Shown here: piece after piece, positions 1 through 61,438 of the stretch
How positions within the stretch are numbered: the first letter of the stretch is position 1
Layout: the number at the start of each line of letters is the position of its first letter
Origin: an uncultured bacterium
Lineage (GTDB): Bacteria > Patescibacteriota > Andersenbacteria > UBA10190 > CAIZMI01
Assembly: GCA_903934015.1 (NCBI GenBank)
Contig: CAIZMI010000003.1
Span: 1-61,438, forward strand
Reading direction: 5' to 3'
Length of the DNA: 61,438 nucleotides
The notes under the pieces: model-generated
Seen by the model: the letters and a program-made list of their open reading frames with translations, nothing else
Databases searched by the model: none
Told to the model about the DNA's origin: nothing
Made by a program: the position numbers and the translations under genes

Positions 1-208
1 TTGTTATTGGGCGCGTGTTTAGCATGGTGATGTTCATAATCCCAGACTACGACACGCGCTTTGTTATCCACAGGTTTCAGACCAATTCTGTGGTGGAAAC
101 AGGTGGGACGTTCATACCAATCTTGCGTTGGATAAGACTGGAGGTTGGCGCTAACTCAAAAAAATATTATAATGAAATTATTCAATTATTAATAAATGTA
201 ACATCCTA

Positions 209-976
209 ATGAATAAGAAAATTTTAATTGCCTTAGTAATTATATTGGTATTTATTTGTGTGGCATATGTATTTTCGACAAATAATAAGCAAGCAAAAGG
301 ATTGGTTGCTTCAGGGCATCCGGCATGGTCGCCTATTATGTATCAAGATAATAATCAGATTGTCGGGGCAGGGCCCGAAATCGTTAAGAAGATTTTTTCT
401 GAGTTGGGTATTATTGTCGATTCTCGATATGAGGGAACGTGGGATGTTGTACAAGAGAAGGCACGAAGTGGGGTAGTGGATGTTTTGGTGGCGGCTTATA
501 AAACTGCTGAAAGAGAAAGTTATATGGTTTACTCAAACCCATACACCTTCGACCCGATAGTGTTGGTTGTAAAAAAGGGTAATGCTTTTGTTTACGATAA
601 ATGGGAAGACTTAATAAGCAAAAAAGGGGTCGTCACCATCGGAGACAGCTATGGTCAGGATTTTGATAATTTTGTGAAAGAAAAGCTAACTCCGGTTAAG
701 GTTGCGACGCCGGGTGAGGCTATTGGCCTTCTGAATAAGGGCGAAGCCGACTATTTCGTTTATGCATTATATTCTGCTCAAAATTTCATTTCAGAAAATC
801 AATTATCCGAACAAGTTGAAATAATGCCAAAAAATATCAGTTCGGAAAATTTCTATCTTACGATTTCCAAGAAATCACCATACGTAAACTTAATGCCAAA
901 GGTAAATGATCTTCTAAAAAAATATACAGAAGATGGCACAATTTCAAGAATAATTGAACAATATAACAAAAAATAA
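209..976 (+). CDS. Amino-acid ABC-type substrate-binding protein (SBP family 3), N-terminally anchored
   Basis: Hydrophobic N-terminus; PAWSPIMYQDNNQIVGAGPE, W..V...ARSG.VDV, YSNPY and GTISRIIEQY segments typical of PBP2/SBP_bac_3. Confidence 0.85.
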   Translation: MNKKILIALVIILVFICVAYVFSTNNKQAKGLVASGHPAWSPIMYQDNNQIVGAGPEIVKKIFSELGIIVDSRYEGTWDVVQEKARSGVVDVLVAAYKTAERESYMVYSNPYTFDPIVLVVKKGNAFVYDKWEDLISKKGVVTIGDSYGQDFDNFVKEKLTPVKVATPGEAIGLLNKGEADYFVYALYSAQNFISENQLSEQVEIMPKNISSENFYLTISKKSPYVNLMPKVNDLLKKYTEDGTISRIIEQYNKK

Positions 977-1135
977 TAATGGGTTGTCGCTTCTCCTCTG
1001 TTTTGATTAATATAAAATGTTGAAATAATAATGAGACTCAACATTTGGAAGCTTTATTTTTTGAATAAAAAGATGAGGTTTTTGAGAAAAAATTGGGGTG
1101 TTGCGATAAGCGTCATTTTCCGCTAGCCTACTTTG

Positions 1136-2389
1136 ATGTCTTCCGTTGAACAATTTGATTTGGTGGTAATTGGTGGCGGGCCTTCCGGTATGGTTTCAGC
1201 CGGTCGAGCAGGGAAGCTGGGCCATTCTGTTTTGTTGTTGGAAAAAAACTTATCGCTCGGTAGAAAATTGTTACTTACGGGGGGCGGACGGTGCAATATC
1301 ACCAACCACAAGCCAACACCACAACTAATGATTGAAAAATACAAAGGTAGTGAAAAATATTTGCATTCCGCCTTTGCGCAATTCGGCGTGAACGACACCA
1401 TGGAGTTATTTAATCGTCTTGGGGTGCAAACAAAAGAAGAGGCGGAAGGAAGAATATTTCCAATGTCTGATTCATCGCGTTCAGTTTTACAGGCGCTAAT
1501 GCGTTATATGCGAGAAGGAAACGTAAAAATCAGAACAAACGCAAACGTTGCTGATGTTATTATCAACGGCGAGACAAAACTCTTTCACATTAAATTGAAA
1601 GACGAAAGTGAGATAATCGCGAAATCATGCATTATTTCGACCGGTGGTGTTAGTCACAAGGAAACCGGTTCAACTGGGGATGGTTTTCGGTGGCTTAAAA
1701 AACTTGGCCATAACATTATTAATAACAATATGGCGTTAGTTCCTGTTGCGCTAAAGGATGATTGGGTGAAAAAATTGTCCGGAGTGAAACTGGAAAATAT
1801 TAAATTGACTACATTTCAAAACGGTAAAAAGCAGAAGTCTCAAGAAGGAAAAATTTTGTTTACGCATTTTGGTGTTACCGGTCCGACCATTTTAAATATG
1901 AGCAAGGGGATTGGCGAATTGCTACAGTATGGAGATGTTGTGGTGATGTTGGATCTCTTTCCTGGTACAGATCACTTGGAAGTAAAAAAGAGACTGCAAG
2001 AATTATTAGTTGCAGAAAGCAATAAGCAACTTAAAAATAGCTTGGCACAACTAGTTCCTCTTTCATTTGTTTCTGCTATCTTGGAAATCGGAAAAATTAG
2101 TGGTGATAAAGTTAATAATAGTGTAAGTCATGAAGAAAGAATAAAAATTGTCGCGTTAATTAAAGCGATTCCCCTTAATGTGAGTGGTTTACTTGGTGCC
2201 AGTAAGGCGATTGTTTCTTCCGGTGGTGTTGATCCCAAAGAAGTGAATTTTAGGACTATGGGATCACGCATTGTCCCGAATTTGTTTGTCACCGGTGATG
2301 TATTGAATATTGATCGACCATCCGGGGGATATAGTTTGCAACTTTGCTGGACAACCGGTTTTGTCGCGGGTAGTAACATCAATAAATAG
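1136..2389 (+). CDS. HI0933/YhiN (BaiN-like) FAD-dependent oxidoreductase
   Basis: GGGPSG dinucleotide motif, GRKLLLTGGGRCNITN, GSTGDG, LFTHFGVTGP, GGYSLQLCWTTG. Confidence 0.92.
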   Translation: MSSVEQFDLVVIGGGPSGMVSAGRAGKLGHSVLLLEKNLSLGRKLLLTGGGRCNITNHKPTPQLMIEKYKGSEKYLHSAFAQFGVNDTMELFNRLGVQTKEEAEGRIFPMSDSSRSVLQALMRYMREGNVKIRTNANVADVIINGETKLFHIKLKDESEIIAKSCIISTGGVSHKETGSTGDGFRWLKKLGHNIINNNMALVPVALKDDWVKKLSGVKLENIKLTTFQNGKKQKSQEGKILFTHFGVTGPTILNMSKGIGELLQYGDVVVMLDLFPGTDHLEVKKRLQELLVAESNKQLKNSLAQLVPLSFVSAILEIGKISGDKVNNSVSHEERIKIVALIKAIPLNVSGLLGASKAIVSSGGVDPKEVNFRTMGSRIVPNLFVTGDVLNIDRPSGGYSLQLCWTTGFVAGSNINK

Positions 2390-2401
2390 TATTGGGCAAA
2401 T

Positions 2402-2926
2402 GTGGTTAGTGATGTATTGGTGTGTTATGCTTTTGCTGTGATTAAATATCAATTTTGTCCAAAGTGTGGTGGTGGTCTTAAGCCAAAAAATGCTTCTTTG
2501 CTTGTGTGTGGAGTTTGTAGTTATCATTTTTATCAAAACTCAAAACCAACAGCAAAAGCATTAATCATTGAAGATGGCAAAATTCTTTTGGGAATACGCG
2601 CAGTTGATCCGTTTAAGGGGCACTGGAATATTCCTGGCGGTTTTCTCGAGTATGGTGAGGACCCAAAAGACTGTGCAAAAAGAGAAGCACAAGAAGAGAC
2701 TGGCCTAGAAGTGCAAATTGGTGAATTGTTGGGAATATTTACTGATTTTTATGGTGTGGAAAAAAATGCGACAATAAATATAGCATATATGGCTTCGAGA
2801 ATTAGCGGGGAGGTTAAGCCAGGTGATGAACTTGTGGAATTAGGTTGGTTTTCGCCTGACAATTTACCTAACACTCTCGCTTCTGAGTGCAATGCCAAAA
2901 TGTTGGAGGCATGGAAAAGATTATAA
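2402..2926 (+). CDS. NUDIX hydrolase with N-terminal zinc ribbon
   Basis: CPKCG...CGVC; Nudix box GGFLEYGEDPKDCAKREAQEETGL; true start may be slightly downstream. Confidence 0.9.
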   Translation: MVSDVLVCYAFAVIKYQFCPKCGGGLKPKNASLLVCGVCSYHFYQNSKPTAKALIIEDGKILLGIRAVDPFKGHWNIPGGFLEYGEDPKDCAKREAQEETGLEVQIGELLGIFTDFYGVEKNATINIAYMASRISGEVKPGDELVELGWFSPDNLPNTLASECNAKMLEAWKRL

Positions 2927-2942
2927 TAATTAATATAGAAAT

Positions 2943-3344
2943 ATGAACAATACATATGATTGGTATGCGCAGTTGATCAAGCCATCATGGGCACCGCCGT
3001 CGTGGCTTTTCGGGCCGATTTGGTCGGTTTTATATGTTATTATCGCTATTTCCTATGGAATGGTATTTTGGTTAGCAATACAGAAAAAGATTACATGGCT
3101 GGTTGTTTTACCGTTTGCGCTTAATTTGTTGTTTAATGTGATTTTTACACCGCTTCAATTTGGCCTACGAAGCAATATTCTGGCATCGATTGATATTTTA
3201 TTTATTCTTGCCACATTAATTTGGGCGATGATTGCCATCTATCCGCATATGCGCTGGATTACTTACGCGCAAATTCCTTATTTATTGTGGGTTTGTATCG
3301 CGACTGTTTTGCAATTTACGGTAACATATTTGAATTTCAAATAA
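2943..3344 (+). CDS. tspO: TspO/MBR tryptophan-rich sensory protein
   Basis: WYAQLIKPSWAPPSWLFGPIWSVLY and PYLLWV motifs. Confidence 0.92.
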   Translation: MNNTYDWYAQLIKPSWAPPSWLFGPIWSVLYVIIAISYGMVFWLAIQKKITWLVVLPFALNLLFNVIFTPLQFGLRSNILASIDILFILATLIWAMIAIYPHMRWITYAQIPYLLWVCIATVLQFTVTYLNFK

Positions 3345-3354
3345 TTTAGTACAT

Positions 3355-3753
3355 ATGTTTTTAAAACTATATTTTATTGCCTTACCAGTTTTTTTCGCGG
3401 TGGACATGATTTGGTTAGTTTTTGTTGCAAAAAACTTTTATCAAAAACAAATTGGGCTTCTTATGAAGCAGAACATAAATTGGCCCGCGGCCATAATATT
3501 TTATTTATTGTTTATTGCGGGTTTAGTTATTTTTGTTATCGCCCCTTCAGTTGAAAAAAATTCCTGGACCCAGGTGGTTGTCTTGGGAGCGTTATTTGGA
3601 TTAATTACTTACGCAACATATGATCTCACTAATTTGGCGACATTAAAAAATTGGCCATTAACGGTTACAATCATTGATCTTGTTTGGGGTATGGTACTTT
3701 CGGCTTCCGTTTCTACTATTACATTTCTAATTGCGCGTAGAATTGGTTTATGA
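3355..3753 (+). CDS. DUF2177 family membrane protein
   Basis: DMIWL, YATYDLTNLATLKNWP, IIDLVWG motifs. Confidence 0.88.
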   Translation: MFLKLYFIALPVFFAVDMIWLVFVAKNFYQKQIGLLMKQNINWPAAIIFYLLFIAGLVIFVIAPSVEKNSWTQVVVLGALFGLITYATYDLTNLATLKNWPLTVTIIDLVWGMVLSASVSTITFLIARRIGL

Positions 3754-4517
3754 GCGATATTACAATTTTGGTGTTGCTTCTTCTTGCATCAAAATCAGCT
3801 TGGTTTGGTATTTCGATTATTAGAAAAAGAAATGATGTTGCCGATGTTGCCTGGGGACTTAGTTTTATTCTTTTGGTATGGGCATCATTTATTCTTTCTG
3901 ATAGCTCCAGTATTCGTAGTTTGATGGTGGTTTTATTGGTGAGTATCTGGGGAATCAGGTTGACGTGGCATATAAATTCCCGGAATCGTGGCAAAGCCGA
4001 AGATTATCGCTATCTTGCTTGGAGAAATGATTGGGGAAAGTGGTTTTATCTTCGTTCTTATTTTCAGGTATATATTTTGCAGGGGTTACTTGCATTAATT
4101 GTAGTGGCACCCGTACTCGTAATTAATCTTAGTAGTAACGATAATATATCTATTCTTGATGTAGTTGGAATAATTTTGTGGCTGATCGGTTTCTTCTTTG
4201 AGTCTGTTGGTGACGCGCAACTTACCAAGTTCATAAAAAATCCAGAAAATAAAGGAAAGTTGATGCAGAGTGGATTATGGAAATACACTAGACATCCAAA
4301 CTATTTTGGCGAGGTGACTCAGTGGTGGGGCATTTGGTTTTTTGCGTTGAGTGTCCCGTGGGGTTTTTGGTCTTTTGTAGGGCCATTAACGATTACTTTT
4401 TTAATATTAAAAGTTTCCGGCATTCCGCTTTTAGAAAAGAAAATGGCCGAGAATCCCGAATTTCAGGACTATAAAAATAAAACAAGCATATTTATTCCGT
4501 GGTTTTCCTTGGGGTAA
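3750..4517 (+). CDS. DUF1295 / steroid 5-alpha-reductase-like membrane protein
   Basis: DVAWG, EDYRY, ESVGDAQL, GLWKYTRHPNYFGE, SGIPLLE motifs. Confidence 0.9.
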   Translation: MSDITILVLLLLASKSAWFGISIIRKRNDVADVAWGLSFILLVWASFILSDSSSIRSLMVVLLVSIWGIRLTWHINSRNRGKAEDYRYLAWRNDWGKWFYLRSYFQVYILQGLLALIVVAPVLVINLSSNDNISILDVVGIILWLIGFFFESVGDAQLTKFIKNPENKGKLMQSGLWKYTRHPNYFGEVTQWWGIWFFALSVPWGFWSFVGPLTITFLILKVSGIPLLEKKMAENPEFQDYKNKTSIFIPWFSLG

Positions 4518-4523
4518 TTTATT

Positions 4524-4865
4524 ATGCGGGTATGGGATATTCATCCAAAACATCTTTGTCGAAAGCATTTGCTTGCGGAGCATCGCGAGTTGCACGGTCT
4601 TTGGAATATATTAACTAAATACCGTGGAAAGGGCGGCTATTCAAGGCACCCTGAGACATTGCGGTGGGTTGGAAAAACCAAGGCTTTGTACATGAGACAC
4701 GAAGCACTGGTAAATGAGTTTGCCCGTCGAGACTACAAACACCATACACCGCTCGATAAAAAACCAGCGAAAGGAAAACAAACGCAGGAAATCTTTATTA
4801 ATACAATAAGAGAGCAAGAAATATTGTTAGGAAATAAAACCTGTGAATGCCTTTTGCATTGGTGA
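4524..4865 (+). CDS. Pyrimidine-dimer DNA glycosylase / T4 endonuclease V-like protein
   Basis: MRVWDIHPKHLCRKHLLAEHRELH...GYSRHPETLRW...RHEALVNEFARRDYKH pattern of the Pyr_excise family. Confidence 0.8.
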   Translation: MRVWDIHPKHLCRKHLLAEHRELHGLWNILTKYRGKGGYSRHPETLRWVGKTKALYMRHEALVNEFARRDYKHHTPLDKKPAKGKQTQEIFINTIREQEILLGNKTCECLLHW

Positions 4866-4942
4866 CTAACTACATGGCAACTTCTTGACTATTATGGTTC
4901 AAATCACTAGGTTAACCGTATATAAAATATAATTTCAAACAT

Positions 4943-5350
4943 ATGTCGATATTTAAGGAATTTAAATCATTTTTACTTAGAGGGAATGTTGTGGATCTTG
5001 CTGTCGGCGTGGTGATTGGCGCATCGTTTGGGTCTGTGGTTACCGCGCTTGTGGCGGACATCTTGACGCCACTTATTGCCGCTGTGGCTAAAGTTCCGGA
5101 TTTTGGTGGGCTTGTTTTTACGATAAACGGCAGTAAGTTTATGTATGGGCACTTTATTAATACGTTAATTTCTTTCCTGTTGGTTGCCACGGCGATATTC
5201 TTTTTTGTAATTAAGCCTATCAATTTATTAATTTCACGCGCTCGCAAAGAACCGCCGGCTGATCCCACAACAAAGAAGTGCTTAGAGTGTTTAAGTGAAA
5301 TTCCTGTTCAGGCAAAACGTTGCTATCATTGCGCGCAGGCGGTTGTATAA
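4943..5350 (+). CDS. mscL: Large-conductance mechanosensitive channel with C-terminal zinc ribbon
   Basis: FKEFKSFLLRGNVVDLAVGVVIGASF; C-terminal CLEC...CYHC. Confidence 0.95.
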   Translation: MSIFKEFKSFLLRGNVVDLAVGVVIGASFGSVVTALVADILTPLIAAVAKVPDFGGLVFTINGSKFMYGHFINTLISFLLVATAIFFFVIKPINLLISRARKEPPADPTTKKCLECLSEIPVQAKRCYHCAQAVV

Positions 5351-5425
5351 AGTCGGTAAACTAGACATTCTGGTACTTTTGGTTCATACTCAGGGCTGAT
5401 TTTTATTGTGTAATATCTCTCACAA

Positions 5426-6892
5426 ATGGCTAATGATAATGTAATAATTCGTTTCTCTGATGTAAGCTTCGGGTATCAGGAACATCGTCCGCTTTTGGAT
5501 GAGGTAAGTTTTTCCGTGCGTGAAGGAAACCGCATTGCTTTGATGGGGCAAAATGGTGCCGGAAAGAGTACAATTTTCAAATTAATTACCGGCGAAATTC
5601 AACCGACCGACGGGCGCGTGTTGATGACATCTAATGGTACATCGGTGGCACTGGGGCGCCAGGTGATGCCGGATGAGGCCAAGGAATTAACGGTACGCGA
5701 GTATTTTCAAACTGCTTTTAATGAAGAAAAGTATGATTTGGACAAACACATTAAGGAAGTATTCGAAGTTGTTAATCTTTCACAACCTCTAGATAAAAAA
5801 GTCGGAAAATTTTCCGGCGGACAGCAAGCTCGATTACTGTTGGCACACGCCTTGATTCAAAAACCCGACATACTATTACTTGACGAACCGACAAATAATT
5901 TGGATCAGCAAGGTATCGATCATTTGATGACTTTTTTAATGTTGTATGAAAAGACAGTTATTGTAATTTCTCACGATGCTGACTTTTTAAATGCATTTAC
6001 CGATGGTGTGTTGTATCTGGATGCTTTTACCAAAAAAATTGAACAATACACGGGAAACTATAGTGATGTGGTGGAACAAATTAAGGTGCGTATCGAACGC
6101 GAAAATCAATTGAATGCGCGGATGTTATTGCAAATAAAAGAGAAGCGCGCTCAATCGGAAGTGTTTGCTCATAAGGGAGGAAAAATGCGTGGTGTTGCCA
6201 AAAGGATGCGTGAGGCGGCATCAGAGGCGGAAGAAAATATTGTTGAAGTGCGGGAGGAAGATCGCGCGATTCGGCCGTTTAAAATACCGACGCAGGAATT
6301 TGAAATTACATTTAAGGGGGCAATTATTGATTTCAATTCTGTTGTAGTGGTGAAAAACCACGAGGCCGTTGAGCGTGATATTAATATTATAGTGAATCGT
6401 AAAACCCACGTTTTGGTTACAGGTCCAAACGGGATTGGTAAAAGTACTTTGTTGGAAAAATTAAGCAAGGGAGATTCGGATTCTGCGGAAATACATCCCG
6501 ACGTCCGTATTGGTTACTATAAACAAGATTTCGGAAATTTAAATTATGAACAAGTTGCCTATGACGCACTCGAAGAAGTGATGGAAGATAAAGATGAACA
6601 CCTCTTGCGTTCATCTGCCGCCGGATTTCTTTTGGATGGGAAAGTCTTAGCGAGCAAGATTAGAGCGCTCTCGGAGGGGCAAAAGGGCTTACTGTCGTTT
6701 TGTCGTTTGGTGTTGATGCGACCGGGGCTTTTGATTTTAGACGAACCGACCAACCACATAAATTTTCGCCATTTGCCGATTATTTCTGAGGCGCTTCATA
6801 ACTATGAAGGAGCAATGGTTTTGGTGTCGCATATTCCGTCGTTCGTCGAACAAATTCGTATTGACGAAACAATTGATCTCGGAAGAATTTAA
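5426..6892 (+). CDS. ABC-F family ATPase (two nucleotide-binding domains, no TM segments)
   Basis: GQNGAGKS/FSGGQ/LDEPTNNLD and GPNGIGKS/LSEGQ/LDEPTNH; YTGNY linker. Confidence 0.92.
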   Translation: MANDNVIIRFSDVSFGYQEHRPLLDEVSFSVREGNRIALMGQNGAGKSTIFKLITGEIQPTDGRVLMTSNGTSVALGRQVMPDEAKELTVREYFQTAFNEEKYDLDKHIKEVFEVVNLSQPLDKKVGKFSGGQQARLLLAHALIQKPDILLLDEPTNNLDQQGIDHLMTFLMLYEKTVIVISHDADFLNAFTDGVLYLDAFTKKIEQYTGNYSDVVEQIKVRIERENQLNARMLLQIKEKRAQSEVFAHKGGKMRGVAKRMREAASEAEENIVEVREEDRAIRPFKIPTQEFEITFKGAIIDFNSVVVVKNHEAVERDINIIVNRKTHVLVTGPNGIGKSTLLEKLSKGDSDSAEIHPDVRIGYYKQDFGNLNYEQVAYDALEEVMEDKDEHLLRSSAAGFLLDGKVLASKIRALSEGQKGLLSFCRLVLMRPGLLILDEPTNHINFRHLPIISEALHNYEGAMVLVSHIPSFVEQIRIDETIDLGRI

Positions 6893-6968
6893 AATTAAGA
6901 GAAGAAATACACATAGTATAAAAGTGTGTTGTGTTATAATAACTAATATAATAATTAATATTAAATAA

Positions 6969-7532
6969 ATGATCACGATTGGAGAAAAAGTTGCAAATTT
7001 TACGTGTGATGCTTTTGTTGGCGGTAAAATTAAGTCGATCTCATTGAAAGATTATGAAGGCAAGTGGGTCGTATTGCTTTTTTATCCGGCCGATTTTACG
7101 TTTGTTTGTCCAACTGAACTGCAAGAGGCGGGGGAGTTTTATGATGAATTCAAGAAAAACGGGGCGGAGATAATGAGTGTCAGCACCGATACGGCATTTG
7201 CGCACAAAGCTTGGCATGACACATCGGAAGCGATTGGCAAAGTTCAGTATCCTATGTTGGCCGATCCCACCGGCGACGTTTGCCGACAGTTTGGAACATA
7301 TATTCCCAGAGAAGGTTTATCATTGCGGGCGACATTCATTATTGATCCTAAGGGCGTCTTGAAAGCGGTGGATATGCATGACAATAGTATTGGTCGCAGT
7401 ACGGCGGAGATTTTGCGAAAACTTCAAGCCTCAATTTTTGTCTCTAAGCATAACGGTTTGGTTTGTCCGGCTAGCTGGCACCCTGGTGATAAGACATTAA
7501 AAACAACAGTCGATCAGGTAGGGAAGATATAA
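6969..7532 (+). CDS. ahpC: Typical 2-Cys peroxiredoxin
   Basis: FYPADFTFVCPTE and VCPASW motifs. Confidence 0.95.
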   Translation: MITIGEKVANFTCDAFVGGKIKSISLKDYEGKWVVLLFYPADFTFVCPTELQEAGEFYDEFKKNGAEIMSVSTDTAFAHKAWHDTSEAIGKVQYPMLADPTGDVCRQFGTYIPREGLSLRATFIIDPKGVLKAVDMHDNSIGRSTAEILRKLQASIFVSKHNGLVCPASWHPGDKTLKTTVDQVGKI

Positions 7533-7574
7533 TATAGTTTGAAATAAATTTGTAATAAATAACGTAGTAACAAA

Positions 7575-8195
7575 ATGACAAAGTTTGGTCCGATTACCAA
7601 GTATTTTCAAATAACGGCGGTGGTTGGTGTCTTTGTGGGGCTGGCTTTTTTGCGACAGATTTTGGGTTATAACAACGTGCAAGCTAATATAAATAATCAG
7701 GTGGTTAATAGTGCAACACCAAATTCATTAGTTGTTCCGATGAGTACTCCTTTTACGATCAATAATAGAAGGGGAGAAGATGATGAAGATGATGAAGATT
7801 TTCGTCGCGTTGCGCGCGTAACGCCGGTAGTAACTGCGTTGCCTGTTTCAAGTGCTACTCCAGCGACAGTGGCGGTTATTCCTCCGACAGCGTCAGCGCA
7901 AAGTGGTCAATATAGGGATGGGACATATACTGGGCAAATTGCGGATGCGTATTATGGAAACGTGCAAGTGCAACTAGTAGTTGGCGGTGGAAAAATAACT
8001 AAGGTAAATGTTTTGCAATTTCCGAATGATAATGGCACTTCCAGATCGATAAATAATCAGGCAATGCCAATATTGCAACAGGAAGTTATTCAAGTGCAAA
8101 GTGGAAACATAAATGCCGTTTCCGGTGCTTCCGCCTCCAGTCAAGCATTTTCTCAATCATTAAACTCGGCGATTCAGCAAGCAAAGGTTGTATGA
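7575..8195 (+). CDS. Membrane-anchored FMN-binding (flavinylation target) protein
   Basis: N-terminal TM segment, P/T/A-rich linker, YRDGTYTG...YGNVQV, NAVSGASASS flavinylation motif. Confidence 0.9.
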   Translation: MTKFGPITKYFQITAVVGVFVGLAFLRQILGYNNVQANINNQVVNSATPNSLVVPMSTPFTINNRRGEDDEDDEDFRRVARVTPVVTALPVSSATPATVAVIPPTASAQSGQYRDGTYTGQIADAYYGNVQVQLVVGGGKITKVNVLQFPNDNGTSRSINNQAMPILQQEVIQVQSGNINAVSGASASSQAFSQSLNSAIQQAKVV

Positions 8196-8935
8196 TGGTA
8201 AACACCTCGATAATGGGGATGCCGGTTGTGGTAGAAATTGCGGATAAATTTGCTGACGTAAAAGACGTTGATGATGTTTTTGAATATTTACGCGCAATTG
8301 ACGAAAGATTCAGTACCTACAAAGAGTTGAGTGAAATTTCACGCATTAATCGTGGTGAAATTTTACCTGATCAATACAGTGTGGAAATGAAAAATATCTT
8401 GTCTTTGTGTGAAAAAACCAAACAAGAAACAGAAGGTTTTTTTGATATTAATTTCAATGGAAAATTAGATCCGTCCGGGTTGGTAAAAGGTTTCGCAATT
8501 AATGAGGCATCGAAATTATTGACAGCTAAGGGGTATAAAAACTTTTATGTTGAAATTGCAGGTGACGTGCAAACAGTGGGTTTGAATTCGGATAATCAAC
8601 CGTGGGCGATTGGAATTCGGAATCCTTTCAATGAAAAAGAAGTGATAAAAATTATTAATGTCAGTAATCGGGGTGTGGCAACATCCGGAACGTATATTCG
8701 CGGTAATCATATTATTAATCCTATTACCAAAAAACCGGCAACGGAGATAATCAGTTTGACGGTGATTGGGCCGGATATTTACGAAGCGGATCGGTTTGCC
8801 ACGCCGGCTTTCGCGATGGGGTTGTCGGGTATTGATTGGTTGGAGAATCGTGTGGGGTTGGAGGGTTATTTGATATCACACGATAAGCACGCTATTTTTA
8901 CAACCGGTTTTTCGCAATATTTAAAAAATATTTAA
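8192..8935 (+). CDS. apbE: FAD:protein FMN transferase
   Basis: FSTYKELSEISRIN, LDPSGLVKG, AGDV, VATSGTYIRGNHIINP, ADRFATP. Confidence 0.92.
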   Translation: MMVNTSIMGMPVVVEIADKFADVKDVDDVFEYLRAIDERFSTYKELSEISRINRGEILPDQYSVEMKNILSLCEKTKQETEGFFDINFNGKLDPSGLVKGFAINEASKLLTAKGYKNFYVEIAGDVQTVGLNSDNQPWAIGIRNPFNEKEVIKIINVSNRGVATSGTYIRGNHIINPITKKPATEIISLTVIGPDIYEADRFATPAFAMGLSGIDWLENRVGLEGYLISHDKHAIFTTGFSQYLKNI

Positions 8936-8936
8936 C

Positions 8937-10463
8937 ATGATTACCGACAAGTGGCTTGATAAAATAACAATGTATCGTTTGACCTTGTATTATTTACTGG
9001 GTTTGACTTTTGTCGCATCCTTTTTTGGTGTTTTTGATTTAATTCCATTTACTCCAACGGATATTGGTTTGAGTTTGCTTACGGCTGTTGTGGTGTCCGG
9101 ATTTTCTAATTTTGTTTTTGCCAAATTGTTTAAGGCAATTACCAATATTGAGTCCGTATTTATTACAGCGGTTATTTTGGTATTGATTATTCCGGCACAG
9201 TTTCCGGCCAACTTGCCGTTTATTGCTCTGGCGTCGATATTTGCTATGGCCTCAAAGTATCTGCTGACTATCGATAAACAACACGTCTTTAATCCGGCAG
9301 GAATTGCCGTGATAGCGATTCCGTTGTTATTTCCTAATTTAAACGCTACGTGGTGGGTTGGTTCACCGCTTCTAATGCCATTTGTTTTGATTGGCGGTTA
9401 TTTGCTGGTTAGAAGAATAAGGCGTGAGCAAATGGTGCTGTGGTTTTTTGTTGCTTATTTTACAGCCGTTATCGCGTCGTCGTTTTTACACCCAAATATT
9501 TTTGGCGCCCTGATAAAGACTATGCAAATTAGTGTTTTGAGTTCGCCTGTTTGGTTCTTGGGATTGGTGATGCTCACTGAACCGTTAACGTCGCCGAGTA
9601 ATGAGCGGATGCGCAATATCTTCGGCGTCGTTGTTGGTTTTTTTGCGGCTTCCACTCAACTAAAACCATTTGGAATTGTGATGACTCCGGAAACGGCATT
9701 GGCTGTTGGAAACGTTTTTACTTTAGTTGTGAATCCATGGTATCGGCTAGTATTGTCGCTTAAACAAGTGGTGCGTCTTACACCTGATACATTTGCCTTT
9801 ATCTATAACAAATCGAAAGATTTCATTTTTCAGCCCGGTCAATTTATGGAGTGGACTTTGCCACACGTGAAAGTGGATGAGCGGGGAAACCGTCGTTATT
9901 TTACGATCGCGTCATCACCGACGGAAAACGAATTAATTATTGGGGTAAAATATAATGACCCAAATAGTAGTTTTAAGATTGCATTGTTGAAAGCAAAGAG
10001 TAGTAAAAAAATTATTGCGACACAATTAGCGGGAGATTTTGTATTGCCCAAGAAACGAGAACCGATGGTGTTTGTTGCCGGCGGGATTGGAATAACGCCG
10101 TTTCGCAGTATGGTCAAATATATCGTCGATAAGAAAATCAAAAGTGACATCGTGTTGTTTTATTCAAATAAACGTGAACAAGACATTGTTTTCATGGACG
10201 TTTTTGAAGAGGCAAGACAATTTGGGGTGAACACAATTTATACTTTAACCGATAAGGAATTCGTGCCGGAAAATTGGCAGGGAAGCGTTGGCTATGTTGA
10301 AGAACACATGATCAGGAAAGAGACTCCGGATTATCTAAATCGCAAATTTTATGTTTCCGGCCCACAGTTGATGGTGCAATCATTGGAAAAAACATTAAGT
10401 GTGATGGGTCTGCCAAAAAATAAAATAGTTACAGACTATTTCCCCGGGTTCGGAGGAAAGTGA
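8937..10463 (+). CDS. RnfD/NqrB-like membrane domain fused to FNR-type FAD/NAD oxidoreductase
   Basis: Multi-TM N-terminal half with SKY...HVFNPA and MLTEPLTSP; C-terminal half RRYFTIAS, AGGIGITPF, YVSGP. Confidence 0.88.
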   Translation: MITDKWLDKITMYRLTLYYLLGLTFVASFFGVFDLIPFTPTDIGLSLLTAVVVSGFSNFVFAKLFKAITNIESVFITAVILVLIIPAQFPANLPFIALASIFAMASKYLLTIDKQHVFNPAGIAVIAIPLLFPNLNATWWVGSPLLMPFVLIGGYLLVRRIRREQMVLWFFVAYFTAVIASSFLHPNIFGALIKTMQISVLSSPVWFLGLVMLTEPLTSPSNERMRNIFGVVVGFFAASTQLKPFGIVMTPETALAVGNVFTLVVNPWYRLVLSLKQVVRLTPDTFAFIYNKSKDFIFQPGQFMEWTLPHVKVDERGNRRYFTIASSPTENELIIGVKYNDPNSSFKIALLKAKSSKKIIATQLAGDFVLPKKREPMVFVAGGIGITPFRSMVKYIVDKKIKSDIVLFYSNKREQDIVFMDVFEEARQFGVNTIYTLTDKEFVPENWQGSVGYVEEHMIRKETPDYLNRKFYVSGPQLMVQSLEKTLSVMGLPKNKIVTDYFPGFGGK

Positions 10464-10467
10464 CGGC

Positions 10468-10579
10468 ATCAGCCGTCATCCTCGAGCAGCATCGAGGATC
10501 CAGTTGCGATTTCATCCCCAAGCGCAATTGGGGATCCAAAATAATCAGCCTTCATTCTCGAGCGGCATCGAGGATCCAG
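10468..10579 (+). repeat. Three REP-like hairpin repeats (TCATYCY...GGATCCA)
   Basis: ATCAGCCGTCATCCTCGAGCAGCATCGAGGATCCAG (10468-10503) recurs nearly identically at 10544-10579; related TTCATCCCCAAGCGCAATTGGGGATCCA at 10511-10538. Confidence 0.8.
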
Positions 10580-10589
10580 GTAATTCAGT

Positions 10590-10613
10590 GTAGGGGCAAT
10601 TCATGAATTGCCC
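10590..10613 (+). repeat. GTAG-type REP palindrome
   Basis: GTAG-GGGCAATTCATGAATTGCCC; sister copy at 51699-51722 in opposite orientation. Confidence 0.75.
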
Positions 10614-10790
10614 ACATGCGTAAAAAAACCAGTCTGATATTGCTAGACTGGTGTTGTGGGCTCGTCTCACGCGACTGCGTCATACACCGTACTGATTGAA
10701 TATGTGGTCCACGAACGGGTGGTTTCACGTTATACTGTTGCTGTTATTAAGCATGTAGCGTGTTTATTATTAATTTGCTAGTCTATCTAC

Positions 10791-11480
10791 ATGAAAAATT
10801 CTATTATCGTAATCATATTGGTGGCAGTGGTGGGGGCTATTCTTATTTGGGGTAAAGCAATCAACAGGAAGATTGCAGAGTTGCCGACGCCCACAGTTGC
10901 TTCTGTTACCGCACCATTGAACACCGAAACGCCAACTGATATAATTTCCAATATGCCCATCACAACACCAGTCCAAAATATTCAAGAAATAAATAAGAAG
11001 GTAAATATTACAATGGAAACCAGCATGGGAACCATTGGGTTAGAATTAGACGGCACAGTTGCGCCGTTAACGGTTGGAAATTTTGTTACATTAGCAAAAA
11101 GCGGATTTTACGACGGAACAGCTTTTCACCGAATTATCTCCAATTTCATGATTCAAGGCGGTGATCCATTATCGAAAGATCCAGGCAAACGATCAATGCA
11201 AGGCACGGGTGATCCCGGTTATAAATTTAAGGATGAATTTAATGCTTTAAAATTGGTGCGCGGTTCATTGGCGATGGCGAATTCCGGTCCCAACACCAAT
11301 GGTAGTCAATTTTTCATTGTTACCGCAGAGTCCACTCCATGGTTGGATGGCAAACATACGAATTTTGGTAAAGTAATTTTGGGGATGGATGTAATTGATA
11401 AAATTTCCGCGGTGGAACGCGATGGTAACGATAATCCATTGGTGCCCGTTGTTGTAAAAAAAGTGTTGGTTATCGAATAG
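10791..11480 (+). CDS. Cyclophilin-type peptidyl-prolyl isomerase, membrane-anchored
   Basis: FHRIISNFMIQGGDP, AMANSGPNTNGSQFFI, WLDGKHTNFG. Confidence 0.95.
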   Translation: MKNSIIVIILVAVVGAILIWGKAINRKIAELPTPTVASVTAPLNTETPTDIISNMPITTPVQNIQEINKKVNITMETSMGTIGLELDGTVAPLTVGNFVTLAKSGFYDGTAFHRIISNFMIQGGDPLSKDPGKRSMQGTGDPGYKFKDEFNALKLVRGSLAMANSGPNTNGSQFFIVTAESTPWLDGKHTNFGKVILGMDVIDKISAVERDGNDNPLVPVVVKKVLVIE

Positions 11481-11508
11481 AGTATTTAAACCTCGTCCGT
11501 AATTAAAA

Positions 11509-11540
11509 TAACGGTGCCTAAGAAATTGGGCGCCGTTTCT
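11509..11540 (+). terminator. Probable intrinsic terminator after the cyclophilin gene
   Basis: AACGGTGCCTA-agaaat-TGGGCGCCGTT followed by TCTT. Confidence 0.55.
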
Positions 11541-11546
11541 TAATCC

Positions 11547-11581
11547 TTGACAATGTTTCTAATGCCGAACATAATACGAAC
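11547..11581 (+). promoter_or_regulatory. Sigma70 promoter overlapped by a GAAC-N7-GAAC direct repeat (candidate LexA box)
   Basis: TTGACA (11547-52), 17 nt, CATAAT (11570-75); GAACataatacGAAC at 11567-11581. Confidence 0.6.
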
Positions 11582-11590
11582 AGTGATGAA

Positions 11591-12034
11591 ATGCCACGAA
11601 TTTTCCACACATTTTCGATACTCCCGCTCTTGGGCTTCGGTCTTGAGAGTTGTCACTCGCGTGGTTTTTCCGCGAGTTATAGATCGGCATCGGGTGGTAA
11701 TGGTGGGGTTAGACCAGCGAGTTGGCCCAGTCCCGCCGAAGAAGAATTGCAAGACACGCTTTCGTTTGACGAATGGCTTATGCCTCGAAAAGAATCGAGT
11801 TTTCTTCTTCCCGTCGGGAGCACGGATATGCAAGAAGCGGGAATCCTGCCCGGAGACACCCTTATTGTAGAAAAAGGGTTTCCCGCTCACCCCAATGATG
11901 TTGTTGTAGTGGATTTGCATGGTAGTTGGAAACTGCGTCGTTTAAACCGGCAGGATAAAAATTTATCTTCTCCGGAGAAAGAAGATTGTCGTTTGGTTGG
12001 GGTTGTTACAGCAGTAATTAGAAAGTACCACTAG
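11591..12034 (+). CDS. UmuD-like S24 family protein with degenerate catalytic dyad
   Basis: WPSPAEEELQDTLSFDEWL...MQEAGILPGDTLIVE...VGVVTAVIRKY; expected GDSM appears as STDM and TVKRL as KLRRL. Confidence 0.8.
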   Translation: MPRIFHTFSILPLLGFGLESCHSRGFSASYRSASGGNGGVRPASWPSPAEEELQDTLSFDEWLMPRKESSFLLPVGSTDMQEAGILPGDTLIVEKGFPAHPNDVVVVDLHGSWKLRRLNRQDKNLSSPEKEDCRLVGVVTAVIRKYH

Positions 12035-12036
12035 AA

Positions 12037-13350
12037 ATGTTTAACCAGTCATGGCCACGAGCAATTTTGCTTTTGGATGGTGATGCTTTTTTTGCTTCCT
12101 GTGAACAGGCGGTTGATCCGGCGCTACTTGGCAAACCCGTTGTTACTGGAAAAGAGCGAAATATTGTTTCCGCGGCCAGTTATGAGGCAAGGGCATTGGG
12201 GATCACGCGTGGGGTTACGCTCTGGGACGCAAAAAAACGATGTCCGCAGTTGGTAGTGTTACCATCGGACTATGAGACCTATAGTATCTTTTCCAAGCGT
12301 GTATTCGAGATTATGCGTCGTTATACGCCAACGGTGGAAGAATACTCAATCGATGAGGGTTTTGCCGATTTAACGGGATTAAGAAGATTACATCATCTCA
12401 ACTATCGCGATATAACAAAAAAGATGCAATTGGAAATTCACAAGGAACTTGGCATTACTGTTTCGGCGGGTTTAAGTATCACAAAAACTTTGGCAAAAAT
12501 AGCTGCCAAGAAACAAAAACCAGCCGGTTTTACGGCGATTAGCGGGCGTGATCTTCCAACAGCATTATCTGATTTGTTGGTTGGCGATATTTGGAATATT
12601 GGTCCAAGTACGGCGGAACTGCTTAATCGTTTCGGGATAAAAACTGCGGAGCAGTTTGCCGGGGCATCATTGGAACAAGTGGGTAAAATTCTGACCAAGC
12701 CCGGAGTTGCTGTTTGGAATGAAATTAATGGTCGGATGGTTTATCCGGTGGCTGTTCAACAGGGCGCGCCGGTTCAGTCAATTAGTAAGATGAAAACTTT
12801 TACACCTCCATCTAATAATAAGAGTTATGTGTATTCTCAATTGATGAAAAATCTGGATAATGCCTGCGCTAAAGCAAGACGTCATCTACTACTGGCAAAA
12901 AAAATTATCATTGTTTTACGCAAAAATGATTTTCGCACTTACGGCTTAGAAGCAAAACTTTCACGGCCGTCCGCTTTTCCGTTAGAACTTTCAAGTGTGG
13001 TCGAAGAATTATTTATGAAAACTTATGAAAAAGATATTTTTTATCGTGCCACCGGGGTTCTTTTGGTTGATTTAATGGGGAATACTGTTTTTCAACCAAG
13101 TCTTTTTGATGACACCGTGAAAATTGAAAAAATATTATTTGCTTATCGAGCAATAGATGAGTTGCGTGAAAAATATGGTAAATATGTAATTTGTCAAGGG
13201 AGCGCCTTGTCTTCAGTTGTTTCTCCTGCTCACAGTGGTGGGGAAAATTCGGGAGGAAGATGTGCTGAGCCTGATCGTAAAAAAAGGTTACTAAAAGGAG
13301 AAACTAAACGTCGCCATTTGCCATTGCCTCTTTTTCGTGGAACGGTATGA
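12037..13350 (+). CDS. dinB: Y-family DNA polymerase (DinB/UmuC-like)
   Basis: LDGDAFFASCEQ, AASYEAR, YSIDEGF, TKTLAKIAA motifs. Confidence 0.93.
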   Translation: MFNQSWPRAILLLDGDAFFASCEQAVDPALLGKPVVTGKERNIVSAASYEARALGITRGVTLWDAKKRCPQLVVLPSDYETYSIFSKRVFEIMRRYTPTVEEYSIDEGFADLTGLRRLHHLNYRDITKKMQLEIHKELGITVSAGLSITKTLAKIAAKKQKPAGFTAISGRDLPTALSDLLVGDIWNIGPSTAELLNRFGIKTAEQFAGASLEQVGKILTKPGVAVWNEINGRMVYPVAVQQGAPVQSISKMKTFTPPSNNKSYVYSQLMKNLDNACAKARRHLLLAKKIIIVLRKNDFRTYGLEAKLSRPSAFPLELSSVVEELFMKTYEKDIFYRATGVLLVDLMGNTVFQPSLFDDTVKIEKILFAYRAIDELREKYGKYVICQGSALSSVVSPAHSGGENSGGRCAEPDRKKRLLKGETKRRHLPLPLFRGTV

Positions 13351-13422
13351 AAAGAGGTCTTGGAATAGAATAAAGCAGGAGTTATACTGTTAATAGTCTT
13401 AATTACTAATTCGAAAGGTTAT

Positions 13423-14325
13423 ATGCGTATTTTAGTAACTGGCGGTACGGGCTTTGTCGGATCCAATATTGTTAAAGAGCTTAGCGGAAAAGGCGATGAG
13501 ATAATTATCACGGGGTCTGATGCTGAACAGGAGGTCGGTAAGTATGTAAATAAATATTTGCAACCCAGTTTTTTAGGAATTGATTGGAATTCCTTGGGTA
13601 AATTAGATTTGGTTTTTCATGAAGCGGCCATAAATAATACTCTTTTGGCGGACCGGACAGAAATGTTACGTAGTAATTTGGAGTCTTCTAAAGAGTTATT
13701 CAGAAATGTTACGGCAAACGGTTGCAAGAGGATAGTTTACGCTTCCTCAACGGCAGTTTATGGCAACGCGCCTGCTCCACTTAAAGAAAATGGTCCAATT
13801 GAACCATTAAACGTTTATGGTGAATCAAAGAAGTTGCTGGATGAATTTACGATGGATTTTGCGAAGAACAATCCGGACAAAATAATTGTTGGATTGAGAT
13901 ATTGCAATGTTTATGGCCAAGGGGAAACACATAAGGGAAAAAGAGCCAGTATGATTTATCAATTGGCTCAGCAAATGAAAAAAGGCAGGCCACGTTTATT
14001 TAAATATGGAGAACAGAAGCGCGATTTTATTTATGTTAAAGATGTTGTGCAAGCAAATTTAAAAGCTTCACAAGCGGATAAAAGTTGCGTAGTTAACTGC
14101 GGATCAGGAAATTCGTACTCGTTTAATAATATTGTTGCAATTCTTAATAGTGAACTTGGTACAAAATACGATCCTGAATATATGGAAAACCCATATGAAG
14201 CAACTTATCAAACAAATACTTACTGCGATATGAATTACGCGAAAGAAATGATTAATTTTGAACCGAAATATAATTTAGAACAGGGGATTGCTGATTACGT
14301 TAAAAATGGTTTATTTAATTCCTAA
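13423..14325 (+). CDS. NAD-dependent epimerase, ADP-heptose 6-epimerase (HldD/RfaD)-like
   Basis: VTGGTGFVGSN, YASSTAVYG, PLNVYGESK, RYCNVYGQGETHKGKRASM, QKRDFIYVKD. Confidence 0.8.
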   Translation: MRILVTGGTGFVGSNIVKELSGKGDEIIITGSDAEQEVGKYVNKYLQPSFLGIDWNSLGKLDLVFHEAAINNTLLADRTEMLRSNLESSKELFRNVTANGCKRIVYASSTAVYGNAPAPLKENGPIEPLNVYGESKKLLDEFTMDFAKNNPDKIIVGLRYCNVYGQGETHKGKRASMIYQLAQQMKKGRPRLFKYGEQKRDFIYVKDVVQANLKASQADKSCVVNCGSGNSYSFNNIVAILNSELGTKYDPEYMENPYEATYQTNTYCDMNYAKEMINFEPKYNLEQGIADYVKNGLFNS

Positions 14326-14335
14326 TATATTCTTT

Positions 14336-14731
14336 ATGCCAAAAGTAAATGCGAAAAAAGGAAAAATTGAATTAGAGCAAAAGGAGTTTCAAATAGTCTT
14401 TCACCATGCCCCTGAAGGGCCAACGCGCAATTATCGTCTTGAACAACTGAATGAGATTCTTCAAAAATATGCGCAAAAAATAGATAAGCGCGATCCGATT
14501 GAGCGAATTGAGTTGACTATCGATCAACCAAAAAATCCGGTTGGAAAAATAATCGGGTATGGCGTGAAATTGCACATTTTGTTGATGTGTGGCGAGTCGT
14601 ATGTGGCGAATTCTGATTCATATGTGGCACGTGCGCAACATCTCGGTTTGGAAAAAAATGTCCGTAAAGCGGCAAAAGAAATTATTACTCAAATTGAAAA
14701 ACATCAATCAAAAAAGCTTGGACACAACTAA
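14336..14731 (+). CDS. Hypothetical protein, possibly HPF/RaiA-fold
   Basis: ATG at 14336; beta-alpha-beta-beta-beta-alpha-like pattern ending KNVRKAAKEIITQIEKHQSKK; resemblance is weak. Confidence 0.4.
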   Translation: MPKVNAKKGKIELEQKEFQIVFHHAPEGPTRNYRLEQLNEILQKYAQKIDKRDPIERIELTIDQPKNPVGKIIGYGVKLHILLMCGESYVANSDSYVARAQHLGLEKNVRKAAKEIITQIEKHQSKKLGHN

Positions 14732-15495
14732 TTGATTGTGATTGGGAGAGGTATTTGTTCTGTCTTTTGAAAAACCCAGTTTACTAAAGATAGGCCACCA
14801 TCAATTGTAATGATTTCACCGGTAATATAGGAAGCGTTATCGGACGAAAGAAAGAGAACCGCATTTGCAATATCTTTTGTGCGACCACGGCATTCACCCA
14901 AAGGTACGGAGGTAAACTTGGCTGGAACATTGCGATTATTTCTAATTGCTCCCGGGGCTACCCCATTAACGCGAATGTTTTTGTCCGCCATGGAAAGGGC
15001 AAATTCTAAAATTAACATCTTAAGCGCCGCTTTTGACATCGCATATGTTGCGTCACCAAGGGGTTTGTCTTGGTGCACAGAAGTCGTAAACACAATATTG
15101 CCACGGCGCATGTTTTTTGCGATCGCTTGAGAAAGAAAAAAAGGCCCGCGAATATTGGTATTTAAAACCGAATCAAAATCATCAGGTTCAGTTTCAAATA
15201 GAGATTTTGAAGAGCCAATGCCTGTGTGGTTAATTAATACTTCAATTGGGCCATGCGCTTTCTCAATTTGGTCAATAATTTGTCGGTGCGTAATTATTTC
15301 AGTAATATCCGCGACTATTGCCATGGCCTTTTTGTGGTCGTTATTAACAGCCCATTTTCGAAATTTTTTACAACCATTTTTATCAACATCAAGAATTGTA
15401 ACGGCATCGCCATTTTTCAAAAAAGCTTTGGCAATGGCTAAACCAATACCGTTAGCTCCGCCTGTTACTAGGACAGATCTATTTTTTCTTATCAT
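14728..15495 (-). CDS. Short-chain dehydrogenase/reductase
   Basis: VTGGANGIG, YAMSKAA, IRVNGVAPG, YITGEIITIDGG; start moved to ATG at 15495. Confidence 0.92.
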   Translation of the reverse strand: MIRKNRSVLVTGGANGIGLAIAKAFLKNGDAVTILDVDKNGCKKFRKWAVNNDHKKAMAIVADITEIITHRQIIDQIEKAHGPIEVLINHTGIGSSKSLFETEPDDFDSVLNTNIRGPFFLSQAIAKNMRRGNIVFTTSVHQDKPLGDATYAMSKAALKMLILEFALSMADKNIRVNGVAPGAIRNNRNVPAKFTSVPLGECRGRTKDIANAVLFLSSDNASYITGEIITIDGGLSLVNWVFQKTEQIPLPITIN

Positions 15496-15672
15496 ATAAT
15501 TTTTATTACTATCAAAAACTAACCATAGATTGCGCCATATGTTAAATTTTGTCAATAGAATTTCAGTATAATAACCATAAACCTTCAATTCGACATGAGA
15601 TGAATACCTTTAAGAAACTAAATAATATCGAAATATATTGTAGCCAATGTGATATAGTTAATAATAAATACA

Positions 15673-16029
15673 ATGAACAATCATAAAATTGAATTTGACT
15701 CGCTAATTAGGTTAACTTGTTCGCTGTCTCTGGTTTTAAGCGTCCTTTTTGCGGTTCCAGGATTTCAAAATAGAACAATTGGTGATATTTTCTCGTGGCT
15801 TACATTGTCTTTAGGGCTTGTTGGTTTAGTTGGATCATTTATGGGAAAAAGATCATGGTATAGTCTGTTGTTTATTTTGGCTGCATACTTGCACATGATT
15901 TCACTTTATTCGAATCGAACGGTCCAATTTGTTGTAATATTAGGCGTATTGTTGGTTGCTATTGGTGGGCTTGCGGGAAATTTTGTAACTAATAAGTTTT
16001 CAAAAAAACTATTTACTAAATTAAAATAA
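15673..16029 (+). CDS. Hypothetical 4-TM membrane protein
   Basis: Four hydrophobic segments; TAATG overlap with rpiB. Confidence 0.65.
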   Translation: MNNHKIEFDSLIRLTCSLSLVLSVLFAVPGFQNRTIGDIFSWLTLSLGLVGLVGSFMGKRSWYSLLFILAAYLHMISLYSNRTVQFVVILGVLLVAIGGLAGNFVTNKFSKKLFTKLK

Positions 16030-16484
16030 TGAAAATATATTTAGGGGCTGATCATGAAGGCAATCAACTTAAGGAAGCAATAAAAATGGAGTTGGTCCGA
16101 GAAGGCTATAATATTATCGATTTAAGTCCGGAAAAACCGGAAGGAGGGGATGATTATCCTGATTATGCTTTTGCCGTAGGTGAGGCCGTGGCGAAAGATG
16201 CGGAGGCAAGAGGAATTTTGATTTGTGATACGGGAATTGGAATGTCTATTGCGGCTAATAAGATAAAAGGGGTGAGAGCGGCGCTGGTTATGGATATTTT
16301 TTCCACCAGACGGTCCCGAGAACATAATGATGCAAACATTATTATTTTTGGTTCTCATTTTATCAAAAAAAACATTGCAATTGAATGTGTAAAATATTTT
16401 CTTGATACGGTTTTTAGTTCCGCCGATAGACACAATCGACGGAAGGGTAAGATTGTTTTTAGAGAGCAATTCTCTAAAGAATAA
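16029..16484 (+). CDS. rpiB: Ribose-5-phosphate isomerase B
   Basis: GADHEG, DDYPD, ICDTGIGMSIAANKIKGVRAA, REHNDAN, RHNRR. Confidence 0.93.
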   Translation: MKIYLGADHEGNQLKEAIKMELVREGYNIIDLSPEKPEGGDDYPDYAFAVGEAVAKDAEARGILICDTGIGMSIAANKIKGVRAALVMDIFSTRRSREHNDANIIIFGSHFIKKNIAIECVKYFLDTVFSSADRHNRRKGKIVFREQFSKE

Positions 16485-16509
16485 TTAATATTTCGTCGTA
16501 TAAATTAAT

Positions 16510-17145
16510 ATGTCTTGCATAATTGAACCAGCAATAAACGTATACACAAAAGAGGAGTATTTAGAGAGGATTATTAGTGTTAGAAATTTTGCAGAGATTA
16601 TTCAATTTGATGTAATTGATGGAATTTTTGCTCGTCCTGGAAATTATAATGATCCTGATATAGTAAAAAATAATTTAGAAACTGAAAAAATTGATCTGCA
16701 TTTTATGGTGATGGATATTGACAAGGAAATTGATCGTTGGTTAAAGGTAAAACCGAAGAGAATAATTATTCATGTTGAGCAAACGAGTGGTATTGAAGGT
16801 CATTTAAAAAAAATGCAAATCAATAAGATAAAAAAGGGTCTCGCTATCGCACCATTTACTGCATTGGAAAAAATTACTCCTTTTGTGGATTTAATTGATT
16901 ATTTACTTGTGCTGAGTGTCGTTCCTGGTGGAAATGGTCAGGAATTTATATCCAGTACCATAGATAGAATAAAAACGGTTGGTTTAAAATATCCATTTTT
17001 GCAAATCGGCGTCGATGGTGGTGTTCAAGATAGGCATCTGTTAAGTTTAAAAAAAGCTGGGGTTAAAAATATTGTTATTGGATCATCTTTGTTTAACGGA
17101 GTGGTGGGTGAGAATTTTAAAAAATTTGACCATATTGTTCGTTAA
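16510..17145 (+). CDS. rpe: Ribulose-phosphate 3-epimerase
   Basis: QFDVIDG, DLHFMV, IHVE, SVVPGGNGQ, VDGGV, VIGS. Confidence 0.88.
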   Translation: MSCIIEPAINVYTKEEYLERIISVRNFAEIIQFDVIDGIFARPGNYNDPDIVKNNLETEKIDLHFMVMDIDKEIDRWLKVKPKRIIIHVEQTSGIEGHLKKMQINKIKKGLAIAPFTALEKITPFVDLIDYLLVLSVVPGGNGQEFISSTIDRIKTVGLKYPFLQIGVDGGVQDRHLLSLKKAGVKNIVIGSSLFNGVVGENFKKFDHIVR

Positions 17146-17193
17146 GTCAGTCGTCTAATAATTCAAATTAATTTACTATTAATTGCAATAATC

Positions 17194-17799
17194 ATGAAAT
17201 ACGAATTACCAAAATTAACATACCCTCACGATGCTCTTGAACCTTATTTGGATGAGCAAACAATGCATATTCATCATGAGAAGCATCATTTGGCGTATGT
17301 TGATAAATTGAATGCCACAATATCTGGACGTTCTGATTTTGATGGCGTAGAAATAGAAACGGTTTTAAGGAACATTAAAAGTGTCGATGAACGCATTCGT
17401 CAAGCGGTTATTAATTTTGGTGGCGGACACAGTAACCACAGTATATTCTGGACGAATCTTTCTCCCGATAGTGGAGGTGAACCAACGGGGGCTATTAATA
17501 ATGGAATCAGAGAAAAATTTAATAATTTTGAAGATTTTAAGACTAAATTTACTGAAATAGCATTAGGTACCTTTGGAAGCGGGTGGACATGGTTGGCAAG
17601 CAAAGACGGTGACTTGTCAATTTTGTCCCTTCCAAATCAGAACAGTCCTTTGTTGGAGGGTTACGAGCCTTTGTTGAGTCTTGATTTATGGGAACACGCG
17701 TATTACTTGCGGTATCAAAATAGGCGCGCCGAATATTTAGAAAATTGGTGGAATGTCATCAACTGGGATAACGTAAATGATCGATTGAACAATATTTAG
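17194..17799 (+). CDS. sodA: Fe/Mn superoxide dismutase
   Basis: HHEKHH, NFGGGHSNH, FGSGW, NQ, DLWEHAYY. Confidence 0.95.
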   Translation: MKYELPKLTYPHDALEPYLDEQTMHIHHEKHHLAYVDKLNATISGRSDFDGVEIETVLRNIKSVDERIRQAVINFGGGHSNHSIFWTNLSPDSGGEPTGAINNGIREKFNNFEDFKTKFTEIALGTFGSGWTWLASKDGDLSILSLPNQNSPLLEGYEPLLSLDLWEHAYYLRYQNRRAEYLENWWNVINWDNVNDRLNNI

Positions 17800-17858
17800 T
17801 CGTCTGGAAGATTGTGTCTGGTCAGTTTTCATGGTTGGCGGTAAAATTTAAAAGATAA

Positions 17859-18416
17859 ATGAATTATAAAAATCTTAATATATCAAAAAAATATATTTAT
17901 AGCATTGCGACAGTCGCTGTCGTAGGGGTACTTTTTGGAGCCTTTTTTGCTTCTCGGGGAGGGTTACCGTCTGGGAACGAAACACCGGCCCCGGTTATCG
18001 AGTCGAGCGGTAATAATGAAACGTTTGGAAGTACTTTTAGCAATTTTATTATTGGCAGATCGGCAGACGGTTCCGCCGTTAAAAGTAATACTCCTTTAGT
18101 CAGAGCCACTAAATTTAGTACCGGAGAAAAGGTAGGGCTTAGAATCCAAACAAATAGCGAAGTCACGGTTGCGTTTCCAATCGAATTGAGATTTCTAAAG
18201 AAGGAAACCGGCGAAGAAACTCCCGCGCTCCAATCTTTTCGTCTCAAACTAACGATCAAGCCGGGTCTAAAAACGTATTGCTGTCTTTCAATCCCAAAAG
18301 AAGCCGGTAATTACACCCTTGGAATTTTAAGAAATAATTCTTTCATCGGTACGATCGGTGGAATAGTTGTTATTCCGGCCAAGGAGCAACAAGATCAATC
18401 GATTTTCGGGTTGTAA
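17859..18416 (+). CDS. Hypothetical membrane-anchored secreted protein
   Basis: N-terminal TM segment followed by a beta-rich domain with YCCL. Confidence 0.6.
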   Translation: MNYKNLNISKKYIYSIATVAVVGVLFGAFFASRGGLPSGNETPAPVIESSGNNETFGSTFSNFIIGRSADGSAVKSNTPLVRATKFSTGEKVGLRIQTNSEVTVAFPIELRFLKKETGEETPALQSFRLKLTIKPGLKTYCCLSIPKEAGNYTLGILRNNSFIGTIGGIVVIPAKEQQDQSIFGL

Positions 18417-18428
18417 CCCAAAAAGAAA

Positions 18429-19394
18429 CTAAACCAGGCCCGAAATTAAAATTTCATTATTACCCCGAAGATAATCTCTGGCAGACATTATATTCTTGTT
18501 TTGTGGTTGTATTGTTATTAGGTGAAGAGCTTTGTTGTCACCGCAACAAACTAGAAAATTATTGTCTGAATCAATAAAAACTCCCCCTGGTCTTTTCCCT
18601 ATTGTTTCTTTGTCTGATAGTTGAGCTTTATGAATTCTAATTGACTGAAGCTTATTTTTTAGCATTGTCCATGCAATGGGCCATGGGTAAAAAGCACGTA
18701 CCAGCCTTTCAATGGTTTGTGACGAATCGTTCCAGTTAACACGGGCATCATCCTTAGAGATTTTTTTGCAAATACTAATATTGTTTAATGATTGTGGAAT
18801 GGGCGTTATTTTTCCTAAAAATAAATCAGAAAGTGTTCTGACGAGTAATGAGGCACCAAGCATGGCAATTTTTTCACTAAGGGATCCCGCAGTAGCGGTT
18901 GGTAAAATTTCAATCTCTTTTTGGTCTAAAATTAATCCCGTGTCCATGCCCTTATCCATTTTCATAATAGTTACGCCGGTAAAATTATCTCCGGACAAAA
19001 TTGCCGATTGAACGGGGGATGCGCCCCGGTATCGGGGAAGAAGTGAGCCGTGAACATTCACCGCTCCAAATTTTGGTAAATCAAGAAGAAATTGAGGTAA
19101 AATTTTTCCATAGGCAACTACTACAAAAAAATCAGCGCGCAGTTCAGCCAAATTTCGACTGAAAGTATTATCAGATAGTCTTTCGGGCTGAAACACGTTA
19201 ATGTTGTGATTGATTGCCCATTGATTAATTGTGTTTGTTAAAACCTTTTTTCCTCTTCCGGATGCTTTATTTGGTTGAGTAACAATTGCCACAATATCAA
19301 AGGGTGGGTTAAATAAAAAATCAAGTGAGGGAATTGAAAATTCCGCAGAACCAAAAAATACAATTCGTATTTTTTGGTTAGAAATTTCGTTCAT
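18429..19394 (-). CDS. fmt: Methionyl-tRNA formyltransferase
   Basis: FFGSAEF, VTQP, VAYGKILP, NVHGSLLPRYRGASP, GMDTG. Confidence 0.96.
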   Translation of the reverse strand: MNEISNQKIRIVFFGSAEFSIPSLDFLFNPPFDIVAIVTQPNKASGRGKKVLTNTINQWAINHNINVFQPERLSDNTFSRNLAELRADFFVVVAYGKILPQFLLDLPKFGAVNVHGSLLPRYRGASPVQSAILSGDNFTGVTIMKMDKGMDTGLILDQKEIEILPTATAGSLSEKIAMLGASLLVRTLSDLFLGKITPIPQSLNNISICKKISKDDARVNWNDSSQTIERLVRAFYPWPIAWTMLKNKLQSIRIHKAQLSDKETIGKRPGGVFIDSDNNFLVCCGDNKALHLITIQPQNKNIMSARDYLRGNNEILISGLV

Positions 19395-19402
19395 TAAGAT
19401 AG

Positions 19403-19861
19403 TTAAAAAAGGATTTTACTCTTAAGATAATCTGTTATTAGAATTCCGTTTATGTGATCAATTTCGTGTTGAAAAATTTTTGCCTGCATGTCATTTGCTT
19501 TGATTTCTACAGGGGTTCCTTCCTCATTAATTCCCGCAACGATAATTTTTTTTGGTCTAGTAATTTTTATAAAATACTCAGGAACAGAAAGACAACCTTC
19601 CTCAAGGGTGGAAGTTACCCCGGATTGCCATGTTATTTTGGGGTTAATGATGGCATAGGGTTCATTTTCGTAATTGATAACGATAATACGTAATGGCACT
19701 CCGATTTGTGGCGCAGCCAACCCAACCCCCGTTGAGGCGATAACGGTATCTTTCATGTCAATCACTATTCTTTTAATTTCCGCGCTCGTTGGATCTAATA
19801 CCGCCTCGCTGGGGGTAGAAAGTATGTTGTTTGGGGCGTGGATAATGGGTCTTATTGACAT
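19403..19861 (-). CDS. def: Peptide deformylase
   Basis: GVGLAAPQIG, EGCLS, QHEIDH. Confidence 0.97.
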   Translation of the reverse strand: MSIRPIIHAPNNILSTPSEAVLDPTSAEIKRIVIDMKDTVIASTGVGLAAPQIGVPLRIIVINYENEPYAIINPKITWQSGVTSTLEEGCLSVPEYFIKITRPKKIIVAGINEEGTPVEIKANDMQAKIFQHEIDHINGILITDYLKSKILF

Positions 19862-19978
19862 AGATGTTAATATACATTGTAATACTAATTATTCATTTTG
19901 CAATAGGGGAGATATTTTTTGCCAGAATTTGTTTTAGTAGATAGTGTGTAAGTAAGGTAATTATATTTTAAAAAATAA

Positions 19979-21097
19979 ATGAAAATATTGATTGTAACGC
20001 CATATTTTTACCCGGCATACGTATATGGAGGTCCTATTGAAGTTTCATATCAAACCGGAAAGGCCTGGGTTGAGCAAGGTCATGAAGTATTTGTTGTAAC
20101 AACAAACGCAAATGGCACAGTTAATTTGGATGTTGAAACAAAAATACCAATTGTGATTGATGGTATGGAAGTATTTTATTGCAAACGGATGTTTTCCTCC
20201 GCGATATCATTACAAATTATGCATCTATTGGTTTCAAGGATTAAAAATGCGGATATCGTTGTTTTGCATTTTGTGTATTCGTTTACAACAATCCCAACGA
20301 TTTTATTGTGTAGAATATACAAAAAAAAATTAATTTGGCGACCGCACGGAGCATTGCAAAATTGGGTCGGAAAAAATAAGCCGAGAATCAAGAAATTTTG
20401 GAACATAATTTGTAAAATTTTACTTCCTCCAAGTGCTCATCTTGTGTTTGCTTCACAAAAGGAACGGGAGGAGTGTGGAACCATTTTTCAGCGTTTTAAT
20501 ACTGCAGTTGTACCAAATGGCGCAATTGTGCCGGCCGTATTAATTACAAAAACCGCTTCCAAAAAGATACGATTAATGTTTCTTGGAAGAATAAATAGAA
20601 TAAAAGGTTTAGAAAACTTAATAACCGCAATGATGATGGTTGACTCGAAAACTTTTACGTTGGACATATATGGAACTGGCGAGAAAAAATACGTTGAAAG
20701 CCTGAATGTCTTTATTGGGAAGCACCAACTCAGTGATCGAGTATTTATGAGGGGTGGTATTTCACATTCGTCTTTGTTGAATATATTCGCAAATACCGAT
20801 TGTTTGGTGTTGCCTTCACATTTAGAAAGTTTTGGCCAAGTTGTAGTTGAATCGTTGGCTCACGGTGTACCGGTGATTGTTTCTACCGGTGCGCCATGGA
20901 AACAAATAGACTTGGTTGGTTGCGGGTTGTGGGTTAAAAATGATTCAAAAAGTTTAGCATCAGCAATTATCAAAATGAGTAAACTGGATATGGTAAAAAT
21001 GGGCATAAGGGGTAGAAATTGGATAAAATCAGATTTTGATTGGTCGCTTGGAGCGCAAAAAATTATCGCTTTATCTGCAGTAGAAGAGAGGACTTAA
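19979..21097 (+). CDS. GT4 family glycosyltransferase
   Basis: YGGP, PHG, PNG, FLGRINRIKG, PSHLESFGQVVVES. Confidence 0.9.
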   Translation: MKILIVTPYFYPAYVYGGPIEVSYQTGKAWVEQGHEVFVVTTNANGTVNLDVETKIPIVIDGMEVFYCKRMFSSAISLQIMHLLVSRIKNADIVVLHFVYSFTTIPTILLCRIYKKKLIWRPHGALQNWVGKNKPRIKKFWNIICKILLPPSAHLVFASQKEREECGTIFQRFNTAVVPNGAIVPAVLITKTASKKIRLMFLGRINRIKGLENLITAMMMVDSKTFTLDIYGTGEKKYVESLNVFIGKHQLSDRVFMRGGISHSSLLNIFANTDCLVLPSHLESFGQVVVESLAHGVPVIVSTGAPWKQIDLVGCGLWVKNDSKSLASAIIKMSKLDMVKMGIRGRNWIKSDFDWSLGAQKIIALSAVEERT

Positions 21098-21158
21098 TAT
21101 CTGCTATCAGAAAAGCAAATATGTTTTCGTGATAAATGATAGATAACAAATAGCTTAA

Positions 21159-22955
21159 TCAGTGCGCGAATAAATTGCTCCATGAAAATGGAACGTCTAT
21201 TGACCATGAATTAGGAATTGCTTTACATAAAACACTGATGTTTTTTTCATTGGTGCGAATAATAATCTGCCCAACATATTTTGATTGTCTTTTAAAAATT
21301 ATGATATTAATTTGCCCCCTGCTTTCACTATTTGAAATTTTACTTCTTAATATTCTTGTTTCTTTTTGAGCCAAAATTTCAGTTGCGAATTCTTTTTCAC
21401 ATGTGAGCATGCGCCCGAAAGGGGGGAATAGGAGCTGTTTGCGGTCTTCTGTGTCATTTTCTATTAATTCATTAATTGTGCGGTTCTTAATATGTTTTAA
21501 TATTCCAGAATCATTGTTTCGTTCATTGATGTAAATTGTCGGGTCGGTGTTTTTTCGAATAAGCTTGTTTAGTCTTTGTAGGATAATGAGCGACTTTTCA
21601 AGCGAATCAAAGTGCGTAATGCCTGTAACTGTAGAAAAGTCGGGGACAATGCAACAATCAAAAAATGCTTTATTGACTATTGAAAATAGTATTTGTGTGG
21701 TAATTACGATATTTGCATCAGTTAGGGATGAAATTAATGAGTCAGTTATTTTTACACCTTTGTCTATTCTAATGATATTCAGTTCAGGGAACGCTTTTTT
21801 TAATAATTGCTCGATTGAGCGCGTACCTGTTTTAAGGGCGTTTATTTTGGGGCTACCGCACTTTCCGCAAAACGCTTGTAGAGTGCCGGTTATGGCTTTG
21901 CATGCTTTGCAAAATAAATCTTTATTTTGTCTCTGAAGAATTGAACCGCACTGTTCACACCGCAGAGTGTTTCCGCAGTCCTTGCATACATAAAAACTTT
22001 CATAACCAATGGCATCGTGGTAAATAAGAATTTTGTTTTGCTGACTAATTTTTCGTTTAATTAGGTTTAATATTTCATCAGAAAAAAAACCTTGTTCGTT
22101 CCAATTTTTATTAATAACCGTAATTTTTTCAAAAGTCTGATATTTATTTTTGACGTTGGATAGTGAGTATGTTGCAAAAGTTTGGATAGAGACAAGAAAG
22201 GTGAGTGGTATTTGATAAATTATGGATTTTAAATAAGCCCCAACACGAGCGTCATAAAACGGGTGCATGTTCCATTGGCGGTGAGAAGGCAAGGCAGGTT
22301 CTATTAAAATAATTGCAGTTAAATTACTAAAAGGGAGAAATATTCCGCTGTGGGTAGCAATAACTACGCAAAATTGATTCTCATATATTTCGTTTGTGAC
22401 GTCATTTTTTTCCTTTTGAGATAACTGATTGTTGTAGAAGACACATTTTCTTCCAGCTAATTTGCAAATGTTTGAAATATCATCTCCAAAAATAATTTCT
22501 GGAATAAGGATTAAAATTTGTCCAGCGCCTTTTGTCTTTAATATTTTTTCCAGTTCTTTTTCTGTAAACTTAATTACAATCGAACCGTGTCTTTTTGATA
22601 TTTCAGGATTATTGAAACGCTTTTCGGTGAACGATTTTCTATTTGATACTAAAGCCTTTGTTAATAAAGATAGGGATTCGAGAGAATAGTCAGAAAACAT
22701 TTCCAGCCATCTTAAGTCGTGTTTTGTGGCAATGTTTTTTCTTTCAATCTCAATTATGTTTTTTAGATATATATTTTTTTTCTTTGTTTTGCTCCACACC
22801 ACTCCATTAATAATGCGATTTGAGAATGGAATTCTTACCAAATCGCCAGGCACAGCATTCATATTGTTTGGAACGATGTAAGAATATTTTTGATTACCCT
22901 GCGGGGGCAGAGCAACGAGGGGGACAACTTCAATCACTTGATCGGTATTTTTCAT
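21159..22955 (-). CDS. priA: Primosomal protein N' with degenerate helicase motifs
   Basis: N-terminal YSY...GDLVRIPF; four CxxC zinc pairs; PFYDAR, GTRSIE, FPPFGR; no Walker A. Confidence 0.85.
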   Translation of the reverse strand: MKNTDQVIEVVPLVALPPQGNQKYSYIVPNNMNAVPGDLVRIPFSNRIINGVVWSKTKKKNIYLKNIIEIERKNIATKHDLRWLEMFSDYSLESLSLLTKALVSNRKSFTEKRFNNPEISKRHGSIVIKFTEKELEKILKTKGAGQILILIPEIIFGDDISNICKLAGRKCVFYNNQLSQKEKNDVTNEIYENQFCVVIATHSGIFLPFSNLTAIILIEPALPSHRQWNMHPFYDARVGAYLKSIIYQIPLTFLVSIQTFATYSLSNVKNKYQTFEKITVINKNWNEQGFFSDEILNLIKRKISQQNKILIYHDAIGYESFYVCKDCGNTLRCEQCGSILQRQNKDLFCKACKAITGTLQAFCGKCGSPKINALKTGTRSIEQLLKKAFPELNIIRIDKGVKITDSLISSLTDANIVITTQILFSIVNKAFFDCCIVPDFSTVTGITHFDSLEKSLIILQRLNKLIRKNTDPTIYINERNNDSGILKHIKNRTINELIENDTEDRKQLLFPPFGRMLTCEKEFATEILAQKETRILRSKISNSESRGQINIIIFKRQSKYVGQIIIRTNEKNISVLCKAIPNSWSIDVPFSWSNLFAH

Positions 22956-23165
22956 TTATTTAATCATCTTCAAAAAATTGTTGAACTTGGAAAATTCCTA
23001 TTGTCATGCTTTTGATAAGTCATGGGTCTTTAAGCACATTAGTTGAACAAATTTAACACAATTTTCATAAAAAAAGACTGGCATACCTTGATCCTAGCAT
23101 AGTGTTCATATTATCAATAAAATTTAGGCATATCTCTATTTTTACATATTGCCTATAATCAAAAC

Positions 23166-24026
23166 ATGAATATTTACGCTAAAATGACTAATATTTTTGA
23201 TGTGCCTGTTGTTTTTGCGACAAAACGAGATATCGTATTATGGTGCGAGGAGAGAATATTAACCAATGTCTCAACTAATATTGTTACAGTAAATCCGGAA
23301 ATTCTTCTTATGGCTCGCAGGGACGCATGGTATAAAACAATTCTTCAAAAAGCTGATTTGATTACTCCGGACGGGGCCGGAATATGCTGGGCCTTAAGAT
23401 TTACGGAATTAGCCGATCAATCAACAAGTATTGTGGGAATAATTAAGTTGTTTATTGGTTCTTTGTGGCAAGTGGTTTTTGGTCGAACGGTTAATGTTGG
23501 TTATCCTGAGAGAGTTTCAGGAGCTGATTTGTTCTGGGATATTATTCAAATTGCGGAACAACAAAACAAAAAAGTTTACTTAATTGGCGGTGAACGCAAA
23601 ACGGCGCAAAGAGCTGCTAAAAGAATTATTAGTCGGTATAAAAAAATAAATATTTGGGCATATGGTCCAGACCATACCGCCACACCATATTCGCCACAAA
23701 TATTACACAATGAAATTATTGAAATACGACCGGAAATTATCTTCGTTGCTTATGGTTCCCCAAAGCAAGAGGAGTGGATCAATCAAAATATGCACAGATA
23801 TCCTTTTGTGAGGTTTGCAATGGGGGTTGGAGGAACATTGGACTTCATAGCGGGAAACGCAGTTAGGGCGCCATTGCGTTTGCAAAAACATGCATTAGAA
23901 TGGTTTTGGCGGTTATATCAGCGTCCATCAAGGATTATTAGGGTATTTAGAGCTACAATGGTTTTCCCTTCGATTATTCTTATTTCGCAACTAAATAAAT
24001 TTTATGCAAGAAAATTCAGAAAATAA
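23166..24026 (+). CDS. WecB/TagA/CpsF (GT26) glycosyltransferase
   Basis: VTVNPE, PDGAG, ERVSGADL, AYGSPKQEEW, GVGGTLD, EWFWRL. Confidence 0.92.
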   Translation: MNIYAKMTNIFDVPVVFATKRDIVLWCEERILTNVSTNIVTVNPEILLMARRDAWYKTILQKADLITPDGAGICWALRFTELADQSTSIVGIIKLFIGSLWQVVFGRTVNVGYPERVSGADLFWDIIQIAEQQNKKVYLIGGERKTAQRAAKRIISRYKKINIWAYGPDHTATPYSPQILHNEIIEIRPEIIFVAYGSPKQEEWINQNMHRYPFVRFAMGVGGTLDFIAGNAVRAPLRLQKHALEWFWRLYQRPSRIIRVFRATMVFPSIILISQLNKFYARKFRK

Positions 24027-25482
24027 GCCAAAGGTGCGAGTTCGGTTTCCACCATCACCGACTGGTTTTTTACATGTTGGGCACGCGCGTACTGCTCTTT
24101 ATAATTATTTGTTTGCTCATATAAACAATGGAGACCTGGTTCTTAGAATTGAGGATACAGATGTTGCACGCTACAGTTCTGAAGGTGAGAAAGATATTTT
24201 TGAGAGCCTAAAATGGCTTGGATTGAGTTGGAATGAAGGCCCCGATATTGGCGGTCCGAATGCGCCATATAAACAATCCGAAAGAACCAGCAAGTATTCT
24301 GAAAAAATTAAACAACTTCTGCAAGATGGTAAGGCATATCGATGTTTTTGTTCACAAGAACGGCTTGATAAAATGCGTGAAATTGCTGAAATGGAAAAGA
24401 AATCGTTTAAATATGATAAAACGTGTCGTGTTTTGACTTTGGAGGAGAGTGACATGCGAGCAGAAAAAGAAAACTTTGTTGTAAGACTAAAGGTTGATCT
24501 GGGCGAGACGATAGTATTTGATGATTTGGTTCGGGGAAACGTTAAGTTTTCTTCTGATATGGTGGACGATTTTGTGATTTCAAAGGGGGATAATCAGGCA
24601 CTATATCATCTCGCTGTTGTAATTGATGACGCAGAGATGGGTATTACACACATTATTCGTGGCGAGGATGGATTAAGTAATACTCCGAAACACATCAGTT
24701 TACAGAAAGCATTGGGATATGTAACGCCCAGATATGCTCACTTGCCGTTAATTCTTGATGAAAAGAAAAAGAAGTTGTCTAAACGATCCGGAGATGTGGT
24801 TCTTACTCTTAAATCTCTTAGGGAGGATCAGGGGTATTTACCGGAAACACTTCTTAACGCAGTTGCACTCTTGGGTTGGAATCCCAAAACAGAACAAGTG
24901 GTTTTTACGTTGGAAGAACTAAAAGCTGCCTTTAAATTGGAAAATGTACAAAAGGCGGGGGCAGTTTTTTCGCTTGATCGACTTAACTGGTTAAATAAAC
25001 AACATATAAAAAGACTTTCTGCGGAGGATTTAATGGAAAGATCCAAGCCATTTATTAATAAAAGCGGAATAGAAATTGATAGAGGTTTTCTGTTAAAGAT
25101 AATTAGAGTCGAAAAAGAAAGAATTACTCTTCTAAAAGAAATTCCGCAATTAGTGCTGGATATAACGAACGAGCCTGTTTTGGACACGGAAAAAATTCCA
25201 TGGAAAAACGACGGCAAGGATCGAGCAAAAGATGCTCTCGCAGTATTAATTGAAGAAATTGGGATTTTGCCTATGGAAGTCTGGTCTGATCTTTTGGTCC
25301 TTCAAACCAAAATAATGGAAATTGTAGATAAAACCGAAATGGGAAGAGCAACAACATTGTGGCCAATGCGTTACGCGCTTTCAGGGAAGGAGAATAGTGC
25401 TGGACCTCATGAATTGGCTTGGTTGCTGGGAAAGCCGGAGACTATTAAGCGAATGCGAGAAGCTGTTGTACAATTAGGTTGA
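24004..25482 (+). CDS. gltX: Glutamate--tRNA ligase
   Basis: RFPPSPTGFLHVGH, RIEDTD, THIIRGED, KLSKR. Confidence 0.97.
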   Translation: MQENSENKPKVRVRFPPSPTGFLHVGHARTALYNYLFAHINNGDLVLRIEDTDVARYSSEGEKDIFESLKWLGLSWNEGPDIGGPNAPYKQSERTSKYSEKIKQLLQDGKAYRCFCSQERLDKMREIAEMEKKSFKYDKTCRVLTLEESDMRAEKENFVVRLKVDLGETIVFDDLVRGNVKFSSDMVDDFVISKGDNQALYHLAVVIDDAEMGITHIIRGEDGLSNTPKHISLQKALGYVTPRYAHLPLILDEKKKKLSKRSGDVVLTLKSLREDQGYLPETLLNAVALLGWNPKTEQVVFTLEELKAAFKLENVQKAGAVFSLDRLNWLNKQHIKRLSAEDLMERSKPFINKSGIEIDRGFLLKIIRVEKERITLLKEIPQLVLDITNEPVLDTEKIPWKNDGKDRAKDALAVLIEEIGILPMEVWSDLLVLQTKIMEIVDKTEMGRATTLWPMRYALSGKENSAGPHELAWLLGKPETIKRMREAVVQLG

Positions 25483-26705
25483 TGGGTAAAACTAAATCTC
25501 AACAAATATTTGGGACTTTAATATTGGTAACCTTTTTTATGGGGGTGACGCCTTTCGCGCGGGGCGATGTTTTAGATGATCTGCGTCAGCAGATGGCTGA
25601 AAAAAGAAAAGTAATTGATGGGATTGAACAAAAAATTAATGAGTTTAAGACCTCAATTGCAAAACAACAATCACAGGCACTCACGTTGTCCGGTCAAATT
25701 AAAATAATAGATAACGGAGTAACAAGTTTAACGTTGGAAATTGATAAAACAAATGCTCAGATTTCTGAATTACAAACCGAAAGTGAAGCGTTAAAAGAGG
25801 AAATTGAAACTGTTGATAGACAAATTGAAAATCAAAAAGTGATATTGAAAGAGTATCTTAGAACATTGCAGGCGCTGGATACAATGGGGAGTGTGCAGTC
25901 TTTCTTTAAATATGCCACCTTATCAGACGCGATAAGAGAAATTCGCTCGGTTTATCGTGCCGAGCAAAATAGTCAGATCACTCTTGATCGTATTCGAGAA
26001 TTGCAGGAAACCTTGAAGGCACGAGAAGTAACTTTTAATGATTTCAAAAGGGAACTGGATGGTTTGCAGGCAAGACAAATAAGTCAAAAAAATATTTTAG
26101 GTCAACAGCAAGAAGCAAAAACTCGCTTATTGGAATTAACGCGCGCGCAGGAATATGAATATGGAAAATTATTGAACCAGACCGTCGCAGAGCAAAAAAA
26201 GCAGGATGCTGAGATATCTCGTTTAGACACTGCTATTCGCCAGGAATTGGAGAGACAGGGTTATCGAAAATTAAGTGGGGTTGGTAAACTTGATTGGCCA
26301 ATAGATCCAATTTTTGGAATTTCATGTGGCTTTCATTGTTCCGGTTATCCGTACGCATCCTTGATTGGTGCTCATACCGGGACTGATATGCCAATTGATA
26401 TGGGGACACCAATTAGGGCGACTGCGGATGGTTATGTCGGTAAAATTCATCTTTCTTCGGGTACGGGGTATTCATACATATTACTAATTCATGGAGATAA
26501 TATTTCAACGGTATATGGACACGTTATAAATGCCAGTGTTAATGAAGGGACGTATGTTACACGTGGGCAGATAATAGGGCACACAGGTGGTGCCCCAGGA
26601 AGTCGTGGTTCGGGCCTTTCTACCGGTCCTCACTTGCATTTTGAAGTGAGAAAAAACGGAATTCCAGTCGATGCACAAAATTATTTACCTTCTCTAGGGG
26701 GTTGA
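25482..26705 (+). CDS. Coiled-coil M23 metallopeptidase (murein hydrolase)
   Basis: Signal peptide, long coiled coil, HTGTD, YGH, STGPHLHFEVR. Confidence 0.9.
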   Translation: MGKTKSQQIFGTLILVTFFMGVTPFARGDVLDDLRQQMAEKRKVIDGIEQKINEFKTSIAKQQSQALTLSGQIKIIDNGVTSLTLEIDKTNAQISELQTESEALKEEIETVDRQIENQKVILKEYLRTLQALDTMGSVQSFFKYATLSDAIREIRSVYRAEQNSQITLDRIRELQETLKAREVTFNDFKRELDGLQARQISQKNILGQQQEAKTRLLELTRAQEYEYGKLLNQTVAEQKKQDAEISRLDTAIRQELERQGYRKLSGVGKLDWPIDPIFGISCGFHCSGYPYASLIGAHTGTDMPIDMGTPIRATADGYVGKIHLSSGTGYSYILLIHGDNISTVYGHVINASVNEGTYVTRGQIIGHTGGAPGSRGSGLSTGPHLHFEVRKNGIPVDAQNYLPSLGG

Positions 26706-26706
26706 T

Positions 26707-27600
26707 ATGTATAAACCTAAATTTGTTGTAATTATTACAACCTATTTAAGAGCGGAAGCATTGGGGCGTTGTTTAAATATTATGGAGAACCAGACTAGAT
26801 TGCCTGATGAACTAGTAATTGTTGTACGCGACACTGATCTAAAAACAAGAGAATTTATTGAAAAATATCGAGACGATAATAATTTATTTAGAATAACTGT
26901 ACTTTTTGTTTCTATCCCTGGGTATTTACCTCCCTTAAAGGAAGGGTTAAGGGTCGCGGAAGGGGATTACGTGGGAATCTTGGACGACGATGTTTTGGTA
27001 AAATCAAACTGGGTTGAAAAAGCGTTATTGGCTTTTTATGAGAGTGGGCCACGTATTGGTGCTGTTGTCGGGGCACAATTTTGTAGTAATACCAAAAAAG
27101 GCAATGTATTTCCGGCGAAACTTAGTTGGTTTGGTCGTTTTGCTGTGATAAAAAATTTATCAGTTAGAACTGATAATATTAATGCTTTTTGCGAGGGCAA
27201 CATGGTTTTTCGTGGAGAAATAAGTAGAAAGTTGGAAGTTGATTTTCGATTAAATAATGGTCGAATTGCGCATCATGGTCTTGATCTTGGTTTACAAGTT
27301 ATTGGCAGTGGTTGGAAGATTTTATATGAACCCCTGTTAAACGCAGAGCATTTGGCATTACAAGAGCAGTGGAATATCGATAAGGTTCAAAACATACAAA
27401 GTTATGTTGCAAATTTGGCAATTATCATTAAAAAGCATTTTGGAAAGAAAAGATTGTTCTTCTTTGCAATTTACAATATAGCGATGGGCCAATATAGTAT
27501 GCCTGGTTTGCTGTATTTTTTGTTTAAGAATAAGGTTCAATATAAAAATGTTTCCTTGACGCGTATCGAATTACTTACGGCGCTTTTTCAGAGCACATGA
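26707..27600 (+). CDS. GT2 family glycosyltransferase
   Basis: IITTYLR...QTRLPDE, LDDD motif. Confidence 0.85.
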   Translation: MYKPKFVVIITTYLRAEALGRCLNIMENQTRLPDELVIVVRDTDLKTREFIEKYRDDNNLFRITVLFVSIPGYLPPLKEGLRVAEGDYVGILDDDVLVKSNWVEKALLAFYESGPRIGAVVGAQFCSNTKKGNVFPAKLSWFGRFAVIKNLSVRTDNINAFCEGNMVFRGEISRKLEVDFRLNNGRIAHHGLDLGLQVIGSGWKILYEPLLNAEHLALQEQWNIDKVQNIQSYVANLAIIIKKHFGKKRLFFFAIYNIAMGQYSMPGLLYFLFKNKVQYKNVSLTRIELLTALFQST

Positions 27601-29057
27601 ATCTTTCGATATTTGTATACGAAATAATTAAATCATTTTTTTCGTTTTTGCCTATACTGATACCACTGGGCGCTCTTATTTTTTTATTTATTCCGTCTCG
27701 TAAAGTACTCTTTCTTTTTATATTTTTTCTCGGTTTTCAAGCAATATTTATCGACATAGGGGTTATGGTAAATATTCCCCGCGCATTACTATTCATTACA
27801 TTATTGACAATCCCTATATATTTTACGCGGGAATTAATAATTGCTTTAAAAGGCTACCCCGCAAAAAAAATGTTAATTGTAGTAATATTTTTTTTAGCAA
27901 TATCGGCGTTACTGAATATTCCCAGTTTTCCGATAAAAAATATCCTTACCGCCTATGGCCCGATAGGAGATAGTTTATTTCGCGACCGTGCCACTAAACA
28001 GGCATCCCAGATTTTGATGTTTATTCTTAAGGCTTCAATTCCTCTGGTAATTTTAACGATATGTCGCACGAGAAAAGAAGTTGTTGTAATGTTAAAAGTT
28101 TTAATGGCGGGTACGTCATTTCTTTGTCTCTATGGCATTTATCAGTTTTTTGCTTATCTGTTTAATTTACCGGCAATTTATATATACCGAGGCGCGTTTA
28201 ATCCAACCGGTGCTGTGGGTATTTTCAGTACGCCATTTGGAAATTTTTTTAGAGTATCATCATTGGCTGGTGAACCAAAGGATTTGGCGGGAATTTTATT
28301 ACCAGTTTCAATATTATTAGCGGTGATTACTTGGCGAGTGGTAAAAGAAAAACATTATAATCTAAACCTAAAGTTGGTATTGTTGGGTCTGTTTTTTCTG
28401 AATACTTGTGTTTTTGTTGCGACTTTTTCAACTGCGGGATGGTTAGGTGCTCTTGTCGGGATTGGTGGAATTTTTATATTTAGTATGAATTTTCAACCTA
28501 AAATTAGAACAGTTTGGATTTTTTGCAGTATTTGTTTGGGACTTATGGCTATGTATGTTGTTATTCCATCGGTAAATGATGTAGTAAACAAAAGAATAAT
28601 TGAAAGATTAAATTATGAATATTTACTAAATAATAATGAATACGGGGTCCCTCAGTTGTTACATATGTATAAAACACACCCGGAAACAATTATTTATGGG
28701 GCGTCTTTGGGTGGAGCGGTTTTTTATGAACAATACAATGAGCAACCGGAAAGCATAGTATATTACCTATTTGATTATGGTGTTATCGGAATTATTTTGC
28801 TTTTCTCCTTCTTTTTATTGGTGTTAAGAAAAATACTCAATATTTCAAAATCTGATAATTTTAAAAAGGACATTTTATTAAGTGGTCTTGTTTATACGAT
28901 GGTGGGGAGTATTGTGGCCACACTCGTTTTTCCTAAAGTGGACTCTATGCTTGGCTTATGGGTTATTATTGGATTAACGACGGCGTTGACAATTTCCTCA
29001 AAAGAAGGAATTGAGAGCACGAAAGACGATCGCAGTTTTAGCGCAGAGTCATATTAA
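27597..29057 (+). CDS. O-antigen ligase/Wzy-like polymerase
   Basis: Many TM segments; YGIYQ, RVSSLAGEP, TFSTAG, DYGVIG; glycan-cluster context. Confidence 0.75.
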   Translation: MNLSIFVYEIIKSFFSFLPILIPLGALIFLFIPSRKVLFLFIFFLGFQAIFIDIGVMVNIPRALLFITLLTIPIYFTRELIIALKGYPAKKMLIVVIFFLAISALLNIPSFPIKNILTAYGPIGDSLFRDRATKQASQILMFILKASIPLVILTICRTRKEVVVMLKVLMAGTSFLCLYGIYQFFAYLFNLPAIYIYRGAFNPTGAVGIFSTPFGNFFRVSSLAGEPKDLAGILLPVSILLAVITWRVVKEKHYNLNLKLVLLGLFFLNTCVFVATFSTAGWLGALVGIGGIFIFSMNFQPKIRTVWIFCSICLGLMAMYVVIPSVNDVVNKRIIERLNYEYLLNNNEYGVPQLLHMYKTHPETIIYGASLGGAVFYEQYNEQPESIVYYLFDYGVIGIILLFSFFLLVLRKILNISKSDNFKKDILLSGLVYTMVGSIVATLVFPKVDSMLGLWVIIGLTTALTISSKEGIESTKDDRSFSAESY

Positions 29058-29102
29058 TACGGTATGTTCCATGATTATATATAAGGTGGTAAAATATGAA
29101 AA

Positions 29103-30395
29103 ATGAACAAAAACGATAATTCAACAGGACATTTATTGAAAACGATGAAGGAGCGGTGGGTGGTTGTTTTTGGTGTATTTGCGGTGGTTTCATTGCTGGG
29201 AATATATTTAATTTGGGTAGCGGCACGAACATATTCCGCTACGGCTGTTTTGCTAGTCCACTCTCAACAAAAAACCGTAATTGATATCCAATCATTACAG
29301 ACGGTTGAGAGAATCAATTCTACTATCGCCCAATTGGCTACGCAGAAGAGTGTCGTTAGTCGTGTTCAAAACATTACGGGAAATTTTGAGGGTGATGTTT
29401 TTGCGAAACCCGTTCAAGGAACCGAGTTTATTAATATTACGGCGACAGATTCAACGCCTGAATCGGCGCAACGTTTGGCAAATACTACGGTTGATGTGCT
29501 TCTTGAAAGAGTAAATTGGTTACAAGAAAAACAGCCATTAGGAATTACCGTGGAAGTTGTTGAATTGGCCATTGCGCCACCAATACCATCATCCACATCA
29601 AAAAAAATTCAGGTTGTCGGGATGATCATATTTGCCGTATTTTGTAGTATTTTTATGGCGAGTATTACGGAATCATTAGACAGAAGAGTGAGAGAAGAAG
29701 ACGTGGAAATGGAATTACAATTAGCGGTAATAGGAAAAACGAATAAATTTCACCGTAGCCACATTGGATCTTTACGATCAAGGGATTCGTTTAAGCAACT
29801 ACAGTCTACGATGTTGTTTCTCGGATTAGAAGAACCGAAAAATGCAATTGCCTTTACGGGAACATCCCCCGGAGAGGGCAAGTCATCAACTATAGCTAAT
29901 TTGGCATTGGCTTTTCATGATGTTGGTCAAGATGTAATTATTGCCGATCTGGATTTCAGGAGACCGACAATGCATAAATTATTTAATATTCCTAATAATT
30001 CAAAAAGCGGTATCAGTAATATAATGTTAAGTACAAATAATTTTCCTGATCCCATTCAAACAAAGTATAAGCATATTTCAGTTTATCCCGCTGGTATCGC
30101 AGCACCAGATGACGCTTCTCGGATTTATCAATCACCACGATTAAGGGAACTGATGGAAAAAATGCGCGATAGTTGGTTATTTATTGATTTGCCACCGCTT
30201 CTTTTGGTACCCGGATCGGCAACAGTTGCTGCTACGTGTAAAAATACTGTTTTCATCGTCGAACCTGGAAAAACTAAATTAAAAACGGCAAAGGAGTGCT
30301 TAATAACGCTGAGACGCGCAAACATAAATATCTTAGGCGCAGTTTTAACAAAAGTGAGAGGAGCAAACACATATTATCCCAATGAAGAATATTAG
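29103..30395 (+). CDS. Wzz/Wzc polysaccharide co-polymerase fused to BY tyrosine kinase
   Basis: Two TM segments; GTSPGEGKS, DLDFRRP, IDLPP; C-terminal TYYPNEEY. Confidence 0.9.
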   Translation: MNKNDNSTGHLLKTMKERWVVVFGVFAVVSLLGIYLIWVAARTYSATAVLLVHSQQKTVIDIQSLQTVERINSTIAQLATQKSVVSRVQNITGNFEGDVFAKPVQGTEFINITATDSTPESAQRLANTTVDVLLERVNWLQEKQPLGITVEVVELAIAPPIPSSTSKKIQVVGMIIFAVFCSIFMASITESLDRRVREEDVEMELQLAVIGKTNKFHRSHIGSLRSRDSFKQLQSTMLFLGLEEPKNAIAFTGTSPGEGKSSTIANLALAFHDVGQDVIIADLDFRRPTMHKLFNIPNNSKSGISNIMLSTNNFPDPIQTKYKHISVYPAGIAAPDDASRIYQSPRLRELMEKMRDSWLFIDLPPLLLVPGSATVAATCKNTVFIVEPGKTKLKTAKECLITLRRANINILGAVLTKVRGANTYYPNEEY

Positions 30396-31639
30396 TTTGT
30401 TTGAGTGATTTGTTTGTGATAGAACTCCAGTAGTTGTTTTGTGACTGATGACCACGAATATTTACTGATAATTATTTGGTGTTGTTTTTGAGAGTCTTGA
30501 AAATTGCGGGGCTGACTAGCAACTTGAATAACCGTATTGGCCAAGCAGTCGCTATCGCCAGGAAAGCAACCATTTGTTTGGCCAATAAATCTTATCAAAT
30601 CAGGCATAGCGCCAGTGTTGGTACCAATGACTGGTTTTCCGCAAGAAGATGCTTCTAGAAATGTTAGACAAAATCCTTCTTCGATTGAAGGTTGTACATA
30701 CAGATCGCACTTGTTGTAATAATCAACTAAATCATCAATGCATAATTTTTTAGTTATAAAGGTCCAATTTGCTTCAAGGGAATATTTTTTTATGGTTTCA
30801 TCCAATCTTTTTTTATATCTTTCTTCAACTATCGATCCAATTATAGTAATTAATACATCGGGATAAAGGCGCTTTATTTTTAAAGTCGCCGATAATAATA
30901 CATGCAATCCTTTGTGTTCGGAAATTTTGGCTACCGATAAAATTTTAGGAAAAATGCTTGTAGTAGTTATCCTTCCATTAGAATCCGAAACAGGACGAAA
31001 AATATTATCGTCGACTCCATTGGGTATTATGATAATTTTAGTGGATGAAATTCTTTTATTAATTAATGCTTTTTTTACATACTCGCTAGAGACAATAAAG
31101 GTTGTGAATTTGTATTTCTTGAATCTAATTATTGTCACCAATTCCACAATACTAAAATATATTTTTGTAACTAAAAGATTGAGTAGTGGAACTTGAAATG
31201 GAGAAATTGGCGAATATTCGGCGGGTGGCATATTTTGCACAGTCCAGAAAACAGGGATCTTTAATGGTAATTTATTGAAAAGTCCTGCCACGTAGTGACC
31301 ATACATAACGTGTATAACATCAACGTTTAGTGTTGAGATTAAGTTTAAAAGAATTGATTTTACCTCGTGGCAATAGTATTTTCGACCAGCTCGAGTATCA
31401 ATGGGGATATTTAAAGGTAATCCCACGTTAAAGACATGATATCCATTAATTGTTGTCCACTTTTTTGGAGGAAAAGACACATTGTCGGTGGTGTAAGTTA
31501 CTAAATAAACATTCTGTCCTAATTTAGCAAGATTTTCGCAACTGTTTTCCACATATGTAACAGTGCCTCCAATAATCGGAGGATAATGTTCACTTAAACA
31601 CAACACGTTTAGACGTCCGGATTTGCCAAAATCATTCAT
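30392..31639 (-). CDS. GT4 family glycosyltransferase
   Basis: YPPIIGG, IPNGVD, KG, PSIEEGFCLTFLEA. Confidence 0.9.
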   Translation of the reverse strand: MNDFGKSGRLNVLCLSEHYPPIIGGTVTYVENSCENLAKLGQNVYLVTYTTDNVSFPPKKWTTINGYHVFNVGLPLNIPIDTRAGRKYYCHEVKSILLNLISTLNVDVIHVMYGHYVAGLFNKLPLKIPVFWTVQNMPPAEYSPISPFQVPLLNLLVTKIYFSIVELVTIIRFKKYKFTTFIVSSEYVKKALINKRISSTKIIIIPNGVDDNIFRPVSDSNGRITTTSIFPKILSVAKISEHKGLHVLLSATLKIKRLYPDVLITIIGSIVEERYKKRLDETIKKYSLEANWTFITKKLCIDDLVDYYNKCDLYVQPSIEEGFCLTFLEASSCGKPVIGTNTGAMPDLIRFIGQTNGCFPGDSDCLANTVIQVASQPRNFQDSQKQHQIIISKYSWSSVTKQLLEFYHKQITQTN

Positions 31640-31674
31640 AATTGCCTTTTTTTAAGTTTATAAGGCATTCTTTA

Positions 31675-33351
31675 ATGATGCTAGTACTTGGAATTAATGC
31701 GTTTCATGGAGATGCTTCAGCTTGTTTAATCGATGATGGAAAGATAGTTTCCGCCGTCGCTGAGGAAAGGTTTACGCGTCATAAACATGAGGGCGGATTA
31801 CCGGCACACGCAATTGCGTGGTGTTTGAGTCAAACAAGTAAATCAGTAGATCATGTGGCCATTAGTCGAAATCCAGCCTTGTTTCGATTGCGAAAAATAA
31901 TTACTGTTATTAATAATCCTTTACTACTAAAACAAATTGATCATAGGATAAATAATGCCAATAGAATTACTTCTGCTAAAAATCAGATTCAAAAAATAAT
32001 TGGACACAGAATAATATTCCATCAAGTAGAACACCACCGTGCCCATCTTGCATATTCCTACGCAACAAGCAATTTTGATCAATGCAATTTATTGTCAGTA
32101 GATGGTTTTGGAGATTTTGTCAGTACTGCTTGGGGTTTTTCAGGCGACGACGGTATTAATATTGCAAAGAGGGTATTTTTCCCTCACTCAATTGGGATAT
32201 TTTATACGGCTTTAACTCAATTTTTAGGATTTTCAGGGTATGGAGAAGAATACAAGGTAATGGCGTTAGCCTCATATGGCACTCCAAGGTATTTAGAATT
32301 ATTTAGTAAAATAATCAAAAAAACCAATGACGGATTTAGGCTTTCGACGAAATATTTTACTCACACAAAAGGTAGAGCAGAAATGACTTATGGTGCCGGT
32401 ACGCCGGTGGTTGGAAAATTATATTCTACACAGCTTGAAAAGATATTGGGGCCGGCAAGAAAACGTGAGCAAGCATTAACTGAGAGACATTTTGATCTTG
32501 CCTCAACTCTTCAGGCCATGACGACGGATATCATTTTACACCTCGCAATGTTGGCAAAAAATAATTCAAACTCACGCAATTTAGCTGTTAGTGGGGGAGT
32601 GGCGCAAAATAGTGTAACTAATGGAGCACTTGAAAGAAGCGGATTGTTTGAAAATTATTGGTTTCCAAGTGCGCCTGCCGATGATGGTACCGCCATAGGA
32701 TCTGCCGTTGTTGTCGCATTGGCAAATGGCGACAGGTTTCAAGGGAAAGGTAATAATACCGCATTCTTAGGTCCAATGTTTAACTCAGAAAAAAATGAAA
32801 ATAAAAAAATGATCGATAATTCAAAATTAATTTCATCAGTCGTGGATTTATTGAGAAATGGAAAAATTGTGGGTTGGTTTGAAGATGGGGCGGAGTTTGG
32901 TCCGCGCGCGTTAGGACATAGGTCAATTTTGGCAGATCCAAGACAGGTTGGTATTAGAGAAAAAATTAACGCAGTCATAAAAAAAAGAGAAAACTTTCGT
33001 CCTTTTGCTCCCATGGTGTTGTTGGAGGATAGCCAGAAGTATTTTGAAATGACAAAAGCTTCACCAAACATGATGATCGTTGCTTCGGTAAAAACGGAAT
33101 GGAGAAATAAAATGGCTGCAATAACACATATCGATGGAACAGCTCGCGTTCAAACAGTTACTAAAGAATTATTGCCAAACATTGCTACCTTACTAGAGAA
33201 ATGGCGTGAGGTAACAGGAATTAGTGTTTTATTAAACACATCGTTTAATGAAAATGAGCCGATTGTGAATACTCCCGATGAAGCGTTGGATTGCTTTCAA
33301 CGAACAAGCATGGATGCGCTGGCGATTAATGGGGAATTATTCGTTAAATAA
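31675..33351 (+). CDS. NodU/CmcH-family O-carbamoyltransferase
   Basis: HGDASA, EERFTRHKH, EHHRAH, VDGFGD, EYKVMALA, EFGPRALGHRS, FRPFAP, NTSFN. Confidence 0.95.
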   Translation: MMLVLGINAFHGDASACLIDDGKIVSAVAEERFTRHKHEGGLPAHAIAWCLSQTSKSVDHVAISRNPALFRLRKIITVINNPLLLKQIDHRINNANRITSAKNQIQKIIGHRIIFHQVEHHRAHLAYSYATSNFDQCNLLSVDGFGDFVSTAWGFSGDDGINIAKRVFFPHSIGIFYTALTQFLGFSGYGEEYKVMALASYGTPRYLELFSKIIKKTNDGFRLSTKYFTHTKGRAEMTYGAGTPVVGKLYSTQLEKILGPARKREQALTERHFDLASTLQAMTTDIILHLAMLAKNNSNSRNLAVSGGVAQNSVTNGALERSGLFENYWFPSAPADDGTAIGSAVVVALANGDRFQGKGNNTAFLGPMFNSEKNENKKMIDNSKLISSVVDLLRNGKIVGWFEDGAEFGPRALGHRSILADPRQVGIREKINAVIKKRENFRPFAPMVLLEDSQKYFEMTKASPNMMIVASVKTEWRNKMAAITHIDGTARVQTVTKELLPNIATLLEKWREVTGISVLLNTSFNENEPIVNTPDEALDCFQRTSMDALAINGELFVK

Positions 33352-33381
33352 GTAATTTATTGTTATATTGATATTTCTATT

Positions 33382-34875
33382 ATGAAAATTATATTTGTTA
33401 ATCCACCAGTTTGGCCGGGAACAAGACCTGTGGATAGGGTTTATGGCTGTACGTACGCGTTGTATCCGATTCCCAATATTTTTGCTCTAGGATATGCGGC
33501 CACCCTTGAGAGAGCCGGATATGTTGCCGGTTTTCTGGATGCGCCAAATGAGAAAATTTCAGTAAAAAAATTTGAATCATTAATTATCAATGATTCTGCA
33601 AATGCTTATATATTTCATTCCGTAAATCTTTCTCAGGAGATTGATTTGCGGGCACATGCATTAATACGAAAAATTAAGCCGGATGCGTGGATAATTTTTT
33701 CTGGTCCGGCCCCAACGGATCGCCCTGATGATTTTTTGGTAGACGAAGGAACAATTGTGGCCAGGGGAGAACCGGATCTAATAATTGTTGAAATAATGAA
33801 GGTTTTGGGGGAGGGAGCAGGTCAAAATGAACTTAAAACGATCCCCGGAATATCGTTTAAAACATCTAAAGAAAATATTCACAATGTTACTGCCGGTATC
33901 ATTGATGATTTAGACTCTCTTCCTTTTCCGGCAAGACATTTGACCAAAGCTAACATTTACCACAATCCAAAATTACCAAGAGAGCCAATGACCGCAATGA
34001 TAACATCAAGGCAATGTGCTTTTCAGTGTATATTTTGCGTACCAAACTCAATAGGTTTTGCGCGTGAAATTGAGTACAAGCGATATGTTAATAATGGGGA
34101 AGTCGTGGCAGGAAATCTACCTAAGGGATATGGAAAATTTATTAAACCGGCAGTGAGAAAACGAAGTGCCGAGAATGTAATCGAAGAATTTAAGTTATTA
34201 AAGAAACAAGGCTATAGGTCGGTCTCTATTGTTGACGATCAATTTCTATGGGAAGAAGAACGAACGTTAAAAATTTGTGATGGTATTAAGGATTTAGGAA
34301 TTCAGTGGGGTTGTTTGGCTCGCGCAGATCGTGTTTCAAAAGAAACAGCGGAAGCCATGGCAAAAGCGGGTTGTCGATATGTTGATTTGGGAATTGAATC
34401 TTTGAACCCAAAAACTTTGGCTTATGTAAATAAAAACGCGACTGTTGAAAAGATGTATGAGGGAACAAAATTACTTCAAAACGCCGGAATACAGGTAAAA
34501 GTAAATATGTTGATAGGGGCTAATCCAGATGAGACGAAGCAAGAAATTTGGGATAGCATCAAAAAAGTCATAGCGTTAAAACCGGAAATAATTATGTTTA
34601 GTATCGTAAGCCCTTTTCCTGGGACAAAATACTATGAAATCGCAAAGAAAGAGGGTTTTATGGATTCAGGTGAATATCATCCAACTAGTGTTCAACATCG
34701 CGCAATTACGTCTTACAAAAATTTTTCAAGGCGTGATCTTGATAGATTACTTTGGCAAGCTAATGCCTCATTTTATTTTAGACCAGATGTCATTCTGCGT
34801 AATTCATGGCGTCTATTGCACCCACGAAGTGCATATGCGGCCCTGATGGCGCTCAAGGAAAAGATGTTGCGATAA
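33382..34875 (+). CDS. B12-binding-domain radical SAM protein
   Basis: RGEPD, DLDSLPFPAR, SRQCAFQCIFC (CxxxCxxC), GIES. Confidence 0.9.
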   Translation: MKIIFVNPPVWPGTRPVDRVYGCTYALYPIPNIFALGYAATLERAGYVAGFLDAPNEKISVKKFESLIINDSANAYIFHSVNLSQEIDLRAHALIRKIKPDAWIIFSGPAPTDRPDDFLVDEGTIVARGEPDLIIVEIMKVLGEGAGQNELKTIPGISFKTSKENIHNVTAGIIDDLDSLPFPARHLTKANIYHNPKLPREPMTAMITSRQCAFQCIFCVPNSIGFAREIEYKRYVNNGEVVAGNLPKGYGKFIKPAVRKRSAENVIEEFKLLKKQGYRSVSIVDDQFLWEEERTLKICDGIKDLGIQWGCLARADRVSKETAEAMAKAGCRYVDLGIESLNPKTLAYVNKNATVEKMYEGTKLLQNAGIQVKVNMLIGANPDETKQEIWDSIKKVIALKPEIIMFSIVSPFPGTKYYEIAKKEGFMDSGEYHPTSVQHRAITSYKNFSRRDLDRLLWQANASFYFRPDVILRNSWRLLHPRSAYAALMALKEKMLR

Positions 34876-34887
34876 TTACAACGGTTC

Positions 34888-36084
34888 GTGAATATTCTAT
34901 TTATCACATCAAGATTACCATTCCCGCCTTACAGGGGTGATAAGTCGCGGACATTTAACTTAATAAAAGCATTATCAAAAGATCACAGGATTGTACTCGT
35001 TTCTTTTTATGAAAATCGGCAGGAGTTGATTTATAAAGAAAAATTAATGGAATATTGCACCGCAGTACATCTGGTATATTTGCCAAAATGGTTTTCGTGG
35101 GCAAAAGCAATTATTTTGTATTTTCAATGTGACCCTTCGCAAAGTTATTATTATTGGTCTTATCGAATGAGCAATTTGATTTCTCGCATCACCAGAGGCG
35201 AAAAATTCGATATCGCATACATCCATCTATTTCGTATGTTTAATTATGCAAAGAGTATTTCACCGAAAGTATATATAGTGACAGACTTAACAGATGTTGT
35301 TTCGAAGGAATTATTTCGCTCAATCGGTTTTGGTCATAAGTGGAAAGACTATTTTGTAAAAAGGGAGGCTGTAAAAATAAGAAACTACGAAAGAGTAGTT
35401 ACTGAAAATTCTGATGAAGTATGGGTTGTATCGGAACAAGAAAAAAACGACCTTATGTCTGCCACATTTAAGGGGAATATACACGTAGTAAAAATTGGGG
35501 TTGTCGCAAATGAAATAATAAGAAAACCGGTCGATAATACATTATTATTTTTTGGATATTCAAGTACCGGCCACAATCGAGACGCGTTAATTTATTTACG
35601 AAAAGAAATATTACCTAGGTTAAAAAATTATATTCCCGATGTCGTATTAAATGTATTTGGAGCAGGGAAGTGGCAAAATCGTAAAATCGGTAAAGACGAG
35701 TTCCCTGTTGTTCATTACGGTTTTATCAAAAATCCCGAGGACCTATTTTCAAAAAATTTAGTTATGGTCGCACCTATTGTTTATTCGGCCGGCACACAAA
35801 CAAAAATTCTCGAAGCAATGAATAATGGCATACCTGTGGTAACCAGTGATTTTGGAAATGAAGGAATAGGAGCGATTCACGAAAAGCAGATAATTGTTTG
35901 TAGCTCCGCAGATGAATACGTAACCGAAATTAGACGTTTGCTTACGGATAGGATATTTAATGAATATATCGGCTTAAACGGCCAAAAATATGTCCGAGAT
36001 AATTTTTCATGGGATTATGTGACCGAGAGGGCAAGTGAGATAGAAAAAACGCTTAAATCGCAGAATTTGAAGCCAGTTTTATGA
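34888..36084 (+). CDS. GT4 family glycosyltransferase
   Basis: SRLPFPPYRGDK, GTQTKILEAM..GIPVV. Confidence 0.9.
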   Translation: MNILFITSRLPFPPYRGDKSRTFNLIKALSKDHRIVLVSFYENRQELIYKEKLMEYCTAVHLVYLPKWFSWAKAIILYFQCDPSQSYYYWSYRMSNLISRITRGEKFDIAYIHLFRMFNYAKSISPKVYIVTDLTDVVSKELFRSIGFGHKWKDYFVKREAVKIRNYERVVTENSDEVWVVSEQEKNDLMSATFKGNIHVVKIGVVANEIIRKPVDNTLLFFGYSSTGHNRDALIYLRKEILPRLKNYIPDVVLNVFGAGKWQNRKIGKDEFPVVHYGFIKNPEDLFSKNLVMVAPIVYSAGTQTKILEAMNNGIPVVTSDFGNEGIGAIHEKQIIVCSSADEYVTEIRRLLTDRIFNEYIGLNGQKYVRDNFSWDYVTERASEIEKTLKSQNLKPVL

Positions 36085-36158
36085 GGGAAAAATTAATCTT
36101 GTTTGGTAGTGGGGTAGTTCCTAATTTAGTATTTGCGCTTCATAGTGAGTTATATTAA

Positions 36159-36186
36159 TATGAGTATAATCACTATTATACTCAGT
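36159..36186. other. Candidate dif/Xer recombination site (symmetric)
   Basis: TATGAGTATAA-TCACTA-TTATACTCAGT (11-6-11; perfect inverted repeat TGAGTATAAT/ATTATACTCA) just upstream of the xer start. Confidence 0.6.
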
Positions 36187-36199
36187 TAAATACATACCC

Positions 36200-37159
36200 A
36201 TGGACACAAAACAAAAATCCGCTCTTCCCCATCTGGATAAATATATTTTGCATTTAATAACGCATAACTATTCAAAAGAAACAATTTACAATTACGAAAG
36301 AGATTTACTTATGTTGGAAAATTTTTTGAAAAATGATTTACAAATCCCCTTCCAAAAATTTGATAAGCAGGCACTGGAATTGTATAAAGCCGAGTTAGTG
36401 TCGATTGATCGCAAAACGGCAAACGGTGTTAATGCGGGGACCTCTACCCTATCGTCTCGTTCTATTAATCGAGCGCTTTCCGCATTTCGTTCATATTTGT
36501 CTTTTTTAATTGCAAATGATATTTCCTGTCCTATTCCGCGCGAGGCGGTCACTTTAATTAGGATGGAAAGACGTCACGCGCGCGTGGCGGAGTTGGAGGA
36601 ACTGATTCGCTTGATTGAGGCACCGACAACAATGGAAAAAAATAAGGAGGTGGCGATAAGAAATCGCGCGATACTGGAAACACTCTTTGCGACAGGGATG
36701 AGAATTTCAGAACTTGTGTCGTTGAATTGCGACCAGTTGGATGGAAAAGGAAAAATATTTGTAAAAGGAAAAGGAAAAAAAGAGCGTTTTGTTTATATGA
36801 CGCCCCGAGCCACGGAATATGTTAATCGATATGTATCTTTACATAAAGAAAAAAAAGGCGCGCTGTTTACCCCACTTCGTGGCAGAAACGCAAAATCACA
36901 AAAAGCAAGAATTTCTACAAATTATCTTCAAGATAAAATTAAAAAATATCGCGAGGCGCTTGGAATTGTCGTGCCAACATCAGCCCATTCCCTAAGACAC
37001 GGGTTTGCCACCTATCTTGCCGAGTCGGGTGCCAACCCCGCGGCAATTCAAATTTTACTCGGTCACGAATCTCTTGAGACTACAACGAGATATGTGCATC
37101 CCTCCGACAAGTTTGCCGAAACGACGCATAAAAAATTTCATCCGTTGCAAAACGCATAA
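36200..37159 (+). CDS. XerC/XerD-like tyrosine recombinase
   Basis: N-terminal YSKETIYNY...SINRALSAFRSY; catalytic GMRISEL, KGKGKKER, HSLRH, LGH, TTRY. Confidence 0.95.
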   Translation: MDTKQKSALPHLDKYILHLITHNYSKETIYNYERDLLMLENFLKNDLQIPFQKFDKQALELYKAELVSIDRKTANGVNAGTSTLSSRSINRALSAFRSYLSFLIANDISCPIPREAVTLIRMERRHARVAELEELIRLIEAPTTMEKNKEVAIRNRAILETLFATGMRISELVSLNCDQLDGKGKIFVKGKGKKERFVYMTPRATEYVNRYVSLHKEKKGALFTPLRGRNAKSQKARISTNYLQDKIKKYREALGIVVPTSAHSLRHGFATYLAESGANPAAIQILLGHESLETTTRYVHPSDKFAETTHKKFHPLQNA

Positions 37160-37191
37160 CGTTTTTTACTTTATCTTTTAGAGATGAAGTA

Positions 37192-37620
37192 TTAATTCCC
37201 TTTTGTCACACAAACACTCGGTTCGTAGCCGGCATCAATCGCTTCTTGTTCCGTTTTAAAGAAAACTTGATTTTCTTCTTTGATACGTTTAACTTCCGCG
37301 CAACTTGTAAAATAGTATTTTGTGCCATTAATTGACGCCACATATTCGCTATTAACATCCATTTTTCCGGCAACGCGTGGAATAATACTCGCAACGGGAG
37401 TGGCCTTAATCGCATCGGTCAATACTGTGATATCGGCATCCGAAAGTACTGTAGGAACAGCTGAAATACCCTGAAAAACGATCGGAGACGCTTTTTTTGT
37501 CTCTGATGACCAATAACCCACCAAATAACCCAAAATGATCAGTAATACGCATAAGACCCACATAAAAACCTTATCCTCACGTTTGGCGGTCAATTTTTGC
37601 CATTGGTCAGTTACGCTCAT
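37192..37620 (-). CDS. Membrane-anchored protein with C-terminal Ada metal-binding-like domain
   Basis: YVASINGTKYY..SC..VKRIKEENQVFF.TEQEA..AGY.P pattern. Confidence 0.75.
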   Translation of the reverse strand: MSVTDQWQKLTAKREDKVFMWVLCVLLIILGYLVGYWSSETKKASPIVFQGISAVPTVLSDADITVLTDAIKATPVASIIPRVAGKMDVNSEYVASINGTKYYFTSCAEVKRIKEENQVFFKTEQEAIDAGYEPSVCVTKGN

Positions 37621-37651
37621 CCTGATTATATGTTACAACTATTGCTGATAT

Positions 37652-38908
37652 ATGGAATACGCCTTTTTTCTCGGAAGTAACCCCGGCCTATCGGCCGTTG
37701 AGGTTCATGACTATTTTAAGCGCACAAAAATTGTGGCGGATTTTGATTTGTCACGTCTACCAAAATATTTAATTGTAAAAACCAATGAAAACTTAAAGTG
37801 TCAGGCGATTATCGATGGCTTGGGGGGTACGCCAATGATTGCGCAAATAATCGGGGAATTATCAGAGTTGTCCGCCGAAGCCATTCTTGAAATAGCCGGT
37901 TTAGATAATCGGTTCTCGGAAAATCAAAAACCAATTTTCTCAATCTCCTTTGAAACTTTTACCACTTCCCTATCCGATTCAAAAAGTCCGCGTGATATTA
38001 GAACATTGGGAATTCAAATTAAGAAATTATTGAACAAAAAAGGTTGTCGCGTAATTGTTCCGCAAACCGGAACCGTATTAAGCACTGCTCAATTATTTAA
38101 TTCGGGCGTGCCATTTAAGGCGATTGGGATCCACATAGTAGAGTTAGAAAAAGCTCGTTATTCTGCGATGATTGTTTCCGCTGTTCAAGATATTGATTTT
38201 TACACTCGTCGTGATCGTGAGCGTCCGGAAGCCGATCCCGGAAAAGGAATGTTGCCGGTAAAACTAGCGCAAATTTTTATTAATTTCACAAAAGCGGAAA
38301 TCGGCTCAAAAATTTATGATCCGTTTTGTGGTGCGGGTACAATTGTCGCCGAAGCGATGTTGCAGGGTTTTAATGTAGTGGCAACGGATATTTCTTTAAG
38401 GCAAGTTGAACGAACAAAAATTAATACCGATTGGTTAAAAAACACATTTCCTAATTTAATTGATCCGAGAAAAAATGTCCTTGTTATGGCGCAAGACATC
38501 GAAAAACCCTTAAGAGAGATTGAAAATAATTCACTTGACGCGGTTGCGTCCGAAGGTTGGCTTGGTCCGGCTACTAATCATGAGTTATCGGCCTTTGAAA
38601 TTGAGAATGTGTTTGTAAGAACGCAACAGTTGCTTTATGCCCTCCTCAACAACATCAACAATGTACTCAAAAGTGGAGCGACGGTGGTTGTGGCCCTCCC
38701 TGCTTTTCGTGTGGATAAACGTATCGTCAGGGCGCCGTTTATGCAGGAAGAATTAAGAAAATTTTTGCCAAAAGGTTACAGTGTTGAAAATTTAGTGCCC
38801 GAAGGCTGGGTAAATCCCGCTTTTCGCGACGCCGGTCAAGGAATGATGCTATATGGTCGTCCGGACGCAGTGATACTTAGAGACATTGTCAGATTGCGAA
38901 AAAACTAA
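37652..38908 (+). CDS. Trm11-like SAM-dependent (tRNA) methyltransferase
   Basis: RDRERP...GMLPVKLAQ, YDPFCGAGT, SEGWLGP. Confidence 0.8.
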   Translation: MEYAFFLGSNPGLSAVEVHDYFKRTKIVADFDLSRLPKYLIVKTNENLKCQAIIDGLGGTPMIAQIIGELSELSAEAILEIAGLDNRFSENQKPIFSISFETFTTSLSDSKSPRDIRTLGIQIKKLLNKKGCRVIVPQTGTVLSTAQLFNSGVPFKAIGIHIVELEKARYSAMIVSAVQDIDFYTRRDRERPEADPGKGMLPVKLAQIFINFTKAEIGSKIYDPFCGAGTIVAEAMLQGFNVVATDISLRQVERTKINTDWLKNTFPNLIDPRKNVLVMAQDIEKPLREIENNSLDAVASEGWLGPATNHELSAFEIENVFVRTQQLLYALLNNINNVLKSGATVVVALPAFRVDKRIVRAPFMQEELRKFLPKGYSVENLVPEGWVNPAFRDAGQGMMLYGRPDAVILRDIVRLRKN

Positions 38909-39028
38909 TTTTGTCTGTAGGACACTACCTCCTACACCCTATTTCCTGCCCCCTCATAATGCTCTGGACAAAATTTCTATTATCGTTTAATCTGCTTAAG
39001 TCAATTAAAGTAATCATTTCTCACCTAT

Positions 39029-39307
39029 ATGGCACATAAAAAAGCTGGAGGTTCAACCGCGTTAGGACGCGATTCACAAGGACAACGTCTTGGTGTTAAA
39101 ATTTATGGCGGTTCTAAAGTAACGGCCGGGTCGATCATTGTTCGTCAGCGTGGTTCTGGCTATCGCGCCGGTACCAACGTCAAAATCGGAAAAGATGACA
39201 CGCTTTACGCTCGCGTGGCCGGAATTGTTAAGTTTCAACAAAAGAAATTACGTTCGTTCCACGGCAAGACGATAATCCGCAGTTTGGTGCACGTACTAGT
39301 CAAATAA
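39029..39307 (+). CDS. rpmA: 50S ribosomal protein bL27
   Basis: [24 protein letters not shown]. Confidence 0.98.
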
Positions 39308-39314
39308 TCAAATC

Positions 39315-39342
39315 AAAAAAACGGCCCATGTGGTCGTTTTTT
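39315..39342 (+). terminator. Intrinsic (possibly bidirectional) terminator after rpmA
   Basis: AAAAAAACGGCC-catgt-GGTCGTTTTTT. Confidence 0.7.
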
Positions 39343-39350
39343 AGTTAACG

Positions 39351-39388
39351 CTTTAGGATCCGACATGAGCAAGGGTCGGACCTTAAAC
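39351..39388. repeat. GGTCCGACC/GGTCGGACC REP-like palindrome, copy 1
   Basis: CTTTAGGATCCGAC...GTCGGACCTTAAAC; related to 45867-45902 and 55779-55821. Confidence 0.65.
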
Positions 39389-39640
39389 GGATCATGCGCA
39401 ATAGTGGGTCATTTAGCATAGTCGTAGCGCTTCCTCCCTTTATTCAAAGGAGGCGAGGAGGGATTATGAAAATGGAACAATCTTTGCTTCTTAAATATAT
39501 CCACCCTCGCCCTTTAACCCATCATAGTAACACCGCCGAAGCGTGTGTAACTTTGAATAAAAAAGGGTAACGACGACGTCTTGATATGAAGTATTGTAGT
39601 AATTCTGTTTATGCTGGTATCCCACTATTGCGCATGATCC
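39389..39640. mobile_element. 252-bp MITE (non-autonomous IS derivative)
   Basis: Perfect 20-bp terminal inverted repeats GGATCATGCGCAATAGTGGG / CCCACTATTGCGCATGATCC; 8-bp direct repeat CCTTAAAC at 39381-88 and 39641-48. Confidence 0.92.
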
Positions 39641-39676
39641 CCTTAAACTACTCTCCTTGGTTTTGTTTTAAAAATA

Positions 39677-41356
39677 TCAGCTTCTATCTTTTATTGTAGC
39701 CTTCACAAACCCATCAAATAACGGGTGTGGCACATTTGGTCGACTGTTGAATTCCGGATGAAATTGAGAGGCAATAAAAAACGGGTGATCGGGGATTTCA
39801 ATCATTTCCACTAGTTTATTGTCAGGTGTAGTTCCAGATATAAGTAAACCCTTTGCCTCAAGCGTTTCTCGGTAGAAATTATTGAATTCAAAGCGATGAC
39901 GATGGCGTTCTGTGATATCCTTCTTTCCGTACAATTCACGCGCCCTAGAGCCGTTTTTGAGGGTACAAGGCCAAGCACCAAGTCTCATTGTGCCACCTTT
40001 GCGATCAATTCCCTTTTGGCTTTCCATGATATGAATTACATGGTTTGTAGATTTCGGATTAAATTCCTCACTTGCCGCATCCGCAATGCAGGCAACATTT
40101 CGCGCAAATTCGATTGTTGCCAATTGCATGCCGAGACATAGGCCAAGATATGGAATATTGTTCTCACGGGCGAAACGAATAGCCGTAATCTTTCCTTCTG
40201 TACCGCGTTTTCCAAAACCCCCGGGCACAACAATCCCCGCGACCTTTTTTAACGTTGTAACCGAAAGTTTTTTCTTTTCAATTTCTTCCGCATCCACCCA
40301 AATAATTTCCAAATCACGTCCGTTGTTCCAGCAGGCCGATTTTAAGGCCTCGGTTAAACTCATGTAGGTATCTTTCATGTCAAGATACTTCCCCACTATC
40401 GCAATTTTTAATTTCGGTTTTACTTGTTTTATTGTTTTAACTAATTTTTCCCAATGACCATTATTAAATTTGGCTTTTTGTTCTATGCCAAAATGTTTTA
40501 AAATTAATTTATCAAGACCATATTTCTGCATTACAAGGGGCGCTTCATAAACAGATTCCAGTGTTGGCATGGGCACAATCGCGTCCGGGGTTACGTTGGT
40601 AAATTGAGCCAATTTGACTACCACTTTTTCCGGAATTGGGTAATCACTCCGTACGACTAAAACGTCAGGTTGAATTCCTATGTTGCGTAGATCACGAACA
40701 CTGTTTTGTGCCGGTTTTGATTTAACTTCTCCACTGGCTTCCAGATACGGTAAAAATACTAAATGGACATAGAGCACGTTTTCTCGTCCCACATCAAGGT
40801 GTAATTGACGCATGGCTTCATGAAACACAACACCCTCATAATCACCAACAGTGCCTCCAATTTCGACAATATGAATATCATAATTCACACTTTGTGCCGC
40901 CTTCCACAGCAGACTTTTTATCATGTCCGTCACTTGTGGAATAACTTGTACCGTTTTGCCTAAATATAACCCCTTACGTTCGTTCTCAATGACGGCGGCA
41001 TAAATGCGACCGGCCATTACCGAAGAATCGCGAGTGAGTTTTTCATTCAAGAAACGTTCATAGTGCCCAAGATCCAAATCTGTTTCACCACCGTCGTCTG
41101 TAACGAAACATTCCCCGTGTTCACCGGGATTAAGTGTTCCGGCATCACTATTTAAATATGGATCAAATTTTTGAATATTTACTTTAAAACCCTGCCTTTT
41201 TAGGATATTACCCATTGACGCGCACGCAATTCCCTTACCGAGACCAGACAGCACACCGCCTGTTACAACGATAATTTTTGGTTTTTTAATATCGGTCGAA
41301 GAACCGCGAGCTTTATTTTCGGCTTGCGGGTTGGTTTCTTTTGTATTTTGGGACAT
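39677..41356 (-). CDS. pyrG: CTP synthase
   Basis: VTGGVLSGLGKG, KFDPYLNSDAGT, GLCLGMQ, QFHPEF. Confidence 0.98.
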   Translation of the reverse strand: MSQNTKETNPQAENKARGSSTDIKKPKIIVVTGGVLSGLGKGIACASMGNILKRQGFKVNIQKFDPYLNSDAGTLNPGEHGECFVTDDGGETDLDLGHYERFLNEKLTRDSSVMAGRIYAAVIENERKGLYLGKTVQVIPQVTDMIKSLLWKAAQSVNYDIHIVEIGGTVGDYEGVVFHEAMRQLHLDVGRENVLYVHLVFLPYLEASGEVKSKPAQNSVRDLRNIGIQPDVLVVRSDYPIPEKVVVKLAQFTNVTPDAIVPMPTLESVYEAPLVMQKYGLDKLILKHFGIEQKAKFNNGHWEKLVKTIKQVKPKLKIAIVGKYLDMKDTYMSLTEALKSACWNNGRDLEIIWVDAEEIEKKKLSVTTLKKVAGIVVPGGFGKRGTEGKITAIRFARENNIPYLGLCLGMQLATIEFARNVACIADAASEEFNPKSTNHVIHIMESQKGIDRKGGTMRLGAWPCTLKNGSRARELYGKKDITERHRHRFEFNNFYRETLEAKGLLISGTTPDNKLVEMIEIPDHPFFIASQFHPEFNSRPNVPHPLFDGFVKATIKDRS

Positions 41357-41376
41357 TGGTTGTAGTTTAGATTTTA

Positions 41377-41850
41377 TTACTTGGTCGTTTTGTCATCTTC
41401 ACCTTCGACAACGACAATCACATCGGCTTCCAAGGCATGAGGAAATTCTAAATGGACTGGGGTTTCACCAATTTGTTTGATTGGGTTCTTTAAGCGCACT
41501 GTGCCCTTTGGCAGTGTCACATTTAGCGCCTTTTCAATTTCTACCACTATGTCTTTGGCTGAGATAGAGCCAAATACTTGTCCTTCTGGACCGACCTTTA
41601 ACCTCATGGAAATTGTTTTTCCATCTATCATATCAACATGTTTTTGAACTTCCTCTAATATCATCTTTTGTTCTTCTTTCTTTTTGGTTGCTTTTTTTTC
41701 CAATTCCTTGACTCGACCGGCGGTGGCTTGTGCCGCAAGACCGTTGGAAAATAAAAAATTACGCGCATATCCCTCACTAACCGTTACTACATCGCCGGCT
41801 TGGCCGATGCCTTTTACGTTCTCCAGTAAAACTACATTAATATCAGTCAT
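41377..41850 (-). CDS. rplI: 50S ribosomal protein bL9
   Basis: VVLLENVKGIGQAGDVVTVSEGYARNFL, VFGSI. Confidence 0.97.
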   Translation of the reverse strand: MTDINVVLLENVKGIGQAGDVVTVSEGYARNFLFSNGLAAQATAGRVKELEKKATKKKEEQKMILEEVQKHVDMIDGKTISMRLKVGPEGQVFGSISAKDIVVEIEKALNVTLPKGTVRLKNPIKQIGETPVHLEFPHALEADVIVVVEGEDDKTTK

Positions 41851-41923
41851 GGGAAAAATATAACATTATGGGCATACACAATGCAATATCTAGTCAAGAA
41901 AGAATATTTTTGTTTTATAATCC

Positions 41924-42063
41924 AAATTTTCAATGTTCAATTGCCAATTTTCAAATAATTTCCAATACTCAATTTTCAAACAACGACGTAGTTATTGAAC
42001 ATTAAAAATTGAAAATTATTTGAAAATTGCATCCGCCAGCTGGCGGATTGATAATTGAAAATT
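41924..42063. repeat. AT-rich heptamer (AATTTTC/GAAAATT) palindromic element, copy 1, carrying a micro-palindrome insert
   Basis: Aligns with the reverse complement of 52412-52537 except for ATCCGCCAGCTGGCGGAT at 42031-42048. Confidence 0.85.
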
Positions 42064-42084
42064 ATTAGCATTAATTAATACGTC

Positions 42085-43311
42085 CTAACGCGTATTACTA
42101 ATTTCCGCCTGTAACACCGCTATCGCCTTATCTAGTTGGACGTCAATTTTGTCTGTTGAATCTTCATCGGTGATAGTTATGTCCGGGGCGATTCCTTTTT
42201 CCGCTATTTCTCCCCCTTTAGGCATAAACCACTTCGCAATTGTTACGCGCAAGCTTGATCCATCGCTTAGGTTAATCATTTCTTGCACTGAGCCCTTCCC
42301 AAAAGATTTTTCACCGATAATTTTTATTCCACGAATATCACGTAATGCGCCGGCAAGAATTTCGGAGGCTGACGCAGACCCTCCATTCAACAAAACTACG
42401 GTCGGGATATTACTTAATTCACCGGGTCCTTCTGAGTAGTGAGTGACGGTTTTGTTTGGGTCTCTTGGAATTTCGCGAACAACTATCTCTCCCTCTTTGA
42501 TAAAATGTCCGGCAATTTCAACAGCGCCGAATAAAACACCTCCGGGATCATTTCGCATGTCTAGTACAATTCCCTTAACTCGTGCCTGTGTTAGTTGTTT
42601 TACAATTTGCTTAAATTTTCCCGCCGTATCTTCATGAAAAACAGAGAGACTGATAATACCAATACCATCCTTAATGTCCAAGGTTACGCTTTTTAGTTCA
42701 ATATTGTCCCGTTTTATCGTGATATCGATTGCCTTATCAAGTTTTTCGCGAATAATTTTTAATTTTACTTCCGTATTGATCGGTCCGCGAATCTTATTGG
42801 CAATTTCCGTGATTGATTCATCTTGTTTTATTGCCTTATCGTCAATACTGATAATAAAATCACCTGCTTTAATTCCTGCCTTTTCTGCCGGTGAATCTTT
42901 AAGTGGAGCGACTATTGTTACTAAATCATTTTTTATCGCTATTTCTACTCCAATACCGGAAAATTTACCACTAATTTCCTCCGCAAACTGTTTTGTTTCT
43001 TGCTTGTTGGCATACGCGGAGAAAGGGTCCCCCAATCCGGCTACTAATCCACCAATAATCCCTTCGGATATTTTTTCCTCATTTATCGTGCTGACGTATT
43101 TTTTTTGCACTATATCCCATACCTCATTAATTAATCCGCTATCGATCGATTTCGGTAAGGTTTTTGCGGATCCGTTTAATTGCTGAAACGCAGAACCGTT
43201 AATAATGTTATTCGATATTTTGTTATTATTGACTGTCGCGCCAATAAAATATGCGGCGATTACCAATAAAACATAACCAACTCGGTTGAGTTTTTGAGAA
43301 TTATTTATCAT
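42085..43311 (-). CDS. ctpA: S41 carboxy-terminal processing protease
   Basis: GDPFS, FSGIG PDZ domain, LDMRNDPGG, SASASEI, FGKGSVQ; start set at ATG 43311. Confidence 0.93.
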   Translation of the reverse strand: MINNSQKLNRVGYVLLVIAAYFIGATVNNNKISNNIINGSAFQQLNGSAKTLPKSIDSGLINEVWDIVQKKYVSTINEEKISEGIIGGLVAGLGDPFSAYANKQETKQFAEEISGKFSGIGVEIAIKNDLVTIVAPLKDSPAEKAGIKAGDFIISIDDKAIKQDESITEIANKIRGPINTEVKLKIIREKLDKAIDITIKRDNIELKSVTLDIKDGIGIISLSVFHEDTAGKFKQIVKQLTQARVKGIVLDMRNDPGGVLFGAVEIAGHFIKEGEIVVREIPRDPNKTVTHYSEGPGELSNIPTVVLLNGGSASASEILAGALRDIRGIKIIGEKSFGKGSVQEMINLSDGSSLRVTIAKWFMPKGGEIAEKGIAPDITITDEDSTDKIDVQLDKAIAVLQAEISNTR

Positions 43312-45097
43312 TAATTTTTGGCAATGTAACGGCAATGTGTAATTCCTTTAGTTGTTTTTCGGAAACTTCCGATGGTGCATTCATCATCGCGTCTTGTGCT
43401 TTGCCGTTTTTGGGAAACGCGTAAATATCGCGAATACTTATCATGTCCCAGAGGACCATCATTAGTCGATCGATACCGGGCGCGCAACCACCGTGTGGAG
43501 GGGCGCCAAATTTAAAGGCCGAAATCATTCCTCCAAAACGTTTATCTACTTCTTCATGGGAGTATCCTGCAATTTCAAAAGCTTTGTACATAATTTCTGG
43601 TTCGTGATTTCGGATGGCGCCGGAACTTATCTCAAATCCGTTTAATACAAAATCATATTGGTACGCCAAGATTTTTAGTGGATTCATTTCCACAAGAGCC
43701 TTCATGCCACCCTGTGGCATTGAGAATGGATTATGAGAAAAATCGATCTTATTTTCTTCCTTGTTAAATTCATACATTGGGAAATCGATCACCCAGCACC
43801 AGGCGGCTTTTTTAGGATCTTTAAGGCCTAGTAAATCGGCCGATGCGATTCTTACCTGCCCCAATGAACTGCATGTTTTCAACCATTCACCCGCGCCAAA
43901 GAATAATGCGTCACCATCTTTTGCGCCGACAGTTGCCACCAACTTGTTGGTAAGTTCCTCTCCCAGGTATTTATCAATTGGTGAAGCGGGTTTTCCGTCT
44001 TTTATTAAAATATATGCCAGACCGTTGGCACCGGAAGCTCTCGCTTTTTCGGTTAAGCCATCAATTTCACTGCGCGTAAACTTTGCACCGCCCGTAACAT
44101 GCAACATCTTTACGACCCCGTTATTATTTATTGCATCTGCAAACACCTTAAAACCGCATCCGGCCACCATTTCTGAAACATCTGAAATTTTCAGGTCATA
44201 TCTAAGGTCGGGCTTATCGATTCCATACGTATTCATCGCGTCATGCCAAGTAATTCGCGGAAATGGCGCTTGTAGTATGGTTTTGTCGCTAAATTCCTTA
44301 GTGAGTTCAATCATTAACGGCTCAATCATCTGGAAAACGTCTTCTTGTTCTACGAAGCTCATCTCCAAATCAAGTTGATAAAATTCGCCGGGGTGTCGGT
44401 CGGAACGCGGGTCCTCATCTCGGAAACAAGGTGCGATTTGGAAATAACGGTCAAAACCGGAGACCATTAATAATTGCTTGAATTGCTGAGGTGCCTGAGG
44501 TAAAGCATAAAATTTGCCCGGATAAAGTCGACTTGGAACCAAGAAATCACGCGCACCCTCCGGCGAGGAATTAGTCAAAATAGGTGTTTGTACCTCCGTG
44601 AAGTCGTTCTTGTGCATATATTGACGAATATATGTAATCAATTCATCACGACGCTTTAATAGATCCTGCAAACGGCGATGACGTAAATCCAAAAAACGGT
44701 ATTTGAGGCGAATTTCTTCATTCGCATTGCTCTCGCCGGCAATTTCAAATGGTAAATTTTCGCAAGTGCTTAAAATTTCCGCCGATTTTACTTCAATTTC
44801 AATTTCTCCTGTCACCAGGTTTTTATTCACCATATCAGCGGGACGCGCCGTAACTGTGCCGGAAATTTTGATTACGTATTCGTTTCTTAATTTATTGCCA
44901 AGCTCAAAAATCTCATTACCAACTTCTTGGCGAAATGTTAGTTGTGTTATACCATAGCGATCACGCAAATCAATAAAAATAACCCCGCCGTGATCACGAC
45001 GCGTATTTACCCAACCGGCTAAATTTACTGTTTCGCCGACTTGTTCTTTTCTTAACGCCCCACAATCGTGGGTTCGAATTGATGTTTTTGTGGTCAT
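43301..45097 (-). CDS. aspS: Aspartate--tRNA ligase
   Basis: RTHDCG, RRDHGGVIFIDLRD, LPQAPQQFKQLLM, GAPPHGG. Confidence 0.98.
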   Translation of the reverse strand: MTTKTSIRTHDCGALRKEQVGETVNLAGWVNTRRDHGGVIFIDLRDRYGITQLTFRQEVGNEIFELGNKLRNEYVIKISGTVTARPADMVNKNLVTGEIEIEVKSAEILSTCENLPFEIAGESNANEEIRLKYRFLDLRHRRLQDLLKRRDELITYIRQYMHKNDFTEVQTPILTNSSPEGARDFLVPSRLYPGKFYALPQAPQQFKQLLMVSGFDRYFQIAPCFRDEDPRSDRHPGEFYQLDLEMSFVEQEDVFQMIEPLMIELTKEFSDKTILQAPFPRITWHDAMNTYGIDKPDLRYDLKISDVSEMVAGCGFKVFADAINNNGVVKMLHVTGGAKFTRSEIDGLTEKARASGANGLAYILIKDGKPASPIDKYLGEELTNKLVATVGAKDGDALFFGAGEWLKTCSSLGQVRIASADLLGLKDPKKAAWCWVIDFPMYEFNKEENKIDFSHNPFSMPQGGMKALVEMNPLKILAYQYDFVLNGFEISSGAIRNHEPEIMYKAFEIAGYSHEEVDKRFGGMISAFKFGAPPHGGCAPGIDRLMMVLWDMISIRDIYAFPKNGKAQDAMMNAPSEVSEKQLKELHIAVTLPKINDK

Positions 45098-45152
45098 TGC
45101 TTCAAAGGATAGCGCAAGTTAAATGACCGCACAAGGAATATATTTATGCCTC

Positions 45153-45752
45153 AAAAAAGAAAAAACCGTACGCTGATCTCGTGAGGCTTTTTGGGATGCG
45201 GGTGTGGGTGGACACCTTTACCCTAAAGACCTCGGAGATAACGTACGGCTAGAAAAGTTCCAAAACCCATTTTAGGGAAGACGCGCCAATTTTAGGCTGA
45301 TTCCCCCTTGTTGTCTCCCGAAGGAGAACGGGGTGTTGCTTCCCTCATGATTCTGAAACTCTAATATTTAATATATCGAACAAAGTGGCACCCAGGCAAG
45401 GCACGATTCTTTCACGCGCAATCACTCGCGCGGATCCTCTAGTATTTTTAAGTGAGGCACAAGAATGGCGCAACACTTGCCTGGGTTACCACCCGCAACA
45501 GATAGACAGAAATTGTTTCTTGTCCTCTGTTGCGTCTAAAATACCATCAGATTTGATGAGGAAATCAATTTCATAAAAAGGATAATATTCCCTTTTCAAA
45601 TCCAACGGTATTTCGATATATTGTTTGAAATGAGCAATCGATATGTCCTTATTGCATCGTCAAACCCTCCTGACATGTTGGACAGTGGCGGTACTGTGGA
45701 GGGACAGCACCGCCGCCGTCAAACGCCTCTAAAAAGGCCTTTTACGAAGCAA
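45153..45752 (-). ncRNA. Candidate large structured non-coding RNA (unassigned)
   Basis: Minus-strand promoter upstream, series of long stems, C(UUCG)G tetraloop on the minus strand, final hairpin plus U-run; no credible ORF. Confidence 0.55.
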
Positions 45753-45758
45753 CATAGA

Positions 45759-45787
45759 AGCATAGTATAAGGGCCAATTATTGTCAA
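45759..45787 (-). promoter_or_regulatory. Sigma70 promoter facing the structured region
   Basis: Minus strand TTGACA, 17 nt, TATGCT. Confidence 0.6.
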
Positions 45788-45866
45788 TAGTGGTTGAATG
45801 TTGCTCATGGTTCGAGAAAATTTGTTTGTATCAGCAAAATTTTGCCGTCGTGTTGTGAACTTCGCG

Positions 45867-45902
45867 CTTTAGGTCCTACCTTTGCAAAGGTTGGACCTAA
45901 AG
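45867..45902. repeat. GGTCCGACC-family REP-like palindrome, copy 2
   Basis: CTTTAGGTCCTACCTTTGCAAAGGTTGGACCTAAAG. Confidence 0.75.
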
Positions 45903-46007
45903 ACATCACAAAAAAACGTATAACATTAAACAGTTTTGTCTGATGTTTATTAGATTCTTTTACTGTGCTTTAAACATCAATATTGATTTTAATCCTGGCA
46001 ACTTTTA

Positions 46008-47045
46008 TTAATTATGCTCTTTTCTGATTGATAGATAGATGTCTAAAAGCGCAAAAAGAAGACTAACCACTAATGGTCCAAGGACAAAGCCGAGTGGTCC
46101 AAAAAAACCAATTCCGCCCAATATGGAGAGCAAAATAATAAACGGATGAATATTGACGCCTTTTTCAATAAATTTTGGACCTAAAAAATTATCGATTAAC
46201 CCAACCGCCAATATTGCCCAAAAAAGTAACCCAACCGATGCCCATAATTGCCCCGTTAAGAAGAGAAACAATATTGCCGGCACTAAAACCATCGCGGTTC
46301 CGACTCCCGGAATGAGGGCGGATACCGCTGCTGTGCTACCCCATAGCGTTGGGTTTGGTATGCCAAAAATTGCAAAGCCAATTGAGGTTAAAATACCTTG
46401 AATCACGGCTACGACAAGTGTTCCACGCACTACCGAATTTACTGCTTGAATCAACTTTTTTGCGATTGTTTCGTCGTGTGCGTCATGAAGTGGGCTGATT
46501 GAAATTATTGCGCTCTTAAGTTTTTGTCCGTCTTTGAATGAATAATAAAGCGCTACAAGGAAAATAAATGAACTTAGAAGCAAATTTGCGATATTTGAAA
46601 ACACCGGACCCAGGTGTTGCAGTATCCAAGTTAATCCTTGTTTTAAATATTGGTTAAAATCGATATTAAGATCAATGCTAAAAGAAAAGTAATTCTTAAC
46701 AACATCAATAGTTTTCTCGGCGATAGTTGAAAGAATGGTGGTATTATTTCCTGTAACAAGGGTGGAATAAAGTCCTGATGCTTCATAGACGATATTGATT
46801 CCCACAAAAATAAGTGGTGCCACCGCTATTACCAACACGAATAAAGTTGTAATAAATGCCGCTATTCCCGCCTTATTGCGTGTGGTTCTTAGTATTGCTC
46901 GATGTACGGGAGCAAAGACAATTGCAAAAATAATCGCCAAAATTACAGCGGGGAAAAAAGGCTTAAAAATAAAGAAACTAATCGCCGTGGCAATTACAAC
47001 AAGTGCCAGTAGAAAATAGAGTTCAGATTTTTTATGCGTAGTCAT
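46008..47045 (-). CDS. AI-2E family transporter
   Basis: Multi-TM; KDG, VAVIQG, IPGVG, DNFLGP, GFVLGP. Confidence 0.92.
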   Translation of the reverse strand: MTTHKKSELYFLLALVVIATAISFFIFKPFFPAVILAIIFAIVFAPVHRAILRTTRNKAGIAAFITTLFVLVIAVAPLIFVGINIVYEASGLYSTLVTGNNTTILSTIAEKTIDVVKNYFSFSIDLNIDFNQYLKQGLTWILQHLGPVFSNIANLLLSSFIFLVALYYSFKDGQKLKSAIISISPLHDAHDETIAKKLIQAVNSVVRGTLVVAVIQGILTSIGFAIFGIPNPTLWGSTAAVSALIPGVGTAMVLVPAILFLFLTGQLWASVGLLFWAILAVGLIDNFLGPKFIEKGVNIHPFIILLSILGGIGFFGPLGFVLGPLVVSLLFALLDIYLSIRKEHN

Positions 47046-47121
47046 GTGATGTAATCTATTAGTATTTTATAGTACTTTTTAATCAAAGACAATAAGCTGA
47101 GTTGTTTTAGAAAAGCACTAA

Positions 47122-48378
47122 TCAATTATTATTAATTATTGCGCGTGCCAATATTTTTTGTTTTGCTACTAAACCAAGTGCTGGTTTTACATTTTGCTCA
47201 AATCTTTGTCTTACAACATCATCAGGAATACCTCTTTTAGTCGTGTCGCGTACCAATTTGCGTCCTAAAATAGTCGCTTCTGACGCATCCATATACCACT
47301 TAAATGGTGTGTTAATTTGCGAGAGTAAATTAAGCGCATAAACCCCGGTAATAATAATTCTTCGCTTTACCCTAACTGGTTCTTGACCAACGCGACGACT
47401 CGTTTTCATGTCATAAACAGGCGCCATAATCTCCTCACCTTCTTGTGCTTTCAGGAGAGCCTCTAAATCAGATAAAATCCTAGCCTGATCTAACGCTTTT
47501 GGCACACTAAAATTCACTTCCCCATCTTCTCTTTGTTGTAATTCTGCACCACGATAATAGCAATCGAGACTTAAATGGGTGGTTGCGTCTTCTGCAAAAT
47601 TTAACTGATCAACCATTTTATCCTTTCCTGAACCGGTTGGGCCGGCAATTATAATAAAACAACGCTGAGTGGGATTGTTCAACTCCCATGCGATAATTTC
47701 ATTTGATAATTCCGCAACCGCATTGTCTATGGATTGATAGTGTTCGGTTGGTTTACCCCCTATTCGTTCTGGATTTAATCCAACAAATTCGTTTTGTGAA
47801 TATATTCCTATTCCTCTTTGCATATTATTTGAGTCGCTACTCTTAGCACAAAGAGTAATGTGTGGTGGTGGGGCTTCGAGATTTGTACCAAGAAGAGTGT
47901 TTAGTTTTTTATAAAACTGATTCATTCCAGGTAAAATAACCATTTGTATACAAGACACTCTTTCCTCTCCAACTGTCGTCTCCGATCCTTCTGGATCTGC
48001 GACATTTTCATATTTTTTTGAAACAAAATATCGGTCTTGATCAAAAACAAAATGCCAGTCAGTGCTATCAACAAGAAAGCGAATTTCGGAAAACATTTTT
48101 TGTCTTTCCTTGTTTGATAAGCTTTCCAGTGTTTTCCTTATTTCTCCCCCATTTTTCAGCCCCAAAACAGTGATATGGAATTCGTTTTTTAACTCAAGTT
48201 CATTTGCTTTAGAAAAATCATTAATGAAATCTAAATCAACCGCATCATTATCAATTTTAAGGATTAAACTAAAAGCATTTTCATCAAAAAGTATTTGTTC
48301 CGGAATCTTATAATCTTCTTGGTCAGTTGAATCTGATTCCTGTTGAAGATAATTGTTCGGCGAATATTCAGTGGTCAT
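47122..48378 (-). CDS. 2H phosphoesterase fused to uridine-kinase-like P-loop domain
   Basis: Two HxT motifs (FHITV, PHITL); AGPTGSGK, LSLDCYY, NFSVPKALD, RKLVRD..RG; start set at ATG 48378. Confidence 0.75.
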   Translation of the reverse strand: MTTEYSPNNYLQQESDSTDQEDYKIPEQILFDENAFSLILKIDNDAVDLDFINDFSKANELELKNEFHITVLGLKNGGEIRKTLESLSNKERQKMFSEIRFLVDSTDWHFVFDQDRYFVSKKYENVADPEGSETTVGEERVSCIQMVILPGMNQFYKKLNTLLGTNLEAPPPHITLCAKSSDSNNMQRGIGIYSQNEFVGLNPERIGGKPTEHYQSIDNAVAELSNEIIAWELNNPTQRCFIIIAGPTGSGKDKMVDQLNFAEDATTHLSLDCYYRGAELQQREDGEVNFSVPKALDQARILSDLEALLKAQEGEEIMAPVYDMKTSRRVGQEPVRVKRRIIITGVYALNLLSQINTPFKWYMDASEATILGRKLVRDTTKRGIPDDVVRQRFEQNVKPALGLVAKQKILARAIINNN

Positions 48379-48465
48379 GTGTAATAGTTTATTCTGCCTA
48401 TCAGCAGTCGGCAACAATATAAATACTGGGAGTACAAATTTTCATAAAATAATTAGAGTGATGAT

Positions 48466-48758
48466 CCCACCAAGAATCGGCCTCAAAATATGCAATTTAA
48501 ATTGCATATTTCTGGCCACCGAAAAGCGGTTTCGCATCGGCGAAACAACGCTTTTCGTTCGATTCTTGATACGAGCCAATAAATTGGCTCGCTGTGGGTG
48601 CTATTTAAATATATCAAACCCGTAAAGCGAAGTTTGGTTGCTCCGAGACTCCGCGTCATTGGACGCGCAAGTCTCGGAGTTCTTCGATTCTTGTGCAAAA
48701 CGACTCAACATCCCGTTGAGTCGTTTTGTGTACATTATGTAGTTTCGCAAAGCGAAAC
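48466..48758. repeat. tRNA T-arm-derived fragments with nested palindromes downstream of tRNA-Lys
   Basis: CCCACCAAGAATCG (48466-79) duplicates the tRNA 3' segment; inverted GTTCGATTCTTG near 48557; at least six hairpins. Confidence 0.7.
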
Positions 48759-48768
48759 AAATCTCGAG

Positions 48769-48841
48769 TGCGCCCACCAAGAATCGAACTTGGAACCGTT
48801 GGCTTAAAAGGCCACTGCTCTACCAATTGAGCTATAGGCGC
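48769..48841 (-). tRNA. tRNA-Lys(UUU)
   Basis: GCGCCTA-TAGCTCAATTGGTAGAGC-A-GTGGC-CTTTTAA-GCCAA-CGGTT-CCAAG-TTCGATT-CTTGG-TGGGCGC-A; 73 nt, CCA not encoded. Confidence 0.96.
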
Positions 48842-48867
48842 ATGCTTGGTAATTATTATACTACTTG

Positions 48868-49028
48868 GAATCGCCCGCTATGTCAGCGGGCGCCCGCCGC
48901 GCTGGCGGGCGAACTTGGAACCCCAGAAGTAGAATTGCTGAAGCAATACACTTCTGGGCAGGCGTTGGCTTAAAAGGTTTGCCCGCTGTGTTAGCGGGCC
49001 ACTGCTCTACCAATTGAGCTATAGGCGC
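48868..49028 (-). pseudogene. Second tRNA-Lys copy interrupted by four palindromic insertions, 3' acceptor strand missing
   Basis: Removing the inserts restores sequence identical to 48781-48841. Confidence 0.9.
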
Positions 49029-49106
49029 GAACCTATTGAGATACTACAAAATATTTGTAAATCTCACTCCGTATTTAACACCAGATTATCGAAATTGGCA
49101 ATAAAA

Positions 49107-50129
49107 CTACCGATATCTTCCAACTATTGGTCCTGTTCGCGTACTTTTAGGCAGTGAATCAGGAAGTGTTTCAAGTAGTATTTTTTCTACGTCATCAAGT
49201 TGCAGGCTGGTCGGCGGAACACTATCGGATGCCGCTGCGCCACCATTTTGCAAGGTATTGGCAGCAGTATCGTAATACCACTCTTTAACAGCGTCGAGAC
49301 GACCGGTTTTTTCCAATTCCTGCTCAGTTGCTTCTAGTTCAATCCCCTTTTTAAGTGCTTCATCTTCACGAATTCGACGAATTGTAGCCCGAAAATCAAC
49401 GCGTGGCTTACGATCCTTGGTAATAACATTGATGTGGCCTGTCGAACGACGAACAACAACAATATCTGCTCTCACATCCTCAACAGCTCGCAAAAAACCT
49501 GCCATTGTAACGGAATCAGTTTCAATCATCACAACGTTTAAATCCTCACTGCCGGCACACATTTTCTTCACTGTCGCTTTCCCGGTTTTTTTCAATTCTT
49601 CGAATTCCATTGGCATCAAAACAGTACGCGTGTATTGCTCAAAATAATGTGCCTGAAACAATCGCTTAACGATATCAATTACGTAATCTGGGTGACCTGG
49701 ATAAGCTTTTACGAGATTCAATATCAAGGCAGGCAAACCAAACATACGATCGATAACATCTTTTGAAACAATTCCTCGACCCTCTAGGTCATCACGCTTG
49801 ACAAATGTTAGGAGTTTCTTCAGTGCTGGCATCTCGTCAATCTTCAAATATTTTGCAACAAGCGTAGAAGCGCAATCTGTTTTAACCGCGTCATGATTAT
49901 CATGGTGATGATGATCAAACTTCCCTTCACCCATATCAACTAGCAAAAAACCTTCTTTTTCCATCTCATCCGCCGTTTTCCCTTCCGGTTCCCTATCCCA
50001 TAATTCTATTTTTGCATCTTTTATGCCCGGAAAAAATTCTTCGCCAAATTCCTGCAACAAAAAAACCGCGCAAATATTGTCGGTGTGTAATCTTCGATAA
50101 ATGGCGATTGTGTGTATTGGTGTTGGCAT
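49107..50129 (-). CDS. DHH/MYG1-like metal-dependent phosphoesterase or nuclease
   Basis: HTD, LVDMGEGKFDHH, CASTLV, DD motifs. Confidence 0.7.
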   Translation of the reverse strand: MPTPIHTIAIYRRLHTDNICAVFLLQEFGEEFFPGIKDAKIELWDREPEGKTADEMEKEGFLLVDMGEGKFDHHHHDNHDAVKTDCASTLVAKYLKIDEMPALKKLLTFVKRDDLEGRGIVSKDVIDRMFGLPALILNLVKAYPGHPDYVIDIVKRLFQAHYFEQYTRTVLMPMEFEELKKTGKATVKKMCAGSEDLNVVMIETDSVTMAGFLRAVEDVRADIVVVRRSTGHINVITKDRKPRVDFRATIRRIREDEALKKGIELEATEQELEKTGRLDAVKEWYYDTAANTLQNGGAAASDSVPPTSLQLDDVEKILLETLPDSLPKSTRTGPIVGRYR

Positions 50130-50186
50130 GGACTAATAATAAGCTTCAATTGGAAATAATAGAAATCGATCACAATAAAAATTGTG

Positions 50187-50300
50187 GTCGTTGCGAGCCA
50201 TCGACAATTCGTGAGAATTGGCGAGGCGCGGCAACCCCCTCAGTATTCAGATACTGGAGATTGCTTCGCCTCCGCCCACTGGCGGATGGCTCGCAATGAC
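50187..50300. repeat. 114-bp palindromic element (GTCATTGCGAG...CTCGCAATGAC type)
   Basis: 16-bp terminal inverted repeat with one mismatch; internal GCAACC...GATTGC; contains TCCGCCCACTGGCGGA at 50271-86. Confidence 0.8.
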
Positions 50301-50313
50301 GTACTTTTTTCGC

Positions 50314-50368
50314 AAAAAAAATCGCCCGAGAAGTGATCGAGTGGAACATCCACTGACACTTCTCGGGC
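50314..50368 (-). terminator. Intrinsic terminator of the GC-rich gene
   Basis: GCCCGAGAAGTG...CACTTCTCGGGC stem followed on the minus strand by a T-run. Confidence 0.75.
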
Positions 50369-50399
50369 TAGGTTAAAGAACGGGGTAAAGCGCTGCGGC

Positions 50400-51413
50400 C
50401 TAGCGCTGGCTTTCGGGGAGCCAGTGCTTGTAATTCTGCTGGATGAGATCCAGCAGTTCCGATTCGCGGATCCGCGTCGGAGCCACGGCCCGACTCGCCG
50501 AGCCGTTGTGGATCTGCGGACTCGACGGTCGCTGGTCCAGGAACCACAAATTCGGTTCTCGAGCCACCAAAGCTCCCTGGAGCTTTTCGAAGCTTTGCGG
50601 CCCGTTGCACTGGATCGTCACGTTTCCCTTGCGATTACGGATCACAAGGACTCCAACGCGACGATTCTGTTTCCAGTAGGCACGCGCAACTTCGACATCG
50701 TCCGTGACGATCAGGTGACACGCCATCGTCTTGCCAGACTCGACGACGCCAACGAAGAATATTCGATTTGGCCGAATTTTTCCTGCCTTCTCGAACACCG
50801 CCTGCCGGTGTCTTTTGACTTTCTTGAACTGGTCGTCGAGAACATCGATGAGCTCTTCATCACTGACACCCGCCAGCTCGAGCATCCGCTCGAAGCTAGT
50901 CATGGAAAACGGGTTTTCCATGGCCTCGACTTGATTCAGCGCCTTGGCGCAGGCGTCGAAATACGTTTCGACACACTGCATGAGCAAGGTGACGACCCAG
51001 ATTCGATACTCGCGCGGCGGCAGATTCCGCGGGACCTCGTACAACCCACGGATGAGATCAACGATACTGCGGTTACCATCTTTCAGGCAACCGGTTCGAT
51101 TGTTCACTTCCAGCAGGTGAACAAGGAGTTCGATGCCGGGCAGGTTTTCATTTGTGAGACCTGCGTCCCGGGCCACGCGCTCCGTCGCGCTACCGAGATC
51201 CTCGATGCGGTTGTACGGTGACCGAACGTCGACGTCAATAGCGTCCTTCGGGACGCCATCCTCGTCTTCGAAGCAGATCCGATAGTCATCGGACGAAACT
51301 TCCGGGCCGAACTTGACGTAGATTGCGCACCACAGGGCGCACAACTTGTCCCACGTCAAGGTTTTCGGAACTAGAAACGAAACAACTGTGCTAACGGCGG
51401 TGGCTGCGGACAT
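50400..51413 (-). CDS. GC-rich divergent homologue of the adjacent DHH/MYG1-like protein, catalytic motifs lost
   Basis: Collinear blocks with 49107-50129; GAGGA Shine-Dalgarno; own promoter and terminator. Confidence 0.7.
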   Translation of the reverse strand: MSAATAVSTVVSFLVPKTLTWDKLCALWCAIYVKFGPEVSSDDYRICFEDEDGVPKDAIDVDVRSPYNRIEDLGSATERVARDAGLTNENLPGIELLVHLLEVNNRTGCLKDGNRSIVDLIRGLYEVPRNLPPREYRIWVVTLLMQCVETYFDACAKALNQVEAMENPFSMTSFERMLELAGVSDEELIDVLDDQFKKVKRHRQAVFEKAGKIRPNRIFFVGVVESGKTMACHLIVTDDVEVARAYWKQNRRVGVLVIRNRKGNVTIQCNGPQSFEKLQGALVAREPNLWFLDQRPSSPQIHNGSASRAVAPTRIRESELLDLIQQNYKHWLPESQR

Positions 51414-51615
51414 GGTAAAATCCTCATTTCTACCCCCTTAAAAGGGGGTTTCTGTTGGTAAGGAACAAAAGCGAGACAAAAACGTCGCGCTCTTTCCGGG
51501 TAATCCTGCCAGTGTGGTAGAATCGCCTGGAAAGGGCTTTGGGCTTCCCACTTCGCCTATTGGCTACGCGGGACAAGCTATAAAATGGCTACAAAAAGAT
51601 CAAAATCAAGAGATA

Positions 51616-51644
51616 AGTATACTCCCGTTGACGGATTTTGTCAA
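51616..51644 (-). promoter_or_regulatory. Near-consensus sigma70 promoter of the GC-rich gene
   Basis: Minus strand TTGACA, 17 nt, TATACT. Confidence 0.75.
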
Positions 51645-51698
51645 TGGTGCCGGTTTGTGGGATAATTAACACATATAAGGGTGTTTGTGACGCCGCGA

Positions 51699-51722
51699 GG
51701 GCGATTCATGAATCGCCCCTAC
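51699..51722 (-). repeat. GTAG-type REP palindrome, copy 2
   Basis: Minus strand GTAG-GGGCGATTCATGAATCGCCC; compensatory change relative to 10590-10613. Confidence 0.75.
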
Positions 51723-51745
51723 ACGACCAATATTAATAAACCAAC

Positions 51746-52393
51746 ATGCAACAAAAAACTAAGCGCTTCGCTTTATTCACCACTATCTTGTCGGCAATTA
51801 TTGTCGCGGTTTTTTGTCTGGCTTACCTTACTGCCAACGCGTCTAATCGCTATAATTTTTCCGGACAAGGAATCGTGAGTGAAAATAATTTAAACGAAAA
51901 ATATATTCGTATCTCGTTTAAACAAATTTCCAAGCAAGCTGTAAGTTTGGCCGGCACGGAACCGGTTACAATCCGTGTGAATCAGGCGAAGGTATATATG
52001 CCAAATGCTGCGGGTGTATTATTAAAGTTCAATCAAGACAAAATTGGGGTCGGCACACTGGTTACAGTTTACGGTGCCGTTAAGTCGGACAACACTTTTT
52101 CCGCCAGCAAAGTGACAATTGTCCCGCGTAAATTTAAAATTCGTGGCAAATTAATTGCCATGCGAAAAGACTCCCATGTTTTTACCGTTGATGTTTCCGC
52201 AAGCACCTATCAACCGACAAAATATGCTGGCAAATCTCTCGAAATTTTATATACGGATAAAACGACAGTGACCCAATCGGGTGGAAAAAAAGATATCGCA
52301 AAAGTTGAGCCTTTGAATCAGCGTGTGATTATTAATGGAAATATTGTGGGAGACGATGTGTTTGAGGCAGTTCAACTCAATGATCCACTGTGA
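51746..52393 (+). CDS. Secreted protein with two tandem OB-fold-like (DUF5666-like) repeats
   Basis: Signal/TM segment; repeated F...G.......V.V.G......F.A pattern. Confidence 0.6.
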   Translation: MQQKTKRFALFTTILSAIIVAVFCLAYLTANASNRYNFSGQGIVSENNLNEKYIRISFKQISKQAVSLAGTEPVTIRVNQAKVYMPNAAGVLLKFNQDKIGVGTLVTVYGAVKSDNTFSASKVTIVPRKFKIRGKLIAMRKDSHVFTVDVSASTYQPTKYAGKSLEILYTDKTTVTQSGGKKDIAKVEPLNQRVIINGNIVGDDVFEAVQLNDPL

Positions 52394-52411
52394 TAAAAAA
52401 TATTGTCCTAA

Positions 52412-52537
52412 AAATTTTCAATTATCAATTTTGCAATTTTCAAATAATTTTCAATGTTTAATGTTCAATAACGACGTCGCTTTTGAAAATTAAGAATTGA
52501 TAATTATTTGAAAATTGGTTATTGGAAATTGAAAATT
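52412..52537. repeat. AT-rich heptamer palindromic element, copy 2
   Basis: AATTTTC-type units, central ACGACGTCG, GAAAATT-type units; inverted homologue of 41924-42063. Confidence 0.85.
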
Positions 52538-52593
52538 AATGGCTAAAAAATACAACTGATTTCTGTTTATGTAGGAACAATGTTTATAAAATT

Positions 52594-53712
52594 TTACCCA
52601 AAGAAGCCTTTTTTCTTCCCTGCTTCCTCAAACTCTCTAAGCAACTCTTCTTGTCTCTTGGAGACTTTTTTGGGCACATCTACAAGGACTTTCAGTATTT
52701 GATCACCACGACGATCTGTCGCCCCGTGCTTGATTCCTTTTTCAATGATTCTGAATTCCGCTCCGGGTTGAGTTCCTTTTGGAATTTCAAATTCAGTCTC
52801 TCCATCAACAGTATTAACATTAGTTATTCCACCCAAGACAGCGGTAACAAACGGAACGTGTGTTTCAGTATGAATATTGAAACCTTGTCGCGCGAATTGC
52901 TTATCTTCTTTTACTGATACGGCAATATATAAATCACCAACTGAACCACCAAATTTAGGCGCGTCACCTTCACCGGCAATCCTAATTCTTGTGCCATTTT
53001 CTATTCCGGCGGGAATTTTAATTACTAAAGTTTCCAGTTGACGAGTACGTCCTTCGCCATGACATTCTTTACATTTCGCTTCCGCTTTCTTTCCCTCACC
53101 GTGACAATCCGAACATTCCGCTTCCTGCACCATGGTGCCGAGAATCGTTCGTACTTGTTGGCGCACAACACCGGAACCCTTACATGTGCCGCAGGTAACA
53201 ATTTTTGTACCTGGTTCCGCGAGATTTCCTTTACAACGCGTACAAGTGCGATTGCGATTTAGAGAGACTTCCCTTTTTGCACCAAAAACCATTTCTTTAA
53301 AACTGATTAACATGTCAATTTGTAAATCCGAACCGCGATTTCGTTCACGGGCGCTTGTTCGACTACGTCCACCCCCACCGCCACCAAAAAACTGTGAGAA
53401 GATATCACCAAAACCACCCAGGTCTTCAAAGTTTACGTCAAATCCTTGATTACCAAATGGATTACCGCCAAAACCACCAGCACCGCCACCATTTCGCCCC
53501 GCATCCTCGAATGTTTGTCCATATTGGTCATATTGTTGCTTCTTTTCCCTGTTACCTAAAACCTGGTAAGCCTCGTTTACTTCCTTAAATTTCTCCTGAT
53601 CACCACCTTTATCGGGGTGGTGTTGATGAGCAGCCTTACGATAGGCCTTTTTAATATCTTCCTCGGATGCTCCTTTTTGAACTCCGAGAACTGAGTAGTA
53701 GTCTTTGGGCAT
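52594..53712 (-). CDS. dnaJ: Chaperone DnaJ
   Basis: J domain HPD, G/F-rich region, four CxxCxGxG-type repeats. Confidence 0.98.
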
Positions 53713-53717
53713 TTTTA

Positions 53718-53806
53718 TAGTATTGAGTATTTAGTATGTTGTATGCGGTATGAAGTATCGAACGAAAATCGCATACAACATACCGCATACTTAATACAAC
53801 ATACTA
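53718..53806. repeat. Heptamer (NNNGTAT / ATACNNN) inverted array between dnaK and dnaJ
   Basis: TAGTAT-TGAGTAT-TTAGTAT-GTTGTAT-GCGGTAT-GAAGTAT then ATACAAC-ATACCGC-ATACTTA-ATACAAC-ATACTA. Confidence 0.8.
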
Positions 53807-53807
53807 A

Positions 53808-55724
53808 TTATTTCTTCTCCGCTTCTCCTTCTACTGTTTTTCCTTCACCGGGTTTTTCAGCTGTACCATCTTGCGTTTTTGTCGCATCTTCCGGTTTTGG
53901 AGCTTGTTGTTGCTGTTGATACATTGCCGCGCCGGCTTTTTGCACTGTTTGATCTAATTCATCGCAGGCTTTCTTTAGAGCCGTAAAATCAATTTTATCC
54001 ATTTCCACTTGTGCTGTCTTTTTTACAGCCTCAAGTTTTTCTGTAATTTCCTTTTTGACATCTTCGGTTAATTTTTCACCGGTATCCTTAAGGAATTTTT
54101 CAGTCGAATAGATCATTGTTTCAGCCTTATTTTTTTCTTCGACTTTATCCTTGCGGGCTTTATCTTCAGTGGCGTGCGCCTCGGCTTCTTTCTGCATCCG
54201 TTCCACTTCCGATTTGGAAACGCCGGATGAACCCTGAATCGTAATTTTTTGTTCACGGTTCGTGGCTTTATCTTTTGCCGATACTGTTAAAATACCGTTT
54301 GCATCAATATCAAAAGTTACTTCAATTTGTGGAATACCGCGTGGTGCCGGTGGAATTCCATCCAATATAAAACGCCCAAGTGATTTATTATCCACAGCCA
54401 TTTCACGTTCACCTTGTAGAACATGAATTTCTACTTGTGGTTGACTGTCGGCCGCTGTTGAGAACACTTGGTTCTTCTTCGTTGGAACAGTCGTGTTTTT
54501 AGTAATCAATGGTGTACGAATACCACCCATTGTTTCGATTCCAAGCGTTAATGGTGTGACGTCGAGCAATAAAACGTCTTTTACGTCGCCTTGTAAAATT
54601 CCACCTTGAATGGCTGCGCCGATCGCTACCACTTCATCCGGATTCACATCTTTGTGGGCTTTTTTGCCAAAGAATTTTTCAACCAATTCTACCACGCGTG
54701 GCATTCTGGTCATTCCTCCCACTAAAACCACCTCATCAATATCGGAAGCGGTAAATTTAGCTTCAGAAATTGCCTTACCCATAATTTCAATCGATTTATC
54801 GATGTAATCTCCGACCAGTTCTTCCATTTTGGCGCGGGTCAATTTCAACAATAAATGCTTTGGGCCGGACGCATCGGTAGTGATAAACGGTTGATTAATT
54901 TCCGTCTCCATTGTCGTAGAAAGCTCAATTTTGGCCTTTTCCGCGGCTTCCTTGAGACGTTGCAGTGCGACTTGGTCCTTTGTTAAATCAATCCCATATT
55001 GTTTTAGAAATTCATCGGCAATCCAATCGATAATTTTTTGATCAAAATCATCACCACCCAAATGTGTGTCGCCATGGGTCGACTTAACCTCAATCGTTTC
55101 CGCTGAAACTTCCAATACAGAAACATCGAATGTTCCGCCACCCAAATCATAGACGACAATTTGTTCTTCTTTCTTTTTATCAAGACCATAAGCCAGCGCG
55201 GCAGCTGTGGGTTCATTAATAATGCGTTGCACTTTAAAACCTGCCACGGTTCCCGCGTCTATTGTCGCTTTGCGTTGCGAGTCGTCGAAATAAGCCGGTA
55301 CGGTAATCACGGCATCCGTAATTTTTTCGCCCAATCTTTCTTCCGCATCAACTTTTAGTTTTTGCAATACCATCGCGGAAATTTCCAACGGTTTATACCA
55401 TTTGTCGCCCATTTTGACTTCGGCGTAACCATCCGCACCTTCTTTTACCTCATAAGGCAAAAGTTCTTTGTCTTTTTGCACTTCGGGATCGCTGAATTTA
55501 CGCCCCATCAAACGCTTTATAGAATAAAGCGTATTTTCGGCATTGGTAACAGCTTGACGTTTGGCGGTAACTCCAACCAAGCGTTCGTTGTTGCGTGACA
55601 TTGCCACAACTGATGGTGTGGTTCGCGCGCCCTCATGATTTTCCAAAACTCGTGGCTTACCGCCTTCGATTACTGACATGCATGAATTGGTTGTTCCTAA
55701 ATCGATTCCTAATATTTTTGACAT
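53808..55724 (-). CDS. dnaK: Chaperone DnaK
   Basis: [30 protein letters not shown]. Confidence 0.99.
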
Positions 55725-55761
55725 ATTTTTTTGATTAATAATTTAATAAATAATTAACATC

Positions 55762-56376
55762 TTAAATTCCGCCTTGATCAGGGTCCGACCCTGGACAGGC
55801 TTGCTCCAGGGTCGGACCCTGGTTGGCAACGTCGGCCGGTGGAGATTCTGCTGTTGGCACATCACTCGGATTATCCGACACTTTCACCTTCGCCGGTCGC
55901 AGAACCTTGTTTCCCAGCTGATACCCCTTACTCACTACCGCGATAACCGTTCCGGGCGGTTTCGTTTTGTCGATAACATGCTCTACAGCTTCGTAAAATT
56001 TTGGATCAAAGGGTACGGCTATCGCATCAATCGGCTCTACTCCTTGAGTTTGCAACGCATTAAGGAATGCTTTTTGAATGTTCGTCATCCCAATCACCCA
56101 CTCATTCTTGCTTATCTCCTCCGGAATAGCGGAAAATGCGGCGTCAAAGTAATCCAGAACTTGCAACATTGATCTTAAGGCCTCTTCCGTCCCGTTCATT
56201 CGCGCCTTAATATTCTCTTCCCCCATTCTTCGGTGCAGATTTTCATAATCCGCCATTGCCCGCTTCCATCCCGCTAAATTTGTTTCTGCTTCTTCTTTTA
56301 ATATCATCTCTTCTTCGTTAGGAGTTATGTGACTGTGAATTTTTTGCGCTTTATCGCCCCTCCTGAGAATATTCAT
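55762..56376 (-). CDS. grpE: Nucleotide exchange factor GrpE with repeat-derived C-terminal tail
   Basis: RAMADYENL, FDP..YEAV, KGYQL..KVLRPAKVKV. Confidence 0.95.
   Translation of the reverse strand: MNILRRGDKAQKIHSHITPNEEEMILKEEAETNLAGWKRAMADYENLHRRMGEENIKARMNGTEEALRSMLQVLDYFDAAFSAIPEEISKNEWVIGMTNIQKAFLNALQTQGVEPIDAIAVPFDPKFYEAVEHVIDKTKPPGTVIAVVSKGYQLGNKVLRPAKVKVSDNPSDVPTAESPPADVANQGPTLEQACPGSDPDQGGI
55779..55821. repeat. GGTCCGACC-family palindrome, copy 3, inside the grpE coding sequence
   Basis: Perfect 17-bp inverted repeat CAGGGTCCGACCCTGGA / TCCAGGGTCGGACCCTG with a 9-nt loop. Confidence 0.8.
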
Positions 56377-57095
56377 TCTTCTCTCCCCTCATTTTCGATT
56401 ATGTTTGCAAAGGCATTTAGAAGCTGGATGTTGTGCTCATAGCGCATTCTGGTTGGTCCAATAATTGCCAGTAGACCTCGTTCACCGCTTGGCAAATCAC
56501 AGGCGGCTAAAATCATGCTGACATGCTTTACGTCCGCAAATGGATTTTCACCACCGATATATACTTGCGGAATCTTATTTAATTTTGAAACAAGATCATC
56601 ATAATTATCTTCCAAAACATCCAATATCCTTGAAACATCCAATAAACATTCGGCATCAGCGAATTCCGGTTCCCTGATTAGTTCCGGAAGTCCTGCCTCG
56701 TGAAACTCATCGCGGTCTATTAATCCAGCAATCGCCATATTTTGTGATAATCCAGCCAAAAGCTTTGCTGTTCCTCTCGCAAGACGATTATGCTGGGCGC
56801 GAGTACTCAAAAGCTCTGATTTTAGGCGGTTAATTTCATTTTTAGTGAGATATTCATCTTTTATAGTTTCATCGACAAAATAACGGTATCCTTTATCTGT
56901 CGGAGTGCGACCGGCCGAAGTGTGTGGTTGCATCAAATATCCGGCATCTTCTAACCATGACAGTTCAGCACGGACAGTAGCCGAGCTGTACGGAAAATTA
57001 TAATTTTCCGTTAACGATTCCGAACCGATAGGTTCGGCGGTTTTAATATATTCCCTAACCAGGGCTTTTAATATTTTATCTTGTCTTTCGGTCAT
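56373..57095 (-). CDS. hrcA: Heat-inducible transcription repressor (short form)
   Basis: EYIKTAEPIGS, SSATVR, QPHTSAGRTPTDKGYRYFVD, IIGPTRMRY. Confidence 0.96.
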   Translation of the reverse strand: MTERQDKILKALVREYIKTAEPIGSESLTENYNFPYSSATVRAELSWLEDAGYLMQPHTSAGRTPTDKGYRYFVDETIKDEYLTKNEINRLKSELLSTRAQHNRLARGTAKLLAGLSQNMAIAGLIDRDEFHEAGLPELIREPEFADAECLLDVSRILDVLEDNYDDLVSKLNKIPQVYIGGENPFADVKHVSMILAACDLPSGERGLLAIIGPTRMRYEHNIQLLNAFANIIENEGREE

Positions 57096-57127
57096 TAGTT
57101 TCTTGATGATTTATATAATAATCCATT

Positions 57128-57154
57128 TTAGCACTCTCGGCAATAGACTGCTAA
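57128..57154. promoter_or_regulatory. CIRCE operator (HrcA binding site)
   Basis: TTAGCACTC-N9-GACTGCTAA, one mismatch to the consensus, upstream of hrcA; TTGACA on the minus strand at 57179-84. Confidence 0.93.
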
Positions 57155-57242
57155 TTATGCTAATGTTTTTTAAAATCATGTCAAGAGAATAAAAAAACCA
57201 CCCCTGACTGGGCGGTTGACCGGTTTTATTCCGATGGCCTAT

Positions 57243-57491
57243 TTAGCCATCGCGCTTGCGTATTGGATGTAGTGTACCATATGGATTTCCTTGATAAATT
57301 CCAAGATAATCCCTGTGGCAAAAAAGGGTAAATCTCTCGTCTGTGCCACACTCAACCAAGAATGGGGCAATATCTCGCGACCATGGCCCGGATTCCCAAA
57401 ACTCGATATTTCCATTTCCCTCCAGGGCACATTGGAAGCAACGATTCATACTTCCATCTGGGTGTACAATGGCTTTGTAAAGAATGAGCAT
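57243..57491 (-). CDS. Small orphan protein (82 aa) in a self-contained expression unit
   Basis: Purine-rich SD region AAGGAGAAGGAGAGGAA before ATG; minus-strand TTGACA near 57570; hairpin plus T-run at ~57191-57218. Confidence 0.55.
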   Translation of the reverse strand: MLILYKAIVHPDGSMNRCFQCALEGNGNIEFWESGPWSRDIAPFLVECGTDERFTLFCHRDYLGIYQGNPYGTLHPIRKRDG

Positions 57492-57881
57492 TTCCTCTCC
57501 TTCTCCTTGTTGAATCAATATTAATAAACCCGACTGAACGAAACATAAACATACATTGATTTGATTGTCAATATTCTCGTATTCTATTTCTTAATTGCTC
57601 ACTCATGTGAAAGTTAGAAGATTGCAATAAATACCTGAAAAACCACCACCCCCGAGACATTGGGAGTCCATACGCTGTCATTGCGTGGATTCTCGCTTTC
57701 GCGGGAAAGGATGCTTTTATAGAATTTTGTGTGTAATTAGATCAACTTTCAAACCGTTTAGGAGTTACACGGCATCCGTTCACAAAATTGTTCCCACAAA
57801 TTCACAATAAACACCATAGACAAGATCTGCATTAAGTGTTATGTAGGAGGCAATAAGTCTTCACTCTTCTCTCGTATTTCA

Positions 57882-58508
57882 ATGCAAAAACAACTTTTAA
57901 CTATCGCATTTATTGGAATCATCATAATAGGCGCGGTCACCGCCGGTGGGTATTATTTAGGTAAAGTCATCCAAAACCCAAAAACCACACCATCTCCTTC
58001 GGACTTACCACTTATTAATGAGTCAGTTGAATTGCCGAAATCATCTCTTTCCCCAACCCCAACTGAACCAGCACTACTCCCGACAGCTCCACCTAAAACA
58101 ACAACAATAAATCAACAACAAGTACAAGGTTCCGCGACGGTAAAAAAATCAACTCCCATTACAGCAGGAACTGGTCCAACAACAACAAAAGATGTATCAA
58201 TTCGTTTTATAGACGCACCAGCACAAATTAAATCTGGACAATCCTTTGTCGTAAGCTGGTTTGTTGATGGACCTGTTGGCATGATGGGCGACATTACGCG
58301 TCTTTCGTCAGATTTCAATTCAAATGGTTCATCCGGTTCTTCAAGTTCAACATCCTCGTCACAATCATTTGGCGCGTTTCAAATTCCGCAAAAATTTCAG
58401 TCTAACGTGACATTTAGCGGTAATTCCGGACTGATTTTGCTTAAAGTAACCGCGGAAGTAAACGGAAAAACCTATACTGCCACAAAATCTGCCCAATTGA
58501 TTAAATAA
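57882..58508 (+). CDS. Hypothetical membrane-anchored Pro/Thr/Ser-rich surface protein
   Basis: N-terminal TM segment, P/T linker, C-terminal beta-rich domain. Confidence 0.7.
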   Translation: MQKQLLTIAFIGIIIIGAVTAGGYYLGKVIQNPKTTPSPSDLPLINESVELPKSSLSPTPTEPALLPTAPPKTTTINQQQVQGSATVKKSTPITAGTGPTTTKDVSIRFIDAPAQIKSGQSFVVSWFVDGPVGMMGDITRLSSDFNSNGSSGSSSSTSSSQSFGAFQIPQKFQSNVTFSGNSGLILLKVTAEVNGKTYTATKSAQLIK

Positions 58509-58632
58509 TCGGTTTTGCGTCGTTCCATAACACCTGCCACCCAGTGGCTATAACAGAGGATGAGTATTGAGAATTTATGAGTAGTAATTGCTTTGGCCAC
58601 ACAAAGGTAGCCTCGCAAGACGAGTTTTTTAA

Positions 58633-59730
58633 TTATGCAGGATTAAACACCGCGTATACCGTATTTGCGTCTCTTGGATCAGTTAGCAGGAATCTAATCG
58701 CGTTTGTAAGCGGAAATTGGTACACCTTCCACTTAACTCCGCCATCCAAAGACGTATATAAGACATAATTCGCGCCCGCGTAAACCGTCTTCCCCACACC
58801 TGCCGCTATTGCATTGATTGAAACTGACTGCTTTTCACTGACTGGTAACGGCACAACCGACCATTTTTTACCATTATCAATTGAATTAAATATGCCCCGA
58901 TCCGTTCCCGCAAGGATATTTTTTGTTAAATTTCCTTCCGAAACAAATTGAATGGCTAGTAATGACTTTGCAGTAGTATCACCACTTTTAATTTCAACAA
59001 CGTCAAATGATTTACCGGCATCGCTTGAACTATAAATTTGACCATTTACAAGCAACACATACCATTGCCCTGTTGCGGGAGCAACCCGAACTCCGGCAAT
59101 ACCATAACTAAATGAGTGAGCGTTGCTCCAGGTGGCGCCACCGTCACTTGAAACAAGCAGGGCGCCGGAATTTGAACCGGTCAACAAGATTTCCGGTCGA
59201 GTTGGATCTACTTCCATCGCGGTTATTATGCCCGGGGCGATTTTCTTATTAAAAATCCCACCGGTTTGGACGACCGGATCAACATATAGCTCAACCCAGT
59301 TTTTTCCATCATCAAACGATTTCCAAATTTTATAGCGTAACGGATCGGTAACCGAATTGCCAAAAATAAATAAAATATTTTGATTACGCGGATGTACAGC
59401 CACCCCCAAAACGGATTGTGCGGGAGTTTTTACTTGATCCCATTCCACTAAAGCATTGTCAAAGTGTAATAATCCACTCGGACCGCCTGCCATATAAAGT
59501 TTTGCTGTATTGTACGGATCAAAAACAACCTTATAAGGAGCCACCTTTGTTATATCCAACCCGCCCTTGAATTTCGACATTTGTAGCCAATTTTGCCCAC
59601 CATCCTTAGAAACATAAACTCCACCGGGAGGAACAGCGACTGTTTTTGTTGTACTGCCACACCCGGCACCGAATAAAGCGACTGAACTAAGCAAGACAGC
59701 TAATTTTATGTTTATAGTGTTCATAAACAT
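58633..59730 (-). CDS. BNR/Asp-box repeat beta-propeller lipoprotein
   Basis: Lipobox GAGC; repeated SxDGGxxW Asp boxes. Confidence 0.85.
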   Translation of the reverse strand: MFMNTINIKLAVLLSSVALFGAGCGSTTKTVAVPPGGVYVSKDGGQNWLQMSKFKGGLDITKVAPYKVVFDPYNTAKLYMAGGPSGLLHFDNALVEWDQVKTPAQSVLGVAVHPRNQNILFIFGNSVTDPLRYKIWKSFDDGKNWVELYVDPVVQTGGIFNKKIAPGIITAMEVDPTRPEILLTGSNSGALLVSSDGGATWSNAHSFSYGIAGVRVAPATGQWYVLLVNGQIYSSSDAGKSFDVVEIKSGDTTAKSLLAIQFVSEGNLTKNILAGTDRGIFNSIDNGKKWSVVPLPVSEKQSVSINAIAAGVGKTVYAGANYVLYTSLDGGVKWKVYQFPLTNAIRFLLTDPRDANTVYAVFNPA

Positions 59731-59847
59731 ATTTTACCACTCAATTGGTTAAATACAACTTAATTATCAAAATATATTGCTCAATTGAATCACGAATAAT
59801 AATTTGAACTATTTAACAAAGTTTAAGCATCTTGCTATACTAATGTT

Positions 59848-60753
59848 GTGTTAAGACAAATAAAAACAAAAGAGTTAACTTGGATAGACATTATAGATCT
59901 TGAAAAAAAAGATCTTGATTTTTTGGAAAGCGAATTTCATTTTCACGCGATTGATTTACAGGAAATCACTCATCGTTCAACGCGCCCGAAACTGGAAGAA
60001 TATCCCGGATATTTGTTCGCAATTGTTCACTCCCCAGTTTTTGACGCCAAATCGCGCAGTACAACTCCGGCGGAGGTGGATATATTTATTACAGAGGGAC
60101 ACATTATCACAGTTCACATGGGAAGAGTACATTTGCTAGATCAATTTTTCAAACAGATAAACGAAAGCACGGTATTACAAGAACGTTATGTGGGTCGTAG
60201 TTCCGCCTATCTTTTGTATAGCATCATGGGAGTGCTGATTGACTCATCGTTTCCCAAAATTGATCATATTTACGAAAAAATTGAACTTGCCGAACATAAA
60301 ATTTTTAATGGCGAGGAACGCGCAATGGTGTATGAATTAAGCGCTATTAGTCGTGATCTATCCGGTTTTCGACAAATCATTCGACCGCAAGTGCATTTAT
60401 ATAATCCCGATATGCTACACGGTGATTTTTCAACCCCCGCCTATAAAGCGATTTTTAAAAGCATTCAGTCGAGGTTGCAACGAGTTTGGGATGCACTAGA
60501 TAATCAATATGAAAAAATTTCCTCATTATCAGAAACTAACTCCAATCTGCTATCTCACAAATTAAATGAATTTATTAAGACCCTAACACTTCTTAGTGCC
60601 ATATTTATACCATTAGGCGTTATTTGTCAGGTTTTACCGACGATATCTGACGCTCCAAGATTAAATTTTGTTCTTTTCTGGATAATAATCGGCTTTATGC
60701 TTACTATCGATTTTGTAATTCTTTGGTACTATCGGACACGCCGAATGATTTAA
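59848..60753 (+). CDS. CorA-family divalent cation transporter lacking the GMN motif
   Basis: TWIDI, FHFHAIDL, RPKLEEY, NEFIKTLTLLSAIFIPL, two C-terminal TM segments. Confidence 0.85.
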   Translation: MLRQIKTKELTWIDIIDLEKKDLDFLESEFHFHAIDLQEITHRSTRPKLEEYPGYLFAIVHSPVFDAKSRSTTPAEVDIFITEGHIITVHMGRVHLLDQFFKQINESTVLQERYVGRSSAYLLYSIMGVLIDSSFPKIDHIYEKIELAEHKIFNGEERAMVYELSAISRDLSGFRQIIRPQVHLYNPDMLHGDFSTPAYKAIFKSIQSRLQRVWDALDNQYEKISSLSETNSNLLSHKLNEFIKTLTLLSAIFIPLGVICQVLPTISDAPRLNFVLFWIIIGFMLTIDFVILWYYRTRRMI

Positions 60754-61328
60754 TGAATATAGCGCCATTATTAATAAAACTTATTCCTCGAGGTATATCA
60801 CCTAATCACATCACAGGGTTAAGGTTTTTTTTAATAGCACCTATTATCTACTGCATTTGGCAACAGCAGTGGTTGTATTTTGTCATTTTGTACATATTGG
60901 CATTATTTTCCGACTATCTTGATGGAATTTTGGCCCGACAACGCGGATTAACTACCAAATTTGGCGCGACACTTGATCCGGTAGTTGATAAATTATTGCA
61001 CATTGCTATATTTTGTTTTCTTATTCCCTTCGCTCCGATACTGATTAGCACAATTATTTTGCTCGATATTGTTGTTTTGTTTGGCGGGTGGATGGTAATT
61101 CACAACTTTAATAAAAATAATAAGAATCTTTACATTAAGGGCGCCAATATCTTCGGCAAACTTAAGGTAATTTTTCAGGGACTGGTAATTATTGTGTTGT
61201 ATTGCTACCAAATTTTTCCACAGACGATATTTTCATGGCCAATATCAATTATTTTAATTATATTTACCATTATTTTTTCCGCTTTATCAATTTTTCAATA
61301 CGCTAACGACTTAATGCGTGAGAAATAA
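60753..61328 (+). CDS. CDP-alcohol phosphatidyltransferase (PgsA-like)
   Basis: PNHITGLR, DYLDGILAR...GATLDPVVDK. Confidence 0.92.
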   Translation: MNIAPLLIKLIPRGISPNHITGLRFFLIAPIIYCIWQQQWLYFVILYILALFSDYLDGILARQRGLTTKFGATLDPVVDKLLHIAIFCFLIPFAPILISTIILLDIVVLFGGWMVIHNFNKNNKNLYIKGANIFGKLKVIFQGLVIIVLYCYQIFPQTIFSWPISIILIIFTIIFSALSIFQYANDLMREK

Positions 61329-61350
61329 AAATTATTAACGCAAAAAATGC

Positions 61351-61379
61351 TTGACAGTGTTAAATATTTCTCGTATAAA
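61351..61379 (+). promoter_or_regulatory. Sigma70 promoter for a gene beyond the window
   Basis: TTGACA, 17 nt, TATAAA. Confidence 0.5.
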
Positions 61380-61438
61380 TTAATTAGATGCGAATTTAAA
61401 TAATTTTCGTCTAAAAAATAAGTTTAATATAATACAAA

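Follow-up and report, generated by a model that had tools for sequence, protein, structure and literature searches.

The described systems that lie closest to the locus reported here are T-box leaders, protein-autoregulated synthetase leaders such as the operator of E. coli thrS, which is bound by ThrRS, the cis-acting processive antitermination RNAs put and EAR, small RNAs of the CcsR1 or RsaE/RoxS type, and large RNAs such as OLE, ROOL, GOLLD and raiA. Within the literature that we searched, almost no regulatory RNAs have been described for the Patescibacteria (CPR). A TM7x transcriptome preprint states that small RNAs have yet to be validated in this group, and Weinberg et al. 2017 (PMC5737381), in the passages covered, lists a lysM-TM7 motif and does not mention aspS. 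No description of a Saccharibacteria/TM7 RNA upstream of aspS of the kind presented below was found in the literature searched.

The window analysed in this work is a stretch of 61,438 nucleotides (contig CAIZMI010000003.1, assembly GCA_903934015.1) from the 98% complete, 1.34-Mb genome (G000) of a Saccharibacteria-like bacterium. We refer to the family of this genome as f1 and to the sister family of the same order as f2. Region 44700-46300 was inspected on the minus strand, on which the element was analysed throughout, and 45140-45800 was folded, followed by a refold of 45150-45760. Judged by its sequence signals, the gap before aspS encodes a real, unannotated, single-copy and strand-specific structured RNA gene on the minus strand that forms an independent unit. 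From a consensus promoter and an intrinsic-terminator-like end we infer a transcript of ~600 nt running from ~45755 to 45153. This predicted RNA of ~600 folded bases is previously undescribed. Across the order a large structured RNA is found ahead of aspS, and the one described here appears as the form particular to f1.

An earlier note on this DNA had proposed a minus-strand TTGACA-17-TATGCT promoter, and one is indeed present at 45787..45759 (-35 TTGACA 45787-45782, 17-nt spacer, -10 TATGCT 45764-45759), with 10/12 matches. Taken alone, a site of this type is not above chance in the region (5 observed versus 3.4 +/- 1.9 expected); a promoter of the form TTGAC[AC]-16..18-TAnnnT is, however, kept ahead of the homologous hairpin in 13/13 f1 loci, with GTT 5-6 nt past the -10 box. 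The start of transcription, predicted rather than mapped, falls near 45755-45753, just ahead of a GUU common to all relatives. Folding of the minus strand gave a minimum free energy (MFE) of -258 kcal/mol compared with -176.5 +/- 7.9 for 20 dinucleotide shuffles (z = -10.3), while the plus strand reached z = -7.2, in keeping with the strand preference expressed earlier. Every stem listed in the earlier note reappeared in the MFE refold, displaced by 1-2 bases at most.

The MFE fold begins at the 5' end of the transcript with a rod-like hairpin module of ~110 nt (45646..45758), whose upper stems pair 45714-45704 with 45697-45687 and 45720-45716 with 45685-45681. A rod beginning at the predicted 5' end is also seen in folds of short relatives. 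As had been pointed out, an AGGAGG in this module precedes only an ATG-CAA-TAA minigene (45657-45649), which is taken up by the basal pairs UGUUGC/GCAAUA and UCGU/ACGA of the rod and is not kept as an open reading frame: the same-genus relative G001 has a different 17-codon frame with a GTG start, and G003 has ATG-TGA. The body (45370..45622) is closed by a stem, 45622-45613 / 45379-45370, around three domains, namely a long 17-bp stem (45612-45596 / 45556-45540), a hairpin (45534-45494) and a multibranch domain GGUGGUAACCCAGGCAAG...CUUGCCUGGGUGCCAC (45493-45384), in which 45493-45476 / 45400-45384 enclose further helices. Downstream lies an insert specific to this genome (45254..45362), with a 14-bp stem (45362-45349 / 45267-45254) that the MFE fold predicts without comparative support; it contains an AGGGAAG/CUUCCCU junction (45345-45339 / 45280-45274) and a C(UUCG)G hairpin, UCUCC-UUCG-GGAGA (45327-45314). 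The terminator domain (45153..45250) consists of an 87-nt hairpin (45250-45164) with the C-rich apex CCACCCACACCC, followed by U6CU6 (45165-45153), which agrees with the terminal hairpin of ~80 nt and U-run described before. Transcription would terminate at this U6CU6. The terminal hairpin is not listed by a simple terminator scanner whose definition admits only loops of 3-8 nt; counterparts of the hairpin and its U-run are present in G001 and L023.

The part of the RNA that is shared across the family is a 24-bp hairpin within the 5' module (45672..45729), which we aligned from 13 distinct f1 loci without gaps across 83 columns. Its upper part is invariant in genomes ranging from 38% to 63% GC and comprises a C.A mismatch (45715/45686), a 10-bp inner stem (45714-45705 / 45696-45687) and an 8-nt loop of the form N-CCCUCC-A (45704-45697), and its variable outer stem covaries. 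In the alignment, 91.7% of the cells are paired and 11/24 pairs show changes on both sides; the covariation score was reached by 0/500 shuffles, and slid controls were 31-55% paired. Two variable inner pairs alternate between U-A, C-G, U-G, G-U and G-C, which fits an RNA on the minus strand only. A covariance model of the f1 hairpin (R1), for which G000 was among the sequences used, scores this locus at 79.7 bits in sense (E = 5e-22, a rough value, since the calibration of all three models used here, R1, R2 and R3, was shortened) and at 27.8 bits in antisense, again favouring the minus strand. One copy was found by R1 in each of 6/6 f1 genomes (76-83 bits sense, 26-40 antisense) and none in the 35 f2 genomes, related genomes in these comparisons not being independent of one another. 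A sequence search of the whole 1.34-Mb genome likewise returned a single copy of the element, so that the concern that the stems might be dispersed repeats is removed. On this basis we defined an f1 'aspS-upstream hairpin RNA' by its 24-bp hairpin, invariant apex, CCCUCC loop, TTGACA promoter and co-oriented position upstream of aspS, all of which the locus studied here possesses. Next to the conserved hairpin, a small hairpin GUCA-GGAGGGUU-UGAC (45659..45674), kept in G001, carries a GGAGGG loop that is the exact complement of the CCCUCC loop; the MFE fold instead pairs this segment with the 5' leader. As 10/13 loci have a GGAGG no more than 70 nt away from the core of the hairpin, compared with 0.16 expected per locus, a loop-loop or loop-strand contact between CCCUCC and GGAGG is plausible and may possibly form.

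The Rfam search that had been suggested as a check returned no family match to the gap. At the gathering threshold the whole window contains only a tRNA (48769-48841), and at E <= 10 the interval 45000-46100 yields only sub-threshold, miRNA-/sRNA-like noise; the f1 relatives yield tRNAs and noise. The best sub-threshold match is CcsR1 (RF02791; E = 0.029), which scores 21.5-22.1 bits in two relatives, and membership in this family is rejected, as G000 reaches 20.4 bits where the gathering score is 65.3. The earlier note had seen no hallmarks of tmRNA, RNase P, SRP or T-box RNAs, and the searches bear this out. The genome carries its tmRNA (C18:1951-2350, 130.5 bits) and its RNase P RNA (C55:22954-23399, 143.6 bits) elsewhere, both over the cut-off. 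SRP RNA (RF00169, RF01854) has no match anywhere in the genome, nor in the gap at E <= 10, and the apex of the hairpin, a perfect 10-bp stem with an 8-nt pyrimidine loop, is unlike that of SRP helix 8. The small SRP model (RF00169) found nothing in any of the 61 genomes of the phylum that were screened, and since the hairpin is confined to f1, the upstream RNA does not explain the missing SRP RNA. The T-box model (RF00230) matched neither the gap (E <= 10) nor seven f1 loci (E <= 1) nor nine f2 loci (E <= 0.1), no competing terminator/antiterminator helix appeared when G000 and the short relatives were folded, and UGGN is neither conserved in the 13-locus alignment nor present in the invariant segments of the f2 RNA. 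For 6S RNA (RF00013) there was no model match in the genome or the gap, and the predicted fold is multi-domain rather than a single rod. OLE, ROOL, GOLLD, raiA and HEARO produced no Rfam rows at the gathering threshold in the window or at E <= 10 in the gap. Mimicry of, or pairing with, tRNA-Asp was also rejected: a blastn-short search of the hairpin against the genome gave only chance matches of 11-15 nt, GUC and GAC are not conserved in the 13-locus alignment, and its hairpin showed neither a conserved Asp codon nor a motif for binding the tRNA end.

The remainder of the RNA behaves very differently from its 5' hairpin. The element has blastn matches in 5/5 other f1 genomes and in 0/55 genomes outside f1; in G001 most of the element is matched, at 69% identity, and in the other four f1 genomes only ~33-64 nt. 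A scan for one exact pattern added seven metagenome contigs and re-found four genome records. By their titles, three of these records are uncultured Candidatus Saccharibacteria and one belongs to the Parcubacteria group. Beyond the genus, conservation is limited to the 5' hairpin module (~60-110 nt), the body being common only to G000 and G001. In the alignment of these two sequences, the only ones available for this class of body, the body helices are kept, with nine double-compensated pairs over the whole alignment, some of them in the 5' module, and the interior of the long stem (45612-45540) is wholly replaced. The search for homologues and covariation that had been called for thus succeeded for the hairpin, with its 13 loci and 11/24 covarying pairs, and extended to the body only through G001. 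The AGGGAAG...CUUCCCU domain with its UUCG loop, taken before as part of the RNA, drops out of the conserved structure, as 45362-45254 is absent even from G001 (blastn skips query positions 427-543, and the alignment is gapped).

In place of this body, five other loci carry a different domain of 200-270 nt, GGAGAGGAGGAC ... UAGGGGGA ... GCUCCUCUCC, in which 27 of 66 predicted pairs are compensated; in four loci a short RNA ends in a terminator and an ORF comes after it, and two loci have little beyond the hairpin and terminator domain. A soil contig matches 45651-45788 only, that is the promoter and 5' module, and then diverges. Besides this soil contig, the contigs of four DNA runs contributed only three variant positions in a G001-like contig and no new covariation in the body. 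The earlier comparison with large RNAs of the OLE or ROOL kind therefore holds as far as a structured, unannotated RNA with its own promoter and terminator is concerned, and does not extend to family-wide conservation, which is restricted to the 5' module.

The gene downstream, aspS (43301..45097, minus strand), encodes a bacterial-type aspartate-tRNA ligase of 598 aa (NCBIfam NF001750, 820.6 bits versus a cutoff of 443). It appears to have its own promoter (45095..45134), with -35 TTGTGC (45134-45129), a 17-nt spacer, -10 TATCCT (45111-45106) and, 8 nt further, the ATG (45097-45095); as the start lacks a Shine-Dalgarno (SD) sequence, the mRNA looks leaderless. The same layout, TTGnnn-17/18-TAnnnT-6..8-start without SD, was read by eye ahead of aspS in 11/11 f1 loci, and in each f1 locus a terminator-like hairpin with a U-run lies directly before the aspS promoter. 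In G000 the terminator hairpin ends 18 nt before the -35 box. A crude genome-wide count in G000 found TAnnnT 5-9 nt before the first start codon at 188/627 long ORFs and an SD-like motif at 69/627, from which leaderless mRNAs seem to be common. Wherever a locus extends far enough to tell (11/11), aspS lies downstream of the hairpin and on the same strand. Between the hairpin core and aspS there are 143 to 1425 nt of variable content, and the neighbour on the upstream side varies among loci (the AI-2E gene, a tRNA and others).

To place this linkage in a wider setting, we compared the aspS region in 41 genomes of the order. The f2 genomes have long gaps upstream of aspS that hold a different conserved RNA, for which Rfam contains no matching family (nine f2 loci, E <= 0.1). 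Its 5' domain (modelled as R3) has 26 predicted pairs, 13 of them compensated, and its 3' core (modelled as R2) features a hairpin stem flipping between GC and CG and an invariant UGAAGGAG loop. A helix UCCYRGG/CCYRGGA, in which three pairs have both partners altered (1, 5 and 9 of 20 sequences), encloses an invariant unpaired CAUACGAC, which contains the Asp codon GAC, together with a variable hairpin. In the phylum sample, R2 matches 6/6 f2 genomes and none of the 144 others. In 22/25 f2 loci the core motif is found no more than 400 nt ahead of aspS; of the three exceptions, one locus comprises only 199 nt, another has the motif at -744 and the third has a variant motif. In 15/15 sequences examined, the 3' strand of the f2 helix doubles as the 5' strand of the hairpin that follows, a bistable arrangement that suggests a switch-like logic. 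Some of these downstream hairpins bear a U-run and others have a separate terminator after them; because several f2 loci have an unconditional terminator after the switch region, attenuation is not proven even in f2. Four f2 genomes have replaced the bacterial aspS by a gene for an archaeal-type, non-discriminating AspRS (NF003483, 502.7 bits in G008), and in 4/4 of them the f2 RNA stands directly upstream of the replacement gene. That the RNA stays through gene replacement is the strongest evidence pointing to a functional tie to aspS.

The f1 and f2 RNAs are both preceded by TTGACA-type promoters with GTT 5-6 bases past the -10 box, a feature absent from other promoters of the same loci, and both end against the aspS promoter. 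Structural homology between them was not found: R2 misses G000, and R3 gave a best E-value of 0.56, itself rough, on the 13 f1 loci, where the outer stem of domain 2 in L017 was the only part aligned. The GUGGUAA...UGCCAC helix (45493-45384) as a counterpart of the f2 outer stem was unsupported by the R2 and R3 searches. The two RNAs share a locus, possibly by descent with turnover.

With these data at hand, the explanation that we tentatively lean towards, as the best of those considered, is that the RNA would be a family-specific, cis-acting leader or gatekeeper of aspS. It is favoured by the perfect linkage to aspS, by the behaviour of the f2 RNA and by ORFs that seem to depend on read-through: in G004, L021 and L026 an ORF with its own SD (ORF-X) lies behind the first terminator of the RNA, and no promoter was seen by eye between the two, which implies a terminator that is at least leaky. 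ORF-X has no Pfam match and only weak atlas leads (MYG1_exonuc and ChrB_C). Acting in cis, the RNA might work as follows. Transcripts from the strong upstream promoter would normally be halted at the terminator, and the invariant 5' hairpin would serve as the binding site for a factor tied to aspartyl-tRNA supply, with AspRS or tRNA-Asp as the obvious candidate ligands. Binding of that factor would set how often polymerase runs on across the aspS promoter, and such run-on could either add leadered aspS transcripts or occlude the leaderless promoter. The long attenuating aspS leader envisaged in the earlier note thus gains weight from the invariant linkage and the switch-like f2 helix; attenuation itself did not emerge from the analysis, and aspS has its own promoter. 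Speaking against a leader, no antiterminator pairing was found in f1, where the terminator looks strong and unconditional by its predicted fold, a leadered aspS mRNA would be without SD, and the freely swapped body seems unlike that of a ligand-binding aptamer. Read-through would also not be needed for expression, given that aspS has a promoter at leaderless distance in all loci.

We regard as rather doubtful, but worth stating, the broader proposal that Saccharibacteria of this order control aspS by a fast-evolving, non-T-box class of leader RNAs of 200-900 nt. In such a class, a sensor core particular to each family (the CCCUCC hairpin in f1, the bistable, GAC-containing junction in f2) would read aspartyl-tRNA status, through tRNA-Asp or AspRS, and would act on a terminator set against a leaderless promoter.

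The absence of an antiterminator, the replaceable body and the dispensability of read-through keep a second explanation in serious contention, and we consider it possible, if less probable than a leader: the RNA could be an autonomous ncRNA, trans-acting or protein-binding, that merely keeps its place beside aspS. Its CCCUCC loop and C-rich terminator loop would then be seeds for GGAGG-like targets, or a protein site, and its 3' body a fast-evolving scaffold. Such a role fits an RNA with its own consensus promoter and strong terminator next to a gene that has a promoter of its own, and it fits an apex in which the sequence, and not only the fold, is invariant across that range of GC content. 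The short relatives G002 and L022 also look like classic sRNAs, with a 5' hairpin and a 3' domain closed by a stem and U-run, and the weak resemblance to CcsR1 points the same way. Against an autonomous RNA stand the linkage to aspS in 11/11 loci despite a varying upstream neighbour and the way in which the f2 RNA follows aspS through gene replacement, and since SD-like sequences seem rare (69/627 in the crude count), an anti-SD seed would find few targets.

The remaining readings are less likely than either a leader or an autonomous ncRNA. Processive antitermination, in which the 5' hairpin would modify RNA polymerase in cis to ignore downstream terminators, would explain why the hairpin tolerates between itself and aspS 130-1400 nt of unrelated cargo, with ORFs and two terminators among it. 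It accords with a conserved element that is always promoter-proximal (40-45 nt from the -10 box to the hairpin core in 8/13 loci), with the variable content and length (~143 to 1425 nt) between hairpin and aspS, and with the ORF-X genes lying behind a terminator without a visible promoter. The idea is nevertheless purely architectural, and we judge it improbable: Rfam shows no likeness to known elements of that kind, the neighbouring genes include no dedicated protein partner, and aspS is served by a promoter of its own. Still less credible is a spacer or a decayed relic without function that is stable only by coincidence: the very fast evolution of the body, with one whole domain in G000 only, would agree with it, but the fold at z = -10.3, the apex invariant in 13 loci with covariation below it, the promoter and terminator kept in all loci, the helices compensated between G000 and G001 and the compactness of the genome (1.3 Mb) all argue against it. 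We reject, as the least plausible of all, the reading of the hairpin as the coding sequence of a short leader peptide (...SGGA-x-PPQ-x-RH...) whose translation controls the downstream structure, for although the hairpin of 13/13 loci can be read through in one open frame, with a start codon exactly 12 nt before the core and a GGAGG/GGGGG-like motif 6-9 nt upstream in five of them and a start at -21 in one more, there is no in-frame start codon in G000, G001, L022 and G005, the in-frame ATG of L023 lies inside the -10 box and its TTG further upstream, neither being a plausible start, the tails are unrelated and vary in length, the conserved part has no Asp or Asn codons, and third codon positions are invariant while second positions vary with pair-compensating changes, a pattern of the RNA level and not of the protein level.

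Whichever of the two leading explanations applies, two unrelated-looking RNA families supported by covariation occupy one conserved position before aspS, and one of the two has kept its place there even where a non-orthologous gene has replaced the original aspS. Should they regulate aspS, this would amount to T-box-independent synthetase control in organisms that import their amino acids, and a gene with a leaderless mRNA would still be governed by an upstream RNA; if the broader leader class existed, it would represent a new coupling of an upstream RNA to a gene without any 5' UTR. If autonomous, the RNAs would count as new large ncRNAs, and their architecture would be unusually modular. Some Saccharibacteria of the order may be cultivable and transformable, according to PMC10633639, which would make the result directly testable.

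Set beside known systems, the RNA resembles T-box leaders in that it is long and structured, starts from a promoter of its own, stands immediately before an aminoacyl-tRNA synthetase (aaRS) gene and has a terminator at its end, and the f2 RNA adds mutually exclusive helices and the invariant CAUACGAC containing GAC. It differs from them in that no conserved UGGN bulge or specifier loop was seen, that each genome has one R1 or R2 match, at aspS only, and that the f1 RNA is without alternative pairing and is followed by an aspS with a leaderless-type promoter. As in a leader of the thrS type, a single aaRS gene has a private, sequence-conserved upstream hairpin, as expected for a self-recognising enzyme; unlike it, the f1 hairpin lacks mimicry of the tRNA-Asp anticodon arm, with GUC not conserved in or beside the loop, and does not cover the ribosome-binding site, the start codon being 143-1425 nt away. 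Small RNAs of the CcsR1 or RsaE/RoxS type share a stable hairpin with a CCCUCC-type loop followed by hairpins and a terminator, whereas the RNA described here has 600 nt instead of ~80-100 nt, an invariant stem sequence in addition to the loop, and strict synteny with aspS. With OLE, ROOL, GOLLD and raiA, all represented in Rfam, it has in common a length of ~600 nt and many helices; those RNAs are conserved at full length across many genera, while here the 5' 60-110 nt are what is conserved beyond the genus. Finally, although it has no sequence or model match to put or EAR, the RNA shares with them a promoter-proximal conserved hairpin module that is followed by variable cargo and terminators.

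At the f2 loci (L042-L078), which belong to the sister family of the family f1 that carries the window's genome (G000), the region 5' of aspS harbours an RNA family other than the f1 RNA with its CCCUCC-loop hairpin, as exemplified by L042:2195-2333 (-) and L068:1052-1190 (+). This f2 RNA looks unrelated to the f1 RNA, and an Rfam search with it returned no match. Its 5' domain features an outer stem, UGUGGUGAGGAG/CUCCUCGYCACA, together with a hairpin whose loop reads CCUACUGC, and its 3' core contains a bistable helix enclosing an invariant CAUACGAC. In four f2 genomes an archaeal-type AspRS substitutes for aspS, and the f2 RNA is retained there upstream of the new gene.

Within f1, C-rich loops are also found outside the CCCUCC-loop hairpin. 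In the window, the C-rich run CCACCCACACCC (45201-45216, -) is exposed at the apex of the terminator hairpin, and comparable C-rich apices occur in the same-genus genome G001 and at locus L023; this apex could constitute a second pyrimidine 'seed'. Separately, a second small CCCUCC-loop hairpin (GGCGCG-CCCUCC-CGCGUGCC) was read off the sequence of one relative, 3' of domain 2 at L025 ~2305-2330 (+).

The interval between the f1 RNA and aspS can itself be occupied by an ORF. At three loci an ORF of 335-409 aa with an HHPHEKFP-like motif is inserted in the order RNA, ORF, aspS (L019:2195-3349 (+), L021:1185-2192 (+) and a partial copy in L026), and in genome G005 a different ORF of 217 aa takes this position. 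A Pfam search with the HHPHEKFP-motif ORF gave no match, and the protein atlas offered two leads, MYG1_exonuc and ChrB_C, both weak. By eye, the ORF end 5' of the tRNA in genome G003 gives the impression of resembling this ORF.

Turning to translation starts in G000, a TAnnnT box lies 5-9 nt 5' of the start codon in 188 of 627 long ORFs (in the window, for example, at 59847 (+) and 23165 (+)) and SD-like motifs precede only 69 of the 627, both counts being crude as the first in-frame start codon of each ORF was taken as its start. Because TAnnnT boxes near starts are frequent and SD-like motifs few, the sequence suggests leaderless mRNAs are widespread in this genome.

Genome-wide searches of G000 detected neither SRP RNA, with the small and large models, nor 6S RNA, and a crude motif search yielded no SRP RNA candidate. 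The small-SRP model had no match in 61 genomes of the phylum (G000 and 60 relatives), although of the 14 control genomes it detected 12. In this phylum, SRP RNA either has diverged beyond the model's reach or is absent. ARAGORN assigned a tRNA-Asn with the anticodon ATT, unusual for Asn, at contig C22:41202-41275 (-) and reported no tmRNA in G000. With the tmRNA model of Rfam, however, contig C18:1951-2350 (-) reaches 130.5 bits and may represent an atypical tmRNA.

Follow-up and report, generated by a model that had tools for sequence, protein, structure and literature searches.

A tRNA-Lys copy split by a conserved double hairpin is probably a decayed, nuclease-less unit of a cassette lodging in tRNA T-loops

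Introduction

The window analysed here is a stretch of 61,438 nt (contig C3) from a bacterial genome of 1.34 Mb in 64 contigs with 42% GC, labelled G000 below. Its sole tRNA by both ARAGORN and Rfam is the tRNA-Lys(UUU) gene at 48768-48841; 26 nt upstream of this gene in tRNA orientation, and on the same strand, lies a partial copy of it (48868-49028) that is broken by hairpin-forming inserts. What kind of element breaks a tRNA copy in this way, and why beside a working gene? A sequence-only reading of the window had proposed ultra-small mobile palindromes, inserted one by one in trans, with RAYT and GIY-YIG proteins among the candidate enzymes. We address the question by comparing the locus with the remainder of its genome, with a sister species (G001) and with the genomes of the order.

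Results

The working tRNA-Lys(UUU), its broken copy and neighbouring pieces

The features of the locus are as follows, with the strand and the basis of each assignment.

48466..48479 (-): displaced tRNA-Lys 3' fragment, positions 56-69 (T-loop CG, T-stem 3' strand and part of the acceptor 3' strand); 14-nt exact match
48480..48557 (-): pair of long hairpins (about 48480-48517 and 48520-48557) that separates the 3' fragment from the inverted T-arm; read from the sequence
48557..48568 (+): inverted copy of the tRNA-Lys T-arm (positions 53-64); 12-nt exact inverted match
48740..48767 (-): hairpin of a conserved 3' trailer; matches of 29-32 nt at 93-100% identity
48768..48841 (-): intact tRNA-Lys(UUU), the working copy; ARAGORN, and Rfam tRNA model at 70.5 bits
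48842..48867 (-): 26-nt spacer with TAGTATAAT; read from the sequence
48868..48873 (-): CG, then the 4 nt ATTC with which the 3' half of the T-loop opens and tRNA similarity stops; sequence comparison
48874..48909 (-): double hairpin in the T-loop (57/58), consisting of hairpin B (48874-48890), CG and hairpin A (48893-48909); similarity to contig C55 and alignment of relatives
48910..48922 (-): tRNA-Lys positions 45-57 of the partial copy; 13-nt exact match
48923..48963 (-): 41-nt hairpin-forming insert in the variable loop (44/45); alignment and fold
48964..48977 (-): tRNA-Lys positions 31-44 of the partial copy; exact match
48978..48998 (-): 21-nt insert at the anticodon stem/loop border, CCCGCTGTGTTAGCGGG preceded by TTTG (solo hairpin 48982-48998 plus 4 nt)
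48999..49028 (-): tRNA-Lys positions 1-30 (5' acceptor strand, D-arm and beginning of the anticodon stem); exact match of 32 nt, of which 2 are ambiguous

The partial copy comprises positions 1-57 of tRNA-Lys(UUU) in blocks of 30, 14 and 13 nt, and alignment to the intact gene shows that it lacks the 3' strands of both the T-stem and the acceptor stem. Its breaks fall in the T-loop (57/58), in the variable loop (44/45) and at the border of the anticodon stem and loop, where the insertion point may be 30/31, 31/32 or 32/33 because CC is repeated at both ends of the insert. The alignment bears out the four inserts that had been placed at 48874-48890, 48893-48909, 48923-48963 and 48978-48998, and these are, as had been claimed, true insertions into a dead tRNA copy, with 0 mismatches over the 57 nt and the 3' strands missing. 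Hairpin B (CCCGCTATGTCAGCGGG, 48874-48890) and hairpin A (CCCGCCGCGCTGGCGGG, 48893-48909) are each followed by CG, and the described repeat of this dinucleotide is thus present. Two other sites that had been listed as relatives of these palindromes (42033-46 and 50271-86) proved to be short CCGCC/GGCGG palindromes of another type.

On the side of the intact gene, ATTC is followed by CCA(A/G), which the locus has in common with the cassettes described below (contig C55 and loci L013 and L019) and not with tRNA-Lys(UUU) itself. The spacer at 48842-48867 occupies the site at which complete cassettes hold a promoter-like box and a nuclease gene, with TATAAT-like boxes there. One promoter-like match at the spacer has its first hexamer within the loop of the adjoining hairpin; promoter-like sites numbered two against 1.3 expected, no commoner than in shuffled sequence, and a search of the locus for terminator-like sites returned none.

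The pieces downstream of the working gene recur elsewhere. Matches to the trailer hairpin stand directly behind tRNA-Leu, Gly, Glu, Ala, Thr, Trp and others of the same genome, and the combination of an inverted T-arm with a direct 3' end is also seen behind eight other tRNAs. The block of two long hairpins is likewise present behind tRNA-Lys(UUU) of the sister species, with a similar arrangement behind tRNA-Lys(CUU) on contig C34. The displaced 3' fragment, 290 nt downstream of the intact gene, is retained in the sister species within a 104-nt block of 85% identity. Just upstream of the locus is an unannotated, GC-richer block of reading frames (50001-52000; 50% against about 40%). Pfam, NCBIfam and PHROGs gave nothing usable for the unannotated frames at 49107-52393, and Rfam matched nothing besides the intact tRNA over 46000-52000.

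The inserts exceed chance and are rebuilt in contigs of four runs

The genome contains 19 occurrences of CCCGC-N7-GCGGG, where 30 dinucleotide shuffles gave 0.63 on average and never more than 2. This upholds the expectation that such palindromes are more frequent than chance, and CCCGC/GCGGG ranks first genome-wide among the 32 GC-only 5-mer stems. The fold of the partial copy is stronger than in shuffled sequence both as single-stranded DNA (z = -4.9, 200 shuffles) and as RNA (z = -5.0).

The assembly is derived from a metagenome and the locus contains an exact 32-nt repeat, so that an artefact had to be considered. An identical 215-nt Logan contig (48812-49026) was found in three lake-water runs, and a 422-nt contig (48850-49271) from a fourth run extends from the partial copy into the sequence on its right; between them, the four runs thereby rebuild both the interior and the right-flank junction, as the earlier reading had needed if misassembly was to be set aside. 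Word depths to the left of, inside and to the right of the copy are alike (10.8, 10.3 and 10.7 in run X1), and the same architecture recurs in other genomes. The four runs come from one study and possibly include the source of the assembly itself, and their agreement is therefore one of consistency and not of independent replication. Taken with the recurrence, these data make misassembly at the repeat extremely improbable. One contig, of depth 4, differs by G>T at 48907. Neither joints nor insert-free alleles were seen in the contigs of these four runs from one study, including the empty alleles that individually mobile palindromes had been expected to leave.

The T-loop palindromes form a single conserved module

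The double hairpin, or doublet, is shared with other loci. The segment 48866-48911 is identical at 43 of 46 nt to 51528-51573 of contig C55 in the same genome, two further loci of this genome have partial tRNA copies with a T-loop split by a doublet, and matches were found in 11 of the 41 genomes of the order (this genome and 10 of 40 relatives). We aligned 17 of 22 loci, leaving out L024 (truncated), L028 (22 extra nt between the hairpins) and L029, L030 and L031 (flanks off pattern or masked). All 17 copies, across genera, have the order T(T/C)CG-hairpin A-CG-hairpin B-CG-A, with an invariant CG repeat, and the intact neighbouring tRNA-Lys represents the uninterrupted state. This constancy of order and spacing points to copying as a unit. 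The two T-loop palindromes, which had been read as separate 17-bp events, are one module, constant in its order and in its position within the split T-loop.

The stems of the doublet (CCCGCC/GGCGGG and CCCGCT/AGCGGG) are paired in 99.5% of the alignment cells, with five of the twelve pairs changed on both sides and loops that vary freely, and their covariation score was reached by none of 500 shuffles; palindromes copied as DNA hairpins would covary in this manner without selection. Among 19 loci from relatives, those with intact flanks hold the doublet between the T-loop halves GGTTCG and CGATTCC, and ARAGORN found a tRNA within the few hundred nt fetched at 13 of the 19. In five tRNA-less loci, Rfam gave just a sub-threshold match to anti-hemB (26.3 bits against a cut-off of 49.5). 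In other genera (L020-L027) the arrangement differs: an intact tRNA is closely followed by a 3' fragment, and it is this fragment that holds the plugged T-arm.

Removal of the doublet in silico restored a tRNA across the junction at 0/17 loci, and the doublet-plugged copies are therefore dead pieces and not intron-bearing genes. On this point the sequence-only reading was right: it had doubted a spliceable intron because the 3' acceptor strand is missing. The palindromes form no genome-wide swarm, the short hairpin family amounting to three doublets and three solo hairpins (48982-48998, C48:7121 and C34:7946) in the whole 1.34 Mb.

Further inserts lie in the loops of dead copies

The solo hairpin of the window (48982-48998) is identical to hairpin B at 15 of 17 nt in tRNA orientation and has the same stem, CCCGCT/AGCGGG, of which there are three occurrences in the whole genome. 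For the 41-nt insert (48923-48963) no relative was found in the 41 genomes searched, and it was seen at this locus alone. The window is not alone in having a dead copy with several inserts, since the plugged partial copy of tRNA-Pro has, in its D-loop, an additional hairpin-forming insert of 81 nt. Hairpin-forming inserts thus land in the loops of dead tRNA copies, and, given the solo hairpin and the tRNA-Pro copy, a trans-acting hairpin insertion activity may be at work. What the window locus adds is that leftover copies go on drawing hairpin inserts into their loops.

Partial copies accompany half of the tRNA genes

Exact partial copies of at least 12 nt within 600 nt were found at 22 of the 44 tRNAs of the genome, compared with none of 44 random control windows. 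By the linear count of ARAGORN, long upstream copies mostly begin at position 1 and stop at 54-57 (tRNA-Ser, a longer tRNA, 1-71; one copy ends at 34), and downstream copies mostly begin at 53-57, in many cases separated from the gene by an inverted T-arm copy, so that breakpoints cluster at the T-loop genome-wide. The T-loop is plugged in ten upstream copies, and the plugs fall into three families.

Short doublet family: Lys, Gly, Ala
Longer doublet with the same CG grammar: Val, Glu, Gln, Ser
Multi-hairpin module of ~110 nt: Arg, Arg, Pro

A GIY-YIG nuclease gene is linked to the doublets

RAYT had been proposed as an enzyme, and was rejected here: the sole RAYT gene of the genome (C34:51782-52144) is flanked by a different, 18-nt hairpin, CCCGCGGCAAGCCGCGGG.

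An intact GIY-YIG reading frame lies between the doublet and the intact tRNA in G000 (C55), in G001 (C30, locus L013) and in G032 (C81, locus L019); in G014 (L028) the frame in this position is frameshifted. The order at L013 is tRNA-Lys(CUU) positions 1-57, doublet, CGATTCC, an 85-aa GIY-YIG frame and a complete, identical tRNA-Lys(CUU), the start of which is overlapped by the end of the frame. Contig C55 has the same build with tRNA-Gly(CCC) and a nuclease frame at 51511-51272. The L013 protein matches Pfam GIY-YIG over residues 1-66 of 85 aa (E 1.5e-12); the frames are of 80-107 aa and single-domain, a separate DNA-binding domain being absent, and the closest solved structures are the UPF0213 proteins 1ywl and 1zg2 (E about 1e-7).

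The GIY-YIG proposal therefore stands in part: such a gene is linked to the same hairpins elsewhere in the genome, but none is present at the window locus, where the spacer is just 26 nt. Other gene-less loci, with 26-60 nt in place of the gene, are L014, L015, L018, L024 and tRNA-Ala (ends of contigs C63 and C5), and within G000 the Gly locus is the only one of the ten plugged 5' copies with a nuclease gene. In the nuclease-bearing cassettes the doublet is on the upstream side only, with the tRNA downstream. The cassette has no defined right end, and a displaced 3' fragment was not seen behind the tRNA of either C55 or L013.

Homologues of the nuclease, drawn from several phyla, have a tRNA within 400 nt at 59 of 80 loci. 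At 57 of these 59 all tRNAs are on the strand of the gene, an opposite-strand tRNA also being present at just two; a same-strand tRNA starts just behind the gene at 29 loci, lies within 400 nt in front of it at 37, and does both at seven. A loose split-T-loop pattern was found upstream of 31/76 homologues against 7/66 and 8/67 control windows, a rough measure given that the pattern is equally frequent on the opposite strand (32/76). Homologues are present in 35 of the 41 related genomes, and occur in 11/11 doublet-bearing genomes and in 24/30 others. Being so widespread, they do not make co-occurrence with the doublet discriminating, and the co-occurrence that had been looked to as support for an enzyme decides nothing here.

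Filled and empty sites in sister species

The sister species has a tRNA-Lys(UUU) gene identical at 74/74 nt to the working gene of the window, and it also provides an uninterrupted counterpart of the C55 locus. In G001, as in G000, tRNA-Gly(CCC) has tRNA-Thr(CGU) as its neighbour, and the G001 gene is intact. The plugged partial copy of C55 matches the first 57 nt of this gene throughout (57/57), and the T-loop of the gene runs on where G000 carries the doublet, the break lying exactly after position 57. The working tRNA-Gly(CCC) of G000, behind the nuclease gene, is identical to the G001 gene at only 60 of 75 aligned columns, and a close match to it was not found in G001. Together, the identity of the partial copy and the divergence of the working allele are decisive: the partial copy at C55 is the remnant of the resident tRNA-Gly and the working copy is an imported replacement that came with the cassette.

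The two lysine genes are occupied in the opposite sense in the two species. A doublet-plugged copy is present at tRNA-Lys(UUU) in G000 and absent in G001, and at tRNA-Lys(CUU) it is present in G001, with the nuclease gene, and absent in G000. Both species also carry a different hairpin module of ~105 nt behind a 12-nt 5' copy, at the D-arm of one or both Lys genes. By this comparison the partial copy of the window appears to be young, because it has no change in 57 nt against ~85% identity in the alignable flanking block and is absent in G001. The unmutated tRNA bases, which had been taken to mean that inserts accumulate faster than point mutations, are confirmed as such (0 mismatches), but the absence of the doublet-plugged copy at the tRNA-Lys(UUU) of the sister species makes the youth of the copy a better explanation than a special insertion rate.

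Discussion

A T-loop cassette as the best explanation

Given the recurrence of the doublet, its fixed place and its link with a nuclease gene and a second tRNA, the locus is probably what decay and the loss of a nuclease gene have left of a small selfish cassette whose site is the T-loop of tRNA genes. In tRNA orientation, a complete unit consists of resident tRNA positions 1-57, then TTCG-hairpin-CG-hairpin-CG-ATTC, a promoter-like box, a single-domain GIY-YIG gene of ~80-100 aa and a complete tRNA of the same anticodon, which takes the place of the broken one. The nuclease would cut tRNA genes at a conserved T-loop motif, and repair from a cassette-bearing copy would install the doublet, the nuclease gene and the replacement tRNA, which amounts to homing. 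The doublet in the leftover T-loop may be the end of the cassette, or a plug that destroys the target site, and the invariant CG flanking each hairpin may reflect a 2-nt staggered cut. In the window, the nuclease gene would have been lost, leaving the 26-nt spacer, and two more hairpin-forming inserts would later have entered the anticodon and variable loops, one of them a third hairpin of the B type.

What the genome comparisons establish, at the level of sequence, is the architecture, its recurrence beside many tRNAs, its presence and absence between sister species and, at one locus, a remnant of the resident gene with an imported working tRNA. Several observations weigh against the remainder of the scheme. 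With a nuclease gene at one of the ten plugged copies and none at the window locus, the description as a decayed cassette is drawn from relatives, and a gene-less unit could equally be the basic form. Each cassette stands beside a tRNA that keeps an unbroken T-loop, so that an immunity plug alone fails to explain how this tRNA is spared. The nucleases are without the DNA-binding domain that sets Seg-type specificity, and the two extra inserts of the window copy are left unexplained by homing.

Comparison with known systems

A precedent for the proposed enzyme is SegB of phage T4, a homing endonuclease of the GIY-YIG type that is free-standing and encoded in the tRNA gene cluster. According to the abstract, its site contains an 11-bp T-psi-C stem-loop motif, cleavage leaves 2-nt 3' overhangs and its gene is inherited along with neighbouring tRNA genes (PMC2330249). 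A 2-nt stagger of this type would fit the repeated CG, and the cassette resembles SegB in having a GIY-YIG gene among tRNA genes and a proposed T-psi-C target. SegB is a phage protein, whereas the frames of the cassette are of 80-107 aa, single-domain and known from sequence alone, and the SegB abstract mentions no hairpin doublet, partial tRNA copies or resident-gene replacement (PMC2330249). Filled and empty states of the same site in relatives, a Seg-type trait, are seen here at tRNA-Gly(CCC) and in the swapped Lys occupancy of G000 and G001; two other such traits, a GIY-YIG gene inside the element (lacking at the window locus) and a separate DNA-binding domain in the frames, are absent.

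A minimal GIY-YIG protein is also combined with hairpins in the case of Ssn, whose gene is flanked by hairpin repeats (NTS/SRM) and which has been demonstrated to cleave single-stranded DNA beside a hairpin, its authors noting a likeness to insertion sequences (PMC11893778). The Ssn repeats number hundreds and have no tie to tRNA (the word 'tRNA' occurs 0 times in the main text; PMC11893778), in contrast to the hairpins described here, which are few, paired, within the T-loop and upstream of the gene only. Yeast mitochondrial GC42 clusters are GC-rich hairpins of ~40 nt with a 2-nt target duplication (AG), in which changes concentrate in the loops and for which the transposition mechanism is described as unknown (PMC4478555). 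They occur in many copies in AT-rich organelle spacers, and the passages on them contain no nuclease gene or T-loop target (PMC4478555); the doublet has few copies by comparison with clusters of this kind, and is carried along with a larger cassette. REP sequences and their RAYT enzymes resemble the doublet in being short GC-rich palindromes, often paired, with a dedicated enzyme that acts on hairpins, but REPs are not inserted in tRNA loops.

An endonuclease and double hairpins may be linked in Allomyces mitochondria. There, an endonuclease frame reportedly enters a gene, supplies a replacement for its end and leaves the resident piece as a dead fragment, and mobile small double-hairpin elements are said to have been described from these mitochondria by Paquin et al. 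in 2000. The Allomyces elements are mitochondrial with protein-gene targets, whereas the cassette described here is bacterial and tRNA-directed. The cassette falls in with known kinds of element (free-standing homing endonuclease cassettes and small palindromic inserts), and the window locus is a decayed but unusually informative example of it. A full-text search of mainly open-access literature returned no account of bacterial double hairpins that split T-loops together with a minimal GIY-YIG gene and a replacement tRNA.

Alternative explanations

The main rival keeps the palindromes themselves as the mobile entity. Here, the 17-bp palindromes would be tiny non-autonomous elements pasted singly, in trans, into folded single-stranded DNA with a 2-nt duplication each, and the doublet would record two events at one CG. 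Two successive insertions with CG duplication would indeed yield TTCG-hairpin-CG-hairpin-CG-A, three solo hairpins exist, all three inserts of the window copy as well as the tRNA-Pro D-loop insert fall in cloverleaf loops, the anticodon-side insert can be written with its CC repeat at both ends, and the Ssn work describes single-domain GIY-YIG proteins that cut single-stranded DNA beside hairpin repeats (PMC11893778). A hairpin-guided, single-strand mechanism of the Ssn kind would fit the loop preference and the solo hairpins better than homing. It has to contend with the constant order and spacing of A and B in 17/17 copies across genera, with a family of just three doublets and three solos in 1.34 Mb, with a 41-nt insert that has no relative in the 41 genomes searched and with the lack of any insert-free allele in the contigs of the four runs, and we regard it as possible but rather unlikely. 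About the same modest chance is given to a reading in which proteins of the UPF0213 kind would drive an undescribed form of DNA movement, recognising single-stranded tRNA cloverleaves, cutting their loops (the CG of the T-loop, and jointly with this the anticodon, variable and D loops) and pasting in hairpins or whole cassettes with a spare tRNA; the triply hit copy of the window would then be a direct record of repeated loop-targeted insertion, beyond decay.

That the interrupted copy is itself a functional RNA, either an intron-bearing or split tRNA or a structured leader controlling the tRNA behind it, would accord with its strong fold as RNA, its covarying stems and its position directly upstream of the intact tRNA on the same strand. 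The failure of doublet removal to give a tRNA at any of the 17 loci, the absent 3' acceptor strand, the lack of any Rfam match but the intact tRNA and the variation of the inserts by locus (three plug families) all speak against function, and covariation is automatic when perfect palindromes are copied as DNA hairpins; we consider this very unlikely. Attachment-site scars, left by islands integrated by tyrosine or serine recombinases, are a still less likely source of the partial copies. Partial tRNA duplicates are the classic scar of such events and the GC-richer block at 50001-52000 is nearby, but the genome has a single Phage_integrase-family match, 12 kb off at 36596-37108, the duplicate is the 5' part of the gene and lies 26 nt from the intact copy with no island between, half of all tRNAs carry partial copies, and att sites do not feature hairpin plugs.

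Implications

The T-loop cassette therefore remains our preferred reading of the locus. If it is correct, one kind of selfish cassette would have remodelled half of the tRNA genes in a 1.3-Mb genome by landing in the tRNA T-loop, the most conserved sequence in biology. The cassette of contig C55 would offer a concrete enzyme-and-site pair, its nuclease with the T-arm or doublet, and a role would be suggested for the widespread tiny GIY-YIG proteins of unknown function. The scheme would also account for GC-rich hairpins and tRNA fragments near tRNAs, which may confuse annotation. The replacement tRNA would be the payment made by the cassette, and would provide a route for horizontal exchange of tRNA genes in bacteria with small genomes.

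Other plug families in T-loops of partial tRNA copies

The genome from which the window derives (G000; contigs are given as C-numbers) contains a second type of double hairpin, of ~52-54 nt, which follows the same grammar, TTCG-hairpin-CG-hairpin-CG-A, as the short doublet of the Lys, Gly and Ala partial copies. In the partial copies that lie upstream of tRNA-Val(CAC), tRNA-Glu(CUC), tRNA-Gln(CUG) and tRNA-Ser(GGA), this longer doublet plugs the T-loop. A multi-hairpin module of ~110 nt stands in place of the T-loop in partial copies of tRNA-Arg(CCG), tRNA-Arg(GCG) and tRNA-Pro(CGG), and is present as three tandem units in the tRNA-Arg(CCG) copy. The D-loop of the tRNA-Pro(CGG) copy also holds an 81-nt insert, with GTAG repeated at both its ends.

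G000 C15:56093, C15:65850, C17:3861, C34:23958: longer doublet, example sites
G000 C18:20649-21040, C34:34341-34567, C48:6858-7183: ~110-nt multi-hairpin module, Arg(CCG), Arg(GCG) and Pro(CGG) loci

Hairpin modules flanking tRNA genes

Directly 3' of at least 10 different tRNA genes in G000 lies a trailer (93-100% identity) composed of CTCGAG, a short spacer and a GTTTCGC...GCGAAAC hairpin. In front of tRNA-Lys genes of both G000 and its sister species G001, 12 nt repeat the 5' end of the tRNA; a hairpin module of ~105 nt comes next and includes this 5' end once more, as an inverted copy.

Window 48740-48767: trailer
G000 C34:26337-26461; G001 C31:81343-81461; positions 116-400 of L013, a locus from G001 C30: 12-nt 5' copy with ~105-nt hairpin module

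Other repeats and palindromes

A separate repeat family in G000 has the core CCCGCATCAAGTGCGGG or close variants of it, with conserved flanks (n=6 copies). This genome has only one strong match to RAYT (Y1 transposase), flanked on either side by a copy of an 18-nt hairpin, CCCGCGGCAAGCCGCGGG. In the window, the spacer between rplI and the S41-peptidase gene contains the palindrome TCCGCCAGCTGGCGGA, flanked by repeated TTGAAAATT-like words.

G000 C8:800, C22:2825, C22:7645, C39:14369, C40:350, C59:4758: CCCGCATCAAGTGCGGG family
G000 C34:51698-52242: RAYT match with bracketing CCCGCGGCAAGCCGCGGG hairpins
Window 42000-42070: rplI/S41-peptidase spacer

Unusual tRNA and tmRNA-like sequences

ARAGORN called no tmRNA in the G000 genome. 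Upstream of another small GIY-YIG gene, C18:1567-1950 carries a T-arm and then a tail ending in CTCCACT, which resembles a typical tmRNA 3' end. Of the ARAGORN calls at C22:41202-41275 and C26:5559-5629, one is tRNA-Asn with AUU as its anticodon; the other has an undetermined tRNA type and a two-base call for the anticodon loop.

A GC-richer block beside the tRNA-Lys locus

GC content is 50% at window positions 50001-52000, versus ~40% in the surroundings. Searches of Pfam, NCBIfam and PHROGs gave no usable match for the three reading frames of this block (49107-50129, 50400-51413 and 51746-52393), which has the tRNA-Lys locus on one side and dnaJ on the other.
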